DNA of 64,000 nt. It comes from an uncultured delta proteobacterium. GTDB lineage: Bacteria > Desulfobacterota > Binatia > UBA9968. Made by a program: the position numbers and the translations under genes. A model generated the notes under the pieces. That model did not search any database. It was given only the letters and a program-made list of their open reading frames with translations, and was not told where the DNA came from. Of the stretch, positions 1 through 64,000 are shown in pieces. The stretch is from assembly GCA_963760795.1 (NCBI GenBank), contig CAVXEP010000022.1, forward strand, positions 32,001 to 96,000. Direction: 5' to 3'. Each line of letters begins with the position of its first letter. The first letter of the stretch is position 1.

Positions 1-25
1 TGAATCAGCTCGGCTGTAGAACGAA

Positions 26-952
26 ATGATCATGCGCACCATCCGCCTCGCCTATCGCGACCACGACCGCACGCCGGTTATTTACTGCATCAAAGCCATG
101 GCCGAACGCCATTACGGCGTCCATGTCGAAGTAGTTCACATCGAACCGCAACGCGAGTTCGAAGCGGCGTTGTTCGACCATGCCTGCGACGTGATTATCG
201 AGCATATCGAATATCTCCACACCGAGGCGGCTAAAGGTAAAAAGGCCACGCTCTTCTGCGCGCCGCAGCTTCAGCGCGGCCTGCAATTGGTCGTGCCGCA
301 GTCATTTAATTCCCTCGACGATCTCAAAGGCAAAACCATGGCCGTGCGCGATCTCGGCCGGCCACACCGCATCAGTCTGTGGCTGCGCAAAGTAGGACTG
401 GAGAACTCGGTCAAGACGATCATCGTGCCTGACAAAGAAGTCGGCCGCTGGCAGCAGTGGCGCAAGGTCGTCAGCGGCGAATGCGCCGCCTGTTTCATGG
501 CGCCGATTTATTTGCCCGCCGCCATCGCTGCCGGGCTCAAAACCTTTCCCGCCAGCGAAGCGGAAATCGTCAGCCTGTTCGCTCAGGCGTGTCTTGCCGA
601 GTTCGGCAGAAACAACTCGGCGTTGATGAAGGACTACCTCAAAGCCGTGATCCACGCCCTCGCCCTGTTGATTTACCGGCGCGATGAAGCGATGGAGATC
701 GTCGCCGAGGAACCGATGCGTCTGATGAAGCTCACCGACCGCGGCGAACTGCGCCGCCAGGTCGACTCCATCGCCGAGCTATTGCAAGTCAAACCCTACC
801 CGACCATCGAAGCGATCGTGAACACCGACGAAATCGCCGCCCAGGAATACGGCCCGACGGTGGAAAATCCGCTGACGCTGTGGGACCTGCACTGGTTAAA
901 AGAACTCGACGACGAAGGGTTTATTGATAATCTCATCGCGAGCCTTTCCTAA
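26..952 (+). CDS. NMT1/THI5/SsuA-like periplasmic-binding-fold protein without a signal peptide
   Basis: Contains 'SLDDLKGKTMAV', 'KDYLKAVIHAL' and the C-terminal 'KPYPTIEAI...LKELDDEGFID' shared with the other SBPs in this window. An in-frame TAG at 17-19 precludes an N-terminal extension. Confidence 0.75.
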   Translation: MIMRTIRLAYRDHDRTPVIYCIKAMAERHYGVHVEVVHIEPQREFEAALFDHACDVIIEHIEYLHTEAAKGKKATLFCAPQLQRGLQLVVPQSFNSLDDLKGKTMAVRDLGRPHRISLWLRKVGLENSVKTIIVPDKEVGRWQQWRKVVSGECAACFMAPIYLPAAIAAGLKTFPASEAEIVSLFAQACLAEFGRNNSALMKDYLKAVIHALALLIYRRDEAMEIVAEEPMRLMKLTDRGELRRQVDSIAELLQVKPYPTIEAIVNTDEIAAQEYGPTVENPLTLWDLHWLKELDDEGFIDNLIASLS

Positions 953-953
953 T

Positions 954-1020
954 GGCAAGGCACGCCTTGCTTCTACGAACAATGGCGATTAAAGAGGGCG
1001 GGTTTCAAACCCGCCCCTAC
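954..1020 (-). repeat. Two tandem GTAG-type REP palindromes
   Basis: GGCAAGG-CACG-CCTTGC-TTCTAC (954-976) and AGGGCGGGTTT-C-AAACCCGCCC-CTAC (995-1020). Both end in CTAC, which reads GTAG on the minus strand, the RAYT-associated REP signature. Confidence 0.7.
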
Positions 1021-1128
1021 TTTTCGGAAATTCTTTTTGCGTTATTCTGCGTTCTTTGCGGCCAACACTCCGAATCCGACTCTTCTTCCTATGTGAACTT
1101 TGTGCTCTTTGTGGTTAAATCCCTGCGA

Positions 1129-1620
1129 ATGAAAAAACTTCTCATCGTCTTTCACTCTATGACCAGCGGCACTTTCCAGATGGCCCAGGCCGCCGCCAAC
1201 GGTGCTCAGAGCGAGCCGGACGTGGCGGTGAATCTCATCCACGCCGGCGAAGCCGGACCAAGCGAGCTGCTCCAGGCCGACGGCTACATCTTCGCCACGC
1301 CGGAGAACCTCGCGATGATGTCAGGGGTCATGAAAGACTTCTTCGACCGCACCTATTATCCGGCCTTCGACCGCATCGTCGGCCGACCCTACGCGACTTT
1401 GATTTGCGCCGGCAGCGACGGCGAGAACGCCGCCCGGCAGATTCAGCGCATCGCCACCGGCTGGCGCTTAAAACCCATAGCGGAGCCAACTATAGTCTGC
1501 ACCTACGCGCAAACGCCCGACGAGATCTTGGCCAAGAAGCAGATCGGCGAGTTCGATCTCCAACGCTGCGAAGAGATCGGCGCCACGCTAGCGGCGGGAT
1601 TGGCCCTGGGCATTTACTGA
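1129..1620 (+). CDS. Flavodoxin-like / NAD(P)H-dependent FMN-binding (WrbA-like) protein
   Basis: 'LLIVFHSMTSGTFQMA' FMN loop and 'ADGYIFATPENLAMMSG.MKDFFD'. Start taken at ATG 1129 because the upstream extension runs through REP DNA. Confidence 0.85.
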   Translation: MKKLLIVFHSMTSGTFQMAQAAANGAQSEPDVAVNLIHAGEAGPSELLQADGYIFATPENLAMMSGVMKDFFDRTYYPAFDRIVGRPYATLICAGSDGENAARQIQRIATGWRLKPIAEPTIVCTYAQTPDEILAKKQIGEFDLQRCEEIGATLAAGLALGIY

Positions 1621-1647
1621 AATGACGGCGCCAGATCGAAATTCGCC

Positions 1648-1676
1648 TTGACACCCAACCACCCGTTTGCTACCGC
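1648..1676 (+). promoter_or_regulatory. Putative sigma70 promoter for the VOC gene
   Basis: TTGACA-17 bp-TACCGC with an extended -10 TG. Confidence 0.4.
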
Positions 1677-1699
1677 TCGCAACGGAACAACCGCTCGAG

Positions 1700-1760
1700 C
1701 TGGAACGATTTGAACCTCTGAACGGCTTGAATGTTTTGAACCCACTTGAACACTGGACTT
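1700..1760. repeat. ~9-nt-period (T)TGAAC/TGGAAC tandem repeat tract
   Basis: tggaacgat ttgaacctc tgaacggc ttgaatgtt ttgaaccca cttgaacac. Related tracts occur at 2870-2970 and, inverted, at 20960-20990. Confidence 0.65.
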
Positions 1761-1773
1761 GGAGGGACTTACT

Positions 1774-2850
1774 ATGAACATCGTCGAACCCCGCGGAGCG
1801 GTCCACTGGATCGATCACTTTGTCGTCGGCACCAATAACATGAGCGCCTGGGTGGATTGGGCGGTGAACTCCACTGGCATCACCCGGCAGCCGATTATTG
1901 GCCTCACCACCGCCGCGCGCAAACGCAACATCAAGATCACCAGCTTCCTTTGGTGGGACGGCGGCTCCTGCCGCATCGGCGCGTTTCTCCAGCCCGAGTT
2001 TTATCCACCGGCAAAGGAGCTGGGCAAGGATCTGCCGCGCTGCGGCTTTTACATCCGGCCCGAAGACATCGACAAACATCTGCGCCGCCTCGACCGCCAC
2101 AAAGTTCCCCACACCGACGCAATCCGCACCGCCGCCGATGGCGACGACGGCACGGTAATCTATTTCGCCGATCCGGACGGCAACCAGTACGAGTTATGGG
2201 CGCCGGTAGAAATGCCCGAGGGCGCAATGGACATCGCCACGGAAGAAGGCGTCGGGCGCATCAGCCACGCCGTCTTCGGCGCGCGCGATTTAACGAAGAA
2301 TGCCGCGTTCTTTGCAAAATACTGCGGCATCGAACCGGAACAAAACTCCAAGACCGCCGAAGGAACGTTGGTCCTGCGTCTGCGCGCCGGCGGCCGCCTG
2401 GTTTACAAGTTAGTGGATAAAGTCGACGAGCGCGTCTCCGGCCACGGCACCTGGTGGGACATGCACACCGCGCTGACGGTTCGCCAGGAAGAGTTTCTGC
2501 CCGACTACCGGCGCATGTGGGAGGGTATTCCCGAAGAGAAAGCTTACAAAGCCGATCTCAATCTCAGCCTCGAAGAACAAGAAGCTCTACCCGCGCGCAC
2601 CGGTCTGCATCGCAGCCCGGTGGGAATCCGCTGGAAGGAAATCTGCAGCCGCGGCGATGAATTCTACGACTGGGACTGCCATTCATTTCACTTCATCGGC
2701 GGCAAGCCGCTGGCGGCTAACAACTCCATGGCACTTTACGAAGCGATCGAACAGGAAGATTACCTGCTAGAACTGGCCCAGTCGTTGAACAAGAGCGACC
2801 AGCCCGACTTGATGAAAGGATTGGGCAAGGACAATCCCTTTAACGTGTAG
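1774..2850 (+). CDS. Two-domain VOC/glyoxalase-family protein
   Basis: 'IDHFVVGT', 'IYFADPDGNQYEL' and a second module 'ISHAVFGARDL'. RBS GGAGG precedes ATG 1774. Confidence 0.75.
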   Translation: MNIVEPRGAVHWIDHFVVGTNNMSAWVDWAVNSTGITRQPIIGLTTAARKRNIKITSFLWWDGGSCRIGAFLQPEFYPPAKELGKDLPRCGFYIRPEDIDKHLRRLDRHKVPHTDAIRTAADGDDGTVIYFADPDGNQYELWAPVEMPEGAMDIATEEGVGRISHAVFGARDLTKNAAFFAKYCGIEPEQNSKTAEGTLVLRLRAGGRLVYKLVDKVDERVSGHGTWWDMHTALTVRQEEFLPDYRRMWEGIPEEKAYKADLNLSLEEQEALPARTGLHRSPVGIRWKEICSRGDEFYDWDCHSFHFIGGKPLAANNSMALYEAIEQEDYLLELAQSLNKSDQPDLMKGLGKDNPFNV

Positions 2851-2869
2851 CGTTGCCTTTTGGCTCAGT

Positions 2870-2970
2870 CCGAACGATTGGAACGGACTGGAACGTATTG
2901 AATGATTGGAACGATAAGGACGCACTGTTGAAACAGTTCAGCGAAGCTCTCCACATTGTTTCGAACTAAA
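2870..2970. repeat. ~9-nt-period GAAC repeat tract
   Basis: cgaacgat tggaacggac tggaacgta ttgaatgat tggaacgat. Confidence 0.6.
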
Positions 2971-2987
2971 AACCACGAAAGAATCCA

Positions 2988-3803
2988 ATGGCAAATCATA
3001 TTCGCGGACCGCTTTATTACGAACGGATGGGACGCACCGGACCGGTCATCGCTTTCGTTCATCCCAACCCGATGGATCAGTCTTGCTGGATTTATCAGAT
3101 GGCGCACCTATCGACTTGGTACCGCTGCATCGCCATCGATATTCCGGGATACGGCCGTTCGCCCAAGGCCGACGCCGGGCTGACCATGGACGATATGGCC
3201 CAAGCCTGCTGGGAAGCGATCGACGAAGTGGCGCCCGGCGAGAAAGCGATATTGGCTGGCTGTTCAGTAGGCTCGTCCATCGCGCCGTTCATGTACCACC
3301 AGCGCCCGGACAAGACCGCGGCGCTCGTGCTATGCGGCACCGGCTACAATCCGACCAAGGAATTCACCAAGAAACGCATCGATAATTACAGCGCTGAAGG
3401 CATCGGTTATCGCTGGCGCTACACCTTTGAGGACATGAGTGCGGCGTTCCGCGTAACGCCGATGGCGCACTTCTTCGCCAACATGTTTAGCGAGCGCAAT
3501 GAATACGCCGATGCGGAGACGATCATTCATCAGTTTCGCGCCCTCGCCCAGCCCTACCCCGAAGGCCATCACGAGCGCATCGCCTGCCCGATGATCATCC
3601 TCACCGGCAGCGAAGACGGCAGTCATCCGAGCTCATTCGCGCTCCAAGCCCGGGTTCCCAACTGCGAGTTGAAAGTCCTACCAGGCGCCGGCCACGCCTG
3701 TCAGATCGAGCAGCCCTGGCTGTTCAACCGCTTGATGCTCGAGTTCTTCTCCAATCATGGCTTGTTCCCCGGCAAGGCGAAGCCGATTAAATCGATCCTG
3801 TGA
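2988..3803 (+). CDS. Alpha/beta-fold hydrolase
   Basis: 'DIPGYGRS', nucleophile elbow 'GCSVG', 'GSED', 'GAGH..QIEQP'. Confidence 0.85.
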   Translation: MANHIRGPLYYERMGRTGPVIAFVHPNPMDQSCWIYQMAHLSTWYRCIAIDIPGYGRSPKADAGLTMDDMAQACWEAIDEVAPGEKAILAGCSVGSSIAPFMYHQRPDKTAALVLCGTGYNPTKEFTKKRIDNYSAEGIGYRWRYTFEDMSAAFRVTPMAHFFANMFSERNEYADAETIIHQFRALAQPYPEGHHERIACPMIILTGSEDGSHPSSFALQARVPNCELKVLPGAGHACQIEQPWLFNRLMLEFFSNHGLFPGKAKPIKSIL

Positions 3804-3997
3804 TGGGAGTGTGCGAGATCTAAGTGAGATTTTTCGCGTCGCTCGGATGACAAGAATCCTGTCTTGGGAACTTGGCGTCTTTGCGCCTTTGCGGGAGATA
3901 AACCGAGTTTCGCTTGCGGCTATGCGGCGTTGTGTTCTTCCTGGTGAAAAAAGCTAACCCTGACCCATTGTCCGGACGGGGTGTTGAAGAAACAAAG

Positions 3998-4993
3998 TCA
4001 GAACCGGCCCTCCTTTTCTAACCGTTTCACCACGCTATCGTCGACCAATTCCTCGGCCTTGAGGCGGCGGATCTTTTCGTTGCCGGCGCCGAGCAGGCGA
4101 ATGACATTGCGCACGCCGTCGACACTGGGATAGATTTTTCTTTCGTAGATACTGAGCATGTTTTGATAGCCTTCGTCGGCGTCTTCGATGCGTTTGAGCC
4201 TTAAACCTTTGGCCAAACTCTTGATGACCTGCGACTTATTTTCCGGATTACGAACGAAGGCGACGCCGTCGAGCAATCCTTTGATGACGTTTTCGACGGT
4301 CGTCGATGACGATGTCATCGCGCTCCGCCGCGTGATGAGCCCGGTACCCTGATACGCGATCGGCAGTTTCTCCAAATCGGCGAGCACGCGGAACCCCTTG
4401 TTCTGTACGATCTTGGCGTAGGTGTAGCTCAGATAAGCGGCGTCGACATTGCCGGCAAGGAGCGCCTGCGAGACCACCGAATTGTCGCCCAGCGCGCGGA
4501 CTTGAATCTTGTCTCGCTCCGGCACGAGCCCCCAGTGATCGAGGGCGAGCATGGTAAAGATCCAAGTGCCGCCGCTCAAACTATTGACACCGACGCTCCG
4601 CCCCTTCAATTCTGCCGGCGTCTTGATCTTTGGATTAGCCGCAAAGGCACCGGTCAAGCGATTGATGAAGCCGGCGACGAAAACTAAGTCGGCACCCTCG
4701 GCGATCGCGCCGAGATTCGCCGCCGACACCGATCCCCAATGCAGCAGCGACTCGCCGGAACTGAGCGCCGCCATGCCGACGGGCCCGTTGCGCACCTGCA
4801 CCAGCGTCACGTCAAGACCGTACTTGCGGAAGTAACCTTGGTCCTGGGCGACATACAGCGCCCCTTCCCGCTCGCTCGACGAGCCGGTGGTAAGGAGCAC
4901 TTTCGTCAGTGGCGCCGCTGCGTGGGCGGGTACAGCATCGGCAACCAGTAAAGCGAAAAGAATCAGCAGCGAGCCAGCCGGAGTAAATTTCAT
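3998..4993 (-). CDS. ABC transporter substrate-binding protein (NMT1/SsuA-like)
   Basis: Signal peptide ending AHA, 'GYFRKYGLDV', 'ELKGRSVGV', C-terminal 'VKRLEKEG'. Confidence 0.85.
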   Translation of the reverse strand: MKFTPAGSLLILFALLVADAVPAHAAAPLTKVLLTTGSSSEREGALYVAQDQGYFRKYGLDVTLVQVRNGPVGMAALSSGESLLHWGSVSAANLGAIAEGADLVFVAGFINRLTGAFAANPKIKTPAELKGRSVGVNSLSGGTWIFTMLALDHWGLVPERDKIQVRALGDNSVVSQALLAGNVDAAYLSYTYAKIVQNKGFRVLADLEKLPIAYQGTGLITRRSAMTSSSTTVENVIKGLLDGVAFVRNPENKSQVIKSLAKGLRLKRIEDADEGYQNMLSIYERKIYPSVDGVRNVIRLLGAGNEKIRRLKAEELVDDSVVKRLEKEGRF

Positions 4994-5261
4994 CTAAAAT
5001 CTCCTGACTACGGGTCGGAGTAATTGCCTCGCGCAAGCGCAAAGCCCACCAGGTGAAGCCAGCGCCTGCAGCCGCATTCGCATTTGAAGTATTCTTTTCC
5101 GATCGGCGGCTTTTCCATAGGTTCACTTTCAAATCACTATAGCAGCGGTCGGCCGGCTGCGCCAAATCACCGAAGGATCTCTCGCGCTCAAACCGTTCGA
5201 GTCGTTGACAGAATCAAACGAAGAGATTAGTGACAATGTTCATTGGCTAGCAGGAGAAGAT

Positions 5262-5975
5262 ATGAACCAAATGGTTTTCATTCACGGCCCTGGGGCGGGT
5301 GGATGCGCCGAATCGTTTGTCCATCAGCTCAAACATTATCCGGAGAGCCTCGCGCCGACGTTGCCTGGACATCTAGAGGGAAGACCCTGTGCCAGTGTGG
5401 AACGATATACGGAATGGTTGAGGGGATGGTTATGGTCGAAAGGCAAACAGCAAGACTTGGTGCTGGTCGGTTTCACGCTGGGTGGTTGTATCGCGCTCGA
5501 GTACGGCCTGGACTATCCCGATGAGGTCAAGGCGCTGGTATTGATTACCACCGGCATGCGCCCCAGGGAGCGGCGGCCGGGCACTCTGGAGTTTCGCCTG
5601 AAGGCTGCGGAAGATCCTGAAACGTATCGGCAATGGCTGGACACCATGCGGCACCAGTTCTTGTTTATGCAGCCGGAGCTAGGTGAACATCTTGTCGAGT
5701 GTCATCGCAAGGTAGGACCGTTATCGCAGCACGGCGATTTCGTCGTCATCGACCAATTCGACGTCAGGGAACGCATTAACACTCTTAAACCGCCGCTACT
5801 CTTAATAAAGGGGGCGGACGATCCCGCCTTATCGCCGGAGTATGAACTGGAGATTCATGAAGCTGTTCCCGGCTCGCAATACCTGAAACTTAAAAATGCC
5901 GGCCACTTCCCTTTCGCAGAGAGGCCGGTGGAAGTTAACCGCGCAATCGACGAGTTCCTGGCATCGCGCACGTAA
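5262..5975 (+). CDS. Alpha/beta-fold hydrolase-like protein (Thr at the nucleophile position)
   Basis: 'FIHGPGAGG', 'LVGFTLGG', 'KGADDP', 'NAGHFPFAERP'. RBS GGAG precedes ATG 5262. Confidence 0.8.
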   Translation: MNQMVFIHGPGAGGCAESFVHQLKHYPESLAPTLPGHLEGRPCASVERYTEWLRGWLWSKGKQQDLVLVGFTLGGCIALEYGLDYPDEVKALVLITTGMRPRERRPGTLEFRLKAAEDPETYRQWLDTMRHQFLFMQPELGEHLVECHRKVGPLSQHGDFVVIDQFDVRERINTLKPPLLLIKGADDPALSPEYELEIHEAVPGSQYLKLKNAGHFPFAERPVEVNRAIDEFLASRT

Positions 5976-6011
5976 CTCCCGCGTAAAGCTGCTGAGCCTA
6001 CGAGAAAAGAC

Positions 6012-6113
6012 TTTCTCACCACGAAGGACACGAAGGACAGATATCGGAGAGAGCTCCAAATCTGAAAAAAATGTTTTCTTCCTTCGTGCTCTTCGTGTCC
6101 TTCGTGGTGAAAA
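6012..6113. repeat. Long imperfect palindrome with 9-nt periodic arms between convergent genes
   Basis: TCACCACGAAGGACACGAAG ... CTTCGTGTCCTTCGTGGTGA. Confidence 0.75.
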
Positions 6114-6152
6114 CTGTCCTTTGTTATTAGGTTGTAGCTCTGCCCGTTGGCG

Positions 6153-7532
6153 TCATCCAGATAGATTTGGCGCCACCGTCAAGGAAATCAGTTCGCCGAT
6201 CCGCTCGACTTCGTCCAAACGACGCAGGCAGGCCAGGAGATCGTTAATTTGCCTCTCCGGAAGCAGCGGCGCCGCCAGCGGACGAAATTTCCGCTCCTGA
6301 TCTTCGTCGGTCATCAACCGTTTGAAATGGCCGAGATGGTAGGCCACTTTCGTCGAGAGCACTTTGCCTGAGTTCATCTCGATGTCGACAATGTTCAAGG
6401 GAACGTCCGGCCAGGCGGCAACAGGCTCTTCGCCGATCCGCACGGTGATTTTTTGCATGAGCGCTCGAACATCGGGGCGCTTGTAGTACAGCTGGTCGTA
6501 GTGGCGAATCTCCACGCCGCCTTCCATCAGCGCAACGGCCATCACGAAGGGCAGACTGTGATCGGCGCTCTCCCTGGTTTCCGGCTGCCAATTCGCTTCT
6601 CCTGAACCCATGACCTCGAAGCCGGCGGGAAAAGTTTGCAGGCGAATTTCTTTAATGTCGTCGAGATTGGCGATTTGCGATCGCAAGTTGATAATCGCCT
6701 CGATCGCGCTCTGCGAGAAATACCCAGCAGGAAACGCTTTCAGCCGCGCTTTCATGATGCGGTAGCCGTCGGCGGAGTCCGCCAACGGTCTGATCTCAAA
6801 GCGGATCCCCGTGCTAGCAAAGAATCCGGCCTTGCCTTCGAAAGCTTCCTCCGGACCCGTCATTCCTTTGGCGGCCAGCATGGCGCAAAAAACCGCATTC
6901 CTCGAAGCATTGGCCAACGCGCATCCCTTCCAATGGGAAATTTGACCTCTTCTGATTTGCTCGAGACTGATATGAGACGCGACCGCCAAGCTGATCGCGT
7001 TAGCCATCTGTTCTTTGGTATGGCCGAATAGTTTTGCCGCCACTACCGCCGCAGCGATGACGCCGTAGGTCGATTGATCCCAAATACGCCCGCGCTCGTT
7101 CGCTCCGGCGTCGATGAGTCCACAAAGCACCTCATAACCCAAAACCGTTCCCAGGATCACGTCTTTGCCGTCGCCGTGTCTTGCGTCGACGACGGCCAAC
7201 ACCGGGGCAAGCAGATCGCTCGGGTGGCAGGTTGGTGAACCGGCGTAGGTGTCGTTGAAATCGAGATAACGGATCATCACGCCGTTGGCGAAAGCTGCGA
7301 GGTCAGGCGAGGTTTTCCGGCCGCTAATCAAAACGGCGGACGGGATGGCCGAAGTTATCTCAGATGCGGCGGCTCTAGCGATCTTGGCCGGCGGACTTTC
7401 GGCCCCTCCGAGCGCGCACCCTACGGTGTCCAGGACAATGTGCTTGGTCCGGCGTATCACTTCCGGCGGCAGGTTGCGATACGACAACTTCAGCGCGTAG
7501 TCGCAAAGATGATTGAGGATTCGGTCGGCCAT
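6153..7532 (-). CDS. MmgE/PrpD family protein
   Basis: 'LDTVGCALGG', 'NGVMIRYLDFNDT', 'HPSD', 'ESADHSLPF'. Start taken at ATG 7532. Confidence 0.9.
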   Translation of the reverse strand: MADRILNHLCDYALKLSYRNLPPEVIRRTKHIVLDTVGCALGGAESPPAKIARAAASEITSAIPSAVLISGRKTSPDLAAFANGVMIRYLDFNDTYAGSPTCHPSDLLAPVLAVVDARHGDGKDVILGTVLGYEVLCGLIDAGANERGRIWDQSTYGVIAAAVVAAKLFGHTKEQMANAISLAVASHISLEQIRRGQISHWKGCALANASRNAVFCAMLAAKGMTGPEEAFEGKAGFFASTGIRFEIRPLADSADGYRIMKARLKAFPAGYFSQSAIEAIINLRSQIANLDDIKEIRLQTFPAGFEVMGSGEANWQPETRESADHSLPFVMAVALMEGGVEIRHYDQLYYKRPDVRALMQKITVRIGEEPVAAWPDVPLNIVDIEMNSGKVLSTKVAYHLGHFKRLMTDEDQERKFRPLAAPLLPERQINDLLACLRRLDEVERIGELISLTVAPNLSG

Positions 7533-7770
7533 TTTTTTCTGGGTCGAACCTGGGCCCAAGCGGAGCTTAAGCATTTGCGTCAGCGCCTGGGAAAGCATTA
7601 CATAGCTTGAAGTTCGTCCCCGGCAAGTGTTCGGCAGCAACTACCTGCTCCGTGACTGCCACAGCCACCGATGAGTGATATACCAGTCGGCATCGGGGTC
7701 GAGCCTGGGTGTTGATTGATTTGTCCGAAACCGACGAATCAAAAGGGCCATTGGACGATTCACGCTTCAC

Positions 7771-8826
7771 CTACTTCGGCGCTTCATGGGCCAGTCGTTT
7801 ATACATCGTCAGGATTTCCGGCCGCCAATCGGTGTACTGTTTCACGTCTTCGAAAACTTCTTTGCCGCTGAACATCTGCTCGAAAGGGTTGCCTTCGAGC
7901 ACCACGTCTTCCCAGTCTTTGCGAAACGCCGGGTCGTTGCCGACTTTGAGCAGCGCCTCTTCCAGGATCTTGCGAATCGACTCTGGGGTTCCCGGCGGGA
8001 AAGCCATGGCGGCACCGAGGCGATCGGTGGAGTTGATCTTGCGAATGATATTTCTTTGCACGTCGGTCTTGGCAAACTGCATGATCGACGGCACGCCATC
8101 GAAGATCGCATGTTTTATCGGCGGCAACTCTTCAGGCAGAGTCATGGCCACCAGCGCAACCACCTCGCGCTTGGCGAACAACTCCGGACGATCGGTCATC
8201 ATCGACGCCGCGTCGTTAACCCGTCCCTGAATTTCCCCTTGCTCCAAGGCGACGTAGAGCTGCAAGGTGTCATAGCCCAGGACCCAGCGCACTTTGAGGC
8301 CGAGAATCTCGGCGATCAGCCGGGCGTAGAGATAACTACGGTTGCCGACGCCTTGGGCGCCGAGCGTTACCTCGCGCTTGCGCAGCTCGTCCAGAGTTTT
8401 GATACCCGCGCGCTGATGAACAAACAGCACGTTGCGCTGTTTACCGGTGCTCGGCGCGCCGACGTACACGAAGGTGCGCGGATCGTAAGTAGCGCCCGGC
8501 GCGCCGAAGTAAGGCGCCTCCAAATACGACGAGATCACCATCGACAGGAAACTGCCGTCCGTCGCTCCCTTGCTGAGCGCCAGCATCGCCGGGATGCCCT
8601 GCCCGCCGGTTTTGTTTTGAATCAAAATGGTTGGATTACCCGGCGTGTACCTCGCCAGATACTTGGTCAAAGTTCGCGCGATGCGATCCTGCCTGCCCCC
8701 AGCGGGAGCGCCAACCTGAAGCGTGACGGTCTTGCCTTGGAAATACGCGGTTTCAGCGGCATGCACATTAGCTTGCGCCGTCTGTAAGGCGAAAAGAAAC
8801 AAGACCGGCAGATAAGTCGTCCTCAT
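7771..8826 (-). CDS. Tripartite tricarboxylate transporter substrate-binding protein (TctC/Bug-like)
   Basis: Signal peptide, 'YFQGKTVTLQVG..AGG..D..AR', 'PGNPTILIQN..G', 'PPGTP'. Confidence 0.85.
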   Translation of the reverse strand: MRTTYLPVLFLFALQTAQANVHAAETAYFQGKTVTLQVGAPAGGRQDRIARTLTKYLARYTPGNPTILIQNKTGGQGIPAMLALSKGATDGSFLSMVISSYLEAPYFGAPGATYDPRTFVYVGAPSTGKQRNVLFVHQRAGIKTLDELRKREVTLGAQGVGNRSYLYARLIAEILGLKVRWVLGYDTLQLYVALEQGEIQGRVNDAASMMTDRPELFAKREVVALVAMTLPEELPPIKHAIFDGVPSIMQFAKTDVQRNIIRKINSTDRLGAAMAFPPGTPESIRKILEEALLKVGNDPAFRKDWEDVVLEGNPFEQMFSGKEVFEDVKQYTDWRPEILTMYKRLAHEAPK

Positions 8827-9188
8827 GGCAGGATCACCTCACGGCTTACTTAATAAATGCGCGGCACAGCTCGACTCACTTGTCGTTTAACACACCTCAG
8901 GTTTGGCGCACCAGCAGATCATGGGTCACAACAAATCATGCTTGACAGCTTACACCGTAGGCAAATATCGTCCCGCAAGCCGTGCCCAAAGCCGTCTCCG
9001 AACTTTCGCAGGTATCCGTCGCCATCGAGCCGGGAAAGACTACGGCTTAAAAAATTGCCGAAACAGTTAGAGAGAGACTTAGGATCAAATTCAAATCTTT
9101 GACCGGGGTTATGGCTTGCTTTGTGAACAAATCACGCCAATTGAAGCGTGTCCACGACCCCATGCTCTGACACGCCTTGACTCCCACG

Positions 9189-10199
9189 CTATCGCTTCCC
9201 GAACATTGTGCCGATGAAACCGGAGTCGTCGAGTTCTTTAATCAAACTGTTGTCGTAGAACTGTTCCGCTTCGGCGCGCCGAGCGGCGTCGCGGCGTGAG
9301 GCTTTGAGAGCCCTTGCGACATGCTCTCGACTCACGTAGGGGCGCGATGGGATATGCGGGACGCTGGTGCGATAACTTTCTTGAAGTACTTCACGGTCGC
9401 TGATACGCGAGTATTTGCCGATGAGGCGCTGCGCCAGCGCGCCATCCTTGCGCAATGCGGCCAAAGCTTCGAGGTAAGCCTTATAAAAATTCAACGCCGT
9501 CGCCCGGTTCTGTTTCAGCCAGCTTTCTCGCGCGGCGAGCGCACCGTAGCCGAACGGGATTTTCATCTCGATCAGATTCATCAGTTCTCTAAAGCCCAGC
9601 TTCTGCGCGATCAAGCCATTGGGCGGCGAGATAATCGCCGCGTCGGCCAGGCCTTGTTGCAGCGCGTGCACGCGGGCGTCGGTGCCGCCGACGTAGAGAA
9701 TCTTATACTCGCTGTCTTTGAGTCCGACGGTTTCGAGGGCATCGCGTATGCCATAGTCGGAAGCAGATCCGGCGCTGCTGGCGGCGATGACTTTGCCCTT
9801 GAGTTGCGCCGGGCTCGTGATCGCCGGTTTACTGAAAATTTGGAAATAGTAGGTGTCGTAAACCGTGCCGATGATCGTGACGTCGCCGCCGGCCAGGCGC
9901 GCTTCGACCCCTGCGTTGAGAGCGATCTGGCCAATCTGGATGGAGTCGGATTCCAGGGCAAGGGCGATCCTCGAACCGCCGGCAAGGTAGATGATCTCGG
10001 CATCGATGCCGTACTTTGCGAATATTCCGTTATCCCGCCCCGCCCACAGCGGCGCCATGGTCGCCGTGATCGCGCTGTAGCCGAGACGTAATTTGGCCGC
10101 GCTCGCGCCATAGGAGAATGAAGTCGCGACCAGGACCGTGAGAACGCTTAAGATCGCCAGGCACAGTTTTATCCAACCTCCGATGGTTTTTCTCAGCAT
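9189..10199 (-). CDS. ABC transporter substrate-binding protein (NMT1/SsuA-like)
   Basis: Signal peptide, 'GIFAKYGIDAE', 'QLKGKVIA', C-terminal 'LIKELDDSGFI'. Confidence 0.85.
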   Translation of the reverse strand: MLRKTIGGWIKLCLAILSVLTVLVATSFSYGASAAKLRLGYSAITATMAPLWAGRDNGIFAKYGIDAEIIYLAGGSRIALALESDSIQIGQIALNAGVEARLAGGDVTIIGTVYDTYYFQIFSKPAITSPAQLKGKVIAASSAGSASDYGIRDALETVGLKDSEYKILYVGGTDARVHALQQGLADAAIISPPNGLIAQKLGFRELMNLIEMKIPFGYGALAARESWLKQNRATALNFYKAYLEALAALRKDGALAQRLIGKYSRISDREVLQESYRTSVPHIPSRPYVSREHVARALKASRRDAARRAEAEQFYDNSLIKELDDSGFIGTMFGKR

Positions 10200-10470
10200 A
10201 GTTTCGCAGCTCCAAGACTCCAATCCGGTCGTTACATGATCCAGCATCGCTGTCGAGTTTGAGTCTACTGACTGTCGCCGGCCCGAAGCAAGTGAAAACT
10301 AGCCGTCGATTCGAATCCCTCATCCCGATTGTTTGACGGATCGCTTGAAATGTCGGCGGAGCAAGAGCCCGATATCAACCTACGATCGGCCGCCAGCGCT
10401 AAGCGGGTTGTGATGTCATCGTGCCCCGTGTTATTGAGTCGACAAACTTCGAGCCATGTGAGGAGGCGTT

Positions 10471-11640
10471 ATGAAACGCGCCAGAATGAGACTCGTTTAT
10501 CCAATCATCTTGTTGGCGGTGACCTCGCTGTTTGGCTGTTCCACGGCGAATCGGATGAGTGCGAATATGCCGGCGTTGGCGGAGCAAGGCTATTTTCATG
10601 TCGGTGGAAAGTATCAGAAAATCGATAAAGACGAAATCTTGGTCGGACAGATGTATGTCTGGTATCAGATCCCCAAAGAATCGCGACGGCCCTATCCAGT
10701 GGTGCTCGTGCACGGCGGCGGGCAGACCGGAACGAATTTTCTGCGCACACCGGACGGACGGCCAGGATGGGCGGATCATTTTCTCCAAGCCGGTTACACC
10801 GTGTACGTGGTCGACTGGCCGGGACATGGCAAGTCGAACTATGTCGCGCCAGTCTACGGCGCGCCGGGGCTGGTGCCCACTGCGGCGCGCGAGAAACGCT
10901 TCACCCGGCCAAAAGATTTCTCTGACAATTGGCCCCAAGCACAAAAGCACACCCAGTGGCCTGGCACTGGACGCAAGGACGATCCGATTTTCGATCACTT
11001 CTTAGCCTCGCAAAGCATCACGCCCACAGCGGTGGTTAAAGGCGCTGGACCGCTCAACGAGAAACTTACCGGTGACGCGCTGGTAGCGTTGCTCGATAAG
11101 ATCGGACCGGCGATCGTGCTCACCCATTCGATGTCGGGAAAGCCGGGCTGGTTGGTGGCTGATGCCCGGCCAAAACTGGTCAAGGGCATGCTCGCCGTGG
11201 AACCCAATGGGCCGCCATTTCACGAAGCACCGTACGCCTGGGGAAGCTCGCCAGGTGAAAACCTGACCCGGCCCTGGGGCATGACCGCGTTTCCCGTGAC
11301 CTACGATCCGCCGGTAAAGAGCGCGTCCGAGATAAAGATCGTCCAAGATGAAAAAGCGGACGGCCCCGACAAAGCCCGCTGTTATCGCCAAGCGGAACCG
11401 GCGCGGCGCTTAGTAAATCTGGCCCAGGTGCCGACGCTGATCCTGCAATCGGAAGCTTCCTATCACGCCGGTTACGATCAGTGCTCGGTGAGGTTTCTAA
11501 GACAGGCCGGCGTCGCCGTCGACTTCATCAAACTCGAAGATGTCGGCATCCGCGGCAACGGCCACATGATGATGCTGGAAAAAAATAATCACGAGATCGC
11601 CCAGGTAATGATCGACTGGTTGGAGAAGTCGGTTAAATAA
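10471..11640 (+). CDS. Secreted/lipoprotein alpha/beta hydrolase (esterase-like)
   Basis: Lipobox 'LFGC', 'LVHGGGQTG', 'VDWPGHGKS', 'THSMSG', 'GNGHMMMLEKN'. Confidence 0.85.
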   Translation: MKRARMRLVYPIILLAVTSLFGCSTANRMSANMPALAEQGYFHVGGKYQKIDKDEILVGQMYVWYQIPKESRRPYPVVLVHGGGQTGTNFLRTPDGRPGWADHFLQAGYTVYVVDWPGHGKSNYVAPVYGAPGLVPTAAREKRFTRPKDFSDNWPQAQKHTQWPGTGRKDDPIFDHFLASQSITPTAVVKGAGPLNEKLTGDALVALLDKIGPAIVLTHSMSGKPGWLVADARPKLVKGMLAVEPNGPPFHEAPYAWGSSPGENLTRPWGMTAFPVTYDPPVKSASEIKIVQDEKADGPDKARCYRQAEPARRLVNLAQVPTLILQSEASYHAGYDQCSVRFLRQAGVAVDFIKLEDVGIRGNGHMMMLEKNNHEIAQVMIDWLEKSVK

Positions 11641-12041
11641 ATAAGTAACTGATACCGAGGATGACGGTGTTAGTTTTGGTTTTGCTGGGGTGAAGATTTG
11701 GTTTTCGTGACAGCGCGAGCGGCAATCGATATTGACAGCAGACATAGCGATCGGCGATTGATTTGATAGCAGGTTTACTAACCAACAGTGTCCTGGTTTC
11801 GCCACACGTACAGCCCCTGTTGAAAACCCATAACCCGCGCATCGGCGAGGTCAGTGTCGAGAACCTTGTCGACAGCCGCTATAATTCGCAAACTAGATAA
11901 TGACGTTTTTTGAGCGGATATAGGCTAATTGAACAAAATCTTTCACGCATTCTGCATCTGGATTGTCAAAAAGAGAGAACTGACCGGAACTTCCATATGA
12001 ATCCCATTGCCAACTTTTACTTCAGCGAGTGTCAAACTTAA

Positions 12042-13646
12042 ATGAACTCAACCGAACAATCATTTCACTGGTGGGAGCGCGGCATCGTGTACCAAATCTA
12101 CCCGCGCTCGTTTATGGACAGCAACGGCGATGGCATCGGCGATCTGCCGGGGATTCGCCAAAAGCTCGATTACTTGCAATGGCTCGGCGTAGACGCTATC
12201 TGGATTTCGCCTATTTATCCCTCGCCCATGGCCGATTTCGGTTATGACGTGAGCGACTACACCGATATCGATGGGATTTTCGGCTCACTGGCAGACTTCG
12301 ATGCGTTGCTGGCCGAGGTGCATGCCCGCGGTATGAAGCTGCTGCTGGACTACGTTCCCAATCATACTTCCGATCGCCATCCCTGGTTCATCGATTCGAA
12401 ATCGTCGCGCTCCAGCGCGAAACGCGACTGGTATATCTGGCGTGATGCCGCACCGGAGGGCGGGCCGCCGAACAACTGGCGATCCAATTTCGGTGGCGCG
12501 GCCTGGACATGGGACAAAGCAACCGGACAATATTTTTATCACGCTTTCCTCAAAGAGCAGCCAGATCTTAACTGGCGCAATGTCGAAGTGCGGCAAGCGA
12601 TGCTCGACGTGCTGCGCTTTTGGCTCTACCGCGGCGTCGATGGCTTTCGCGTCGACGTCATGCACCATCTTGCCAAGGACACGCAGTACCGCGACAATCC
12701 GCCTAACCCGGATTTTCGTCCGGGCATGTCGCCCTATCGCGAGCTGCTCACGACCCACTCGGTGGATCTGCCGGAGGTTCATGAAATCGTCGCCCTGATG
12801 CGCGCGGTGGTCGACGAGTATGACGATCGCATGTTGGTCGGCGAGATTTATCTCCCGTTGGAGCGGCTGATGGCCTATTACGGGGCGAGTGGCGAGGGCG
12901 CGCACCTGCCGTTCAATTTCCAACTGCTGCGTTTGCCATGGGATGCCAAAGGCGTTGCCACCGTGGTCGAGCGCTACGAAGCAATGCTGCCGTCGTATGC
13001 CTGGCCAAACTGGGTGCTCGGCAATCACGACAAACCACGCATCGCCACCCGGGTCGGCGCCGCGCAAGCGCGCGTGGCGGCACTCCTGTTGCTGACTTTG
13101 CGCGGCACGCCGACGATGTACTATGGCGATGAGATCGGCATGCACGATGTGGCGATTGCACCGAATCAGGTGCGCGATCCTTTCGAGAAAAACGTTCCCG
13201 GTCTAGGCCTCGGCCGCGATCCGGTGCGCACTCCAATGCAATGGACCGGCGGCCATTGCGCCGGCTTTACAACCGGCGCGCCCTGGCTGCCACTCGCCGA
13301 TGACTGCAAAACCGTCAATGTGGCGACGTTGCGCAATCAACCCAATTCGATTCTCACGCTTTATCATCGCCTTATCGAGCTGCGACGGGCAGAGCCAGCG
13401 TTGTCCGTGGGCGAGTTCGCCTCGCTCCCTGTCATCGATAATGTGATGGCCTACGTGCGCAAGGCCGGTGACCGCAGGCTTTTGATCGTCCTCAACTTCG
13501 TGCCGCAAGCGCGTAGCTTCGACCTGAGCACGCTCGATGCGCAGGCCGTATTGCTGCTGTCAACTCATCTCGACCGAAACCAAGAGCAACTGGGCGGCGA
13601 GATCCAATTGCGCAGCGATGAAGGTGTCATAATCGAGCTTCGATGA
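12042..13646 (+). CDS. GH13 alpha-glucosidase / oligo-1,6-glucosidase
   Basis: 'YQIYPRSFMDSNGDGIGDL', catalytic 'GFRVDV', 'GEIY', 'GNHD', 'RDPVRTPMQW'. Confidence 0.93.
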   Translation: MNSTEQSFHWWERGIVYQIYPRSFMDSNGDGIGDLPGIRQKLDYLQWLGVDAIWISPIYPSPMADFGYDVSDYTDIDGIFGSLADFDALLAEVHARGMKLLLDYVPNHTSDRHPWFIDSKSSRSSAKRDWYIWRDAAPEGGPPNNWRSNFGGAAWTWDKATGQYFYHAFLKEQPDLNWRNVEVRQAMLDVLRFWLYRGVDGFRVDVMHHLAKDTQYRDNPPNPDFRPGMSPYRELLTTHSVDLPEVHEIVALMRAVVDEYDDRMLVGEIYLPLERLMAYYGASGEGAHLPFNFQLLRLPWDAKGVATVVERYEAMLPSYAWPNWVLGNHDKPRIATRVGAAQARVAALLLLTLRGTPTMYYGDEIGMHDVAIAPNQVRDPFEKNVPGLGLGRDPVRTPMQWTGGHCAGFTTGAPWLPLADDCKTVNVATLRNQPNSILTLYHRLIELRRAEPALSVGEFASLPVIDNVMAYVRKAGDRRLLIVLNFVPQARSFDLSTLDAQAVLLLSTHLDRNQEQLGGEIQLRSDEGVIIELR

Positions 13647-13875
13647 CGGGCGGCAAATTAATCGGACGTAATATTTGAGCGACACCTGCATGACGACGTT
13701 CGGCGCATGATGGAACACGGCGGAATCGGCGTTGTCTCCCAGCTAATTCCAGCTTGGCCTCAATAATCCTTGGCATAGCGAACTGTTTTCATCCTAAGTT
13801 GACGAACTAGAGCTTAATCGACTACCATTTTGATTTTCGCGTCTTGCTTAGATTCGACCAGGACAAGATTCCCCA

Positions 13876-15822
13876 ATGACACAACAAGATTCGATTCCGC
13901 GCATCATCGTGCAGCCGGCAAGCGGTTTCATCGCATTTGGCGATGACGAGATTGAACAATCAATTCCGCAGCGCTTCGAGCAGCAGGTACAGGCGGATGG
14001 CAACCGGGTGGCGATAAAGTCAGACCGAGATGTCTATACTTTTGATTCGTTAAATCGGACCGCCAACCGGTTAGCACGAGAGATATCGAGGCGGCGCGGC
14101 AGCAGCATGGCTGAGCCGATTGCCCTGCTCTTCGATCACGGTGCCGCGGTTCTAGTGGCGATTATGGCGGTTCTAAAAGCCGGAAAGTTTTACATCGCCT
14201 TGGACGCGAGCTATCCACGAGATCGCTTGAAGTACATGCTTCAAGATTCCGGCGCCAAACTTATCGTCACCGACCCAAACAATATCGCTGTCGTACGAGG
14301 GATTTCCGACGACACTTTGGACGTTGTCGATTTCATGAGTTCGGATGTCTCTCTTCCTGATCACAATCTGGGCATGTCGCCGAAACCGGACAGCCTGGCG
14401 CTGCTGCTTTATACCTCGGGTTCGACCGGACAGCCGAAGGGAGTGATGCACACGCATCGCAATGTTCTCGTCGACGTGCGCAATCTCACAAATGGTTGGG
14501 GTGTTAGCGCGAAAGATCGCTGGTTGTTGCATACCTCGGTGAGTTTCGCGAACTCAGTGCGCACGATTTTTAGCTCTCTCTTAAACGGCGGCTCCATCTA
14601 TCCCTACGACATTAAAGAAACCGGCTTCGGTGCGTTGCCGAACTGGCTGGTGGCACAGGAGATCACCATCGTCCGGACCGTGCCAACGACCTTTCGCGAC
14701 TTTATGGGCACGTTGGAAAGAGACCAGAAATTTCCATCGGTTCGACTGTTATCGGTCGGCGGAGAACCGATGCTGCGAGACGACCTCGACTATTTTAATC
14801 GCCACTTTCTAGGCCATTGCGTCCTATGCCATGCTCTCGGACCGACCGAGTGCTTGACCGTTTGTTGGGCGCTGATCCCCCATGGCAGTCGCATAACGGA
14901 GACAAAATTGCCGATCGGTTATCCGCTCAAAGACAAAGATGTGCTGGTGCTCGACGACAATCGAAGAGAACTCGGCGACGGCGAAGTTGGCGAGCTAGCA
15001 GTCAAGAGCCGCTATATCTCGCTGGGCTACTGGCGCGATCCTGAGCGAACTCAGTCTGTGTTCTTACCAGATCCAGCCGGCACCGCCGCTCGAATTTACT
15101 TGACCGGCGACCTCGGCCTGAGGAGACCGGACGGTTGCCTGGTCCATGTTGGCCGCGAGGACTTCCAGGTAAAGATTCGCGGCTTTCGAATTGACGTTGC
15201 GGAGATTGAAATCGCGCTACGCGCCATCGACGTAGTCGCTGATGCCGTCGTCGTTGGGCGGCAAGACGAGCACAGCGCACAAAGGCTGGTTGCCTATTTC
15301 GTGCCGGCAACCCATCCGCCGGTCACGATTACCAAGCTTCGTCAAATTCTCGCTCGAACGTTACCTGACTACATGATTCCATCATCGTTTGTTTCTATGG
15401 CTGCGCTGCCGCAGACTCCGAACGGGAAAACGGATCGGCTTCGATTGCCTCCTCCAGCTCGAAACCGACCTGACCTAGATAACGCTTTCGTACCGCCAGG
15501 GACGACGGCGGAGACAGAGCTATCGACAATATGGTCCGATGTTTTAGGTATCGATCAATTGGGAATTAATGACAATTTTTTCGAATTGGGCGGCGACTCC
15601 CTGCTGGCAACGCGGGTCGTCACTCTGGTGATGAAGAAATTCAGAGCGCATTTGCCGATCAGGACCTTGTTTGATAACCCGACAATAGCCCAGCAGGCTG
15701 AACAACTTTTGCTATGGCAGACAAAAGCTATTAGCGCGCAATCCCTGGCAAACATCCTATACGAAATCGAATCCTTGTCCGACGAGGAAATCTACCACCG
15801 TCTCACCAGCGAAAAGGACTAA
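13876..15822 (+). CDS. Stand-alone NRPS-like adenylation + peptidyl carrier (A-PCP) protein
   Basis: A3 'YTSGSTGQPKG', A5 'GPTE', A7 'YLTGD', A8 'GREDFQVKIRGFRI', A10 'PNGK', PCP 'DNFFELGGDSL'. No C, TE or R domain. Confidence 0.9.
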   Translation: MTQQDSIPRIIVQPASGFIAFGDDEIEQSIPQRFEQQVQADGNRVAIKSDRDVYTFDSLNRTANRLAREISRRRGSSMAEPIALLFDHGAAVLVAIMAVLKAGKFYIALDASYPRDRLKYMLQDSGAKLIVTDPNNIAVVRGISDDTLDVVDFMSSDVSLPDHNLGMSPKPDSLALLLYTSGSTGQPKGVMHTHRNVLVDVRNLTNGWGVSAKDRWLLHTSVSFANSVRTIFSSLLNGGSIYPYDIKETGFGALPNWLVAQEITIVRTVPTTFRDFMGTLERDQKFPSVRLLSVGGEPMLRDDLDYFNRHFLGHCVLCHALGPTECLTVCWALIPHGSRITETKLPIGYPLKDKDVLVLDDNRRELGDGEVGELAVKSRYISLGYWRDPERTQSVFLPDPAGTAARIYLTGDLGLRRPDGCLVHVGREDFQVKIRGFRIDVAEIEIALRAIDVVADAVVVGRQDEHSAQRLVAYFVPATHPPVTITKLRQILARTLPDYMIPSSFVSMAALPQTPNGKTDRLRLPPPARNRPDLDNAFVPPGTTAETELSTIWSDVLGIDQLGINDNFFELGGDSLLATRVVTLVMKKFRAHLPIRTLFDNPTIAQQAEQLLLWQTKAISAQSLANILYEIESLSDEEIYHRLTSEKD

Positions 15823-15830
15823 ATTACGCC

Positions 15831-16928
15831 ATGGTAAGAAATCACGCAGCTTATTTTTCAAATCCGGCGCGAAAGCGCGCATACATGCCAGTAGCGCGGT
15901 TAAGTCATCTGCGTCATCGACACATGATGCCGGCAACCCTACTGCTGGTTATCGCCATGACGCTCGCTTTTTGCTCTCACGCTTTAGCGGACGAATCGTT
16001 CTATCAGGGAAAGCGGATCACCATACTCATCGGTACTCAGAGCGGCGGCAGCATGGTTGCAGCCCGAGTCCTAAGCCAACATTTGGGGAAATATATTCCG
16101 GGAAATCCGACAATCTTAGTTCAACCGATGCTCGGCGGGTCGCATATCGTTGCCACCAATCATGTATTTACCATCGCCAAACCTGACGGTTTGACACTGT
16201 TGGCGGCCAACCCGAACGTTGCGATCGCGCAATTAGTAAAAGAGGAAGCCGTTCGCTTCGATGTCACCAAGTTTGCCTGGATCGGTTCGTCGGGCTCGGA
16301 CGGCGTCGTGCTGACCATCCGTTCAGATCTTCCTTACAAGACATTTGAACAGCTGCAGCGAGCCGATCGAGAGTTGTTAGTCGGCACCACAGCAGTGGGC
16401 TCCAACGCATATGATTTTCCATTGCTGTTGAAGGAGTTTGCCGGCGCGAAATTTAAGATGGTGAGCGGCTATCCGGCAAACCCCGACATAGTTCTTGCCA
16501 TCGAACGCAAAGAGGTCGAGATCTGGTCCGCCTTTGCCGCGTCGGTGCGTCCCGTGGTTCAAAAGGGCGTCGTACATCCGCTCATCCGGTCTAGCGTGCC
16601 GTCACCCGGTTTCGAACATTTGCCGATAGACGAGAACTTCACCACTCATCCTGTCGGCAAAGCCCTTATGGCGATCAAGACCGGTCCACTAGCCATTGGC
16701 CGCGCGCTCGCTGCTCCGCCGGCGACACCACCGGAAAGAGTCGAAATCTTGAGGAAAGCGCTGGCAGCCGCGCTCAGCGACCCAGAACTCGATGCCGACT
16801 TTCATAAGTCACAAATCGACTATAGTCACATCTCTGGGTCAGAAGTTATGCGCCGTTTCACGACTCTTATGAAGCAACCGCCGGACATCCAACGGCAGTT
16901 AGCCAAATATATAAAATTCGGCGGCTAA
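15831..16928 (+). CDS. TctC/Bug-like substrate-binding protein (start uncertain, possibly 15885 or 15924)
   Basis: 'FYQGKRITILIG', 'IPGNPTILVQPM.G', 'AKPDGLTL', 'APPATPPERVEILRKA'. Confidence 0.85.
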   Translation: MVRNHAAYFSNPARKRAYMPVARLSHLRHRHMMPATLLLVIAMTLAFCSHALADESFYQGKRITILIGTQSGGSMVAARVLSQHLGKYIPGNPTILVQPMLGGSHIVATNHVFTIAKPDGLTLLAANPNVAIAQLVKEEAVRFDVTKFAWIGSSGSDGVVLTIRSDLPYKTFEQLQRADRELLVGTTAVGSNAYDFPLLLKEFAGAKFKMVSGYPANPDIVLAIERKEVEIWSAFAASVRPVVQKGVVHPLIRSSVPSPGFEHLPIDENFTTHPVGKALMAIKTGPLAIGRALAAPPATPPERVEILRKALAAALSDPELDADFHKSQIDYSHISGSEVMRRFTTLMKQPPDIQRQLAKYIKFGG

Positions 16929-17110
16929 TCAATGCGCCTTCGCGATCTGTCGGTGACAGGGACCAGGCCGGGCTTTCTAAGCAGACTGCGCGGTTGACAA
17001 TTTTCCATGTTTCTCCCTAATCGCTCGGTCCCGCGCTCGACCCGCACTCTACTTGCACCGAACAAGCTATCCGCCATCCATGAAGTCACCCCGTTTTGGG
17101 CCGGTCCGCC

Positions 17111-18136
17111 CTACTTCACTTCCCCAGGAAAAAGCTTGGAAGCATAATCACGATTGACCGCCTGTATCAACGTGTTGTCATAAAACCGCTTCGGATCGGC
17201 GCCCTTGCCTTTGCCGTCAGGCGAGTCTTCGAGCACCACGCGAATCGCCACCGGATCGACGCTCATGTCTTTGTTCCAGACCCGCAAGCCTTGCCGGTAA
17301 TTTTCGGCGAGTAACTTTGCGTCGGTGATCTTGGAATACTTGCCGTCGAGCTTCTTTGCGTACTCCTCGTCATCGATGGCGCGTTTCAGGCCGTCGAGAT
17401 GCCCCATGAAATATGCTTTGATCGTATTCGGATTTTTCTGCGCAAACTCCCGCATCACCGCGGTGCCCGGACCGATGATTTTCACGCCTTCTTTGTAATA
17501 GTCGACGACCACCGTGGCGCCTTTTTGCCTGGCCAGGTCGGTGTGCGGCGGGCCGATCACCAAACCGTCGGCATTGCCGACCAAAAATGTCGACAATGCT
17601 TCCCCCGGCGTCCGGTGATAGATCAACTTCACATCTTTGCCCACCTCCATGCCATGCTTGCGCGCAGTCATGCGCACGACGATTTCGCCGAACGCGCCGG
17701 GAGAAGTTGTCGAGATCGTTTTGCCGCGGAATTGTTCAAACGATGTGAAGCCCTTTTGGCTGAGCAACATCAAAGAGCTCTTATCCACCGAAGCTCCGAC
17801 GTAAATGATGTCGGCTCCGTTGAGATTGCCGCCGATCGCCGTGGCGCCGCCTTGATAAATATCGACCCTACCCGAGATCAGTGCCTGCACCGATGTGCTC
17901 GCCGCCACCACAGAAATATTCACAGCCAGGCCTTGCTTGGCAAAGTACCCGCCATCCAGCGCAACCGCCGTGGGAATCGATGTCGCCCCCCATGCCGCGA
18001 TCGCTACCTCTAGCTGATTTTTTTCGGGCTTGGCGGATGAAACTTGCGCAAAAACTTCACCACCTAGCAAGTAGCCGACAATCAGCATTGCGCTAAAGCG
18101 AAAGCTCACGGTTGCACGGAAGGAAGGAATCTTCAT
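17111..18136 (-). CDS. ABC transporter substrate-binding protein (NMT1/SsuA-like)
   Basis: Signal peptide, 'GYFAKQGLAV', 'FRGKTI', 'DPKRFYDNTLI'. Confidence 0.85.
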   Translation of the reverse strand: MKIPSFRATVSFRFSAMLIVGYLLGGEVFAQVSSAKPEKNQLEVAIAAWGATSIPTAVALDGGYFAKQGLAVNISVVAASTSVQALISGRVDIYQGGATAIGGNLNGADIIYVGASVDKSSLMLLSQKGFTSFEQFRGKTISTTSPGAFGEIVVRMTARKHGMEVGKDVKLIYHRTPGEALSTFLVGNADGLVIGPPHTDLARQKGATVVVDYYKEGVKIIGPGTAVMREFAQKNPNTIKAYFMGHLDGLKRAIDDEEYAKKLDGKYSKITDAKLLAENYRQGLRVWNKDMSVDPVAIRVVLEDSPDGKGKGADPKRFYDNTLIQAVNRDYASKLFPGEVK

Positions 18137-18285
18137 TTTTCGCAGCCCTTTCACAGCACGGAATCGAGCAATATCCACGTTAACCGATCACCTACGGAGC
18201 CTTTAGCATGGCCCTGCGACTGACCGCAATGAGAATCTTGTGGCGCCGATTTTGGATTCAGCCTGCTGGTCGGAAACCGTAACGA

Positions 18286-19281
18286 CTAATTTCCATACAA
18301 CTTTTTAATGAAGCCGCTGTCCTCGATTTCCTTCAGGATTGATGGGTCGATGAAGTCACTGGGGTTTAGACTTTTCATTTGCGGGCGGGTCTTGGCGAGT
18401 TGATCGATGATGGTCTGGATGCCTTCGCGGTCCGGGTAGGGAACTCTGCGGATCAGTCGCTGGGACATCTCCTCATAGGATGCTTGCACGAGCGACAGAT
18501 CGTCGAGCCGCGTGTATTTTTTCAGGACGTTAAGCGCCAAGTCTTTGTTGGTTTTGAAGACATAGATGCCTTCGAGATAGGCTTTCATGAATCGGACGAC
18601 GACATCGCGATTGGCGCGAATAAAACTCTTGCGCACGCCAAAGCCATGCATCGTGTACGGCACGCCAAGCTGGCTCAAATCAGCAACTAAAACCGAACCC
18701 GCTCGTGTGGCAACTGTCGAAAAGGGTTCCGATAGAATCGCCGCGTCCACCGCCCTATTTTGCAATGCTAAAACCGATTCCGGCTCGCCGCCCACTTGGA
18801 GTAGGGCAACGTCTTTATCGGGCACCAGACCCCAGTGGGTGAGCGCATAGCGAATGGAAAAATCACTGGCGCCGCCGAGCCGGGAAATCGCCACCTTCTT
18901 GCCCTTTAAATTTTCCGGCTTTTTGATGTCTGGGCTGCCAAGGATTTTGAACGCAAAAGTATTGAGTGTCGCGGTCAGCCCAACGAAATCCGCGCCAGTC
19001 GCATTCGCGTTGATATTGGCCACACCGCCGCTGGTGAGAAACTGGATTTCGCCCGCTAGCGCCGCCTGCAGCGCTCGTGAGCTCACCGGAACAAATAACA
19101 CCTCGACGTCCAAGCCATGCTTACGCGGCAGGTCGAGCTCCTTCATGATGTAAACCGGATCGAATTGGATACCTATAGAAGTATAGGCCGCGCGGACTTT
19201 GGGCAGGTTTTGTCCTCGCGCCGGAGCGGCGAAAGCGACAACAACAGCAAAACAAGTCAGCCAACTTCTTATACTCAACAT
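18286..19281 (-). CDS. ABC transporter substrate-binding protein (NMT1/SsuA-like)
   Basis: RBS GGAGG, signal peptide, 'KHGLDVEV', 'LKGKKVAISRLGGASD', 'LKEIEDSGFI'. Confidence 0.87.
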   Translation of the reverse strand: MLSIRSWLTCFAVVVAFAAPARGQNLPKVRAAYTSIGIQFDPVYIMKELDLPRKHGLDVEVLFVPVSSRALQAALAGEIQFLTSGGVANINANATGADFVGLTATLNTFAFKILGSPDIKKPENLKGKKVAISRLGGASDFSIRYALTHWGLVPDKDVALLQVGGEPESVLALQNRAVDAAILSEPFSTVATRAGSVLVADLSQLGVPYTMHGFGVRKSFIRANRDVVVRFMKAYLEGIYVFKTNKDLALNVLKKYTRLDDLSLVQASYEEMSQRLIRRVPYPDREGIQTIIDQLAKTRPQMKSLNPSDFIDPSILKEIEDSGFIKKLYGN

Positions 19282-19328
19282 GGTTCCTCCGGTTATCCTA
19301 CACCGCTCGGTTTTCCGCCCCACCACCC

Positions 19329-19355
19329 CTGGATGCCCGCGTGCGCGGGCATGAC
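19329..19355. repeat. REP-like palindrome
   Basis: CTGG-ATGCCCGC-GTGC-GCGGGCAT-GAC, a perfect stem in the intergenic region. Confidence 0.6.
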
Positions 19356-19448
19356 CGAACTTCACTTCGCCTGAAGCCTGACAAATCCTTGCACCCGCAT
19401 TCTCCGATCTTTGCCCCTCTGCGTCTTTGCGGGATTCGACTAGCCAAT

Positions 19449-20648
19449 CTACTTCCGGCGAAACAAGCTATCCGCCATCCGCGAAGCCACCCCTTCTCGT
19501 TTCACCGTCTCTTCGTACTCCGCGCGAATAAACGGATCTTCCTCGTCGTACGGAATCGCCGTGCCGCCGTCGCGCACGTCGATGGCACCTTCGTCGATGG
19601 CTTTTTCCCCCGGTCGTCCCGGTTGTTGGGCGCGGTGGTTGTTCGGGCCGTACCAACCTAACAGGCGCAACGGCTCCTTGCTCACGCCGAAGTGCTGGTG
19701 GAACCAATCGCCGCTCATCGGCGCGGCGCTAACCATGCCGACGTGATCGTAGTCTTGGCGAATGATTTGGTCGCGATGGCCATCCTTCCATGGCGTGAGA
19801 CCGTATTTCACAGGCCATGTGTAAGTGTAGCCCTTGCCTTTAATGCAGACCAACACGGCGGCCGACGCGTGGGCATGGGCTTTTGAATAGCGGCCGTTCT
19901 CATGCTCGCCGATGAACTGATAGAAAACATTCTCGGTCATGCGCGGTTCCATGCGCCGGTAGCCGGGCGAGCGGCGGTTGTCCAACTGCAACTCGCTGTT
20001 GAAGACATCGGGAATGAGATTGGTCCGGCTCATGGCGAGGCCGCGCAGCGGATCAGGCACGACGTCGACGTTCGGCTTGAAGAAATCCTCGGCATCGTTG
20101 TAGCGATCTTTGAAAACGTAGGGGCAATTGAAAATGAAATCGCTGTTGCGCACCAGATTGACCATATTCGGCGCCGTGGTCGCCGCCAGTAACACCGCCG
20201 GCGTCGACCGGGCGTTGACCACACGATGCCAGGCATTCATCGGGATCGAAAAGAGCGAGCCGGTTTGCCACTCGAACTGATGCTTGCGCGCCGAGCCGTC
20301 CACCCATACTTCCGTGGTGCCGCGCCCCTCGACCACCAAATAAATTTCTTCGTACATATGGCGCTCGACCTTAAGCCCGTCGGCGCCGGGAATTTCGACG
20401 ACATAGCAACCCCATAACCCTTCAGTGCCATAGAGCTGAATGAACGTGCCCTTGCCGCCGAGACGCTTCCACGGTTTGAACGGCAGCTCTTGCACGCGCT
20501 CGACACCGATGCCGCGATAAATCGGCACGCCCTCGCTTTCCATAAAGTTATCGTAAGGCGAGTTGGGCCGGTTCCAGCTGCCGATACCCGCGTTCTGCCC
20601 TTTGTCCGGCTCTTGCCACTCTGTAGGATTCGGTGTTCCTTGCGCCAT
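19449..20648 (-). CDS. Bicupin protein (possible ring-cleaving dioxygenase-like)
   Basis: Cupin motifs 'RHMYEEIYLVVEGRG...IPMNAWH' and 'HAHASAAV...KGKGY...WFHQHF'. RBS GGAG. Confidence 0.8.
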   Translation of the reverse strand: MAQGTPNPTEWQEPDKGQNAGIGSWNRPNSPYDNFMESEGVPIYRGIGVERVQELPFKPWKRLGGKGTFIQLYGTEGLWGCYVVEIPGADGLKVERHMYEEIYLVVEGRGTTEVWVDGSARKHQFEWQTGSLFSIPMNAWHRVVNARSTPAVLLAATTAPNMVNLVRNSDFIFNCPYVFKDRYNDAEDFFKPNVDVVPDPLRGLAMSRTNLIPDVFNSELQLDNRRSPGYRRMEPRMTENVFYQFIGEHENGRYSKAHAHASAAVLVCIKGKGYTYTWPVKYGLTPWKDGHRDQIIRQDYDHVGMVSAAPMSGDWFHQHFGVSKEPLRLLGWYGPNNHRAQQPGRPGEKAIDEGAIDVRDGGTAIPYDEEDPFIRAEYEETVKREGVASRMADSLFRRK

Positions 20649-21019
20649 GAGGCTCTCCTGGTTTGACTCGATATTACTGTCTAGTTCGAGGTTGAATGAA
20701 GTTTCCCGCCCTTAGGTGAATCTTTAGTTCTCATGGCGGTCGTTCGATTCTACGCAGGAAAACTCGTCAAAGGAACCGATGCGGCCCTCTTTAAGTATGT
20801 TCCTGTTTCAAGTTCTTCAATTATTTGTGATTACTTCATTGTCTGTTCTCCCTATCTATACGCTAGAACCGCGTGGGATTTAAGGCGACGCCGTCCCTTT
20901 TCTTGACTCGTTCAACCATATCGATATAGCGTTGCAGGATGCCAGAACGGTTATTTGATCGATTCGTTCAAGCGTTCAAAAGTTCAAGGTCGGAACGGAC
21001 AAAATTTAGGAGACCGACA

Positions 21020-21916
21020 ATGGCTACAACCGGAGACACCATCTACGAATGGGACAAAAACCCGCGCATGCCGGTGCCGGCGCCGCCGGCGGGGAGCTGC
21101 GATTGCCAGTTTCATATCTACGGCGACCCGGCGCAGTTTCCGCCGCGGACCAATGCGCCCTACCCGCCGATTGAAAGCGCGACGTTTAGCGAAGCGCAGC
21201 GCATGCATAAAGCCATCGGCTTCACTCGCGGCGTCATCGTCCACAGTGCGATCTACGGCAGCGATCACCGCCTGTTGCTGCATGCGCTCGAAAGCTTGAA
21301 CGATCGCGACCGCTACCGCGGTATCGGCATTGTCGACGATCGAGTATCCGACAAAGAACTAGAACGCTTGCATGCGGCGGGTGTGCGCGGCGCGCGCTTC
21401 AACTTCGTACGCTTCTTCGCTATGGAGCAGCGCGAGGCCGAGGTTCGGCGCTCGATGGCGCGCATCAAGGAACTCGGCTGGCACGCCCGGCTCCATGTCA
21501 ACGGAGAAGATCTAATCGAGAATTCAACGCTGCTCCGTTCGCTCAAGGACATCCCGATGGTGATCGACCATTTCGGCCATGTCGGCTTTGACGGCGGCAT
21601 GGACCGGCCGGTGATCCGTTGGGTGCTCGATTCGCTCAAGCTGGATAACTGGTGGATGATGGTCTCCAACGGCAATCGCGATTCGCACATGGACGCAGGC
21701 TGGGACGACGCCCTGCCCTACGGCAAGGCGTTTATCGAAGCCGCGCCCGATCGCATCGTCTGGGGCACCGACTGGCCCCATCCGCAATGGAAGAAACGCA
21801 TGATGAACGACGCCGAGGAAGTCGAGTTGCTATACCGCTACGTCGACGGCGACGAGGCGTTATTGAAAAAGATCTTGGTAGACAATCCGGCGCGGCTGCA
21901 CGGGTTCAACAAATAG
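21020..21916 (+). CDS. Amidohydrolase_2 family (2-pyrone-4,6-dicarboxylate lactonase-like)
   Basis: 'PPAGSCDCQFHIYG', 'GVRGARFN', 'VIDHFG', 'APDRIVWGTDWPH', 'ILVDNPARL'. Confidence 0.85.
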   Translation: MATTGDTIYEWDKNPRMPVPAPPAGSCDCQFHIYGDPAQFPPRTNAPYPPIESATFSEAQRMHKAIGFTRGVIVHSAIYGSDHRLLLHALESLNDRDRYRGIGIVDDRVSDKELERLHAAGVRGARFNFVRFFAMEQREAEVRRSMARIKELGWHARLHVNGEDLIENSTLLRSLKDIPMVIDHFGHVGFDGGMDRPVIRWVLDSLKLDNWWMMVSNGNRDSHMDAGWDDALPYGKAFIEAAPDRIVWGTDWPHPQWKKRMMNDAEEVELLYRYVDGDEALLKKILVDNPARLHGFNK

Positions 21917-21956
21917 CGCTATGGCGTAGTACCGATACAAGGTCGGATCGGATTTT

Positions 21957-22038
21957 TAACCACAAAAACACGAACCACACAAAAGTTCGGAATCCATCCG
22001 GATCTAATTTTCGCGGATTTCGTGCTTTTCGTGGTTAA
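21957..22038. repeat. Imperfect palindrome with 9-nt periodic arms between convergent genes
   Basis: TTAACCACAAAAACACGAA ... TTCGTGCTTTTCGTGGTTAA, the same family as 6012-6113. Confidence 0.7.
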
Positions 22039-22089
22039 CCTTTGAATCCTTTTTGGGTTCTTTGCGGCTAATCCTCCGATTCCGAATCC

Positions 22090-23194
22090 TCAATTTGACG
22101 CCGCGCCCAACTTGTAAAAGCTGGCGGCGTTGCCGCGCAGGACCGCCTGCTTGGCCGCCATCGCTAATTTCCTTGCGCTCCTGGAGTTCGTGAATCTCCT
22201 TGCGGATCGTTTGCAGGTTCACTTCGTGCGGGAAGTCCGACGAGAACATGAACGCTTGCTCGCCGGCGACTTTGATCGCGTAGGGTAGATCGCTTTCACC
22301 GCCTTCGATCCCCACCACCAGGCGGCCCGCTCGGACTAGCCCGAAGATGTACTCCGCGACGGTTTGTCCCTCCGGCAATTGCAGCAGCTCCCCGCGCGGA
22401 TTGACCGGGGTGCCGGCCTCGAAGGATCGCGACAGACGTTCGAGCGCCATGAGAAACCACAGCGGACCGCCTTCCAGATAAGCGACGCGCAGACCGGAGA
22501 AGCGTTCGAACAAATTGTTGAGCACCATCTCCGCCAGAGCGATCGCCAGCGACATCGGATGGCCGATGGCGTTGGCGCCGGTGGAAACGTTCATGGTTTC
22601 CATTCCTAAGTCCCAATGGCCGCCGCCGTGCACGACGACCGGGATACCCAAGCGCGCCGCCTCGGCGTAGACTGGCCAGTAGGGCTTGGCGCCGAGATTC
22701 AAATGAACTCCAGTGGCGGGAAACAGCACGGCGGCCATGCCCAAGTCTTTGTGCGCATGTTGCAGCTCCGCCAACGCCGCATCGGCATCATGCATCGGTA
22801 ACAGCGCGACGCCTTTGAAACGTGAATCGCGCCGCAGATAGGTCTCCGCCAGCCAGTCGTTGTAAGCGCGCGCCGCGCCGCAAGCGTAGTCGCGGTCGAC
22901 GATACGGCCAATGCGTTGGCCCGCGGTGGGAAAGAGCACTGCGTAGTCGATCTCCGCCTCCTCCATGAACTTGATCCAGCCCTCGGGACCGGGGTTGACA
23001 AACCGGCCTTCGGCGTTGGTCGCGAAAGCCCCCGGCGGCGTGCGCGTCAGGGAATACTGGATATGGCTGTTGAGCGGAAACACGCCGCTGCGCAGCCGCG
23101 CGCCGGTCGCGCTGTAGGGAAAGTGCCGGGCGATGCCATCGCTGTCTTCGAATATATGACCGTCGCCGTCGATGACTTTCAATTGCTGTGTCAT
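22090..23194 (-). CDS. Amidohydrolase_2 family metallo-hydrolase/decarboxylase (apparent frameshift near 22160)
   Basis: 'VIDGDGH', 'VLFPT', 'AYNDWL', 'SSDFPH'. Removing one base near 22160 restores the typical C-terminus 'AKQAVLRGNAASFYKL' with a stop at 22090. Confidence 0.8.
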
Positions 23195-23645
23195 TGGTTT
23201 CTCCTCTGCCGACGTTTTTGCCAAACCAGGTGTTGCGAAAGTTTGCTTGAGACATGGGCGACCGCGTCGCGCCATGACTAAAGGCCGCGGCCACTCAGCG
23301 GCCCGTGCTTGTTTACCGTCACGATAGCTTCAACATCTGCCTGATAGCACCGCGCCATGAAAATTGTCAATCCGGCAGTGAACGTTTCTGTATATCTAAG
23401 AATAGCCGAGAAACTCGAGCCATTTCACCTTGGCAGCAAAACGCCACAAGGCGCGGCGATTTCTAATATCGCGCGCGGCTCGACTGCGGGAATTGGTCGG
23501 AAATTGTTATTGCAGGCAATGACGGCGAGGATATCCGCTGCGTCGGTCTGTTGGATGCGCTTGGCCAGGTAAGGCCCAAAGGCCGACGGTAATTTCCACC
23601 GTCAAACGTTCGAGGGCGCACCGCGGCAGTGCCGGCGAGCTGCGA

Positions 23646-24494
23646 TCAAGTCTGCTCTCGCTTCTCCCTCATGTGGGTCAAGCAACGAAGAAACAGATAA
23701 ACTTCGGTCGGGTTCTTGAGAAATCGAGCGGCTACGGTCTTTCGTGGCGTTTCCTCGACTAGAATAGCCATGCCTTTTTCCGCAATGGCTGCAAACGCCG
23801 CTTCATCGGTGCGGTCGTCACCAATATAGATCGGCAATGCGGTTGAAGCATAATGTGCGAGGATTTGCGTTATAGCATCTGCTTTCGTCATGCCTGTCGG
23901 TTTCGCTTCAATGACGTCTTTGCCGGCCAAAAGCTCTAGTTTGACGCCTTGCTGCTGATATTCATGGACCGCACGGACAAACTCCTGGCGCGCCGCCAAT
24001 GCTGTGTCGCCGTCGGCCCGCCGGAAGTGCAGGGCCAGAGCAATGCCCTTGTCTTCCACGATGATTCCATCAGCGTCCGCCAGAGCCCGGCGCAACTCTT
24101 CGTGCAAGCAACGTAGTGTGTCGACAATCACCCGGTTCGGCCATGACCGATTGAACGTGCCGTCGGGCGCCGCCCACTCCAAGCCGTGGCATCCGACATA
24201 ATAAATCTGCTCTAAACCGATGAGCCGCCTCAGCTTGTCAATGGGACGGCCACTGACGATTCCAACCGAGCATCCGGGCAAAGAATGAAAATCTTGCAGC
24301 CAACGTCTTCGCGGCTCGCTAAACAAGACATCGGCTGGAGTTGGCGCGATTTCGGCCAGGGTGCCGTCAAAGCCAAGAAACACAAATATTTCAGGCGCCT
24401 CGATAACTATCTGCCAAAAATCTTGATCATGAAAGTTTAATCGTTGGGGAATCCCACCAGGTTGAAGCGATTGATTTATGCTATCGGTCGTCAT
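23646..24494 (-). CDS. otsB: Trehalose-6-phosphate phosphatase-like HAD protein (first catalytic Asp replaced by Gly)
   Basis: 'FLGFDGTL' (normally FLDxDGTL), 'VSGR', 'GCHGLE', 'EDKG..LALHFR', 'YIGDDRTDEAAF'. Confidence 0.85.
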   Translation of the reverse strand: MTTDSINQSLQPGGIPQRLNFHDQDFWQIVIEAPEIFVFLGFDGTLAEIAPTPADVLFSEPRRRWLQDFHSLPGCSVGIVSGRPIDKLRRLIGLEQIYYVGCHGLEWAAPDGTFNRSWPNRVIVDTLRCLHEELRRALADADGIIVEDKGIALALHFRRADGDTALAARQEFVRAVHEYQQQGVKLELLAGKDVIEAKPTGMTKADAITQILAHYASTALPIYIGDDRTDEAAFAAIAEKGMAILVEETPRKTVAARFLKNPTEVYLFLRCLTHMREKREQT

Positions 24495-24531
24495 GCAGAT
24501 GCCCTCTCGACCGCTGATTTCGACCCCCCGT

Positions 24532-25121
24532 CTAGCGTCTGGGTCCCTGGGCCGTGATCACAAACCTGTCGCGGCGATTTTTTTGCCGGCAATCTTCGGA
24601 CTGCGATTGGCAGGCCGGAATCTCCTCGCCGTAGCTTATTGTGGCGATTCGATCCGCCGAAATACCGAGGCTCGTTAAATAGTCTTTGGCCGCTTGCGCT
24701 CGCTTGGCACCGAGAGCCAAATTGTACTCATTGGTGCCGCGTTCGTCGGAATGACCTTCGATTTCAACGCGTGCTGTTGGATTTTTCTTGAGCCAGTCGG
24801 CGTTGGCGCGCAGAATCGCCCAGTCTTCGGTGTCGAGTTCGTACTGGTCGAAGTCAAAGTACACTTCTCTTAACCCGCCATCACCCGACCTCAGCGCGGC
24901 ATCGCCTCCCCGCAGCGCTTCTAAGCTCGATTTGAACGCAAAGTGTCAGGGGTCAAGCCTGGAGACTCTAGTGCGCCCGACTGCGACTGCGGCGTGAATG
25001 GTCGGGGTGACGGTACACTTATCGATTTCTTTGCCGCAGGCTCAAATGTTGAACAGCCGGTCGTACCCATCAATCCTGCGATCACAAGACCGATAATAAC
25101 GTCCGCATAGCGATACCTCAT
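24532..25121 (-). CDS. pal: Peptidoglycan-associated lipoprotein (OmpA C-terminal domain), frameshifted near 24940
   Basis: 5' part has a signal peptide and lipobox ('TTGC'). 3' part reads 'VYFDFDQY...IEGHSDERGTNEYNLALGAKRA...ISYGEE...NRR'. Confidence 0.85.
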
Positions 25122-25357
25122 CTGCGGTCTTTCCCAATCATATTAGTCGTCATGCAAAGCGGATGAACGTCTTTGCCGTTTGACAATCCACAGCTCATCC
25201 GAGCATTGATTTTTCGTCGGGCGTCTGAAGTTCCCGCGGAGAATATCAACCGCTTTGCAAACGGAGCATCTTCCCCGCGGGGACAGAAACACCGAGGAAA
25301 CATTCAAATACGACTGCGCGTGCTCGTCGAGGAAAACATTACATAACACCAATGCTA

Positions 25358-25615
25358 TTAGAAAATACCCCTCAACAAACCACCGACGGCTCGGAAAGGA
25401 AGGGATAGAACGTCGCCTACCACATCGACGGTGCTGCTCAATACGCCGCCAGATTCCCCCCGAGTTTCTGTAGTCGTCGTTTCGGTGCGGTTCTCTACGG
25501 CCGCTTCTGTAGGATACTGTCGAGTTTCGCTGGTAACCGTCCGCGTTTGAGTTGAACACCCAACGCCCAAACTCAGAACTAAAAGACTACCCACGAGCAA
25601 ATTACTTTTTCGCAT
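25358..25615 (-). CDS. Small Thr-rich lipoprotein, hypothetical
   Basis: RBS AGGAGG, lipobox 'LGVGC', C-terminal amphipathic 'VGDVLSLPFRAVGGLLRGIF'. Confidence 0.75.
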   Translation of the reverse strand: MRKSNLLVGSLLVLSLGVGCSTQTRTVTSETRQYPTEAAVENRTETTTTETRGESGGVLSSTVDVVGDVLSLPFRAVGGLLRGIF

Positions 25616-25680
25616 GACAACCTCCTGCCGGGAGCGAAATTTAAAACTCACAACGCGGCTCCCTGCCTACACTATGAATG

Positions 25681-25697
25681 AGCAAGGCCTGTACCAG
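25681..25697 (-). promoter_or_regulatory. Sigma54 (-24/-12) promoter of the lipoprotein-pal-otsB genes
   Basis: Minus strand CTGGTACAGGCCTTGCT = TGG-N10-GC with TTGC. Confidence 0.6.
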
Positions 25698-25918
25698 GCC
25701 CAGAAAAAGTAATGCCTTTGATCTTGCTGGACTTTTAACAGAGTGAAGTGGCCGGGCTATCGATGGAAGGATTTTCCCGGGTAAGTGAAAGGGATTCCCC
25801 CTACAACCTGCGTCAACCGAATTGTAAAAAGGGATTTCGCAGAGTTCGCCTAAAGCACCGCGCAATGCGCCGCACCTAACGTTATTTGAATGAGTTTCAC
25901 CAGCGGGAGGGTGTAAGA

Positions 25919-27190
25919 TTAAGACGGTTCTTGTTCAGTTGCTTTTTTTTCCGTGGACTGCTGATTCAACGGCAAATGAATGGTAAAGGTAGTTCCCTGT
26001 CCAGGCTGGCTTTCCACCTCAATCCGCCCGCCGTGAGATTTTACAATCCTCTCGCATATCGGCAGACCCAATCCCATGCCACGCCACTTCCTAGCGGTGA
26101 AAAAAGGCTGAAAGATCTTGGGCAGAGTGTCCGCGTCAATGCCAAACCCGGTATCCGCCACCGCGACGGTCATCTGACCGGACGAATTTTGCTTTGCTCT
26201 CAGGGTTAACTTCCCACCTGCTGGCATGGCATCCATCGCATTGAGCGACAAATTCACCAGCACCTGCTGCAACTGCTGCGGGTCGGCATAGATTCGCGGC
26301 AGTTCCGGCGCGATTTCCTGGACGGCTTGGACGTCTTGCTTGTACAGCCGGGTCGAGATCATTTCCAACGTTTTGCTAATCGTCTCTTGGACATCGATCA
26401 ATATGAAATCCGTGCTTTTGGGCCGGCCGAATTCCAAAAGGTCCCGGACCATTTTTTCACAGCGCTTGGTCTCTTCAGAGATGATCTGTATGGGACGATA
26501 GCTCGGATCGGCGGGGTCCATGTCGGCTAAAAGACCTTGAGCAAAACCAAGGATAATTCCCAGCGGGTTATTGAACTCATGGGCCATCGAAGCCGATAGC
26601 TCGCCGACCGAGACAAGGCGGCCCGAGGCGATCAGTTGCTCCTCCAGTTCTTGGGCTTGTTTACGCAGCTTCTGCTCGCTTTCCCGCAGCGCTTCCTCCG
26701 TCCGTTTGCGATTCGTGATATCGATAATCGACACGAGGACGAAAGTTACGTCATTGATTTGGATTGGGTTAAGGCCGATCTCGACAGACACTTCTGATCC
26801 GTCCTTGCGCATGCCAAACAGATCACGGCCCGCTCCCATAGGGCGAGACTTCGGAGAGAGAAAAAACCCGGCCCGGAAGTCAGCGTGTTTGCCGCGAAAG
26901 CGCGCCGGCACGAGCGCGTCAATCGACTGCTGGAGCAACTCCTCTCGTGGGTACCCGAAAAGGCTCTCGGCGTGGGCATTGGTTAAGACGATTCGCCCAT
27001 CCTTGCCGACCATAATCATCGCGTTTGGAGAAGCCTCAACCGCCAGGCGAAAGCGCGCCTCGCTTTGCTCTAGCGCTTGCTGCTTTATCCGCTCATTCAT
27101 GTGGAATAGGTCCACGAACGCAGCGACCTTGGCTTTCACCACTTCCGGAACCACCGGCTTGAAATTGTTATCCACTGCGCATGAAAACAC
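25919..27190 (-). CDS. PAS-domain sensor histidine kinase (NtrB-like), N-terminally truncated
   Basis: PAS 'EASPNAMIMV...GRDLFGMRKDGSE', H-box 'AHEFNNPL', N-box 'NLSLNAMDAM', G boxes 'DTGFGI', 'GLGL'. Confidence 0.88.
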   Translation of the reverse strand: MFSCAVDNNFKPVVPEVVKAKVAAFVDLFHMNERIKQQALEQSEARFRLAVEASPNAMIMVGKDGRIVLTNAHAESLFGYPREELLQQSIDALVPARFRGKHADFRAGFFLSPKSRPMGAGRDLFGMRKDGSEVSVEIGLNPIQINDVTFVLVSIIDITNRKRTEEALRESEQKLRKQAQELEEQLIASGRLVSVGELSASMAHEFNNPLGIILGFAQGLLADMDPADPSYRPIQIISEETKRCEKMVRDLLEFGRPKSTDFILIDVQETISKTLEMISTRLYKQDVQAVQEIAPELPRIYADPQQLQQVLVNLSLNAMDAMPAGGKLTLRAKQNSSGQMTVAVADTGFGIDADTLPKIFQPFFTARKWRGMGLGLPICERIVKSHGGRIEVESQPGQGTTFTIHLPLNQQSTEKKATEQEPS

Positions 27191-27335
27191 CGCCCGCTCG
27201 ATGTGCGTTTATTCTTGCGCGTATTTGGCACGCTCATTGGGAGTCATAATTGGTGCCAATGCTCTGATCGTCAAAGTATGCTTCACCAACCGCGTAAGTT
27301 CTTTCTCGCTGATGATTGTCCGGCGGGCGAATTTA

Positions 27336-27734
27336 TCAAGACTTGTTCTGTTCAACCTCGATCAGTTTAAGAACCATCTCCCGCAACTGATCATCTCCAT
27401 TGATGGTTTGATAGAGCACACCAAACCGCGCCATCGTCAGCCCCTCCCGTTCGAGCGCCGCGCTGAACCTAGCCACTGCCTCTTGCTCGATCCTGCTCTT
27501 TTCCTGCGGTGTTTTTGCCGCGCTCATTTGAATCTCAGAAACCCCGCGAATTTTATCGAGCTCCACATAGGATTTCGCGAACGCTTGCAATTCCCCATCG
27601 CTAAATTTTTCCGGCCCGGCGAATGACTGTCGTTCCGCTCCATTTGCTTGCGCCCAAACCACCGTAACCGACGACGTGAGGAGCACAATCAACGCCAAGC
27701 CAAATATCAGCAAGTTCATCATTTTATTCTTCAT
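27336..27734 (-). CDS. Secreted DUF4168-like helical protein
   Basis: RBS GAGGAGG, signal peptide, 'FSDGELQAFAKSY', 'EGLTMARF..LYQTINGD..L'. Confidence 0.7.
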   Translation of the reverse strand: MKNKMMNLLIFGLALIVLLTSSVTVVWAQANGAERQSFAGPEKFSDGELQAFAKSYVELDKIRGVSEIQMSAAKTPQEKSRIEQEAVARFSAALEREGLTMARFGVLYQTINGDDQLREMVLKLIEVEQNKS

Positions 27735-27812
27735 GGAAACCTCCTCGGTTCAAGAAACAGAGATCACATTAAAATACGCAGAATGGGATAGTCGGTCCTG
27801 TTTAGCAGAGTC

Positions 27813-27829
27813 AGCAAGCATTATGCCAA
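27813..27829 (-). promoter_or_regulatory. Sigma54 (-24/-12) promoter of the DUF4168 gene
   Basis: Minus strand TTGGCATAATGCTTGCT, close to the consensus TGGCAC-N5-TTGC. Confidence 0.7.
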
Positions 27830-28857
27830 GAAGCAGCCCAGCACCGGATGCCCGATCACAAACGCTTAGAACGGCAATCCCAAGTTCGGTTCCTTTGAAG
27901 GGCTGCGGTCCAAATGTACCGATTTACTAATGAATCATGCTGGCTGGGGGTGACATCCAGCATCGAGATTTTACTCTGACTCTTGCGTCGGTTGTGAAGA
28001 CTTCACCACTGTTTGCAGGTAATTTTCCGCTGTAGCACCGCAGGTATTTCCTGCGCTACTTTACGGTCGCTTGCGATTCACGCTGATACTCGCAAGCCTA
28101 TATTTCAAATCATAGTCCGCCTTCATCAACTGCAAGCGCTAAATCACCCGGAGAAGGCTTTTCGCCTAGGTTGCGACGTGAGAATCAGCACACCGCAGCG
28201 AGTCATCGAATTTCTCCAAGGACCGATAAATCGCGAACGGAGCACGCGGCTATGATACTCACGCTGGAGCAAGCTTATGCCCTCGGCATCCCTGAGTAGC
28301 TTTGCTTTCGAGGATAACAATGCTGCCAGTCCATCGCGCAACGCGGCCTCCCGAAGAGCTTTGTTACGTTCCTTGCAGTCTGCTGGATTTTGCCATCCGG
28401 CCGCGTAGCAGCTCCACATGGAGCCAGTTAGCCCAAGAATCCGCCATAAGTAGCTCCGCCGGGGAAGTCTTGGCCACGGCGCCGCTCAGGCATTGATCGT
28501 GCCGCGGCAACGACTGACGGTAATTACTCTCTTCCGGAACCACGATGGGACGTTAGATTAGAATGACGCTCGCTGTTGTGTGGCATTTGATACCATCAGA
28601 GCATTTCTGCCGGCCGACCAAAATAAGCAGCTAACCGAAGAGTTCGATGAGGCCAGTATGGAACACCGTCACGCTGACAAAGATCGGCCGTTTTTTTGGT
28701 TTTTTGCTAGCGCCCAGACTCGCGGGGCTCGATGCACCGACGGCGAATTTGATGGCGTCGACATGGTCGACAGTACCGCTTACGAGTTGACTATGGCCAA
28801 GCACCGGTAAACCGGATGAGGAAGAAAACCGGTTGACCGCGTGCTAGGATTGCCGCC

Positions 28858-29565
28858 ATGTGCGGACGGTTCACACAGACCTTCGACTTTCGCGAGATCA
28901 AAGTGCGGTGGAATATCGAGCGCGATCTCGAGTTCGCGCCGCGCTACAACATCGCGCCATCGCAAAAAGTGCCGGTGATCGTCACGGGCGAGAGCGGCAA
29001 TGAGGTGAGGATTATGAAGTGGGGCTTGGTCCCTTTTTGGGCGCCCGCCCCTTCCATCGGCAACCGAATGATCAACGCGCGCGCTGAAACGCTGATGGAA
29101 AAGCCCTCCTTTACGCACTTGGTCGAGCAGCGGCGCTGCCTGGTGCCGGCGGACGGTTTCTATGAATGGCGCCGTGAGGGAAACCGGAAGTTTCCCATGT
29201 TGATCCGCTTGAAAAAAAAAGAGGCGTTCGCCTTCGCCGGCCTGTGGGACTCGTGGCGTAACCCACAGTCGTCCGAGGATGTGCTCAATACCTTCACGAT
29301 CATCACGACCAAGCCCAACTCGATGCTTAAGCATATTCACGACCGCATGCCGGTGATCTACGATCAGGAAATGGGCAAGCAGTGGCTAGAGGATGTCGGG
29401 ACGTCCAGCTCGATGATGCTCGACGCGATACTGCAGCCGATGCCGGCAAATTACATGGAAGCCTACGAGGTCTCGAAGATGGTCAACGCGCCGGCCAATG
29501 ACCAGTCGGAGTGCGTCCAGCCGGTACCCGGCGGGCAAGTGTGGGATGGAGAAGATTACGTCTGA
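28858..29565 (+). CDS. SOS response-associated peptidase (SRAP/YedK/HMCES family)
   Basis: N-terminal 'MCGRF', 'RYNIAPSQ', 'WGLVP', 'INARAET', 'RCLVPADGFYEW', 'HDRMPVI'. Confidence 0.93.
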   Translation: MCGRFTQTFDFREIKVRWNIERDLEFAPRYNIAPSQKVPVIVTGESGNEVRIMKWGLVPFWAPAPSIGNRMINARAETLMEKPSFTHLVEQRRCLVPADGFYEWRREGNRKFPMLIRLKKKEAFAFAGLWDSWRNPQSSEDVLNTFTIITTKPNSMLKHIHDRMPVIYDQEMGKQWLEDVGTSSSMMLDAILQPMPANYMEAYEVSKMVNAPANDQSECVQPVPGGQVWDGEDYV

Positions 29566-29718
29566 AATTTCTGGCAGGGCAAGATCGATCGCGAGTCTCG
29601 AAGCAGGACACGGCGGGAGTCAAATGGCCCGGATCGCCGGCTAAGGTGCAATCCTAGTGAAACCTTGGCCGGCATCCGATGAAACGAGCGGCGAAACAGC
29701 GAAAAACAAGAGGAAAGT

Positions 29719-29795
29719 TGGTGGGCCCACCTGGACTCGAACCAGGGACCAACCGGTTATGAGCCGGTGGCTCTAACCAACTGAGCTATGGGCCC
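29719..29795 (-). tRNA. tRNA with CAT anticodon, most likely tRNA-Ile2 (lysidine-modified)
   Basis: Reverse complement GGGCCCATAGCTCAGTTGGTTAGAGCCACCGGCT-CAT-AACCGGTTGGTCCCTGGTTCGAGTCCAGGTGGGCCCACCA. It lies downstream of rpoD, as ileX does in E. coli. Confidence 0.92.
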
Positions 29796-29857
29796 GTATC
29801 GATAGAGTCTTGAGTCTGGCGTTGAGAGCCTGGAGTGATATCCGAGAAAACCCGCGG

Positions 29858-31729
<1,872 letters not shown>

Positions 31730-33469
31730 TCTAGTATCCTTTCTCTCTTAGCAATATCATCACGTTTCTCTTCAGCGGCGCGTATGGCAATGCGCAAATC
31801 GCGCTCTTGGGTCTTTAAGTATTTGCGCTGTAAGTGGGTCAAGCAATCGCCGGCCATCTTGGCGCACTCGGCATCGGACGCGGTTCTCGGCTTCCAACAC
31901 CAAGGCGGCAAACTCGCTGACCAGCTCAGCCGGCAACTTCTGGGTGATCGCACCGATGTCGATGTTCCCTGTTTCTTGCCATTCCAAGATGATCGCGTCA
32001 ATCACCGGGCGCCATTTGTCGCTAAAACAACGGCGCACGCGCGTATCTTGGGCTAATTTTTCAAGTAACATCGGCACGCGCAGCACCAATCCGACCAGCG
32101 CGCGCTCGGCGACATCGTCGCGGCTTTCGCTCGGCGCCGGCGCCGCACTGGGAACCGGACGGGTTGGCTGCGCCAGCCGCGCATTCGAACTCGTCACTGG
32201 ACGGCGCAGCAGTTCCTCGCGAACACCCAGGTCCGCCGCCCGGCGAATCAACAGATCGACTTCGAATGGATTGGTCACCTTAGCGAGCAACCGGCCAATC
32301 TCACTGGCGGTTTGGCTCTTACCTTCGATGGTGCTGCCGTGGCGCCGCTGCAGCCAGGAAAAATAAAAATCGGCCAGAGGCACCGCTTGATCGAGCAGCT
32401 TCTCCACGGCGTCCTTGCCTTGCCGGCGGACGAAGGTATCCGGATCCTCGTCTTTGGGCAAAAACGCCGCGCGGCCGAGCAAACCGGCTTCGACGAAAAT
32501 CTCAAAACTGCGCGCCGCCGCATTGAGCCCGGCATCGTCGCCATCGAATAGTGCGATAATATTCTTGGTGTAACGCGAAAGCGCGCGCACATGTTCGACG
32601 CTCAGCGCCGTGCCCAAAGTCGCCACCGCGTAACCGATGCCATGCTGCGCCAGTGCGATCACGTCGAGGTAACCCTCGACCACGACAACCCGGTCGGCCT
32701 GGCGGATGCCCTCCTTGGCCTGGTATAGACCGTAAACCGTCGAACCCTTGTGAAACAGCGGCGTCTCGCTCGAGTTCAGATACTTCGGCATCCCCTGATC
32801 CATCACCCGGCCGCCGAAGCCGACGATCTTGCCCGCCGCGTTGGCGATGGGAAACATCACTCTGGCAAAAAACTTCTCGTAATACTGTTGCGGGTTGCGC
32901 TGGCCGACCAGACCCAACTTGATCGCGTCGGCCAACGCTAAACTTTCTTTCTTGACCAGACCGACCAGTCCCGAACCGCCCTGGGGTGCGAAGCCCAGCA
33001 TGAATTTGCGCGCGATCGCATCCTCGACGCCGCGCCGCTTGAGATACTCAAGCGCAGCCTTGCCCTCGAGATGATCGAACAAAATGCGCTGATAGTTGGC
33101 CGCGGCGCGCTCGTTGATGCGGAAAAGATTTTCACGCTCGCCCAGGTCGCGCTGATAATGACCCGCGTCCGATCGTTCGATGACGATGCCGTAGCGTTTG
33201 GCCACCTGCTCCACCGCTTCGGGGAAGCTCTGGTGATCGTACTCCATGAGAAACTGAAACACGCTGCCGCCGGCGTGGCAGCCAAAGCAATGATAGATCC
33301 CCTTCTCTTCGTTGACCGTGAACGACGGCGTCTTCTCACCGTGGAACGGACAAAGTCCCATGTGATTGCGGCCGGCTTTCTTGAGCGTGACGTAGTCGGA
33401 GATCACTTCGACAATCGATGCGCGATTGCGAATTTCGGCGATTTTGTCCTGACTAATCATGGCTAGAAA

Positions 33470-33997
33470 CTAGATCGCCTGCCGCCCTGCGCCCGGCGCG
33501 GCGCCAGCGCCGCTGAAGATTCGCTCCTTACCCGCCTTGATCAAACTTTCCCCCAGCTGAGACAGTGGCGGCACCAAATAGGCACTTGCAAGCGAGTCAC
33601 GGGTGGGCTGGGAAAGCAATGAAGATGAACTTAACAAAAAGATGGCCAGCGCCGCCAGGGCCGCACCCTTACCGACACCGATGGCGATGCCGCCAGCACG
33701 ATTGACGGTTTTCAGAAACAACATTTTTTCCGAACGGTGCAACAGCCAACCGGCCAAGCTAAAGCCGAAATAAATCACAAAAAAGATCGCGACAAAACCC
33801 GCACCCTTGAGCATTATCGGCGCAAACTTCCAATGCTGCGCGGCGTACTGCGCCGCCACACCGCCGTAGCGAGCGGCAACCAGGAAACCGACAATGAATC
33901 CGGCCAGTGATAATATTTCACGGAAGAGACCTCTGAAGAAACCACGCAAGCCAAAAATTCCAAAGACGGCGAGCAGAATCAAATCGACCCAATTCAC
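33470..33997 (-). CDS. cvpA: CvpA family membrane protein
   Basis: 'MNWVDLILL...GFFRGLFREILSLAG', 'NRAGG.AIG..KG'. Confidence 0.85.
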   Translation of the reverse strand: MNWVDLILLAVFGIFGLRGFFRGLFREILSLAGFIVGFLVAARYGGVAAQYAAQHWKFAPIMLKGAGFVAIFFVIYFGFSLAGWLLHRSEKMLFLKTVNRAGGIAIGVGKGAALAALAIFLLSSSSLLSQPTRDSLASAYLVPPLSQLGESLIKAGKERIFSGAGAAPGAGRQAI

Positions 33998-34162
33998 CAG
34001 CTGCCACCCATTTGCGATGGCGGCGCCGACTCTCGATCGTACACACCGCTCGCCACATTCGCACAGTCGATATCTTCTACGGCAAACTGCGGATCCGGTC
34101 GCATCGGGTTGGATCGCTCAAGCATTCGATGACCCGAGGGATCGATCCCCTGTCTCAATATC

Positions 34163-34609
34163 CTAACCGCCCAGCAACGCCTTGGTAAGATCGCTAACCC
34201 GCTTGCCGTCGCTGCGTCCCGCCACCTTGGGCATCACTAGCTTCATAATTTTCCCCAGGTCGGCAAGCCCACTAGCGCCGGCCTCTTCGATACTCGCTTG
34301 GATTGCCAACTTGATCTCTTCGTCGGTAAGTTGTTGCGGGAGAAACCCCTTGAGGATCGCGAGCTCGGCTTCTTCTCTGGCCGCCAGCTCCTCGCGCCCG
34401 CCCTTTCGATACAATTCAATCGCTTCGCCGCGCTGCTTGCATAAAGTGCCGATAATCTTCTGAATCTCATCGGCGCTGAGCGCCCGGCGCAGGCGGATCT
34501 CTTCGTTCTGCAGCGCCGCCAACAACAAGCGCAGAGTAGAGAGCGTCACCGTGTCGCCGCTTTTCATGGCGGCTTTCACGGCTTGTTGAATCTCCACTTT
34601 CAATTCCAT
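34163..34609 (-). CDS. GatB/YqeY domain protein
   Basis: 'KAAMKSGD...LRLL', 'KQRGEAIELYRKGGR.ELA..E..E..IL..FLPQQL', 'GRSDG'. Confidence 0.9.
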   Translation of the reverse strand: MELKVEIQQAVKAAMKSGDTVTLSTLRLLLAALQNEEIRLRRALSADEIQKIIGTLCKQRGEAIELYRKGGREELAAREEAELAILKGFLPQQLTDEEIKLAIQASIEEAGASGLADLGKIMKLVMPKVAGRSDGKRVSDLTKALLGG

Positions 34610-34636
34610 CGCTGTGTCTGGCTTTCGATGTCGCAC

Positions 34637-34831
34637 TTAAAACGCATGGCGCACGCGCCGCAGGGCACGTTTTTTCGCGGCAATCGCTTTTTTCTTACGT
34701 TTTACGCTAGGCTTCTCGTAATGTTCTCGTTTACGCAATTCGGCGAGGATGCCGGCTTTTTCGCATAGTTTTTTAAAGCGGCGGATGGCGCTTTCAATCG
34801 ACTCGTTATCTCGAACACGAACTCCGGTCAT
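34637..34831 (-). CDS. rpsU: 30S ribosomal protein S21
   Basis: '[34 protein letters not shown]'. Confidence 0.97.
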
Positions 34832-34880
34832 AGAAATGACTCACCCCCGATCCAGGCAGACCGCACATAAACCGGATTCA

Positions 34881-34908
34881 ATTTTAACTGATAAATCCTT
34901 CAAGTCAA
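34881..34908 (-). promoter_or_regulatory. Sigma70 promoter of the rpsU-yqeY-cvpA-dnaG-rpoD operon
   Basis: Minus strand TTGACT-16 bp-TAAAAT. Confidence 0.6.
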
Positions 34909-35024
34909 GTAAAACACTTTTAAATCTAACTGCTTGCATTAATTAGCGGAGGGCGAAACGGGGCTTTGAACAAGTGTTTTAGCGAGCGCTAGTAACTGGA
35001 CAAAAAGCCCCCACGTTTTGCCAA

Positions 35025-35756
35025 TCAAACAGCTCGGCCAATCAGGGATAGCTTTTCGGGATAGTCGGAAAAAATCCCCTGTACGCCCAAATCGACGAAC
35101 ATCTCGATCTCACGCCGATCGTTGACGGTCCAGACGTAGAGATCTAAGCCCGCTTGCCAAGCGCGGTGGCAAAATTCACGCTGCGCCAGCTGCTTTTGGA
35201 CATGGATCGACGTGGCGGTGAGCCGCTCGGCGGCGGCGATGGGGTCTTCCCGGCAGCCGGCTCCATGAATGACTCCGACGGCTGCCTCGGGCGCCAACTC
35301 CCGTACCCTGGCCAAGCTGCGGTAATCGAAAGACGAGATCACCGTCCGCTCCAAGTAATCGTAGTGGCTCAAGATGAACAGCAGCTTCAACTCGATGCCG
35401 GGCGGCGCACCGGCGGCGACTTTAATTTCCAGACATAGATCGACGTTGCCGGCAAAAATTTCCAGCGCCTCTTCCAGGGTCAAGATTTTCTCGCCGCGAA
35501 AGGCCGGCTTGCGCCACTTGCCGATGTCGAGGGCGCGCAATTGCGCCAGCGTCTTCTCATGAACTTTCCCGCGGGCACCGGTAGTACGCGCGAGCCGCTC
35601 ATCGTGGAACACTACCACATGGCCATCGGCGCTCAGTTGGCAGTCGAGCTCGATCATATCGGCGCCGGCGGCAATCGCATTTTCCAAGGCCGGCCGACTA
35701 TTTTCCGGGTAATGTCCCGAGGCGCCGCGGTGGGCAATTTTCTTGAACGATGGCAT
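35025..35756 (-). CDS. Glycerophosphodiester phosphodiesterase
   Basis: 'IAHRGASG..PEN', 'IELD..LS.DG..VVFHD', 'EIK', 'WTVND', 'SDYP'. Confidence 0.92.
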   Translation of the reverse strand: MPSFKKIAHRGASGHYPENSRPALENAIAAGADMIELDCQLSADGHVVVFHDERLARTTGARGKVHEKTLAQLRALDIGKWRKPAFRGEKILTLEEALEIFAGNVDLCLEIKVAAGAPPGIELKLLFILSHYDYLERTVISSFDYRSLARVRELAPEAAVGVIHGAGCREDPIAAAERLTATSIHVQKQLAQREFCHRAWQAGLDLYVWTVNDRREIEMFVDLGVQGIFSDYPEKLSLIGRAV

Positions 35757-35836
35757 TGGATGGTTTTAGACTGCTGGGGATCCAAATATTACCTGCTAGA
35801 GCAAATTTTCCGCTCGTGTTCGGTAGGCAAACCCAA

Positions 35837-35905
35837 CTCACCACGAAGTTCACGAAGGACACGAAGGGTTCGGATGATCGAAGCTCCAACTTCGTGCGCT
35901 TCGTT
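35837..35905. repeat. Degenerate copy of the 9-nt periodic palindrome family
   Basis: TCACCACGAAGTTCACGAAGGACACGAAG ... CTTCGTGCGCTTCGT. Confidence 0.6.
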
Positions 35906-35971
35906 CAGGCAAAAACCGTCCGTTCTTCTTGGCTTGTGGCTGCGCCGCCCTAGGTACAGACGCGTGAAAAT

Positions 35972-36721
35972 TTAAACCGTCGCAAGCGAATTCATTTTAA
36001 GATGGAGCAGAAATTCTTTGTTGCCCTTGGGTCCCAAGAGCGGCGATTCGGTGACGGCCAGGACCCGATAGCCGCAGTCGACCGCTGCTAGAGATATTTC
36101 ATCGATGACCCGGTTGTGCTCTTCCGCCGAGCGCACCACGCCGCCTTTGCCGACTTTGCCCTTGCCCACTTCGAACTGTGGCTTGATCAGCGCCACGACA
36201 GTCCCTTCTGAGGCAATAAGCGAATGTACTTTCGGCAGGATCAATTTGAGCGAAATAAACGAGGCATCGATGGTCGCGAGTGCCGGGATGAACGGCAGAC
36301 GAGCCGGCTCCAGATACCGGATGTTGGTTTTTTCGAGAACCACGACGCGCGGGTCGTTGCGCAGTTTCCAATCGAGTTGGCCATAACCGACATCCACCGC
36401 GATGACCTTGGCGGCGCCATGAACGAGCAGACAATCGGTGAAGCCGCCGGTGGAAGCACCGATGTCGATGGCACTTTTGCCGGCGACCTCAATGGCAAAC
36501 TCGCGCAACGCCTTCTCCAGTTTGACGCCGCCGCGGCTGACATAGGGAGGCGCGGCTTTAACCGTGATCGGCGCCGCGCGGTCGATCAAGTTACCCGCTT
36601 TAGTGACCGGTTGCCGATTGACTAGAACCTCGCCGGCGAGAATGCGCCGCCGCCCCTCTTCCCGGCTCGCCACCAGTTGGCGCTCGACCAAGAGCAAGTC
36701 TAAGCGCTGCCTCTTTCCCAT
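35972..36721 (-). CDS. tlyA: TlyA family rRNA methyltransferase
   Basis: S4 'RLDLLLV', 'YVSRGGVKL', 'DIGASTGGFTDCL', 'DASFISL', 'LIKPQFE', 'GPKGNKEF'. Confidence 0.95.
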   Translation of the reverse strand: MGKRQRLDLLLVERQLVASREEGRRRILAGEVLVNRQPVTKAGNLIDRAAPITVKAAPPYVSRGGVKLEKALREFAIEVAGKSAIDIGASTGGFTDCLLVHGAAKVIAVDVGYGQLDWKLRNDPRVVVLEKTNIRYLEPARLPFIPALATIDASFISLKLILPKVHSLIASEGTVVALIKPQFEVGKGKVGKGGVVRSAEEHNRVIDEISLAAVDCGYRVLAVTESPLLGPKGNKEFLLHLKMNSLATV

Positions 36722-38616
36722 CCCTCTCTAATTTTCTTCTTGGCACGGCGCATCATCTGCAAGGCCGCCTGAGCGATGGCATCTTTGTCGAAGCCACAGA
36801 TTTTCTTGAGCTCCTCCTGGGTGCCATGGGGAATGAATCGATCCGGCACACCGAGCCGTTTGACATCCACACCGGTAATGCCGTCGTCCGCGAGAAATTC
36901 CACCAGCGCGCTGCCGAAACCGCCGCTGATCGCATGATCTTCGACAGTGATAAGCCGCGGCACTTTGGTCAGTAGATCGCGAAACAGGTTTTCATCCAGC
37001 GGTTTGACGAAGCGTGCATTGACCACCGCCGCGTTGATACCCAGGGGGGCCAAATCTTGCGCGGCTCTAAGCGCCGGAATCGCCGTGTTGCCGATGGCGG
37101 CGATGACCAGATCGGTGCCGCCGCGCAGTAGTTCCGCTTTGCCGATCTTCACACTGTGCATCTGTTCGTCGAGCGCGACATCCCAACCTTCACCGCGCGG
37201 ATAACGCAATGAAATCGGCCCCGAATGCTCGATGGCAGTCTTGAGCATATGCTGCAACTCGTTTTCATCCTTGGGCGCCATGATGACCATGTTGGGGATC
37301 GAACGCAGATAAGCAAAATCGAAAACCCCGTGGTGTGTCGGCCCGTCAGCGCCGACCAAACCGCCGCGGTCAAGCGCCAACACCACATGAAGATTCTGCA
37401 CGCAAACATCGTGGAGAATCTCGTCGTAGCCGCGCTGTAGAAAAGTCGAATAGATCGCCACCACCGGGACATAACCCTCGGTCGCCATGCCGGCGGCGAA
37501 CGTGACCGCATGCTGTTCGGCGATGCCGACATCGTAGGTGCGCTCCGGCAACTCGCGCTGCAACTTATCGATGCCGGTACCGCTGCCCATTGCCGCGGTG
37601 ATGCCGACTATCTTGGGATTTTCCTTGGCCAGGCGAACCAGCGCTTTGCCGAAAACCTCTGTGTAGCTCGGCACCGGACTCTTGTCTTTTTTAGCTTTCC
37701 CGGTCAATACGTGAAATGGCGTAACGCCGTGAAACTTGATCGGGTCCTGCTCCGCCAGTGCGAAGCCTTTGCCCTTTTTGGTCAGGACATGAACCAAGGT
37801 CGGTCCCTCGACCTTTTTGATATTTTCCAAAGTCGCGATCATCGCGCCGATATCATGACCATCGATGGGACCGACATACTGAAAACCCAAGCTCTCGAAG
37901 AGAAATCCCGGCGTGACCAAGCTCAAAAATGAATCGCGAATCTTGCGCGCCGCGTATTTGATTTGCTCGCCGCTGGGCAAACTCTTAAGCAAACTTGAAA
38001 GATTTTTTTGCAGCCGTAGACCCAGATCGGTGGTAAACTGCCGGCTCAAGAACGACGACACCGCGCCCACCCGCGGATCGATAAAGTGCTCGTTGTCGTT
38101 GAGAACAACGATCAAGTCCCGGTCCAGATGACCGGCCGAGTTGAGTCCTTCGTAGGTCAATCCCGCACTCAAACCGCCATCGCTGATCACCGCGACGACT
38201 TTACGTTTGCCGCCGGCCAGCGCGTTGGCCTCGACCATACCGAGCGCCGCGGAGATCGATGTGCCGGCATGACCGGCGCCAAAGGTGTCGTATTCGCTTT
38301 CTTCGCGCGAGAGAAAGCCGCTCAGACCGCCCAACTGGCGGATCGTCGCCAAGCGATCGCGCCGGCCGCAGATGAGTTTATGGGCGTAGGTTTGGTGGCC
38401 GGTGTCCCAAACGATGCGGTCTTCCGGCGTATTGAAAACGTAATGCAGCGCCAGTGTCAGCTCCACCGCGCCCAAAGTTGAAGCGAAGTGGCCGCCCACT
38501 TCCGACACCACCGAGATCACTTCTTCGCGGATCTCCTGGGCCAACCGTGGCAACTCGTCGATCCTGAGTTTGCGCATGTCGCGCGGATATTCGATACCGT
38601 CAAGCAATCGCGCCAT
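36700..38616 (-). CDS. dxs: 1-deoxy-D-xylulose-5-phosphate synthase
   Basis: 'GGHFASTLGAVELT', 'WDTGHQTYAHK', 'YVGPIDGHD', 'DVGIAEQHAV', 'DRGGLVGADGPTHHG'. Confidence 0.97.
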   Translation of the reverse strand: MARLLDGIEYPRDMRKLRIDELPRLAQEIREEVISVVSEVGGHFASTLGAVELTLALHYVFNTPEDRIVWDTGHQTYAHKLICGRRDRLATIRQLGGLSGFLSREESEYDTFGAGHAGTSISAALGMVEANALAGGKRKVVAVISDGGLSAGLTYEGLNSAGHLDRDLIVVLNDNEHFIDPRVGAVSSFLSRQFTTDLGLRLQKNLSSLLKSLPSGEQIKYAARKIRDSFLSLVTPGFLFESLGFQYVGPIDGHDIGAMIATLENIKKVEGPTLVHVLTKKGKGFALAEQDPIKFHGVTPFHVLTGKAKKDKSPVPSYTEVFGKALVRLAKENPKIVGITAAMGSGTGIDKLQRELPERTYDVGIAEQHAVTFAAGMATEGYVPVVAIYSTFLQRGYDEILHDVCVQNLHVVLALDRGGLVGADGPTHHGVFDFAYLRSIPNMVIMAPKDENELQHMLKTAIEHSGPISLRYPRGEGWDVALDEQMHSVKIGKAELLRGGTDLVIAAIGNTAIPALRAAQDLAPLGINAAVVNARFVKPLDENLFRDLLTKVPRLITVEDHAISGGFGSALVEFLADDGITGVDVKRLGVPDRFIPHGTQEELKKICGFDKDAIAQAALQMMRRAKKKIREGWERGSA

Positions 38617-38617
38617 A

Positions 38618-39595
38618 TTAGGATTGTATCTCCTTGGTTAGAACTTCGCCATTCATTTTCAACGCCCGAGCGACCACCTGCCGGGTAATCGCGCGCAACG
38701 GCTCGGCGCCGGCGCCGAAGGGCGCCAACTCGCGCAAACAATGCCGGCGTAACTCCTTGAGCCGTTGCTGCGCCGCGGCAATGCCGATCACCGACGGAAA
38801 TGTCGCTTTGTTCCACTCGCTGTGTCCTGATTCGGCACGCTCGCCAGGCGCGGTCTCGCCCAAGATATCGAGGATGTCATCGGCGATTTGAAAAGCCAAG
38901 CCGAGATACTCGCCGAAGCGCGCGATGCGCTTTAGCTCCGCCGGCTTGGCGCCGGCCACCTGCGCGCCCAAGCGCAGCGAAGCGCGGATCAACGCGCCGG
39001 TTTTGCGCACATGAATATATTCGACCACGCCGATGTCGACTTCGCGCCGCTCGGCCTCCAGATCGAACGCCTGACCGCCGACTAAGCCGGCGATGCCGAC
39101 GGCGTGCGAAAGTTCATGGACCAACTTGAGGACCAACTCGGCGGGTAGACACTTTAACACCCCGGGCGCCGACAGCACATGAAAGGCTTCGGTGAGCAGC
39201 CCGTCGCCGGCGAGCAGCGCGATGCCATCGCCAAAAACTTTGTGGTTGGTCGGTTCGCCGCGGCGTAGATCGTCGTTATCGAGGGCCGGCAGGTCGTCAT
39301 GAATCAGCGAATAGCCATGAATCATCTCGACAGCACAGGCAAACGGCAGGAGCGCCTTGCGCCGCCCCGCGAAGATCTCGCCGGCGGCCAGCACCAAGAT
39401 CGGCCGGATGCGCTTACCGCCGGGGAAAAGTCCGTAATGCATCGCTTTCCAAATGGTGCCGGATTGCTCCGCGTAGCGCTTCAAGTAACTTTCGAGAGCA
39501 CGGTCCACCGCCGCGGTGCGGGAACGCAGATAGGACTCCAGATCGAAGTTCGCGGCGCTGTGGTTTGCCTTTACGGCCAGGCCAGTTTCACTCAT
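38618..39595 (-). CDS. ispA: Farnesyl diphosphate synthase / polyprenyl synthetase
   Basis: 'GGKRIRP', FARM 'SLIHDDLPALDNDDLRRG', 'GQAFD', 'KTG', SARM 'FQIADDILD'. Adjacent to dxs. Confidence 0.92.
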   Translation of the reverse strand: MSETGLAVKANHSAANFDLESYLRSRTAAVDRALESYLKRYAEQSGTIWKAMHYGLFPGGKRIRPILVLAAGEIFAGRRKALLPFACAVEMIHGYSLIHDDLPALDNDDLRRGEPTNHKVFGDGIALLAGDGLLTEAFHVLSAPGVLKCLPAELVLKLVHELSHAVGIAGLVGGQAFDLEAERREVDIGVVEYIHVRKTGALIRASLRLGAQVAGAKPAELKRIARFGEYLGLAFQIADDILDILGETAPGERAESGHSEWNKATFPSVIGIAAAQQRLKELRRHCLRELAPFGAGAEPLRAITRQVVARALKMNGEVLTKEIQS

Positions 39596-39691
39596 TGAGA
39601 AAATCGCTTGAATCACCCAGACTGGGAGCAATTTAGCATCCACCGGCGCAAGTCTTCAAATCAAGCTGTGCAGTATTTGCCAAAATTGCGC

Positions 39692-40516
39692 CTAAAGTTT
39701 TTGCAGGTGAGCATTTTTTGCCGAATATCCGACTCGATCGTTGGCAGGCAAAGATACCCCGCAGGCGAACAAGCCGAGTAACAAGCCGCCAACTCCGGCG
39801 CCCACCGCGATCCAGTACTGATTGAGGATGCAAAATCCCAGGGGCAGTGCGAAGTTGACTCCATAGACCCACATGGCGAAATGCATCGAAGTCTTCGGTC
39901 GCGCCACCAGCTGGTTGAGAACGATAAACAGCACCAATCCAGTAACGCCCCAACCGAAAAGATTCATCCACGGCATACCATAGTAGCTCCCCGCTTCACC
40001 CCAGACCCAATAACTGGTTACCTTGCTCATCGCCGGGTCAAGCAGCAGATCCCAGGAAACCAACAAGACCGTAGCGAGCATGATCGCTATGACACCCGAA
40101 CGGTGCTGGCAGGCCATTGTCCAGCAAGCCCAACTCATGGTGAACCAACTGAGTGGAATCAACAGCGGCACGAGCTCGAACCACTTGGGACCGAGCAGGC
40201 TTGTATAGGAGTAAGGCCCGAACGGCACGCCCCAGCCGGTGCCCATGAGCTCGCTCGCCAAACTAACCGCATAGACGACGGCAAACGCGAATAACGCCGC
40301 GAGGCGATTTCTGAGCAAGGCGTCGGCTACCACGGCAAGACCGCCGAAAAGCATATTGCCGACGGCGAAACCGTGAAACGCCCAGGTAAAGAAACGCGCT
40401 TGGGGATCGACCTGCATCAAGAGATCGGGACGCGAAGTAAAAATACCATAACCCAACAAGCTCGCGACCACGATCAGCGCCTGTAAAACTAAAAAGCCCC
40501 ATGCTACGAAGTGCAT
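39692..40516 (-). CDS. cruF: Carotenoid 1,2-hydratase, CruF-type membrane protein
   Basis: 'SELMGT..GVPFGPYSYT..LGPK...VPLLIPLSWF', 'WDLLLDPAM', 'YYGMPWMNLFGW'. Located in the crt cluster. Confidence 0.85.
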   Translation of the reverse strand: MHFVAWGFLVLQALIVVASLLGYGIFTSRPDLLMQVDPQARFFTWAFHGFAVGNMLFGGLAVVADALLRNRLAALFAFAVVYAVSLASELMGTGWGVPFGPYSYTSLLGPKWFELVPLLIPLSWFTMSWACWTMACQHRSGVIAIMLATVLLVSWDLLLDPAMSKVTSYWVWGEAGSYYGMPWMNLFGWGVTGLVLFIVLNQLVARPKTSMHFAMWVYGVNFALPLGFCILNQYWIAVGAGVGGLLLGLFACGVSLPANDRVGYSAKNAHLQKL

Positions 40517-40711
40517 CGTCGCTCCTCCATTTGAATTTGAACACTCATCAATCACAAGCAGCGGGCCGCAGACACACCGCGCTAACCAACGAATCGAGGA
40601 TCCGCTGCCGCCGGCTCAATAGCGCGATCGCCAACGATAGCACCCTCGGTCGGTACACTAAGCCACGATTTTGAGAATTGAGATCCATTATCTCTTTTTC
40701 GTAACTTCGCT

Positions 40712-41992
40712 TCACACCATCGCTCCACGCTCGATGACTAAGGCGGAGTTCTTCGAACCGAAACCAATGCAATTACAGAGCGCGATATCGGTGGCTTTGG
40801 CGATGCTCTGATTGGGAATGTAATTGAGATCGCACTCCGGATCGGACTCGTCCAGATTGATCGTCGGCGGCAAAAAGCCGCCATTCATACCACAGATCGC
40901 GGCGATGACGCCCGCCGCGCCCGATGCCCCTTGAGGATGGCCGATCATCGACTTGACCGAACTCATCGGCAGCTCACGCGCCCGTTTGCCGAAGCATAAC
41001 TTGGTCGCGCGGGTCTCAGTTTTATCATTCAGAACTGTTGCGGTGCCGTGCAGCGCAATGTAACCGACTTCGTCTTTGGCCAGCCGCGCATCTTCGATCG
41101 CCAGGCTCATCGCCCGGGCGGGCTCCTCGCCGCTCGGCTCGAGACGGACACGGTGATAAGCGTCGCATGTCGAGGCATAACCGCGCACCTCGGCATAGAT
41201 CGTTGCACCGCGGATCAACGCCAACTCGCGCTCTTCGAGAATCAAAATCCACGCGCCCTCGCCGAGGACAAAGCCGTCCCGGCTCCGGTCGAACGGCCGC
41301 GACGCCCGTGCCGGCTCATCGTTGTGCGATGTCGACACCGCTTGCATGACGCAGAACCCCTGCATGATCGCCGGCGTAATCGTCGCGTCGGCGCCGCCGG
41401 TGACAAAATGATCGGCCAAGCCGAAACGAATTTGATTGAAGGCGTAGCCGAGAGCGTCGGTGGAGCTGGTGCAGCCGGTGGAAATCACATGGCTCGGTCC
41501 ATGAAAACCGAAATGGATCGATAGTTCGCTCGAAAGCGAGCCGAGGGTCGAACTCGAAACGTTGTAGGCGCTGATTTTACGCAACTGATCGCGGTAATAG
41601 AGGCGATACTGTTCCTCGACGAAATCGGCTGTGCCGCCGCCGCTGCCAAGGATCACGCCCCAGGACTGTTTTTCCTCCAAGCTCATGCCTGCCGGAGAAA
41701 CTCGGGCGCGGCGCAGCGCTTCCTGCGCGGCGGCGACCGCCAGATGCACCGCGCGACCGGTGCGTTTGATATCTTTGGCGGACAGGAAACTCTCCGCCTC
41801 AACGTTCCGAACCTCACCGGCGACGCGGCAAGAAAGCGCGCCAGCATCGAAGCAGGAGATCGTATCGATACCGCTGCTACCTCGCCGCAGAGACTCTTGA
41901 TAGGCATCGGCGCCAATACCGTTCGGGCTCACGACACCGACCCCGGTGACGACAACCCGCCGGCGTTTTGAATCAACTTCGTATCGGCTCAT
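40712..41992 (-). CDS. Beta-ketoacyl-ACP synthase (FabF/KS-alpha-like)
   Basis: 'RRVVVTGVGVVSPNGIG', catalytic Cys 'STGCTSS', 'RPFDRSRDGFVLGEGA', His 'HGTAT', 'KSMIGH', 'GFGSKN'. Confidence 0.92.
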   Translation of the reverse strand: MSRYEVDSKRRRVVVTGVGVVSPNGIGADAYQESLRRGSSGIDTISCFDAGALSCRVAGEVRNVEAESFLSAKDIKRTGRAVHLAVAAAQEALRRARVSPAGMSLEEKQSWGVILGSGGGTADFVEEQYRLYYRDQLRKISAYNVSSSTLGSLSSELSIHFGFHGPSHVISTGCTSSTDALGYAFNQIRFGLADHFVTGGADATITPAIMQGFCVMQAVSTSHNDEPARASRPFDRSRDGFVLGEGAWILILEERELALIRGATIYAEVRGYASTCDAYHRVRLEPSGEEPARAMSLAIEDARLAKDEVGYIALHGTATVLNDKTETRATKLCFGKRARELPMSSVKSMIGHPQGASGAAGVIAAICGMNGGFLPPTINLDESDPECDLNYIPNQSIAKATDIALCNCIGFGSKNSALVIERGAMV

Positions 41993-42043
41993 TGAATTCG
42001 GCCACATCCGTTCGCTTGCCGGCATTTCGTATCAAGCTCGATC

Positions 42044-42997
42044 TCATTGAACATTGGAATATTTCCAGATGGTTCTCAATGCACCAGGCGACCAGGGCTT
42101 AAACAAACGAGCCGGCATTGAGCGCACGAGACTTAAGACGCCACGCAGCACCACCCAAATTTTACGCGCGCCGGTGACATAAGTCCGTTGATCCCAAGCT
42201 CGCGCACCGCGTTTGACCAACAGGGAACCGATCTCGGAATAAACATGACGCGCCGCCGACACGGCGCAGGCTGAACGAAACGACAAATGCCACAAGCCGG
42301 CATCGCCCGATCGATAGTAGCGATCCGCTTCGTTGAGCAGCCGCAGCGTCAACATCGCCAACTTGTCACGATTCTCCGGCGCGCTGATTTGATCAGGAGG
42401 AATTTTTGCTTCATCGAGCCAGGCCAGCGGCAGATAGATGCGCCCCATCCCGGCATCCTCAGTGATGTCGCGGGCGATATTGGTGAGCTGCATGGCGATA
42501 CCAAGATCGGCGGCGTTGCGCAGCGCGCTTTCGTCGCGCAACCCCATCACATGGGACATCATTAAACCAACAGTACCGGCAACCCGGTAACAGTAGAGCA
42601 CGAGCTCGCGCAAAGTCCGGTATCGAGTCCCGCGCACATCCATCGCCATGCCTTCGATCAATTCGAGCGCGTAGTGCGCCGGTATGCCGTAGCGGTGCAC
42701 GATATGTTGCAGGGCGATAAACACCGGTTCTTGCTGCGGCGCAAAGGAGAAAGCCGAAGCGGTTTTCTCTTTTAGTGCTTTAAGCCTGGCTTCCAACTCG
42801 ACCCGATCATCCGCTTCGCCGGCATCATCGACTTGATCGTCGCAGTAGCGGCACCAGCCATAAAGAAACACCGCCGCGTCGCGCGTCTGAGCATCGAAGA
42901 GCTTTGCAGCCAGGGAGAAGCTCTTCGAGCCCTTGGTGATAATTTCGCGGCAATCATTGAGCGCCGCGCGCACTTCAGGGGTTAGCGCATCAGGCAT
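42044..42997 (-). CDS. crtB: Phytoene synthase
   Basis: 'GSKSFSLAA', 'LYGWCRYCDDQVD', 'GMAMD', 'YCYRVAGTVG', 'LGIAMQLTNIARDI.ED..MGRIYLP'. Confidence 0.95.
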   Translation of the reverse strand: MPDALTPEVRAALNDCREIITKGSKSFSLAAKLFDAQTRDAAVFLYGWCRYCDDQVDDAGEADDRVELEARLKALKEKTASAFSFAPQQEPVFIALQHIVHRYGIPAHYALELIEGMAMDVRGTRYRTLRELVLYCYRVAGTVGLMMSHVMGLRDESALRNAADLGIAMQLTNIARDITEDAGMGRIYLPLAWLDEAKIPPDQISAPENRDKLAMLTLRLLNEADRYYRSGDAGLWHLSFRSACAVSAARHVYSEIGSLLVKRGARAWDQRTYVTGARKIWVVLRGVLSLVRSMPARLFKPWSPGALRTIWKYSNVQ

Positions 42998-44522
42998 AGG
43001 ACACTTCCGCCGTTTTGACAGCCGAACTTGCCAAAACAGATTTCATATCTTCAAGAATCAAATTGGCGGTCGCCTTGCCGGAATTGACCACGCCCGGTAT
43101 ACCCGCCCCCGGATGCGTGCCGGCGCCGACGAAATAGAGCCCGCGAATATGCCGATCGCGATTGTGCACGCGAAAATAAGCGCTCTGCATCAGGCGCGGC
43201 TCCAAGGAAAATGCCGAGCCAAGATGGGCGTTGAGCTCACTCTTAAAATCGGCCGGGGTAAAAATTCGCTGCGTGACAATCGACGCGGCGAGACCGGGCA
43301 TGTAGCGCTGCTCCAAATACTTTAAAATCTTTGCCGCGTAACCTGGCCCCTCAACTTTCCAGTCGATCGCGAGCTTACCCAGATGCGGCACCGGCGAGAG
43401 CACGTAGAAGGCTTCGCAGCCTGGCGGCGCCAGCGTCGGATCGGAACGCGTCGGCGCGTGCAGATAAAGCGAAAAATCGTCGGCCAGTCTGCCACGTTCA
43501 AAAATATCGCCCAAGAGTTCGCGGTAGCGCGGTCCGAAGATGACGTTATGGTGCTGCAAATTGGGATAGGCCCGATTGGTGCCGAAGTAAATGAGAAATA
43601 GCGACATGCTGTATTTTTTATGGCCAAGCTTTCGTGCCATCGGGGCGGCACGCGGTTCGCCTTTGAGCAGCCGATCGTAGGTGTGGACGACATCGGCGTT
43701 ACTCACCACCAGATCGAAACTTTCTTCCCGCCCCGCGTTGGTTTGCAAACCCGTCACCGCGCCGTCACGGGTAACGATCCTTTCGATCTCAGCCTCGAAA
43801 CGAATCTCACCACCGAGTTCTCGGAAAAGTCTTACCAACGCCCAAACCAGCTGGCCCGTGCCGCCCTTGGGGAAAAACACTCCCCACTTGCGTTCGAGGC
43901 AATGAATCAGCGTATAAATCGACGTGGTCGTAAACGGGTTGCCGCCGACCAAGAGCGAATGAAAACTAAACAGCTGGCGCAGATGCGGATCGCGAATATG
44001 TTTGGCGACCATGCTGTAGACCGAGCGGTAAGCTTCAAGCCGAATCAACTGCGGTGCCACCGCCGCCATGCTCGAGAGATTTAAGAACGGCACATGAACC
44101 AGCTTTTCGTAACCTTCATGAAAGACTTCTTGCGAGTATTTTAAGAATTTTTGATAGCCCGCCCAATCGGCCGGCGATTTGGCGCGAATTTGCCGCTCCA
44201 GCGCGGCATCGTCGTCCGAGTAATCGAAGACGTATCCATCGTCCCAGAACAAACGGTAAAACGGGGTGACCGGCATCAGCTCGACGTAATCTTGCAGCGA
44301 TTTGCCGGCGACCGCGAAAAGCTCTTCTAGACAATGCGGTGCGGTAATGACCGTTGGGCCGGCATCGAAGGTAAATCCGTTGTCACGATAAACGTAGGCA
44401 CGACCGCCGGGCTGATCGCGCTTTTCAAAAATAATAGTGTCGCAGCCAGCCGCTTGCAGACGAATGGCGGCGGCGAGGCCGCCGAAACCGCTACCGATGA
44501 CTGCGACGCGCGGCTTATCCAT
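42990..44522 (-). CDS. crtI: Phytoene desaturase (Pantoea-type)
   Basis: 'IGSGFGGLAAAIRLQA', 'GFTFDAGPTVIT', 'SFHSLLVGGNPF', 'VGAGTHPGAGIPGV'. Confidence 0.96.
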   Translation of the reverse strand: MDKPRVAVIGSGFGGLAAAIRLQAAGCDTIIFEKRDQPGGRAYVYRDNGFTFDAGPTVITAPHCLEELFAVAGKSLQDYVELMPVTPFYRLFWDDGYVFDYSDDDAALERQIRAKSPADWAGYQKFLKYSQEVFHEGYEKLVHVPFLNLSSMAAVAPQLIRLEAYRSVYSMVAKHIRDPHLRQLFSFHSLLVGGNPFTTTSIYTLIHCLERKWGVFFPKGGTGQLVWALVRLFRELGGEIRFEAEIERIVTRDGAVTGLQTNAGREESFDLVVSNADVVHTYDRLLKGEPRAAPMARKLGHKKYSMSLFLIYFGTNRAYPNLQHHNVIFGPRYRELLGDIFERGRLADDFSLYLHAPTRSDPTLAPPGCEAFYVLSPVPHLGKLAIDWKVEGPGYAAKILKYLEQRYMPGLAASIVTQRIFTPADFKSELNAHLGSAFSLEPRLMQSAYFRVHNRDRHIRGLYFVGAGTHPGAGIPGVVNSGKATANLILEDMKSVLASSAVKTAEVSYA

Positions 44523-45640
44523 AAGCGACTGCAATTTCCTCGCCCAACTGGCGCAGTTCGTTGAAGGCTCGCGATGACCAAGCTATATCCGACTCGCACA
44601 AGCGCTGTTTCAACCTAGCGAAGGCACGATCCAGATGCAGGCGCGCGCTTGCGCGGGTCATTGGAATCAGATCATGAGAGGCGATCCAGCTTTCCAACGA
44701 CTTGGCGTTGGGTAACTCGGCGACAGCATGGAGAAACGTTTCATACTCATAAGCGTCGGTTGAATTTGCCGCGCAAGCCCACACCCAAGAGGGGCGCGAC
44801 AGCGATAGGTCTTCAAAACGCTTTTGCGGATCGCATTTGCCGATGACATTTCCCAGGTCATCGTACATTTGTAATGCGATGCCAAGATCGACGCCAAAGG
44901 CATCGAGCGATTCAATCACGCGCTGGGGCTTGCCTGCCACGGTTCCGCCCAGCGCCGCCGCGAACCCCATCAAAGCGCCGGTCTTGAGAGTCATCCCGGC
45001 CAGGCACACTTCCGCCACCGATGTCTGCGGCAACTGCGGCACCTTGGCGCCTAGATCGAGACCTTGGCCGAAATGCGCGCGCAACAGCGTTCGGTTATAT
45101 CGCTCATACAGGCACGCCATTTGTTCAGCCGCGAGGCCGGCGTCTTTGAGCAGCTCGAATGGCCAGAAGTAAAGCCAGTTTCCAGCGTTGAGCGCCAAGG
45201 GAACTCCGTATTGCACATGCAATGCCGGCCGCCCACGGCGCATCTCGCTGCCATCCTCGATGTCATCGACGATTAACGAGCCGGCGTGCATCAGTTCGAC
45301 GACCTCTGCGCAGTCGCGGCACTGCTTTGCCGCGGCAAACGACACCGCGCGCTCATCGTGGAACAGTCGATAAGTCATCGCGACGAGTTGCGCCCGGATA
45401 CGCTTGCCCGGATTGGCCGTAAGCGCTGCCACAGGGTCGAGCAACGCTTGCCGCAGGGCACTTTCCACCGCGGCGCTATGATCGATGCCGAGAAGCTCCG
45501 CCAAACGGCCATCGGCAAACATTACCGCTTCAGCGCCGGCGCCACTGGGTAGCCGGCTTGGCTTGTCATCTGATGCCGGCGCGATAGCGCCGCTTCGCCA
45601 GCGTCGTGCCGCTGTACATCGTCAATCCTTGATGTTTCAT
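44515..45640 (-). CDS. crtE: Geranylgeranyl diphosphate synthase (probable frameshift near 45600; intact ORF from 45522)
   Basis: 'GKRIRA', 'HAGSLIVDDIEDGS.MRRG', 'GQGLD', 'KTG', 'QMYDDL'. RBS GGGGAG precedes an out-of-frame ATG at 45640. The stop overlaps the crtI start. Confidence 0.85.
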
Positions 45641-45664
45641 CCTATCTCTCCCCTATGAGCACAA

Positions 45665-46582
45665 TCACCCTTCCGCTGACAACAATGTCTCCGGCGGCAC
45701 TTCCAAAGCGTTGGCCATGCGCACCATAATATCCAGGGAAACGTTTTGCTTGGCGCCTTCGACGGCGATGATGCAGGCGCGCGCCACCTGAGTCACCTCG
45801 GCCAGGTGCTCTTGAGTCCATCCCCGTTTTGTCCGCAAATCGCGCACGCGGCGCGCCAGCACCATTTGATATTCTTTGAGCACTGACTTGGGCCGATCGG
45901 CGCGCAACAGCCGGCCGATGGAACTTACACCGACCATGATATCTTCAGCAATTTCACAACGCCGGCCAAGATTTTTCACGCTGGGATTGTCTACTACCGC
46001 CTGTCCGGCAATAACCACCCGGACCTCAGGCGCCGACTTTTCTAAGTCACCAATTACCAGACGAGCATTTTCAACCCCCTGCGTCATCGTCACGGATAGC
46101 CCAATCACCTGCGGGTGACGTCGATGCACCATCTCAACCAGCGCTTGGTTGGGCACATTGGCGCCGAGAAAGTCGACGTGCCAGCCCCGTGCCCCGCATA
46201 GGTCAGCCAGCATGCGAGCGCCGATGTAATGCTGCTCTCCTTCGATGCAGGCAACCATTACGCGATAGAGTGAGCGCCTAGCGGGAGGCGCGAAGTGCGC
46301 GCGCAGGCGGTCCATCTGGCCGATCACGATCTCCGTCGCCAGCTTCTGTTCGCCGACCCCGATATCACCGCGGCACCATGACTCGCCGACACCTTCGAGA
46401 GCCGGGGTGACTACTTTGAGATAAATATCGCCAAGCGTCTGCTGCGATGAGATAAGTTCGTCAGTGACCTGCCCGGCGATCTCGTGATCGCCGTTGACAA
46501 TGGCGTGGGCCAAGCGCTTTTGCTTTGCGTCGAAATATTCGGCGCTGGCATCGGCAGCAAATTTTTCCAAGGTAGCGGCCAT
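45665..46582 (-). CDS. Cobalamin-binding regulator: B12-binding_2 helical bundle + B12 Rossmann domain + C-terminal XRE HTH
   Basis: 'PALEGVGESWCRGDIGVGEQKLAT', base-off His motif 'EGEQHYIG..M', 'FLGANVP', 'IGLSVT', 'VIAGQA', then 'RVRDLRTKRGWTQEHLAE...IIAVEGAKQNVSLD...ANALEV'. Confidence 0.88.
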   Translation of the reverse strand: MAATLEKFAADASAEYFDAKQKRLAHAIVNGDHEIAGQVTDELISSQQTLGDIYLKVVTPALEGVGESWCRGDIGVGEQKLATEIVIGQMDRLRAHFAPPARRSLYRVMVACIEGEQHYIGARMLADLCGARGWHVDFLGANVPNQALVEMVHRRHPQVIGLSVTMTQGVENARLVIGDLEKSAPEVRVVIAGQAVVDNPSVKNLGRRCEIAEDIMVGVSSIGRLLRADRPKSVLKEYQMVLARRVRDLRTKRGWTQEHLAEVTQVARACIIAVEGAKQNVSLDIMVRMANALEVPPETLLSAEG

Positions 46583-46631
46583 ATTCAAAGCCTAAATAAA
46601 ACTAATCGAGATTCGACAATGGACCAACTTG

Positions 46632-47539
46632 CTAAAGCCCCAACGACTCCAGGGCCAGCTTAAGATTCGGATATTTGAATTTGAAACCGAGCTTGATCGC
46701 CGCCTCGGGAATCGCCCGCTGGCCGTTCAGCAACATCTCCGCCATCTCACCCACCATCAGCGCCAGTACAAATGGCGGCACCCTTGCCCACGACGGCCGG
46801 TTCAATACGCCACCCAGAGTCTTGGAAAACTCTGCCATGGTCACCGGATTGGGCGCCGTGCCATTAAATGCGCCGCGCGCGCTCTCGTTCTCGACCAGGA
46901 ACTGAATCAATCCGACCTCATCTTCGATATGAATCCACGGCATCCACTGCCGGCCCGAACCGAGCGGCCCGCCAGTAAACATTTTGAACGGCGGCACCAT
47001 CTTTTTTAACGCACCCTCGCCTTTGGCCAAGACGATGCCCGTGCGCAGCAAGCAAACCCGCACACCAAGCGATTCCGCCTTCTTCGCTTGCCGATTCCCA
47101 ATCGACGCACAGGCGCGCGAGAAAATCGTCGCCGGGTTTGCTGTCTTCGTTCAACGGTTCGTCGCCGTGGGGACCGTAGTAGCCCACTGCCGATGCACTG
47201 ATCATTAATTTCGGTTTGACCTGGGCCTTAGCGATGGCATCAACCAACGCTTTCGTCCCATCGACACGGCTCGAGCGCAGAATTTCCTTTTGCTTGGGAG
47301 TCCATCGCTTACCGGCGATCGGCTCCCCTGCAAGATTGATCACCGCATCGGCACCGTCGATGGCACGCTCCCAGTCGCCGCTGGCACCCGGCTGCCACGC
47401 CAACCACTGTTTTTTCGCTACGCTAATTTCCGCCGGTGGTCTGCGGCTAAGCAAGACTAACGCAGTGATGACTCTTCGACAACCGCTCGGTCAATAGCGA
47501 TCCGATCATGCCCGTGGCGCCGGTAAGTACGATTTTCAT
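46632..47539 (-). CDS. TIGR01777/YfcH-like NAD-dependent epimerase-family protein (two apparent frameshifts, ~47465 and ~47090)
   Basis: 'MKIVLTGATGMIG', 'DAVINLAGEPI..KRW', 'SASAVGYYG', 'FLARLC.DWE', 'RTGIVL', 'GSGRQWMPWIHIED'. Confidence 0.85.
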
Positions 47540-47631
47540 CTTGTGTTAATACCGCTCTCAGAATGGCTAAGAACTTCCATCAATGTACGATATAGTTGAC
47601 GTTTCTATCTAAAATGTTATCAATAGTCAAC

Positions 47632-48601
47632 ATGGACGCGAAAAAATTTTCAAATACTAATCCGAAAGTAGGAATCAGCGCCTGCCTGCTCGGACAGCAG
47701 GTACGCTTCGACGGCGGGCACAAACGCGATCTCTTTCTCACCGATCTTTTCGGCAAATTCGTCGACTGGGTAGCCATCTGTCCCGAAGTCGAAGTCGGCA
47801 TGGGCGTGCCGCGCGAGACGGTGCGGTTAGTCGGAACACCGACCGATCCGCGAATGATCGCAGAGAAATCTGGTAAAGACTGGACTGAAGCGATGCATCG
47901 CTTCGCCGCGAAACGCGTACGGGACATCGCTGAACAAACAGTTGTCGGGCTATGTATTCAAGAAAAACTCACCCAGCTGCGGCATGGAGCGGATCAAAGT
48001 CTATAACGCAAAAGGCATGGCGGAGCGGCAAGGCCGCGGCCTTTTCGCTGCGGCGCTGATGAACCAGTGGCCGCTCTTGCCGGTCGAAGAAGAGGGCCGG
48101 CTGAACGATTTAAAGCTTAGAGAAAATTTCATCGAGAGAGTCTTCGCCTACCATCGCTGGCTGCAAGCAACGTCGGAGCGAAGATCACCCGGGGCGCTGG
48201 TGCGCTTTCACACGAGTCACAAATATTTATTGCTGGCGCACAGCGAGCGTCACTATCGCCAACTCGGTCGCCTGGTGGCGGCAGCGAAACAAATATCTAT
48301 TGCCGCGGTTTACGACGACTACGGCCGGGTTTTTATGGACGCGTTAGCGGTTCACGCTACTGAGAAGTCTCATGCCAATGTCCTGGATCACATGATGGGC
48401 TACTTCTCCAAGCAGTTGACCGCCGCCGAGCGACAAGAACTGGTGCAATTAATCGGCGAATTCCGCCACCGGCTCATTCCGTTGATCGCGCCGATCACAA
48501 TGATCCGCCACTACACTAGAAAATACCAAGTTGCATACTTGCAAGGACAGCTTTATCTGGAACCCAATCCTAAGGAGCTGATGCTGCGAAACCATGTCTA
48601 A
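47632..48601 (+). CDS. DUF523 (TudS-like thiouracil desulfidase)-DUF1722 fusion, YbgA/RudS-type (frameshift near 47940)
   Basis: Fe-S Cys motifs 'ISACLLG...RFDGGHK', 'ICPEVEVG', 'SPSCG', plus 'PVEEEGRL.D..LRENF.ER', 'FH..HKY.LLAH', 'YL.P.P.EL.LRNHV'. Confidence 0.88.
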
Positions 48602-48637
48602 GCGACAGGGTTTGCTCGACGGGTAACAATAACTATC

Positions 48638-49117
48638 ATGAAGACCTACTGGCTTAGAAAAACAATTTGGCTGCCGCAACCACGCGCCAAAGTGTTCGAG
48701 TTCTTTTCCAACCCCGGCAATCTCGATCGCCTCACGCCGGCATGGCTCAACTTCGCGATTCTGACACCGGCGTCGAGCAAAATGAAACAGGGATCGTTGT
48801 TAGACTATCGGCTACGCATTCGCGGCATACCGATTCGCTGGCAGAGCGAGATCGCCGTCTGGGAACCGCCGCACCGTTTCGTCGACCGGCAAACCAAAGG
48901 TCCCTACTCCCTCTGGGTCCACGAACACATCTTCGAAGAGCATGACAATGGCACACTGGTTGGCGACAACGTCGAATATGCCGTCCCCGGCGGACGCATC
49001 GTGCAGAAGTTTCTGGTCGCTCCCGATATTGAGCGAATCTTTGACTATCGCCACAAAATATTGGAAGAACTGTTCAATCCGGCGAAGCTCACGCGGTCAC
49101 AGCGATCCGGCGCTTAA
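48638..49117 (+). CDS. SRPBCC (polyketide cyclase/START-like) protein
   Basis: '[14 protein letters not shown]', 'W.SEI..WEPP.RFVD.Q.KGPY..W.HEH.F', 'IFDYR'. Confidence 0.85.
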
Positions 49118-50515
49118 GGATTCGACAGCGCGCCTTTTTCTAACGCCGCCACGCGCGCGATATAAGCTTTACTGTTGAACTTGCGCGATGTACTGGCAAA
49201 GGACATATAACGGATTTTTCCGTAAATTGGCCGCTCCGGGCCCCAGGCCCGGTCATGCTTGCCGACGATCGCCCAGGCGATCCCGGCGTAACCGTTGGGA
49301 TCGCGGCCATCAGTTCGTAGCGATCGTTCAGCCGAACGGCGATCTCGAACGCATCGGCCGGCGCGGGGCTCCATTCAAGAATTTTCTTGGCCCAATACAT
49401 GCGCAGGTAGCCGTGCATCCAACCGGTCAGCACCATTTGTTTTTGCGCAGCGTTCCACAGCGGATCGTGGGTTTCGGCGTTCTCAAGCTGTCTTTCCGAA
49501 TAAATATACGGGCGCGAGTCGCGCGCATGAAGGCGCAGACTGCGATCCGCCCAAGGCGCACTGGCCTCGAAGCTGTCGTAGCTTGGATTGTAGCGGACAA
49601 AATTTATCGCCAACTCACGGCGCACGATGAGCTCCTCGAGAAACGCCTTCTTGGCGAGATCCGGTGCGCTGGCGTGTGTTGCCGCCAGCGCAACCTGCTG
49701 GACGCTGATATGGCCGAAATGAAGATACGGCGACAGCTGGCTAGTGCCGTCAATGTCCGGCTGATTGCGCTGCGTGTCATAGGCGGCAAGCCGGGTGGCG
49801 AGAAACCGGTCAAGCGGCGCTCGCGCCGCCCGCGCACCGCCAACAAATCTCGCTACCGGGAGCACCGAACGGTCGATGGGAAAATTTTCCAACAGCGAGT
49901 CATCCACGTCGACAGTTTGCAGCCCGGCGGGACAGTCGCCATTCAACGTGGGCGCTCGGATTAGTCGGAGGTATCAGAAAACCGGACAACAGGTCCCGAA
50001 TCTTCGGACGGATCGTGCGTGCCGCGTAATGCTCTTTACCGAGCAATCGGCTTGGCACGACGACATCGGCGTCCACGGTCCAGAACGGCACTCGAAGGTC
50101 GCAGCGATGCGCGCTCCTTAGCGCGTTCCGCCTCGCGCAACGGGTTCTCATCGCCGATGACCAGACAGGGGCTAACCTGCGCACAAAATCGCGCCAGGCC
50201 GTGATCCGGATATCGGCGCAAAACAAATCCAACTCGGCGTTTCCGCAGCTCGGTCGAGAGATCGACAAGCCCTTGGCGCATGAACTCATAGTGGCGAAGA
50301 TTCGCACGACCAGATCGAGGGAAAAGCTGAAAGAAGACAACGACCGGTTTGCTAAGCAGGTTGGCCGCTTCGATAGCGACGTTCAGAGCCGGATTGTCGC
50401 GCGCTCGTTGCGCTCGCTGCATCCAGTAAATGACGCAACTTCCATTATGATCCGGCGCGCCGGCTTTGCGCCGGGTTACGCGCGCATCGAACTCCAACGA
50501 TTCAAGATTATTCAT
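49114..50515 (-). CDS. phr: Class II CPD photolyase (three apparent frameshifts, ~50105, ~49945, ~49310)
   Basis: Four consecutive ORF pieces give '[15 protein letters not shown]', 'VDADVVVP', '[10 protein letters not shown]', 'EELIVRREL', '[10 protein letters not shown]...[16 protein letters not shown]', '[13 protein letters not shown]...[15 protein letters not shown]'. Confidence 0.9.
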
Positions 50516-50619
50516 TGGCTATATGTTCTATATTAGACTGAGATCTTCAATCGAAGATTAGCGTATGTCCAAATCATTTGCTAAAAACAATCGACTGCCC
50601 ACCTAAATGAGGCAAATCT

Positions 50620-51396
50620 ATGAACGGTTCTTCATGGAGACGTCGGAGATGCACCAGGTTTACGCTCATTGCAATGATCATGATGGCAATGCCGTTCGGT
50701 CGATTGCTATTGGCCCAGGAAGAAAACCCATTAGCTCCGGGCACCTACCGCCTGGAAATGATCATGGCGTCGACAACCCGGGTGCCGGTCTTCGGCACCT
50801 CGAAGTCGGCATCGAAGTCAGTCTCCCTAGTTGAGATCAAACGTGATGGCGCGGGGCTGATCCAAACCCACAAGACCTGCGAATTTCGTGTGCTCGAAGA
50901 CTCCAAGTTCATCAAAATGATCTTTCCCGAGAAGTTTGTCGCGGCACTGGCACGACACACTTATCCGCTGCAATTCGACAAAGACGCGCAAGGCTGGCGC
51001 TATCGCGCCGATCTTGGCATTGAACGGATCGGCTACAAATCGAACGGCAACGAAACAGCCCTGCCCGCCAAGATCGACGACCCGGCGGTTTACGACTGGG
51101 ACGGCGATGGCAAGCCGGCCGCCACACTCAAGATTTCCATCCCGCTATTACCCGACGGAGAGTTTTATGTCGTGCAACGCGGCCATTCGATCCTCAACGG
51201 CCGGATCGCCCAACCGGGAAAAATCGAGGGCGCCATCGAAACCCGCTTGTTCGAACAGCGCGTGCTCGGCGCGTGGCCAGGCTTTTTGAATCAATCGGCA
51301 GAGGTCGAACCTGATCCCAAAGAGAGCCGCTTCGTTCTGAGCCAGATCGCTGCCGGTAGCACCTGTGAAACTTTGCTATCCGCCGGCAAATCTTGA
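50620..51396 (+). CDS. Secreted hypothetical protein with a DxDxDG motif
   Basis: Hydrophobic N-terminus ending 'LLAQEE', 'YDWDGDGKPA', two Cys in the mature part; codon usage is gene-like. Start is uncertain. Confidence 0.65.
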   Translation: MNGSSWRRRRCTRFTLIAMIMMAMPFGRLLLAQEENPLAPGTYRLEMIMASTTRVPVFGTSKSASKSVSLVEIKRDGAGLIQTHKTCEFRVLEDSKFIKMIFPEKFVAALARHTYPLQFDKDAQGWRYRADLGIERIGYKSNGNETALPAKIDDPAVYDWDGDGKPAATLKISIPLLPDGEFYVVQRGHSILNGRIAQPGKIEGAIETRLFEQRVLGAWPGFLNQSAEVEPDPKESRFVLSQIAAGSTCETLLSAGKS

Positions 51397-51430
51397 GACG
51401 ACCGTCGCCAACCGGAAAGAATAGGACTCC

Positions 51431-52534
51431 TTGTTCGGACTATCGAAAACCAAACTGCGCATCGAGGTTTCCACGGCTTCTTCCGAGGAGCGTGTCACAG
51501 TGCTCTTGCCGGTACTGAACGAGGCCGCCCGGATCGACGCTTGTCTCACCGCATTGTGCCGACAACCGGAAGAGGTACAGGAAATTTTGGTCATCGACGG
51601 CGGCTCCATCGACGGCACTCAGGGTATCGTCCAGCGCCATCATAACGTGGATGAACGCGTAAAATTGATCGATGCCAGTCCGGTGGACCCGAGCTGGACG
51701 GGAAAAGCCTGGGGACTGCACCGGGGTTTGCAGAGTTCGTCAGCTGGCAGCGATTGGATACTTTGCGTCGACGCGGATGTCACGGTCCAACCGCAGCTGG
51801 TGCGCTCGCTGCTGCACCACGCTCAAAGAAGCGGCGTCCAGATTTTTTCAGTGGCGACCGGACAACAATTGTCGGGCAATCTCGAAGCACTGATTCATCC
51901 GGCAATGTTGACCACCTTGATCTACCGCTTCGGTTCGCCCGGCAGAGCGACCAGTAATCGCCATCGCGTTCAAGCCAACGGCCAATGTTTTTTTGCCCCT
52001 CGTCAGATCTTGCTGCGCACGGAGGCATTTCGCGCCGCGCAAGCCTCGCTGTGCGAAGACATCACCATCGTGCGCCGCCTCGCCGAATGCGGCGAACAGA
52101 TTGGCTTTTATGAATCCAATGGATTGGTCGACGTGAAGATGTATAACAGCTGGCGCGAGACCTGGAACAATTGGCCCCGTTCTCTGCCCATGCGGGATCA
52201 GTACTTCGGCTGGCGCGAGGCGGTGGCATTGTTCGGCGTGCTGATCGTCCAGGCCTTGCCTTTACCGGCGGTGATCCTTGCCGCGCTATTTCAATTACCG
52301 TTGCTGATCTTAGTAGTTGCCGGATTCTTCTTGATGATCCGATTGGGCGTCCTCTTCGGCGTTGCCCGTGCCTACCCCGATCGGCCCTGGGCCTTTTGGT
52401 TTTCACCGCTCGCCGATTTGCCGGTGGTTTTGCGCATCATTCAATTCGCTCTGCGGCGCCGTCATAGTTGGCGCGGCCGGACCTACCGCCGCGGCAAGGG
52501 CGGAATCTTCGAACCGATTGGCGACATCAAGTAA
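51431..52534 (+). CDS. cruG: GT2 glycosyltransferase, CruG-like carotenoid glycosyltransferase
   Basis: 'LLPVLNE', 'DGGSIDGT', 'WTGKAWGL', 'DAD', 'QANGQCF', 'CEDITI', 'ETWNNWPRSL', C-terminal TM helices, 'WRGR.Y'. Confidence 0.8.
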   Translation: MFGLSKTKLRIEVSTASSEERVTVLLPVLNEAARIDACLTALCRQPEEVQEILVIDGGSIDGTQGIVQRHHNVDERVKLIDASPVDPSWTGKAWGLHRGLQSSSAGSDWILCVDADVTVQPQLVRSLLHHAQRSGVQIFSVATGQQLSGNLEALIHPAMLTTLIYRFGSPGRATSNRHRVQANGQCFFAPRQILLRTEAFRAAQASLCEDITIVRRLAECGEQIGFYESNGLVDVKMYNSWRETWNNWPRSLPMRDQYFGWREAVALFGVLIVQALPLPAVILAALFQLPLLILVVAGFFLMIRLGVLFGVARAYPDRPWAFWFSPLADLPVVLRIIQFALRRRHSWRGRTYRRGKGGIFEPIGDIK

Positions 52535-52550
52535 GCAAGCCAGACATCCT

Positions 52551-53263
52551 GTGAACCGAATCGCCGACTTTGCCGTCGATCGAGCGATGCGCATGTCATC
52601 GCTCGCATCCTCACCGGCAATCGCTTGAAAACGGTTGCTCAAGGACTGGAACACTTGCCGCCGCAGGGTCCGGCGATCATCGCCGCGCGCCATTACCACC
52701 ACCTGTTTGACGGCCTGGCTTTTTTTGCCGCCGTCGAGAGGCGCTTTCATATCGTCGTGACGCTCGATTGGGCGCAAAACCGACGTACCAAATTCTTCAT
52801 GAGCAGCCTCAACACCCTCGCCCGTTGGCCGATGGTGTTACGCGAACAGGCGATCGAAAATTCCCCCCGAGAGAGCCGCCTTTACACTGCCAACGATACG
52901 CGCCGCTACCAGCTGGCCGCACTACGCCAGTCCGTCAAGCTACTCAAGGAAAATCGTCTGTTAATTATTTTCCCCGAAGGATTTCCATACGTCGATCCGG
53001 TGTTTACTCCCAAGACTCGCGCCGACGAATTCCTGCCTTTCAAACCAGGATTCGCGGCCATCGCCGAAAGCGCCGAGCGAATGATGCATCGAGCGATCCC
53101 GATCATCCCGACGGGAATTCGATACCAAATCGGATCGACCTGGCTGGCCCATCTCAGCTTCGGCCCACCCGTCTATCGGCGCGACTTCCCCTCGCGGCAG
53201 TGTTTTATCGACTCGGTTTCAGATACCGTAAAACGGCTTTCCGGCTTGCAAGCAGGGAGCTGA
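52551..53263 (+). CDS. PlsC/LPLAT-family acyltransferase (probable frameshift near 52590; intact ORF from 52625)
   Basis: 'GLEHLP..GPAIIAARHYHHLFDG', 'IFPEG', 'FKPGFA', 'IPIIPTG'. A GTG at 52551 opens a frame that shifts into the ORF. Confidence 0.8.
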
Positions 53264-53280
53264 GGAGCAAACCAGCCTCG

Positions 53281-53538
53281 CTAATCGGCGTCTTCTTCGG
53301 GCAGATCATCAAGCGCCTTGAGCTGTATTTTACCTTCTTTGTCCTTGATCAATAACTCAACCTTTTTTTCAACCTCATTGAGCTTGTGATTGCAAAATTT
53401 CACCAAGCCGACGCCCTTTTCGAACGCCGCCAAAGAATCGTCGAGGGCGAGATCGCCAGATTCGAGTTGTTCGACGACCTGCTCCAGTTCGTCCAATGCG
53501 CCTTCAAAGTTCTTATGGATCGATTCTTTTTTCGCCAT
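53281..53538 (-). CDS. xseB: Exodeoxyribonuclease VII small subunit
   Basis: 'FEGALDELEQVVEQLESGDL.LDDSL..FEKGV.L...C...L...EKKV'. Confidence 0.95.
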   Translation of the reverse strand: MAKKESIHKNFEGALDELEQVVEQLESGDLALDDSLAAFEKGVGLVKFCNHKLNEVEKKVELLIKDKEGKIQLKALDDLPEEDAD

Positions 53539-53539
53539 G

Positions 53540-54460
53540 TCATTTCTCCGCATTCTCTGCCGCTTTGTTCGTCTCCATAGCAGCCGTATGACTGGAAAAC
53601 TTGCGCAATAAATCCAACGGATCGACTCGGGTGTTGTTCAAGCGCACGCCCCAATGCAGATGCGGTCCGGTGACCCGCCCGGTGCCGCCCGAGAGCGCCA
53701 GCACATCGCCGCGACGCACCATCGCTCCCTCCTCGACCTTGAATTCCGACAGGTGAAAATACATCGAAAATAAGCTGCCGCCATGGTCGATGACCACACT
53801 GCCGCCGGCGAAGAAAAAATTCCCCACCAGAACCACCCGGCCATGATTGGTGGCGACGACTTCCGTGCTCGCCGGCGCCGAGAGGTCCGTGCCGGTATGC
53901 GGTGCCCGCGGCACGCCGTTGATAATGCGCCGCGAACCGAAAGAGGATGCCGAAGCTTCCTGGGGCACCGGCCGCATGAACGGCAGATTCCACAACCGAT
54001 CCACCGCCGTATTGGCGAAGGCATTGGCGAAGGCAGTCTGTTCGCGACGAATCTCGGCGAGCGTCTCCGGGCTCATCTGATCGAAGCTCGGCGGCACGTT
54101 GAAGGATTCTTTGTGAAACGCCTTGGCTTTGATCTTGAGCGGAATCTCGCTTTGACGCCGATCGCCGCCGGCGGTGGTCGCCTTCAACAACAACTTAACC
54201 GTCGCCGGCTTCGCTTCGACGTCGACGCCGACTAAAGCTGAATGAACTCCCTTTTCTCTAGAATGAAAGTAAATCCTCTCCTTGCCCAGCAGCCCGTCCA
54301 CTTCAAGCAACTCTTCACCGCCGACCGTGACTTCAACGAGGTCACCCTGAGATGCCTCCAACGGCTTGGGCCAGTGAATCGTCGCCGCGTTGGCAGCGAA
54401 CGACGACAGGACTGTGAAAATCACGAGCCAGAGAAAGGAGTAGACCGGCCGAGCTGTCAT
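53540..54460 (-). CDS. M23 family metallopeptidase
   Basis: 'HTGTD', 'IDHG', 'YFHLS', 'GRVTGPHLHW'. Has a signal peptide. Confidence 0.9.
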   Translation of the reverse strand: MTARPVYSFLWLVIFTVLSSFAANAATIHWPKPLEASQGDLVEVTVGGEELLEVDGLLGKERIYFHSREKGVHSALVGVDVEAKPATVKLLLKATTAGGDRRQSEIPLKIKAKAFHKESFNVPPSFDQMSPETLAEIRREQTAFANAFANTAVDRLWNLPFMRPVPQEASASSFGSRRIINGVPRAPHTGTDLSAPASTEVVATNHGRVVLVGNFFFAGGSVVIDHGGSLFSMYFHLSEFKVEEGAMVRRGDVLALSGGTGRVTGPHLHWGVRLNNTRVDPLDLLRKFSSHTAAMETNKAAENAEK

Positions 54461-54461
54461 T

Positions 54462-55703
54462 TCATTCCTTCTCCTCCACTCGGCACAGCGCTTTGCCCTG
54501 GGCAAAGCTGACACGCAACCGATCACCCGCTTGCAGTTCCGCCGAACTCTTGACGATACGCTCCTCGGGCAACTTGTGCGCGATGCTATAGCCGCGCTCG
54601 AGCACGGCCAAAGGACTGAGTGCGCCCAAACGGCCGGCGCGCTCGGCTAAACGGTCTTTGAGCTGGCGCAGCCGTTCTTTCAGCCGGCGAGTTAGATCGA
54701 TCGACAATTCGTCGACACGCTGCTGGTTCTCGCGCAGCCTGCGGCTCGGATCGGACAAACGCTTGACCAAGCCCTCGAAGGTTTCACGCAACTGCTCGAG
54801 TTTGAAATCGATCCCACTCGCCAAGCGCACCTCTAAAGTCTCGACTTGCTCCAACAGATCGCGCTTGCGCGGCAATACCATTTCGGCCGCCGCCGTGGGC
54901 GTCGGCGCGCGCGCGTCGGCAACGAAGTCGGCGATGGTAAAATCGATCTCGTGGCCCACCGCCGAAACCACCGGAACCTCCGACGCGAAGATCGCCCGGG
55001 CGACCACTTCTTCGTTAAACGCCCATAAATCTTCCAATGAGCCGCCGCCCCGTCCGGCGATAATTACATCGACGGCAGCGAAACGGTTGAGATCGGCGAT
55101 GGCGCCGGCGATCTCCCGCGCCGCGCCGTCACCCTGAACTTTCACCGGACAAATGACGATGCGCCGGTCCGGATAGCGATCGCCGATGATGCGCAACATA
55201 TCGTGCAACGCGGCGCCTTTGCCGGAAGTAACGATGCCGATGGAATGAGGCAGGAACGGCAGCTCGCGCTTGCGTTCGCTGGCGAATAAACCTTCGGCGG
55301 CAAGCTTCTTTTTCAGTTGCTCGAAGGCCAGCGCCAGCGCGCCCTGCCCTTGCGGCTCCATGTCGTCGACATAGAGCTGCAAATCGCCGCGCACGGTGTA
55401 AACGCTCACCCGGCCGAAACAAAGCACCGCCATGCCATTGTCCGGCGTGAAGCGCAGCAGCGCCCCCTGGCGGCGAAACATCACCGCCGAGATTTGGCTC
55501 TTGTCGTCTTTGAGGGTGAAATAACAGTGGCCCGACGGCGGCATGCGAAAATTGGAAATTTCGCCCTGAACCCAAAGCGGTTCCAGCCGCGACTCTAACG
55601 TGCCTTTGATCCGCTCGTTGAGTTCGCTAATCGTTAGAAACTTGCGGGCGTCGCCGGCGAACAGCGGCAAGTCAATTGCCTTTTTCGCAATGATACGCGC
55701 CAT
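54462..55703 (-). CDS. xseA: Exodeoxyribonuclease VII large subunit
   Basis: 'GEISNF..P.SGH.YFTLKD', 'GRGGGSLEDLWAFNEE', 'SAVGHEIDFTIADFVAD.RAPTPTAAAE', 'LERGYS'. Confidence 0.96.
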   Translation of the reverse strand: MARIIAKKAIDLPLFAGDARKFLTISELNERIKGTLESRLEPLWVQGEISNFRMPPSGHCYFTLKDDKSQISAVMFRRQGALLRFTPDNGMAVLCFGRVSVYTVRGDLQLYVDDMEPQGQGALALAFEQLKKKLAAEGLFASERKRELPFLPHSIGIVTSGKGAALHDMLRIIGDRYPDRRIVICPVKVQGDGAAREIAGAIADLNRFAAVDVIIAGRGGGSLEDLWAFNEEVVARAIFASEVPVVSAVGHEIDFTIADFVADARAPTPTAAAEMVLPRKRDLLEQVETLEVRLASGIDFKLEQLRETFEGLVKRLSDPSRRLRENQQRVDELSIDLTRRLKERLRQLKDRLAERAGRLGALSPLAVLERGYSIAHKLPEERIVKSSAELQAGDRLRVSFAQGKALCRVEEKE

Positions 55704-55722
55704 ATTGCTGCGACTTTAGCAC

Positions 55723-55757
55723 AAAAAAAACGGCCCTCCGAGAGGAGGGCCGTTTTT
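55723..55757 (-). terminator. Rho-independent terminator after ctpA (potentially bidirectional)
   Basis: AAAAAAAACGGCCCTCC-GAGA-GGAGGGCCGTTTTT: a perfect stem with an 8-U tail on the minus strand. Confidence 0.85.
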
Positions 55758-55782
55758 ATCGATTTGATATTAGTAGAAAACT

Positions 55783-57144
55783 TTACGCCGCTTTCTTCTG
55801 CACCACCTGTTTGAAGACATCCCAGCTCTTCAACAGATCGAGAGCGCGCTTGAGCTGCTGATCGTTATCGATGGTCTCGTCGCCGGTGGGACCGGAAGTG
55901 GGAATCTGCTTTTCCCGTTCGCGATCGATCTGCTCTTGTTCTTGAGCTGAATTTTGCTGCGGATTATTCAAGTGGCCCGGCAGGTTTTCCTCGCGCAGGC
56001 TCGGCCGCTTTCTATCGTCGGGTTTGCCGTCCTGCAATACGACGTTTTCGATGACGATATCCGGCACGATGCCGGTGGCCTGAATCGACCGTCCTTTGGG
56101 AGTGAAATAACGCGCCGTGGTCAGCCGCAGCGCCGAATTATCATCCAACGGCAGGATCGTCTGCACCGATCCCTTGCCAAAAGACTTGGTGCCGAGAACC
56201 ACCGCGCGCTTGTGATCTTGCAGCGCGCCGGCGACGATCTCCGAGGCGCTGGCGCTGCCGCCGTTGACCAGGACGACCAGCGGGAAATCCATCCAGGTGC
56301 CGTCTTTCTGGGCGAAGAATTTTTGCTTTTGCGATTCGATGCGGCCGTCGGTGTAAACGATCATGCCGGAGTCGAGAAACAGATCCGAGACCCGCACCGC
56401 CTGGTTCAACAAGCCGCCGGGATTGTTGCGCAGATCGAGGACTAGCCCTTTAATACCGCTCTTCTCCGCCGCCAACTTCTCCAAGGCGCGCTGGACATCG
56501 CGGTCGCTGCGTTCTTGGAACTGCGCCAGGCGCACATAACCGTAACCGGGCTCCAACGAGCGGCTCTTGACACTCTGCACGCGAATAATGTCACGCACCA
56601 AGGAGACGTCGATGAGATCGGCGGCGCCTTCGCGCCGGATCGTCAAATTGATCTTGGTGCCCTTCAACCCGCGCATTTTTTTCACCGCGTCCACCAGCGA
56701 CATGTCTTTGGTGAACTCGTCTTCGATCTTGAAGATCTGATCGCCCGGCTTGATACCGGCTTTGAACGCCGGGGTATCTTCGATGGGGGACACGACGGTT
56801 AGCATGCCGCCTTTGACTGAGATCTCGATGCCCAAGCCGCCGAATCGTCCCTGGGTATCGCTTTGCAGGTCCTTGTACAGATCGGGCGTCAAGTAGGCGC
56901 TATGCGGATCGAGGGAGTTCAACATGCCGTTGATGGCGCCGTTGACCAAGTTTTTGGTCTCGACATCCTCAACGTAGTTTTTCTTAACGATGGACAGAAT
57001 GTTGCTGAAGGCTTCCAGGCTCTCATAGTCCTGCCGCCCAACCGCCGATACGTTCGGCACCCATTGGGCGGAGACGAATAAGCCGATGCCGATGCCGAGG
57101 ACGATCAGTAGCAATGGCGTTCCATGTCGTTTCACAAGTCGCAT
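55783..57144 (-). CDS. ctpA: S41 family carboxy-terminal processing protease
   Basis: 'LDPHS', PDZ 'GGLGIEI', 'LDLRNNPGGLL', 'SASASEIVAGALQD', 'FGKGSVQ'. Confidence 0.93.
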   Translation of the reverse strand: MRLVKRHGTPLLLIVLGIGIGLFVSAQWVPNVSAVGRQDYESLEAFSNILSIVKKNYVEDVETKNLVNGAINGMLNSLDPHSAYLTPDLYKDLQSDTQGRFGGLGIEISVKGGMLTVVSPIEDTPAFKAGIKPGDQIFKIEDEFTKDMSLVDAVKKMRGLKGTKINLTIRREGAADLIDVSLVRDIIRVQSVKSRSLEPGYGYVRLAQFQERSDRDVQRALEKLAAEKSGIKGLVLDLRNNPGGLLNQAVRVSDLFLDSGMIVYTDGRIESQKQKFFAQKDGTWMDFPLVVLVNGGSASASEIVAGALQDHKRAVVLGTKSFGKGSVQTILPLDDNSALRLTTARYFTPKGRSIQATGIVPDIVIENVVLQDGKPDDRKRPSLREENLPGHLNNPQQNSAQEQEQIDREREKQIPTSGPTGDETIDNDQQLKRALDLLKSWDVFKQVVQKKAA

Positions 57145-57209
57145 GAAATTTCTCCCTAAATAGTCGCTGACAACTAGCTTATAATTCTAGCTCAATGGTT
57201 GTGCAATAG

Positions 57210-58376
57210 CTATCGTTTCTTGAGCCATGGAATGGGATCGATGGAGCGGCCGTCCTTGCGCAGTTCAAAATAAAGCTTGGCGCCACTTAGCGAGTCGCTA
57301 TCGCCGACCCGTCCCAGGATATCGCCGCGGCCCAGCTCTTCGCCGTTTTTCCTAATGATTTCAGAAAGATGACCATAAACTGTATAGTAACGCTCGCCAT
57401 GATCGACGATCACCATGCGACCATAGCCGGTAAAGCGGTCAGCGAATACTACACGGCCTTTTTCCACCGCACGCACGCCATCGCCGAGTGGCGCGTCGAT
57501 GTCGATGCCCTTGCGGACCATCTCGGCGGCGAATTCCGGATGTTGGAATTTGCCAAAGGGCGCGCTTACCGGGCCCTTGACCGGCCAGTCCAACTGCCCA
57601 AGCAAGCTATCGAGGCCGCGCCCCGTGGAAGACGGCGCAGGTAATTCTCTCGGCCTGACAATCGCCCGGCGGGCGATTTCGTCGAGCATTTTCTGCAGCC
57701 GCTGTGCCGCCGCTGCCATATCGCGCAAGGCTTTGAGCCGGCTATCTTTTTCCTGGCGCAAACCAATTAAAAGAATTTTCTTTTTATCCATCTCCTGCGC
57801 CACCGCGGCGCGGGCCAGGACCAACAGCTTTTTTTGCGCCGCCAAGCGATCCTTCTGCTCGCTCAGTTGGCGCCGCAAACTTTCCTGGCGCTGGCTTTCG
57901 CCGTGCAATTCGCCGATCAATTCCCGGTCGAAAGCTAACGTCGCCGCGAAGTAACGCTGGCGTTTAAGGGTTGCGCTCAGAGCGCTGGCGCCGTCGACAA
58001 ACCACAAAGAACCGCCGCTGCGTTGCCAGCGGTAGAGCGCAGCCGCGCGCTGCCGAAACAATGCCTCGCGTTGGCTAATCGAGCCGTGCACCTTACGCGC
58101 CTCGGCCTCGGTCTCTTGGATCGCGCCGAGTATCGCGCTGTATTGGCCATCGGCAACCTTGAGGTCCTTGGTTTTCTTGTCGAGATCGTGCTCAATTTTG
58201 CCGAGAGCGGTGAGCACGCCGCCTTCTTTGATTTGCAGCTGCGATAGGCCTTTTTTTTCGCTCTCGATCCTTCGCTTTATGCCGTCGAGATCTTTGCTGG
58301 CAACCGCGCCCGGCACCTCTCTGAAGCCGGCCAGCAGCAACAAGAACGCGCCGATTAACGCGCGGACGCGTGCCAC
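57210..58376 (-). CDS. envC: Murein hydrolase activator EnvC (coiled coil + degenerate M23)
   Basis: Long coiled coil, 'WPVKG', 'KGIDI', 'IVDHG', 'LYFELR'. Follows ftsEX. Confidence 0.85.
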   Translation of the reverse strand: MARVRALIGAFLLLLAGFREVPGAVASKDLDGIKRRIESEKKGLSQLQIKEGGVLTALGKIEHDLDKKTKDLKVADGQYSAILGAIQETEAEARKVHGSISQREALFRQRAAALYRWQRSGGSLWFVDGASALSATLKRQRYFAATLAFDRELIGELHGESQRQESLRRQLSEQKDRLAAQKKLLVLARAAVAQEMDKKKILLIGLRQEKDSRLKALRDMAAAAQRLQKMLDEIARRAIVRPRELPAPSSTGRGLDSLLGQLDWPVKGPVSAPFGKFQHPEFAAEMVRKGIDIDAPLGDGVRAVEKGRVVFADRFTGYGRMVIVDHGERYYTVYGHLSEIIRKNGEELGRGDILGRVGDSDSLSGAKLYFELRKDGRSIDPIPWLKKR

Positions 58377-59267
58377 GAGCGCACCATCCCCCGCGCGGCG
58401 AATAAACTTGCCGAAGCGCCGAGCACAACGCCGATGGCCAGCACCAAAGCGATACTGGGCCCATCGAGAAACTCGATTCGGCCGAGCGCAGGAACAAGGT
58501 CAGACAGTCCGGCGGCATCGTCACGCAGCATCGCGATAAACTCCCCAAAGTACCGCTAGGCCGCCGCCCGCACCGAGCAGTCCTTGAACCAACCCTTCGA
58601 TCGCTAACGGCGCTTGGATCAGCGCTTCGCGCGCGCCGACCAGCTGCATCACTTCGATCTCTTCCCGCCGCGCCATAATCGCCAGCTTCGCCACGTTGCT
58701 GACGAGGAAAAAGGTCGCGGCAAAGAGCACTCCGGCGACCAGCCATTTGGCCCACTGCAACGCCAACACAACTAAGCTTAGTCGTTCCACCCATTGCTGC
58801 GGATAATCGATTCGGGTCAATTCCTTTTGCTGCCTTAGACGCCCAACCAACTGTTCCATTGCGGCGCTATCGCGGAAACTCGGCCGCACGGAAATTTCCA
58901 CTGAGGCAGGTAAGACATCGCGCGGCAGTCCTTCGAGCAATCCCGATTGTGCCCCTAAGCTGGCCTGAAAATCACGCCAGGCCTGTTCCTGGCTGGTATG
59001 GCGCACCTGGGCGATTTCGGGAAAGCCGTGCAGACGCGCCAGCAAAGCTTCCAACTCGACGGCGCCGATGCCCTGGGCGAGGTATGCGGTCAGTTGCAGC
59101 TGATCACCCCACCCGCGCAAAAGTTTTTCCAGATTGAGTTGGAGCATCAGGAACCCGCCAAACACACCGAGTGTCAGCGCAATCGTCAAACTGGTCAGAA
59201 CAACGGCCCAAAGAAATTGCCGCAGCCCATGGCCGGCGCGCCGAGCGACAAAACCGAGTGTGGCCAT
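58355..59267 (-). CDS. ftsX: Cell division permease FtsX (frameshift near 58530)
   Basis: 'LPASVEI', 'ARREEIEVMQLVGA...IQAP..IEG'. Shifting frame restores the last TM helix and a stop at 58355. TGATG overlap with ftsE. Confidence 0.88.
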
Positions 59268-59956
59268 CAGAGGCGCCACTCCGCTGCGCCGCTGCCGGCC
59301 GTATCGGCGACTATTCTACCCTGCTCGAGGTGAATCACCCGGCTGGCTATTACTCTAAAAAGATTTTCATCGTGGCTGGCAATCACGATGGTGCTGTCCT
59401 GCTTTCGGATATCTTCGAAAAGCCGCAACGTCTCGGCTGCGGCCGCGCCGTCAAGATTACCAGTGGGCTCGTCGGCCAAAATCAGTGCTGGCCGATTGAC
59501 CAGCGCGCGCGCCACCGCGACCCGTTGCTGCTCCCCACCCGATAGTCCACTAGGTTTAGCATGACGGCGAGAGGCCAAGCCAAGCTCGCCCAACAACTGT
59601 TCGGCCCTCGCCTGGGCGGCTTTTTTCGTGGTGCCAGCAATTTCCGCGGCGAGGGCGATATTTTCCAACGCGGTCAAATTCGCCAATAGCCTGAACTCTT
59701 GGAAGACCAGTCCGACTCGGCGCCGCAGTCGCGCCACGTCCGGGCCATCGAAGAATTTGAGATTCCGACCTTCGACAAGAATCTCACCTGAACTCGGTTC
59801 CTCCTCGCGATATACGAGCTTCAACAAGGTCGACTTGCCGGCGCCGTTGGCGCCGCTTAGAAGCACCAACTCGCCTTTATGAATCTCTAGATTGATGTCG
59901 TCGAGGGCGCGTAGGCCCGGCGCATAGCGCTTCGCAACATGCTGGAATTGGATCAT
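59267..59956 (-). CDS. ftsE: Cell division ATP-binding protein FtsE
   Basis: Walker A 'GANGAGKST', 'RRRVGLVFQEFRLL', 'LSGGEQQRVA', 'LADEPTGNLD'. Confidence 0.92.
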   Translation of the reverse strand: MIQFQHVAKRYAPGLRALDDINLEIHKGELVLLSGANGAGKSTLLKLVYREEEPSSGEILVEGRNLKFFDGPDVARLRRRVGLVFQEFRLLANLTALENIALAAEIAGTTKKAAQARAEQLLGELGLASRRHAKPSGLSGGEQQRVAVARALVNRPALILADEPTGNLDGAAAAETLRLFEDIRKQDSTIVIASHDENLFRVIASRVIHLEQGRIVADTAGSGAAEWRL

Positions 59957-60112
59957 TCCGATGAAAATTCGGCTGGGAAAGTCGCGATTGACAAGAGTTT
60001 TCGGCTTGACACCGCCAACCCCGGTTGTTAAGTTCTTTAAAACTTCAAGCTCCTCAATCATCTATAAAAGATGCTCCAAGCAGTTACAAGCATTCGGGAG
60101 GTTACGGAACCG

Positions 60113-62324
60113 ATGCTGCAACACAAGCGAAAAATTTCATATCGTTTTGATCAAGCCATCCAAGTACGACGATGACGGCTACCTGATTCGTTTTTGGAAA
60201 GGCGTGTTGCCGAGCAATACGCTCAACGTCCTGCATGGCTTGACCGAGGATATCAAAGAGCGCCGTGTGTTCGGCAAGCTCGACATCGAAGTGACCACCT
60301 TCGATGAAACCGCCGAGAAAGTTCCGGTGGGCAAAATCATCCGCTGGAGTAAAGCGCCCGGCACCAAACTACTGGTGTGCATGGTCGGCGTGCAAACCAA
60401 TCAATTTCCCCGCGCTGTCGACATGGCGCGGCTCTTTCGCGGCGAAAAAATCACGGTGATCATGGGCGGCTTCCACACCAGCGGCACCATCAACATGCTG
60501 AGCGACCAGGAGCCGGATATCCAGGAACTTTTTCGTGAAGGCATCTGCGTCGTGTCCGGCGAAGTCGAAGGCAAATGGGAAGGCATTCTCGCGGATTATC
60601 TGCACGGGCAGCTAAAGCCGCTGTATAGCTTCGCCCAGGATCTGCAAAATTTGGTCGACATTGGCGAGGCGCCGCTGCCGCGAACCAGCGCGAAAACCAT
60701 GCGCCATTTCGCCTACCCGAGTTTCGCCACCGCCGACACTTCGCGCGGCTGCCCGTTCTCTTGCAGCTTCTGCACCATCATCAACGTCCAGGGACGCAAG
60801 ATGCGCGAGCGCAGCCCGGCGAGCATCGCGGCAATGATGCGGCGCAATCTTGCGAACGGCCTATCTTTTTATTTTTTCACCGACGACAACTTCGCCCGTA
60901 AAAAACTCTGGCGCGAGACCTTTGAAGAAATCATCAAGTTGCGCGATGAGGGACTCGACATCACCTTCATGATGCAGGTCGATCTGGCCCGCAAGCCGAA
61001 AGACTTCGTCACGCTGGCCGCCAAAGCCGGTTGCACTCAGGTCTTCATCGGCATGGAAAGCGTCAACCCGCAAAACCTGGCGGCCGAAGGCAAGAAGCAA
61101 AATAAAGTCGACGAATACCGCGCCATCATCAAGGAATGGCATGACGCCGGCGTTTTAGTGCATGCCGGTTACATCATCGGCCTGCCGTGGGATTCCAAGG
61201 AGCAGGTCGCCGAGGACATGCGTTTTCTTAAGGACGAAGTCGAACCGGATCAGGCGTCGTTCTTTATGCTGACGCCTCTGCCCGGCTCCCACGATCACCG
61301 CGAGATGAAAAGGCGTGGAGATTGGATGGACCCGGACTTCAACAAGCGCGATTCGTTCCACGCAACCATCAAGCATCCGCTCATGACCGCGGAGGAATGG
61401 ACCGAGGCCTACGAAGACGCTTGGAAAACCTTTTACAGCAAAGAGAACATGATCAAGGCTCTGTCCAAGTGGACCGACAATCCGAAAAACTACTGGAACC
61501 TGATGGCGATCTTCTTCTGGTACAAGAACGCGGCTTTGATCGAGAAGCAGCACCCCATGGTCGCCGGCTTCTTCCGCTTGAAAGATCGTAAAGTCCGCCG
61601 GCCCGGCTACGCCGTCGACTCGCTCCCGGTGCATCTGTGGAAACGCGCCAAAGAAAACACGGCTCTACTGATCACTTGGGCAAAATTCGTCAAGGAGATG
61701 GAAGAGGTCTGGCTGCAAACCCGCAACAAAAGCGAAACCGAAGAGCGTTGGTTGGAACAAATCCAAAGAACTCAGTCTGACATCTGGCGAGCATTACGCA
61801 TTGGCGAGATTCAGAATATTTATAACAACGCCAAAGATACCTTGCCGGAACGGGTGAGAGTTCTGTTAGCGCCGCTCGACGACCTATCGTCTCGAATTCT
61901 TTACAGCCGGCGCGATCTCAACCGCTTTTTAAAGCAATGGGAGCAACTGCGCCAAAGCATACAGGATCTCCGGCTGGGAGAATCGGAAACCGCGCGCAAA
62001 TGGCTCGACGAGATGCAGCAGATTCAGACCAGCATTCGCTTTAGCGACCGCATCAGTGAATGGCAGGAAAGTTACCAACGCCTGCGCAATTCGCTGCCTT
62101 CGAAGGCGCAACTGAGCCTGATCCAGTACGACGCCATCAATGACCGGGTGGTCTATTCGCGCCAGCAACTTCAGCGCATTTGGAGCGAGAGCGTGAACAA
62201 TTTCAAAGCCCACAAGCTTTGGGCGCTCCGGCCGTTGCAGCTCACCCGGGCGGCGATACACGATTTGTTCCTGACCCGCTCCTTCGCGGCAACCTTCAAA
62301 GAGTTTTCTAAATTGGGAGCGTAA
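60113..62324 (+). CDS. Cobalamin-binding-domain radical SAM protein with a duplicated C-terminal helical extension
   Basis: 'MGGFH', 'GEVEG', 'SRGCPFSCSFC', 'FTDDNF', 'FIGMES', 'IIGLP.D'. RBS GGGAGG and ATG 60113 join the main frame if one A is removed from the AAAAA run at ~60130. Confidence 0.88.
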
Positions 62325-62363
62325 ACAGCTTCGCCGGAGCAAGTACTCAACCCGCCCGCCGGG

Positions 62364-63198
62364 TTAGTGAATTAGCACGGAGTGCTTCGCTAGATCCGCC
62401 AATTGGTCGCGAATCGCCCCGGCGTCTCGCGCATCCGGCGCCAGCCGCAGATAAGTTTCGAAGTCATCTTTCGCCTGGCCATAGCACTCAAGCCGCAAAT
62501 ACACCGCCCCACGATCGCGCACTTCTTCCACCGCATCGGGATCTAGGATAATCAGACGGTCGAGCACAGCGAGCATTTTGACCAGCTCATCGCCGCGGCC
62601 ATAGATCGCCTTGAGATTTCCGAGCATGCGTAGGAGAATCTGCTTCTTGGTCACTGGGGCGAGGAATTCGCGGCGCAAGCCGACTTTGCCGCCGTACATT
62701 TCCCGCAACATTTGGTCCAGATCTTTAGGTGATTTGATTTCGCCGCCGTTGAATGGGTCGATGACGATCTCGTTGCTCATCGATGGCAGTCTTCACCAGG
62801 AAGTGGCCGGGAAAGCCGACGCCGTTGAAGTTAAGGCCGATGCGCTGCGCTACCTCCATATAGAGAACCGACAAGGTGATGGGAATGCCGGTCTTACGTT
62901 CTATCACCCGATTGAGAAAACTATTTTCCGCATCGTAATAGGCATCGCGATTGCCGCGAAAGCCCTGCTCGTTGAACAGAACATAATTGAGCGCGGCGAT
63001 TGAACGAAACATATCCGCCCCAGCACCGCACCTTTGACCGACCGCGACGGCCAATTCATCGATGCGCCGGAGATAACTTGAGATGTCGAGATCGGGATAG
63101 TCGGCAAGGGCGATGGTCAGCGCGGCGCGGCCAAGGTCAATGGTTTCTTCCGGCCGTTCGACCGCCTGACGAAATTCTCGGTAAGGATCGGTAGCCAA
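62364..63198 (-). CDS. SirB1/transglutaminase-like core + TPR protein (frameshift near 62780)
   Basis: 'GFRGN..AYYD.ENSFLN.V.ERKTGIPITLS..Y', 'FPGHFL', 'IDPFNGG', 'IL.RMLGNLK', 'EVRDRG'. Confidence 0.85.
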
Positions 63199-63232
63199 TG
63201 TGCGAGTTATTACAGATTTACTCGAAGAAATC

Positions 63233-63306
63233 TCACCGCAGAGACATAGAGTACACAGAGAAAGAATTCTCTCAAAACTCTGCGACCTCAGCGCCTCTGC
63301 GGTGAA
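63233..63306. repeat. Palindrome with 9-nt periodic arms (CACCGCAGAG variant)
   Basis: TCACCGCAGAGACATAGAG ... CTCAGCGCCTCTGCGGTGA. Confidence 0.7.
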
Positions 63307-63335
63307 TCGTGTCGTGACTTTTCCCGTCAACTTCT

Positions 63336-64000
63336 CTAGCGCGGTTCGGCGATGACATCGACCAAGTACGGCAGCTGCTTCTCTTTGACGTATTTGACGC
63401 CGCGCTCGATGGCCGGCCGGAGATCCGCCGGGTTGCGCACCGGGCCTTCGCTGTTGACGCCAAAGGATTTCGCCATCATGGCGAAGTCGATGGCCGGGTC
63501 GTCAACATGAGTGCCGATCGGCGCGTTCTCCACCGGCCGTTTACGAAACTTAGCGACTTCGATGCCGTGCTCTTCGGAATTATAGTAGGACTGGTTGTTG
63601 TGCATGATCATGAGCAGCGGAATGCGGTGTTTCGCCGCCGTCCAGATCGCGCTCGAAGTCATCAACATGTCGCCGTCGGATTGAATCGCCACGGCGAGCT
63701 TGCCGCTGCCCTTGAGTGCCAGAGCCGCGCCGATCGCCGCGCCTGGCCCATAGCCCAAGCCTGCGCCGCCGCTGCCGCCGAGGGATTGATTCGGCTTGCT
63801 TAAGTCCCATAGCCGGCGCGTCCAACCGTTCGAAGTGCCGTTGACGCAAACCCAGTCTTCGCGCTTGATCGCTTCGCCGATCTCCAGCGCCAACCACGCT
63901 GTCGAGATGTCTTTCTGCGAGCCTTTCGCCTGGGCGTCGCTCAGCCATTTGGCGCGGCGGCTCTTGTGCTTTTCCGACAGTTCTTTTTGGCGCGCTTCGA
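63336..64000 (-). CDS. Thiamine pyrophosphate-binding enzyme, C-terminal part (truncated by the window edge)
   Basis: 'GLGYGPGAAIGAALA', TPP motif 'SDGD...HNNQSY', 'IDFAMMAKSFG'. Confidence 0.88.
   Translation of the reverse strand, partial: EARQKELSEKHKSRRAKWLSDAQAKGSQKDISTAWLALEIGEAIKREDWVCVNGTSNGWTRRLWDLSKPNQSLGGSGGAGLGYGPGAAIGAALALKGSGKLAVAIQSDGDMLMTSSAIWTAAKHRIPLLMIMHNNQSYYNSEEHGIEVAKFRKRPVENAPIGTHVDDPAIDFAMMAKSFGVNSEGPVRNPADLRPAIERGVKYVKEKQLPYLVDVIAEPR

What the first reader, a model, noticed from the sequence alone, without database searches (positions are those of the whole stretch)
45665..46582. Inverted-architecture B12 regulator: CarH-like sensor with an altered upper-ligand site fused to a C-terminal XRE HTH
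Seen: a four-helix cap, a Rossmann B12 domain with the lower-ligand His ('EGEQHYIG') and a C-terminal Cro/XRE HTH, encoded directly upstream of crtE-crtI-crtB. No MerR-type gene is in the island. The cap reads W-C-R-G-D-I-G-V-G-E-Q-K. Known: CarH/LitR photoreceptors have an N-terminal MerR HTH and a W-x9-E-H motif (Thermus WHRGEIGVAEEH) that holds the adenosyl group, with the His after Trp ligating cobalt after photolysis. Here Trp is kept but those positions are Cys, Gln and Lys. Inference: a possibly undescribed class of cobalamin-dependent light or redox switch, with a different DNA-binding module and perhaps Cys ligation or a non-adenosyl corrinoid or heme, controlling carotenoid and photorepair genes. 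This is the best candidate for a new system in the window.
Basis: partly seen in the sequence, partly recalled or inferred. Interest (0 to 1): 0.88.

Follow-up and report, generated by a model that had tools for sequence, protein, structure and literature searches.

The report
Inverted CarH-like B12 carotenoid regulator
A vitamin-B12-binding sensor fused to an unusual C-terminal DNA-binding module heads a carotenoid operon; it belongs to a large, untested family that probably turns on sun-protection genes in light, and this copy has changed the pocket that normally holds the light-sensitive part of B12.

Summary
Window 45665-46582 (-) encodes a 305-aa protein with B12-binding_2, B12-binding and a C-terminal XRE HTH. 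The lower-ligand His is kept, and the cap reads W-C-x8-Q-K where CarH has W-H-x8-E-H. It is not a one-off: 145 relatives were found in species-representative genomes, and 1,271 50%-identity clusters match at E<=1e-30. Chloroflexota and Bdellovibrionota members keep the canonical W-H...E-H. A carotenoid-linked clade has W-C, and within it E-H changed to E-K and then Q-K, with a Q84E swap. The Q-K cap is under purifying selection. The gene lies in an SDR-regulator-crtE-crtI-crtB operon. Its divergent promoter (47540-47631) carries two conserved pseudo-palindromes about 31 bp apart, the only strong such sites in the genome. A CarH-like head-to-tail dimer is predicted. Best reading: a corrinoid-dependent, light-released repressor. 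The chromophore form and a role for Cys70 are untested. My literature searches found no description of this architecture. It is a new variant of a known kind.

The parts
45665..46582 (-). Regulator gene (305 aa plus stop): B12 sensor with a C-terminal XRE HTH
   Evidence: single copy in the genome
46304..46519 (-). Four-helix bundle cap (aa 22-93, B12-binding_2)
   Evidence: AF2 helices 33-45, 50-71 and 76-96 with pLDDT above 90
46343..46378 (-). Cap motif W69-C70-x8-Q79-K80, in place of CarH W-H-x8-E-H
   Evidence: 0 nonsynonymous against 4-7 synonymous differences in aa 60-96 among the Q-K genes
45992..46264 (-). Rossmann B12-binding domain (aa 107-197) with lower-ligand His118 (46229-46231), S163-x-T165, G140-x3-P144
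   Evidence: Foldseek TM 0.80-0.84 to CarH and CtMerR B12 domains
45686..45847 (-). C-terminal XRE/Cro-type helix-turn-helix (aa 246-299)
   Evidence: PDB sequence hits C.AhdI, C.BclI and DdrOC
47612..47633 (-). Operator-like site 1 (read on the minus strand ATGTTGACTATTGATAACATTT); overlaps the start codon of the divergent DUF523 gene
   Evidence: (38.1 bits, top site in the genome)
47581..47602 (-). Operator-like site 2 (ACGTCAACTATATCGTACATTG), a pseudo-palindrome 31 nt from site 1. Its right arm is degenerate here but palindromic in most relatives
   Evidence: (25.7 bits)
46632..47539 (-). SDR/DUF1731 gene, first gene of the operon; two single-base frameshifts in this assembly
44515..45640 (-). 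crtE-like polyprenyl synthase. In relatives it starts about 25 nt after the regulator's stop. Here the 39-codon N-terminal extension is out of frame
42044..44534 (-). crtI and crtB, following in the same operon
47632..49117 (+). Divergent unit: DUF523-DUF1722 (YbgA-like, one frameshift here) and an SRPBCC protein

Best explanation
The gene encodes a CarH-like corrinoid sensor-repressor with the domain order reversed and a different DNA-binding module. An N-terminal four-helix cap and Rossmann B12 domain sense the signal; a C-terminal XRE helix-turn-helix binds DNA. Proposed mechanism follows. In the dark the corrinoid-loaded protein, most simply with adenosylcobalamin held His118-on, forms head-to-tail B12-domain dimers and probably a dimer of dimers. 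This places HTH pairs on two pseudo-palindromic sites about 31 bp apart in the divergent promoter 47540-47631. That blocks both the SDR-regulator-crtE-crtI-crtB operon, so the gene is autoregulated, and the DUF523/DUF1722-SRPBCC unit. Light cleaves the upper Co-C bond, the oligomer loosens, and both units are expressed. In this subclade the pocket that caps the adenosyl group has been remodelled (E79Q, H80K, Q84E). The residue that ligates cobalt after photolysis in Thermus CarH is Cys70, which may take over that role. Shown here: architecture, motifs, family distribution, synteny, conserved site pair, purifying selection. Inferred: corrinoid identity, oligomer state, repression, light response.
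For: Architecture. The corrinoid-binding motif is kept, with H118 invariant in 39 of 39 and S163 and G193 invariant. Three of the four published light-signature elements are kept: GESW, GEQH, GANVP (signature from PMC11796333). The same architecture carries the complete CarH signature W-H-x8-E-H in 37 of 187 censused sequences (Chloroflexota, Bdellovibrionota), so the family descends from photoreceptor-type domains. Light-related context appears in two groups of taxa. In the W-C clade, crtE is directly downstream in 29 of 30 loci, crtI in 26 of 30, and a photolyase is nearby in 12 of 30. In Chloroflexota, a photolyase and/or NmrA-DUF2867 gene is adjacent in 7 loci. The operator-like pair is present in 26 of 30 clade loci, 9 of them not used to build the matrices, at an offset of 29-31 nt. 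It moves with the regulator when the SDR gene is absent. A second pair precedes a photolyase operon in L027. In this genome the pair scores 38.1 and 25.7 bits against next-best 19.4 and 16.3. The homodimer prediction gave ipSAE 0.56 against a best control of 0.00. The three runs share at least 94% of contacts, and partner pLDDT is at least 83. By the tool's calibration the mark was reached by 20 of 30 proteins solved as pairs and 1 of 23 solved as single chains. The interface puts cap helix 75-95 on Rossmann 135-155, including G140-P144, as in CarH-type head-to-tail dimers. Purifying selection acts among Q-K genes: dN/dS 0.16-0.29, and 0 nonsynonymous against 4-7 synonymous changes in aa 60-96. 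A PduO-type adenosyltransferase is present in the genome (212.6 bits).
Against: The E-H pair is Q-K here. The review PMC8156234 (passages read) calls Wx9EH absolutely conserved in all CarH homologues studied, and attributes CarA's B12-independence largely to its absence. By the published signature this protein would therefore not be called light-responsive. Nothing here shows corrinoid binding, DNA binding or a light response. The sequence is about as close to non-photoreceptor corrinoid proteins (4jgi 7.5e-15; TIGR02370 4.4e-15) as to photocobilins, and the fold does not discriminate (MtmC TM 0.82). The dimer prediction may be recalled from solved CarH and CtMerR structures, and the HTH domains are not in the interface. 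The conserved sites overlap putative -35 and -10 elements, so part of their conservation may be promoter rather than operator. The promoter scan tool found 0 consensus promoters in 45400-50700. Site 2 has lost its right arm in this subclade. The photolyase promoter has no site. Most Bdellovibrionota members have no light-related neighbours. No methylmalonyl-CoA mutase was found, so AdoCbl use by this organism is otherwise unproven (genome 88.9% complete).
Confidence: 0.5

Rival explanations
1. AerR-like logic. The protein does not hold adenosylcobalamin in the dark. It captures light-generated hydroxo- or cob(II)alamin through Cys70 as upper ligand and His118 as lower ligand, and this binding changes its DNA affinity.
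For: The adenosyl-capping E-H pair is lost, while the residue next to Trp is a nearly invariant Cys in the clade. That position is the one that ligates cobalt after photolysis in TtCarH (PMC10442372, passages read). Co-Cys ligation exists in HgcA (PMC8123684, passage read).
Against: Sister proteins with the same Cys and the same synteny keep E-H (53 of 187), which argues for an adenosyl dark state in the clade's ancestor. Trp69 and the GxxxP loop, which pack on the adenosyl group in CarH and CtMerR, are kept. The predicted dimer is CarH-like.
Confidence: 0.15
2. CarA-like B12-independent repressor. The B12 domain serves only as an oligomerisation scaffold, and the light signal, if any, comes through another protein.
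For: Loss of E-H parallels CarA, whose B12-independence the review attributes largely to lack of Wx9EH.
Against: The lower-ligand His and the rest of the corrinoid motif are invariant. The remodelled cap is under strong purifying selection, with a coupled E79Q/Q84E swap, which suggests a maintained pocket. No antirepressor candidate was identified, but none was searched for systematically.
Confidence: 0.12
3. A sensor unrelated to light. It reports corrinoid availability or redox state, through a Cys70 thiol or the cobalt oxidation state, and adjusts isoprenoid and carotenoid synthesis.
For: Sequence closeness to methyl-transfer corrinoid proteins, a conserved Cys in the cap, and no light-related neighbours in most Bdellovibrionota members.
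Against: The neighbours in this clade are carotenoid, photolyase, YbgA-like and SRPBCC genes. YbgA-like and SDR genes are, from recall, typical of light-induced regulons. No cobalamin synthesis or transport genes are adjacent.
Confidence: 0.13

Closest known systems
CarH/LitR (Thermus thermophilus, Myxococcus xanthus, Bacillus megaterium): AdoCbl-dependent light-released repressor of carotenoid genes
   Same: Four-helix cap plus Rossmann B12 domain (Foldseek TM 0.80-0.82). Lower His in ExHxxG, Trp of the cap, GxxxP loop. Predicted head-to-tail dimer. Sits at a crt operon.
   Different: The DNA-binding domain is an XRE HTH at the C-terminus, not a MerR winged helix at the N-terminus. E-H is Q-K, and the post-photolysis His ligand is Cys. 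The putative operator is two pseudo-palindromes about 31 bp apart rather than 11-bp direct repeats. It scores 61 bits against a 400-bit cut-off for NCBIfam TransRegCarH.
CtMerR (Chloracidobacterium thermophilum, PDB 8JBS/8JBT) and photocobilins (8J2W/X/Y)
   Same: These are the best sequence matches among solved structures (1.2e-17; 3.5e-15 to 4.6e-15). The residue after Trp is not His in them either (Arg, Gln, Tyr).
   Different: They keep E-H. Their output is an N-terminal MerR domain, or biliverdin-binding and GGDEF domains.
CarA (M. xanthus), the B12-independent paralogue of CarH
   Same: A CarH-like B12 domain lacking the complete Wx9EH motif, and a repressor of a crt operon.
   Different: CarA has a MerR domain and works with the antirepressor CarS. 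Here the Trp and all corrinoid-binding residues are kept.
AerR/PpaA cobalamin-binding antirepressors of CrtJ/PpsR
   Same: A B12 domain used for light and redox control of pigment genes. The upper ligand comes from the protein after photolysis (recalled, and from the abstracts listed).
   Different: They have no DNA-binding domain of their own and act on a partner repressor. No relationship beyond the B12 domain was tested here.
Controller (C) proteins and other XRE/Cro-type repressors (C.AhdI 1Y7Y, C.BclI, DdrO)
   Same: The C-terminal 60 aa match them (3.7e-6 to 3e-3). Paired palindromic operators bound cooperatively are typical of C proteins (recalled).
   Different: Those are small stand-alone HTH proteins, or carry other sensor domains.

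Membership tests
CarH/LitR family (MerR-type AdoCbl photoreceptors) | N-terminal MerR-type winged-helix DNA-binding domain | tested here: not met
   No MerR Pfam hit. The only DNA-binding domain is HTH_3/HTH_31 at aa 242-299.
CarH/LitR family (MerR-type AdoCbl photoreceptors) | B12-binding motif ExHxxG-x41-SxV/T-x22-27-GG | tested here: met
   E116-x-H118-xx-G121, x41, S163-V-T165, x26, A192-G193. The first Gly of GG is Ala here but Gly in at least 90% of the family.
CarH/LitR family (MerR-type AdoCbl photoreceptors) | Wx9EH motif capping the adenosyl group | tested here: not met
   W69 is present, but positions +10 and +11 are Q79 and K80.
CarH/LitR family (MerR-type AdoCbl photoreceptors) | Score above the curated cut-off of NCBIfam NF052513 | tested here: not met
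   61 bits against a 400-bit cut-off; only profile positions 83-261 match.
CarH/LitR family (MerR-type AdoCbl photoreceptors) | AdoCbl-dependent dark tetramer that dissociates in light | not testable with these tools
   Only a CarH-like head-to-tail dimer prediction is available: ipSAE 0.56, best control 0.00.
Light-responsive cobalamin-binding domains (SignatureFinder signature GxxW, EH, GxxH, GxxxP) | All four signature elements present | tested here: not met
   G66-E-S-W69, G115-E-Q-H118 and G140-A-N-V-P144 are present; EH is QK.
XRE/Cro-C1 helix-turn-helix (PF01381) | Pfam score above the gathering threshold | tested here: met
   HTH_3 scores 35.4 bits (cut-off 23) and HTH_31 37.1 bits (cut-off 27).
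Methyltransferase corrinoid proteins (TIGR02370, MtaC/MtbC/MttC) | Score above the curated cut-off; partner methyltransferase genes nearby | tested here: not met
   55.6 bits against a 215.3-bit cut-off. No methyltransferase genes in the neighbourhood.
B12 sensor with C-terminal XRE HTH (family delimited here, unnamed) | About 300 aa carrying B12-binding_2, B12-binding and a C-terminal HTH with the AVEG[GA]KQN recognition region | tested here: met
   114 of the 120 listed homologues carry all three Pfam domains. 145 relatives occur in species-representative genomes. The top 150 representatives are nearly all 280-330 aa and match full length.

The most novel reading that the evidence does not exclude
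The W-C clade, and the Q-K subclade above all, would be a distinct photochemical class of B12 photoreceptor. The adenosyl (or another alkyl) group would be capped without the supposedly indispensable Glu-His pair, using a relocated carboxylate (E84) and a Lys. After photolysis the cobalt would be captured by a cysteine thiolate (Cys70/His118 ligation) instead of bis-His. That would couple the light signal to thiol redox state and drive release of an XRE-type tetramer from paired palindromic operators.
Probability: 0.22. Interest if true: 0.8.

Novelty: new variant of a known kind. Interest (0 to 1): 0.62.

Why it matters
B12-based photoreception has so far been worked out only for MerR-type CarH/LitR, AerR and the photocobilins. 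This finding delimits a large family that joins a CarH-type sensor to a different DNA-binding module in the opposite order. The family has hundreds of 50%-identity clusters and spans Chloroflexota including SAR202, Bdellovibrionota, Planctomycetota and a 'Binatia'-labelled clade. Two members sit in genomes of cultured strains (Candidatus Lucifugimonas marina, Candidatus Uabimicrobium amorphum), so the family can be tested. Within one syntenic, orthologous clade, nature has varied the two positions thought essential (E-H to E-K to Q-K, with a compensating Q84E). It has also replaced the His that drives tetramer disassembly in Thermus CarH with Cys. That offers a ready-made series for asking what those residues really do. 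It may also widen the sequence signature used to mine genomes for green-light sensors and optogenetic parts.

Tried and rejected
Leads that went nowhere, and readings considered and rejected:

- An operator before crtE (45640-45665). Rejected: in relatives the crtE ORF starts about 25 nt after the regulator's stop, behind a ribosome-binding site. The best matrix score in 45520-45670 is -9.8 bits.
- An operator before the photolyase (50516-50620). The best score is 0.8 bits, and the repeat finder found no repeats there.
- Repeats in the window's intergenic regions by the repeat finder. Nothing useful appeared. The site pair emerged only from comparing loci.
- The consensus promoter scan found 0 promoter-like sites in 45400-50700. 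My -35 and -10 assignments are by eye and fall below that tool's threshold.
- A genome-wide regulon search with the two matrices gave no convincing second target.
- Searching Bdellovibrionota loci with the clade's matrices gave no hits of 12 bits or more in the main W-H-E-H clade. Those loci carry a different conserved two-part element before the regulator, which I did not analyse further.
- Fold comparison does not separate photoreceptor from methyl-transfer corrinoid domains.
- Phylum and class sampling with P0001 gave 5 of 201 and 8 of 151 genomes at E<=1e-20. Only one is a full-length orthologue, in the same genus at 53% identity. This says little beyond patchiness.
- The earlier-findings look-up returned nothing.
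- The run search found no run holding half or more of the stretch's words (best share 0.25). Habitat labels of the small-share holders are therefore not used. The rhizosphere RNA-library contigs covering parts of the regulator at about 96-97% identity are not evidence of transcription of this gene.
- Heme as ligand was rejected on motif conservation only.
Full report

The ORF at 45665..46588 (-) is listed. From the ATG at 46582 it gives a 305-aa protein, P0001, and homologues begin at the same Met. Pfam finds three domains, all above their curated cut-offs:
- B12-binding_2, aa 22-93, 4.3e-11
- B12-binding, aa 107-197, 3.4e-19
- HTH_3, aa 246-299, 1.1e-8, and HTH_31, 3.9e-9

The classical corrinoid motif is present as E116-x-H118-xx-G121, x41, S163-V-T165, x26, A192-G193. 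The cap reads W69-C-R-G-D-I-G-V-G-E-Q79-K80.

A gapless phmmer alignment to the solved B12 domain of CtMerR (8jbs, E 1.2e-17) puts C70, Q79 and K80 opposite that protein's Arg, Glu and His. The numbering in PMC10442372 (Trp131, His132, Glu141; passages read) gives the same register for Thermus CarH.

Downstream on the same strand lie a crtE-like polyprenyl synthase, crtI and crtB. They are followed by a ketoacyl synthase, a Caroten_synth protein, a second polyprenyl synthase and dxs.

The genome is 6.58 Mb in 35 contigs and 88.9% complete. It has one copy of the gene. The CarH model NF052513 hits nothing else. The three MerR_1 hits lie on other contigs in frames of 78-175 aa. The only other protein with both B12 domains sits in a 645-aa frame on another contig.

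IT IS A MEMBER OF A LARGE FAMILY

The word-indexed search gave 195 proteins with E<=1e-3 among 5,780 candidates. Of the 120 listed, 114 carry B12-binding_2, B12-binding and HTH_3; the other six are shorter or lack one Pfam call. Source names are automatic: 'MtbC1/XRE', 'MerR light-induced', 'cobalamin-dependent protein [Candidatus Binatia bacterium]'.

I built a profile from 39 of those 120, chosen to span 43-92% identity. It found 1,271 representatives of 50%-identity clusters at E<=1e-30. Nearly all of the best 150 are 280-330 aa and match over the full length.

In one genome per species, 198 stretches matched the peptide patterns and 145 encode a relative. The best 80 were kept as L003-L082. 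By record titles they fall into two groups:
- MAGs labelled Binatia, 'delta proteobacterium', Thermodesulfobacteriota and Syntrophobacter, at 40-90% identity.
- At about 30% identity: Bdellovibrionota, Chloroflexota/Dehalococcoidia/SAR202, Candidatus Uabimicrobium amorphum, Acidobacteriota, Bipolaricaulia and Myxococcota. The SAR202 set includes two loci in the complete genome of Candidatus Lucifugimonas marina JH545.

THE ALTERED CAP IS A DERIVED STATE, NOT THE FAMILY'S HALLMARK

I censused the four positions W, +1, +10 and +11 in 187 sequences: P0001, 73 locus ORFs and 113 metagenome proteins of at least 280 aa. These rows are not independent of one another. All keep the lower His and the GxxxP loop, apart from truncated ORFs.

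| State (W, +1, +10, +11) | Count |
|---|---|
| W-C-E-K | 53 |
| W-C-E-H | 53 |
| W-H-E-H | 37 |
| W-C-Q-K | 28 |
| other | 16 |

A quick maximum-likelihood tree was built from 66 rows. Locus ORFs under 280 aa were left out, only the last 320 aa of each row were used, and the three motif columns were not removed.
- It splits at SH-aLRT 99 into a W-C clade of 24 rows and a clade of 42 rows. The second clade always has E-H, and 34 of its rows have His after Trp.
- Inside the W-C clade, E-H lineages are basal and paraphyletic.
- E-K appears in at least two places.
- Q-K (window, L003, L004) is nested in an E-K group, with L005 (E-K) as sister. One long-branch row (L028) is W-R-Q-K.
- The tree is unrooted, so polarity rests on the uniform E-H of the other clade.

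Position 84 co-varies with the cap. It is Gln in 36 of 37 W-H-E-H and 48 of 53 W-C-E-H sequences, but Glu in 26 of 28 W-C-Q-K sequences. So E79/Q84 became Q79/E84 alongside H80K.

Among the three Q-K genes with DNA in hand, dN/dS is 0.16-0.29. Residues 60-96 show 0 nonsynonymous against 4-7 synonymous differences. The remodelled cap is therefore maintained, not decaying.

CONTEXT

tblastn with the window's proteins covered the 30 loci of the W-C clade (L003-L030, L035, L076):
- crtE lies directly downstream on the same strand in 29 of 30. The exception is a contig that ends.
- crtI follows in 26 of 30.
- An SDR/DUF1731 gene usually lies upstream on the same strand.
- A divergent DUF523-DUF1722-SRPBCC unit is usually present.
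- A photolyase lies within 10 kb in 12 of 30.

In relatives the crtE ORF starts about 25 nt after the regulator's stop, behind a GGAG-type ribosome-binding site. SDR, regulator and crtEIB therefore form one transcription unit, starting at the divergent promoter.

None of the other 50 loci has crtE. In Chloroflexota, a photolyase and/or an NmrA-DUF2867 gene, or GTP cyclohydrolase I, lies next to the regulator in L062, L067, L068, L071, L072, L075 and L077.

Bdellovibrionota loci instead share a DnaJ-domain protein, a CmoB-like methyltransferase, ApaG, a Mur ligase and SAH hydrolase. None of these is obviously light-related.

THE PUTATIVE OPERATOR

The true intergenic region is 47540-47631. It lies between the SDR start (ATG at 47539 on the minus strand, 'MKIVLTGATGMIGS') and the DUF523 ATG at 47632.

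Eighteen loci aligned in register show two conserved blocks:
- Site 1: (A/G)TGTT(T/G)ACTATTnAtAACATT, window 47612-47633.
- Site 2: AAGTCAAnTATAnnTTGACT, window 47581-47602.

Site 2 is a perfect 6-6-6 palindrome in L012. Its right arm is degenerate in the window's subclade.

I built weight matrices without the window (16 and 17 loci; L027 dropped from site 1 for uncertain register, L076 dropped as too short). Scanning gave the following:
- In the window's genome the pair scores 38.1 and 25.7 bits. The next best hits anywhere in 6.58 Mb score 19.4 and 16.3 bits.
- Both sites occur in 26 of 30 clade loci, nine of which were not in the training set, at an offset of 29-31 nt.
- Two loci have site 2 only. 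Two short contigs lack the region.
- Where the SDR gene is absent (L017, L021, L024, L025), the sites sit 90-364 nt before the regulator itself.
- L027 has a second pair in front of an NmrA/DUF2867-photolyase operon, and L028 has another pair.
- A site-2-like palindrome (ATCAACTATCGTTGAC) lies upstream of both Lucifugimonas copies. Those two loci look like duplicates of each other.

Caveats. Read towards DUF523, the left arm of site 2 is a TTGAC -35-like hexamer. Site 1 covers an ATCAAT -10-like hexamer, with the ATG 7-8 nt further on, which suggests a leaderless transcript. Part of the conservation may therefore be promoter rather than operator. The consensus promoter scan reports no promoter in 45400-50700.

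In the window nothing else exceeds 8 bits. The photolyase upstream region scores 0.8.

STRUCTURE AND OLIGOMER

AlphaFold2 on the 39-row alignment gives mean pLDDT 79.4. The B12 domains are mostly above 90 and the HTH is at 53-64.

Foldseek matches the CtMerR B12 domain (TM 0.81-0.84) and the Thermus CarH B12 domain (0.78-0.82). It also matches the monomethylamine corrinoid protein (0.82), so the fold does not tell photoreceptors from methyl carriers.

A two-copy prediction scored ipSAE 0.56 against a best control of 0.00. The runs share at least 94% of their contacts, and partner pLDDT is at least 83. By the tool's calibration the mark was reached by 20 of 30 proteins solved as pairs and by 1 of 23 solved as single chains.

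The symmetric interface lays cap helix 75-95 (with K80 and L81) on residues 135-155 of the other copy, including F138-L139-G140 and N142-V143-P144. That is the CarH/CtMerR head-to-tail arrangement, in which the neighbour's GxxxP loop covers the adenosyl pocket (PMC11796333, section 11). Such complexes are solved, so the pass may reflect likeness only. The HTH domains are not in the interface.

HOW IT MOST LIKELY WORKS

It most likely works as a corrinoid-dependent repressor. In the dark it oligomerises through its B12 domains and places HTH pairs on the two sites about three helical turns apart. This shuts off its own operon (SDR-regulator-crtEIB and beyond) and the divergent YbgA-like/SRPBCC unit. 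Light releases it.

Arguments in favour:
- descent from domains with the full photoreceptor signature;
- retention of Trp, the lower His and the GxxxP loop;
- carotenoid and photolyase contexts in two distant groups of taxa;
- the operator pair following the regulator's promoter;
- a PduO-type adenosyltransferase in the genome.

Arguments against:
- E-H is missing, and the review PMC8156234 calls Wx9EH absolutely conserved in all CarH homologues studied;
- no methylmalonyl-CoA mutase was found;
- nothing here tests ligand binding, DNA binding or light response.

Poddar et al. (PMC10442372) show that His132 ligation is needed for tetramer disassembly in Thermus CarH. The same position here is a nearly invariant Cys, and CtMerR and the photocobilins have Arg, Gln or Tyr there. 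A thiolate ligand after photolysis is possible but untested.

Rivals: AerR-like capture of photolysed cobalamin, a CarA-like B12-independent repressor, or a sensor of redox state or B12 status.

COMPARISON AND NOVELTY

It works like CarH but is not a member of that family. The MerR domain, the E-H pair and the NCBIfam cut-off (61 against 400 bits) are all not met. It also fails the four-part SignatureFinder signature on E-H.

Seven full-text searches found no paper describing a B12 domain with a C-terminal XRE HTH, or Cys ligation in a CarH-type protein. Two papers come close:
- SignatureFinder states only that HTH outputs occur on either side of light-type B12 domains (section 12). Its Fig. 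9, Fig. S9 and supplements were not available to me and may show E-H members of this family.
- P2TF (2012) noted that 2 of 37 proteobacterial B12-domain transcription factors lacked a MerR domain, without describing them.

I rate it a new variant of a known kind.

SIDE OBSERVATION ON ASSEMBLY QUALITY

Against orthologues, the window carries seven single-base indels that break reading frames:
- the crtE N-terminal extension (about 45585-45587);
- the SDR gene (about 47088-47090 and 47463);
- the YbgA-like gene (about 47935);
- the photolyase (about 49310, 49934 and 50103).

Contigs from three DNA metagenome runs and one RNA library (about 93-97% identical) lack each of them wherever they cover the place. 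The indels are therefore peculiar to this assembly and are most simply errors. The regulator, crtI and crtB carry none.

Noticed in passing
window 45585-50103 (about 45586, 47089, 47463, 47935, 49310, 49934, 50103): Seven single-base indels break the crtE N-terminal extension, the SDR/DUF1731 gene (twice), the DUF523-DUF1722 gene and the photolyase (three times). Most are not in long homopolymers. Contigs of four independent public runs lack each of them, so they are specific to this assembly: probably errors, possibly strain-specific pseudogenes.
   Followed up: yes
window 47619-47634: The DUF523-DUF1722 gene has no visible ribosome-binding site. Its ATG lies 7-8 nt after a -10-like ATCAAT, which suggests a leaderless transcript. 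In relatives the ATG lies 0-8 nt from site 1.
   Followed up: partly
L036-L065 (Bdellovibrionota loci), 50-120 nt before the regulator: A different conserved two-part element of the type GTGTATTTATGCATCA ... TATGCA, about 31 nt apart, flanks a TGnTAYCMT extended -10-like box. It lies in the gap between the regulator and a divergent DnaJ-domain gene. The two-site spacing echoes that of the carotenoid-linked clade.
   Followed up: partly
L072 and L077 (Candidatus Lucifugimonas marina JH545): Two near-duplicate cassettes: a W-H-E-H regulator divergent from fasciclin, GTP cyclohydrolase I, a hypothetical gene and a photolyase, each with the same palindrome upstream. This strain is cultured and could serve as a test organism.
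   Followed up: partly
own genome G000 and its relatives: The full-length orthologue was found in only 1 of 3 other genomes of the same genus, and in none of 5 from other genera of the family. Yet the closest homologues (up to 90% identity) are in MAGs with varied labels (Binatia, Thermodesulfobacteriota, Syntrophobacter). The island is patchily distributed, or the labels and binning are inconsistent; contamination of G000 is 6.15%.
   Followed up: no
window 40712-42025 and 39692-40555: A beta-ketoacyl synthase and a Caroten_synth-family gene sit inside the crt-isoprenoid operon, between crtB and ispA-dxs. The ketoacyl synthase is present in only some relatives (7 of the 30 clade loci have a hit by tblastn; six lie in this position, L028's is elsewhere on the opposite strand).
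   Followed up: no
own genome, contig C15:123599-124117: A PduO-type cobalamin adenosyltransferase is present, but no methylmalonyl-CoA mutase was found. Other AdoCbl enzymes were not searched for.
   Followed up: partly
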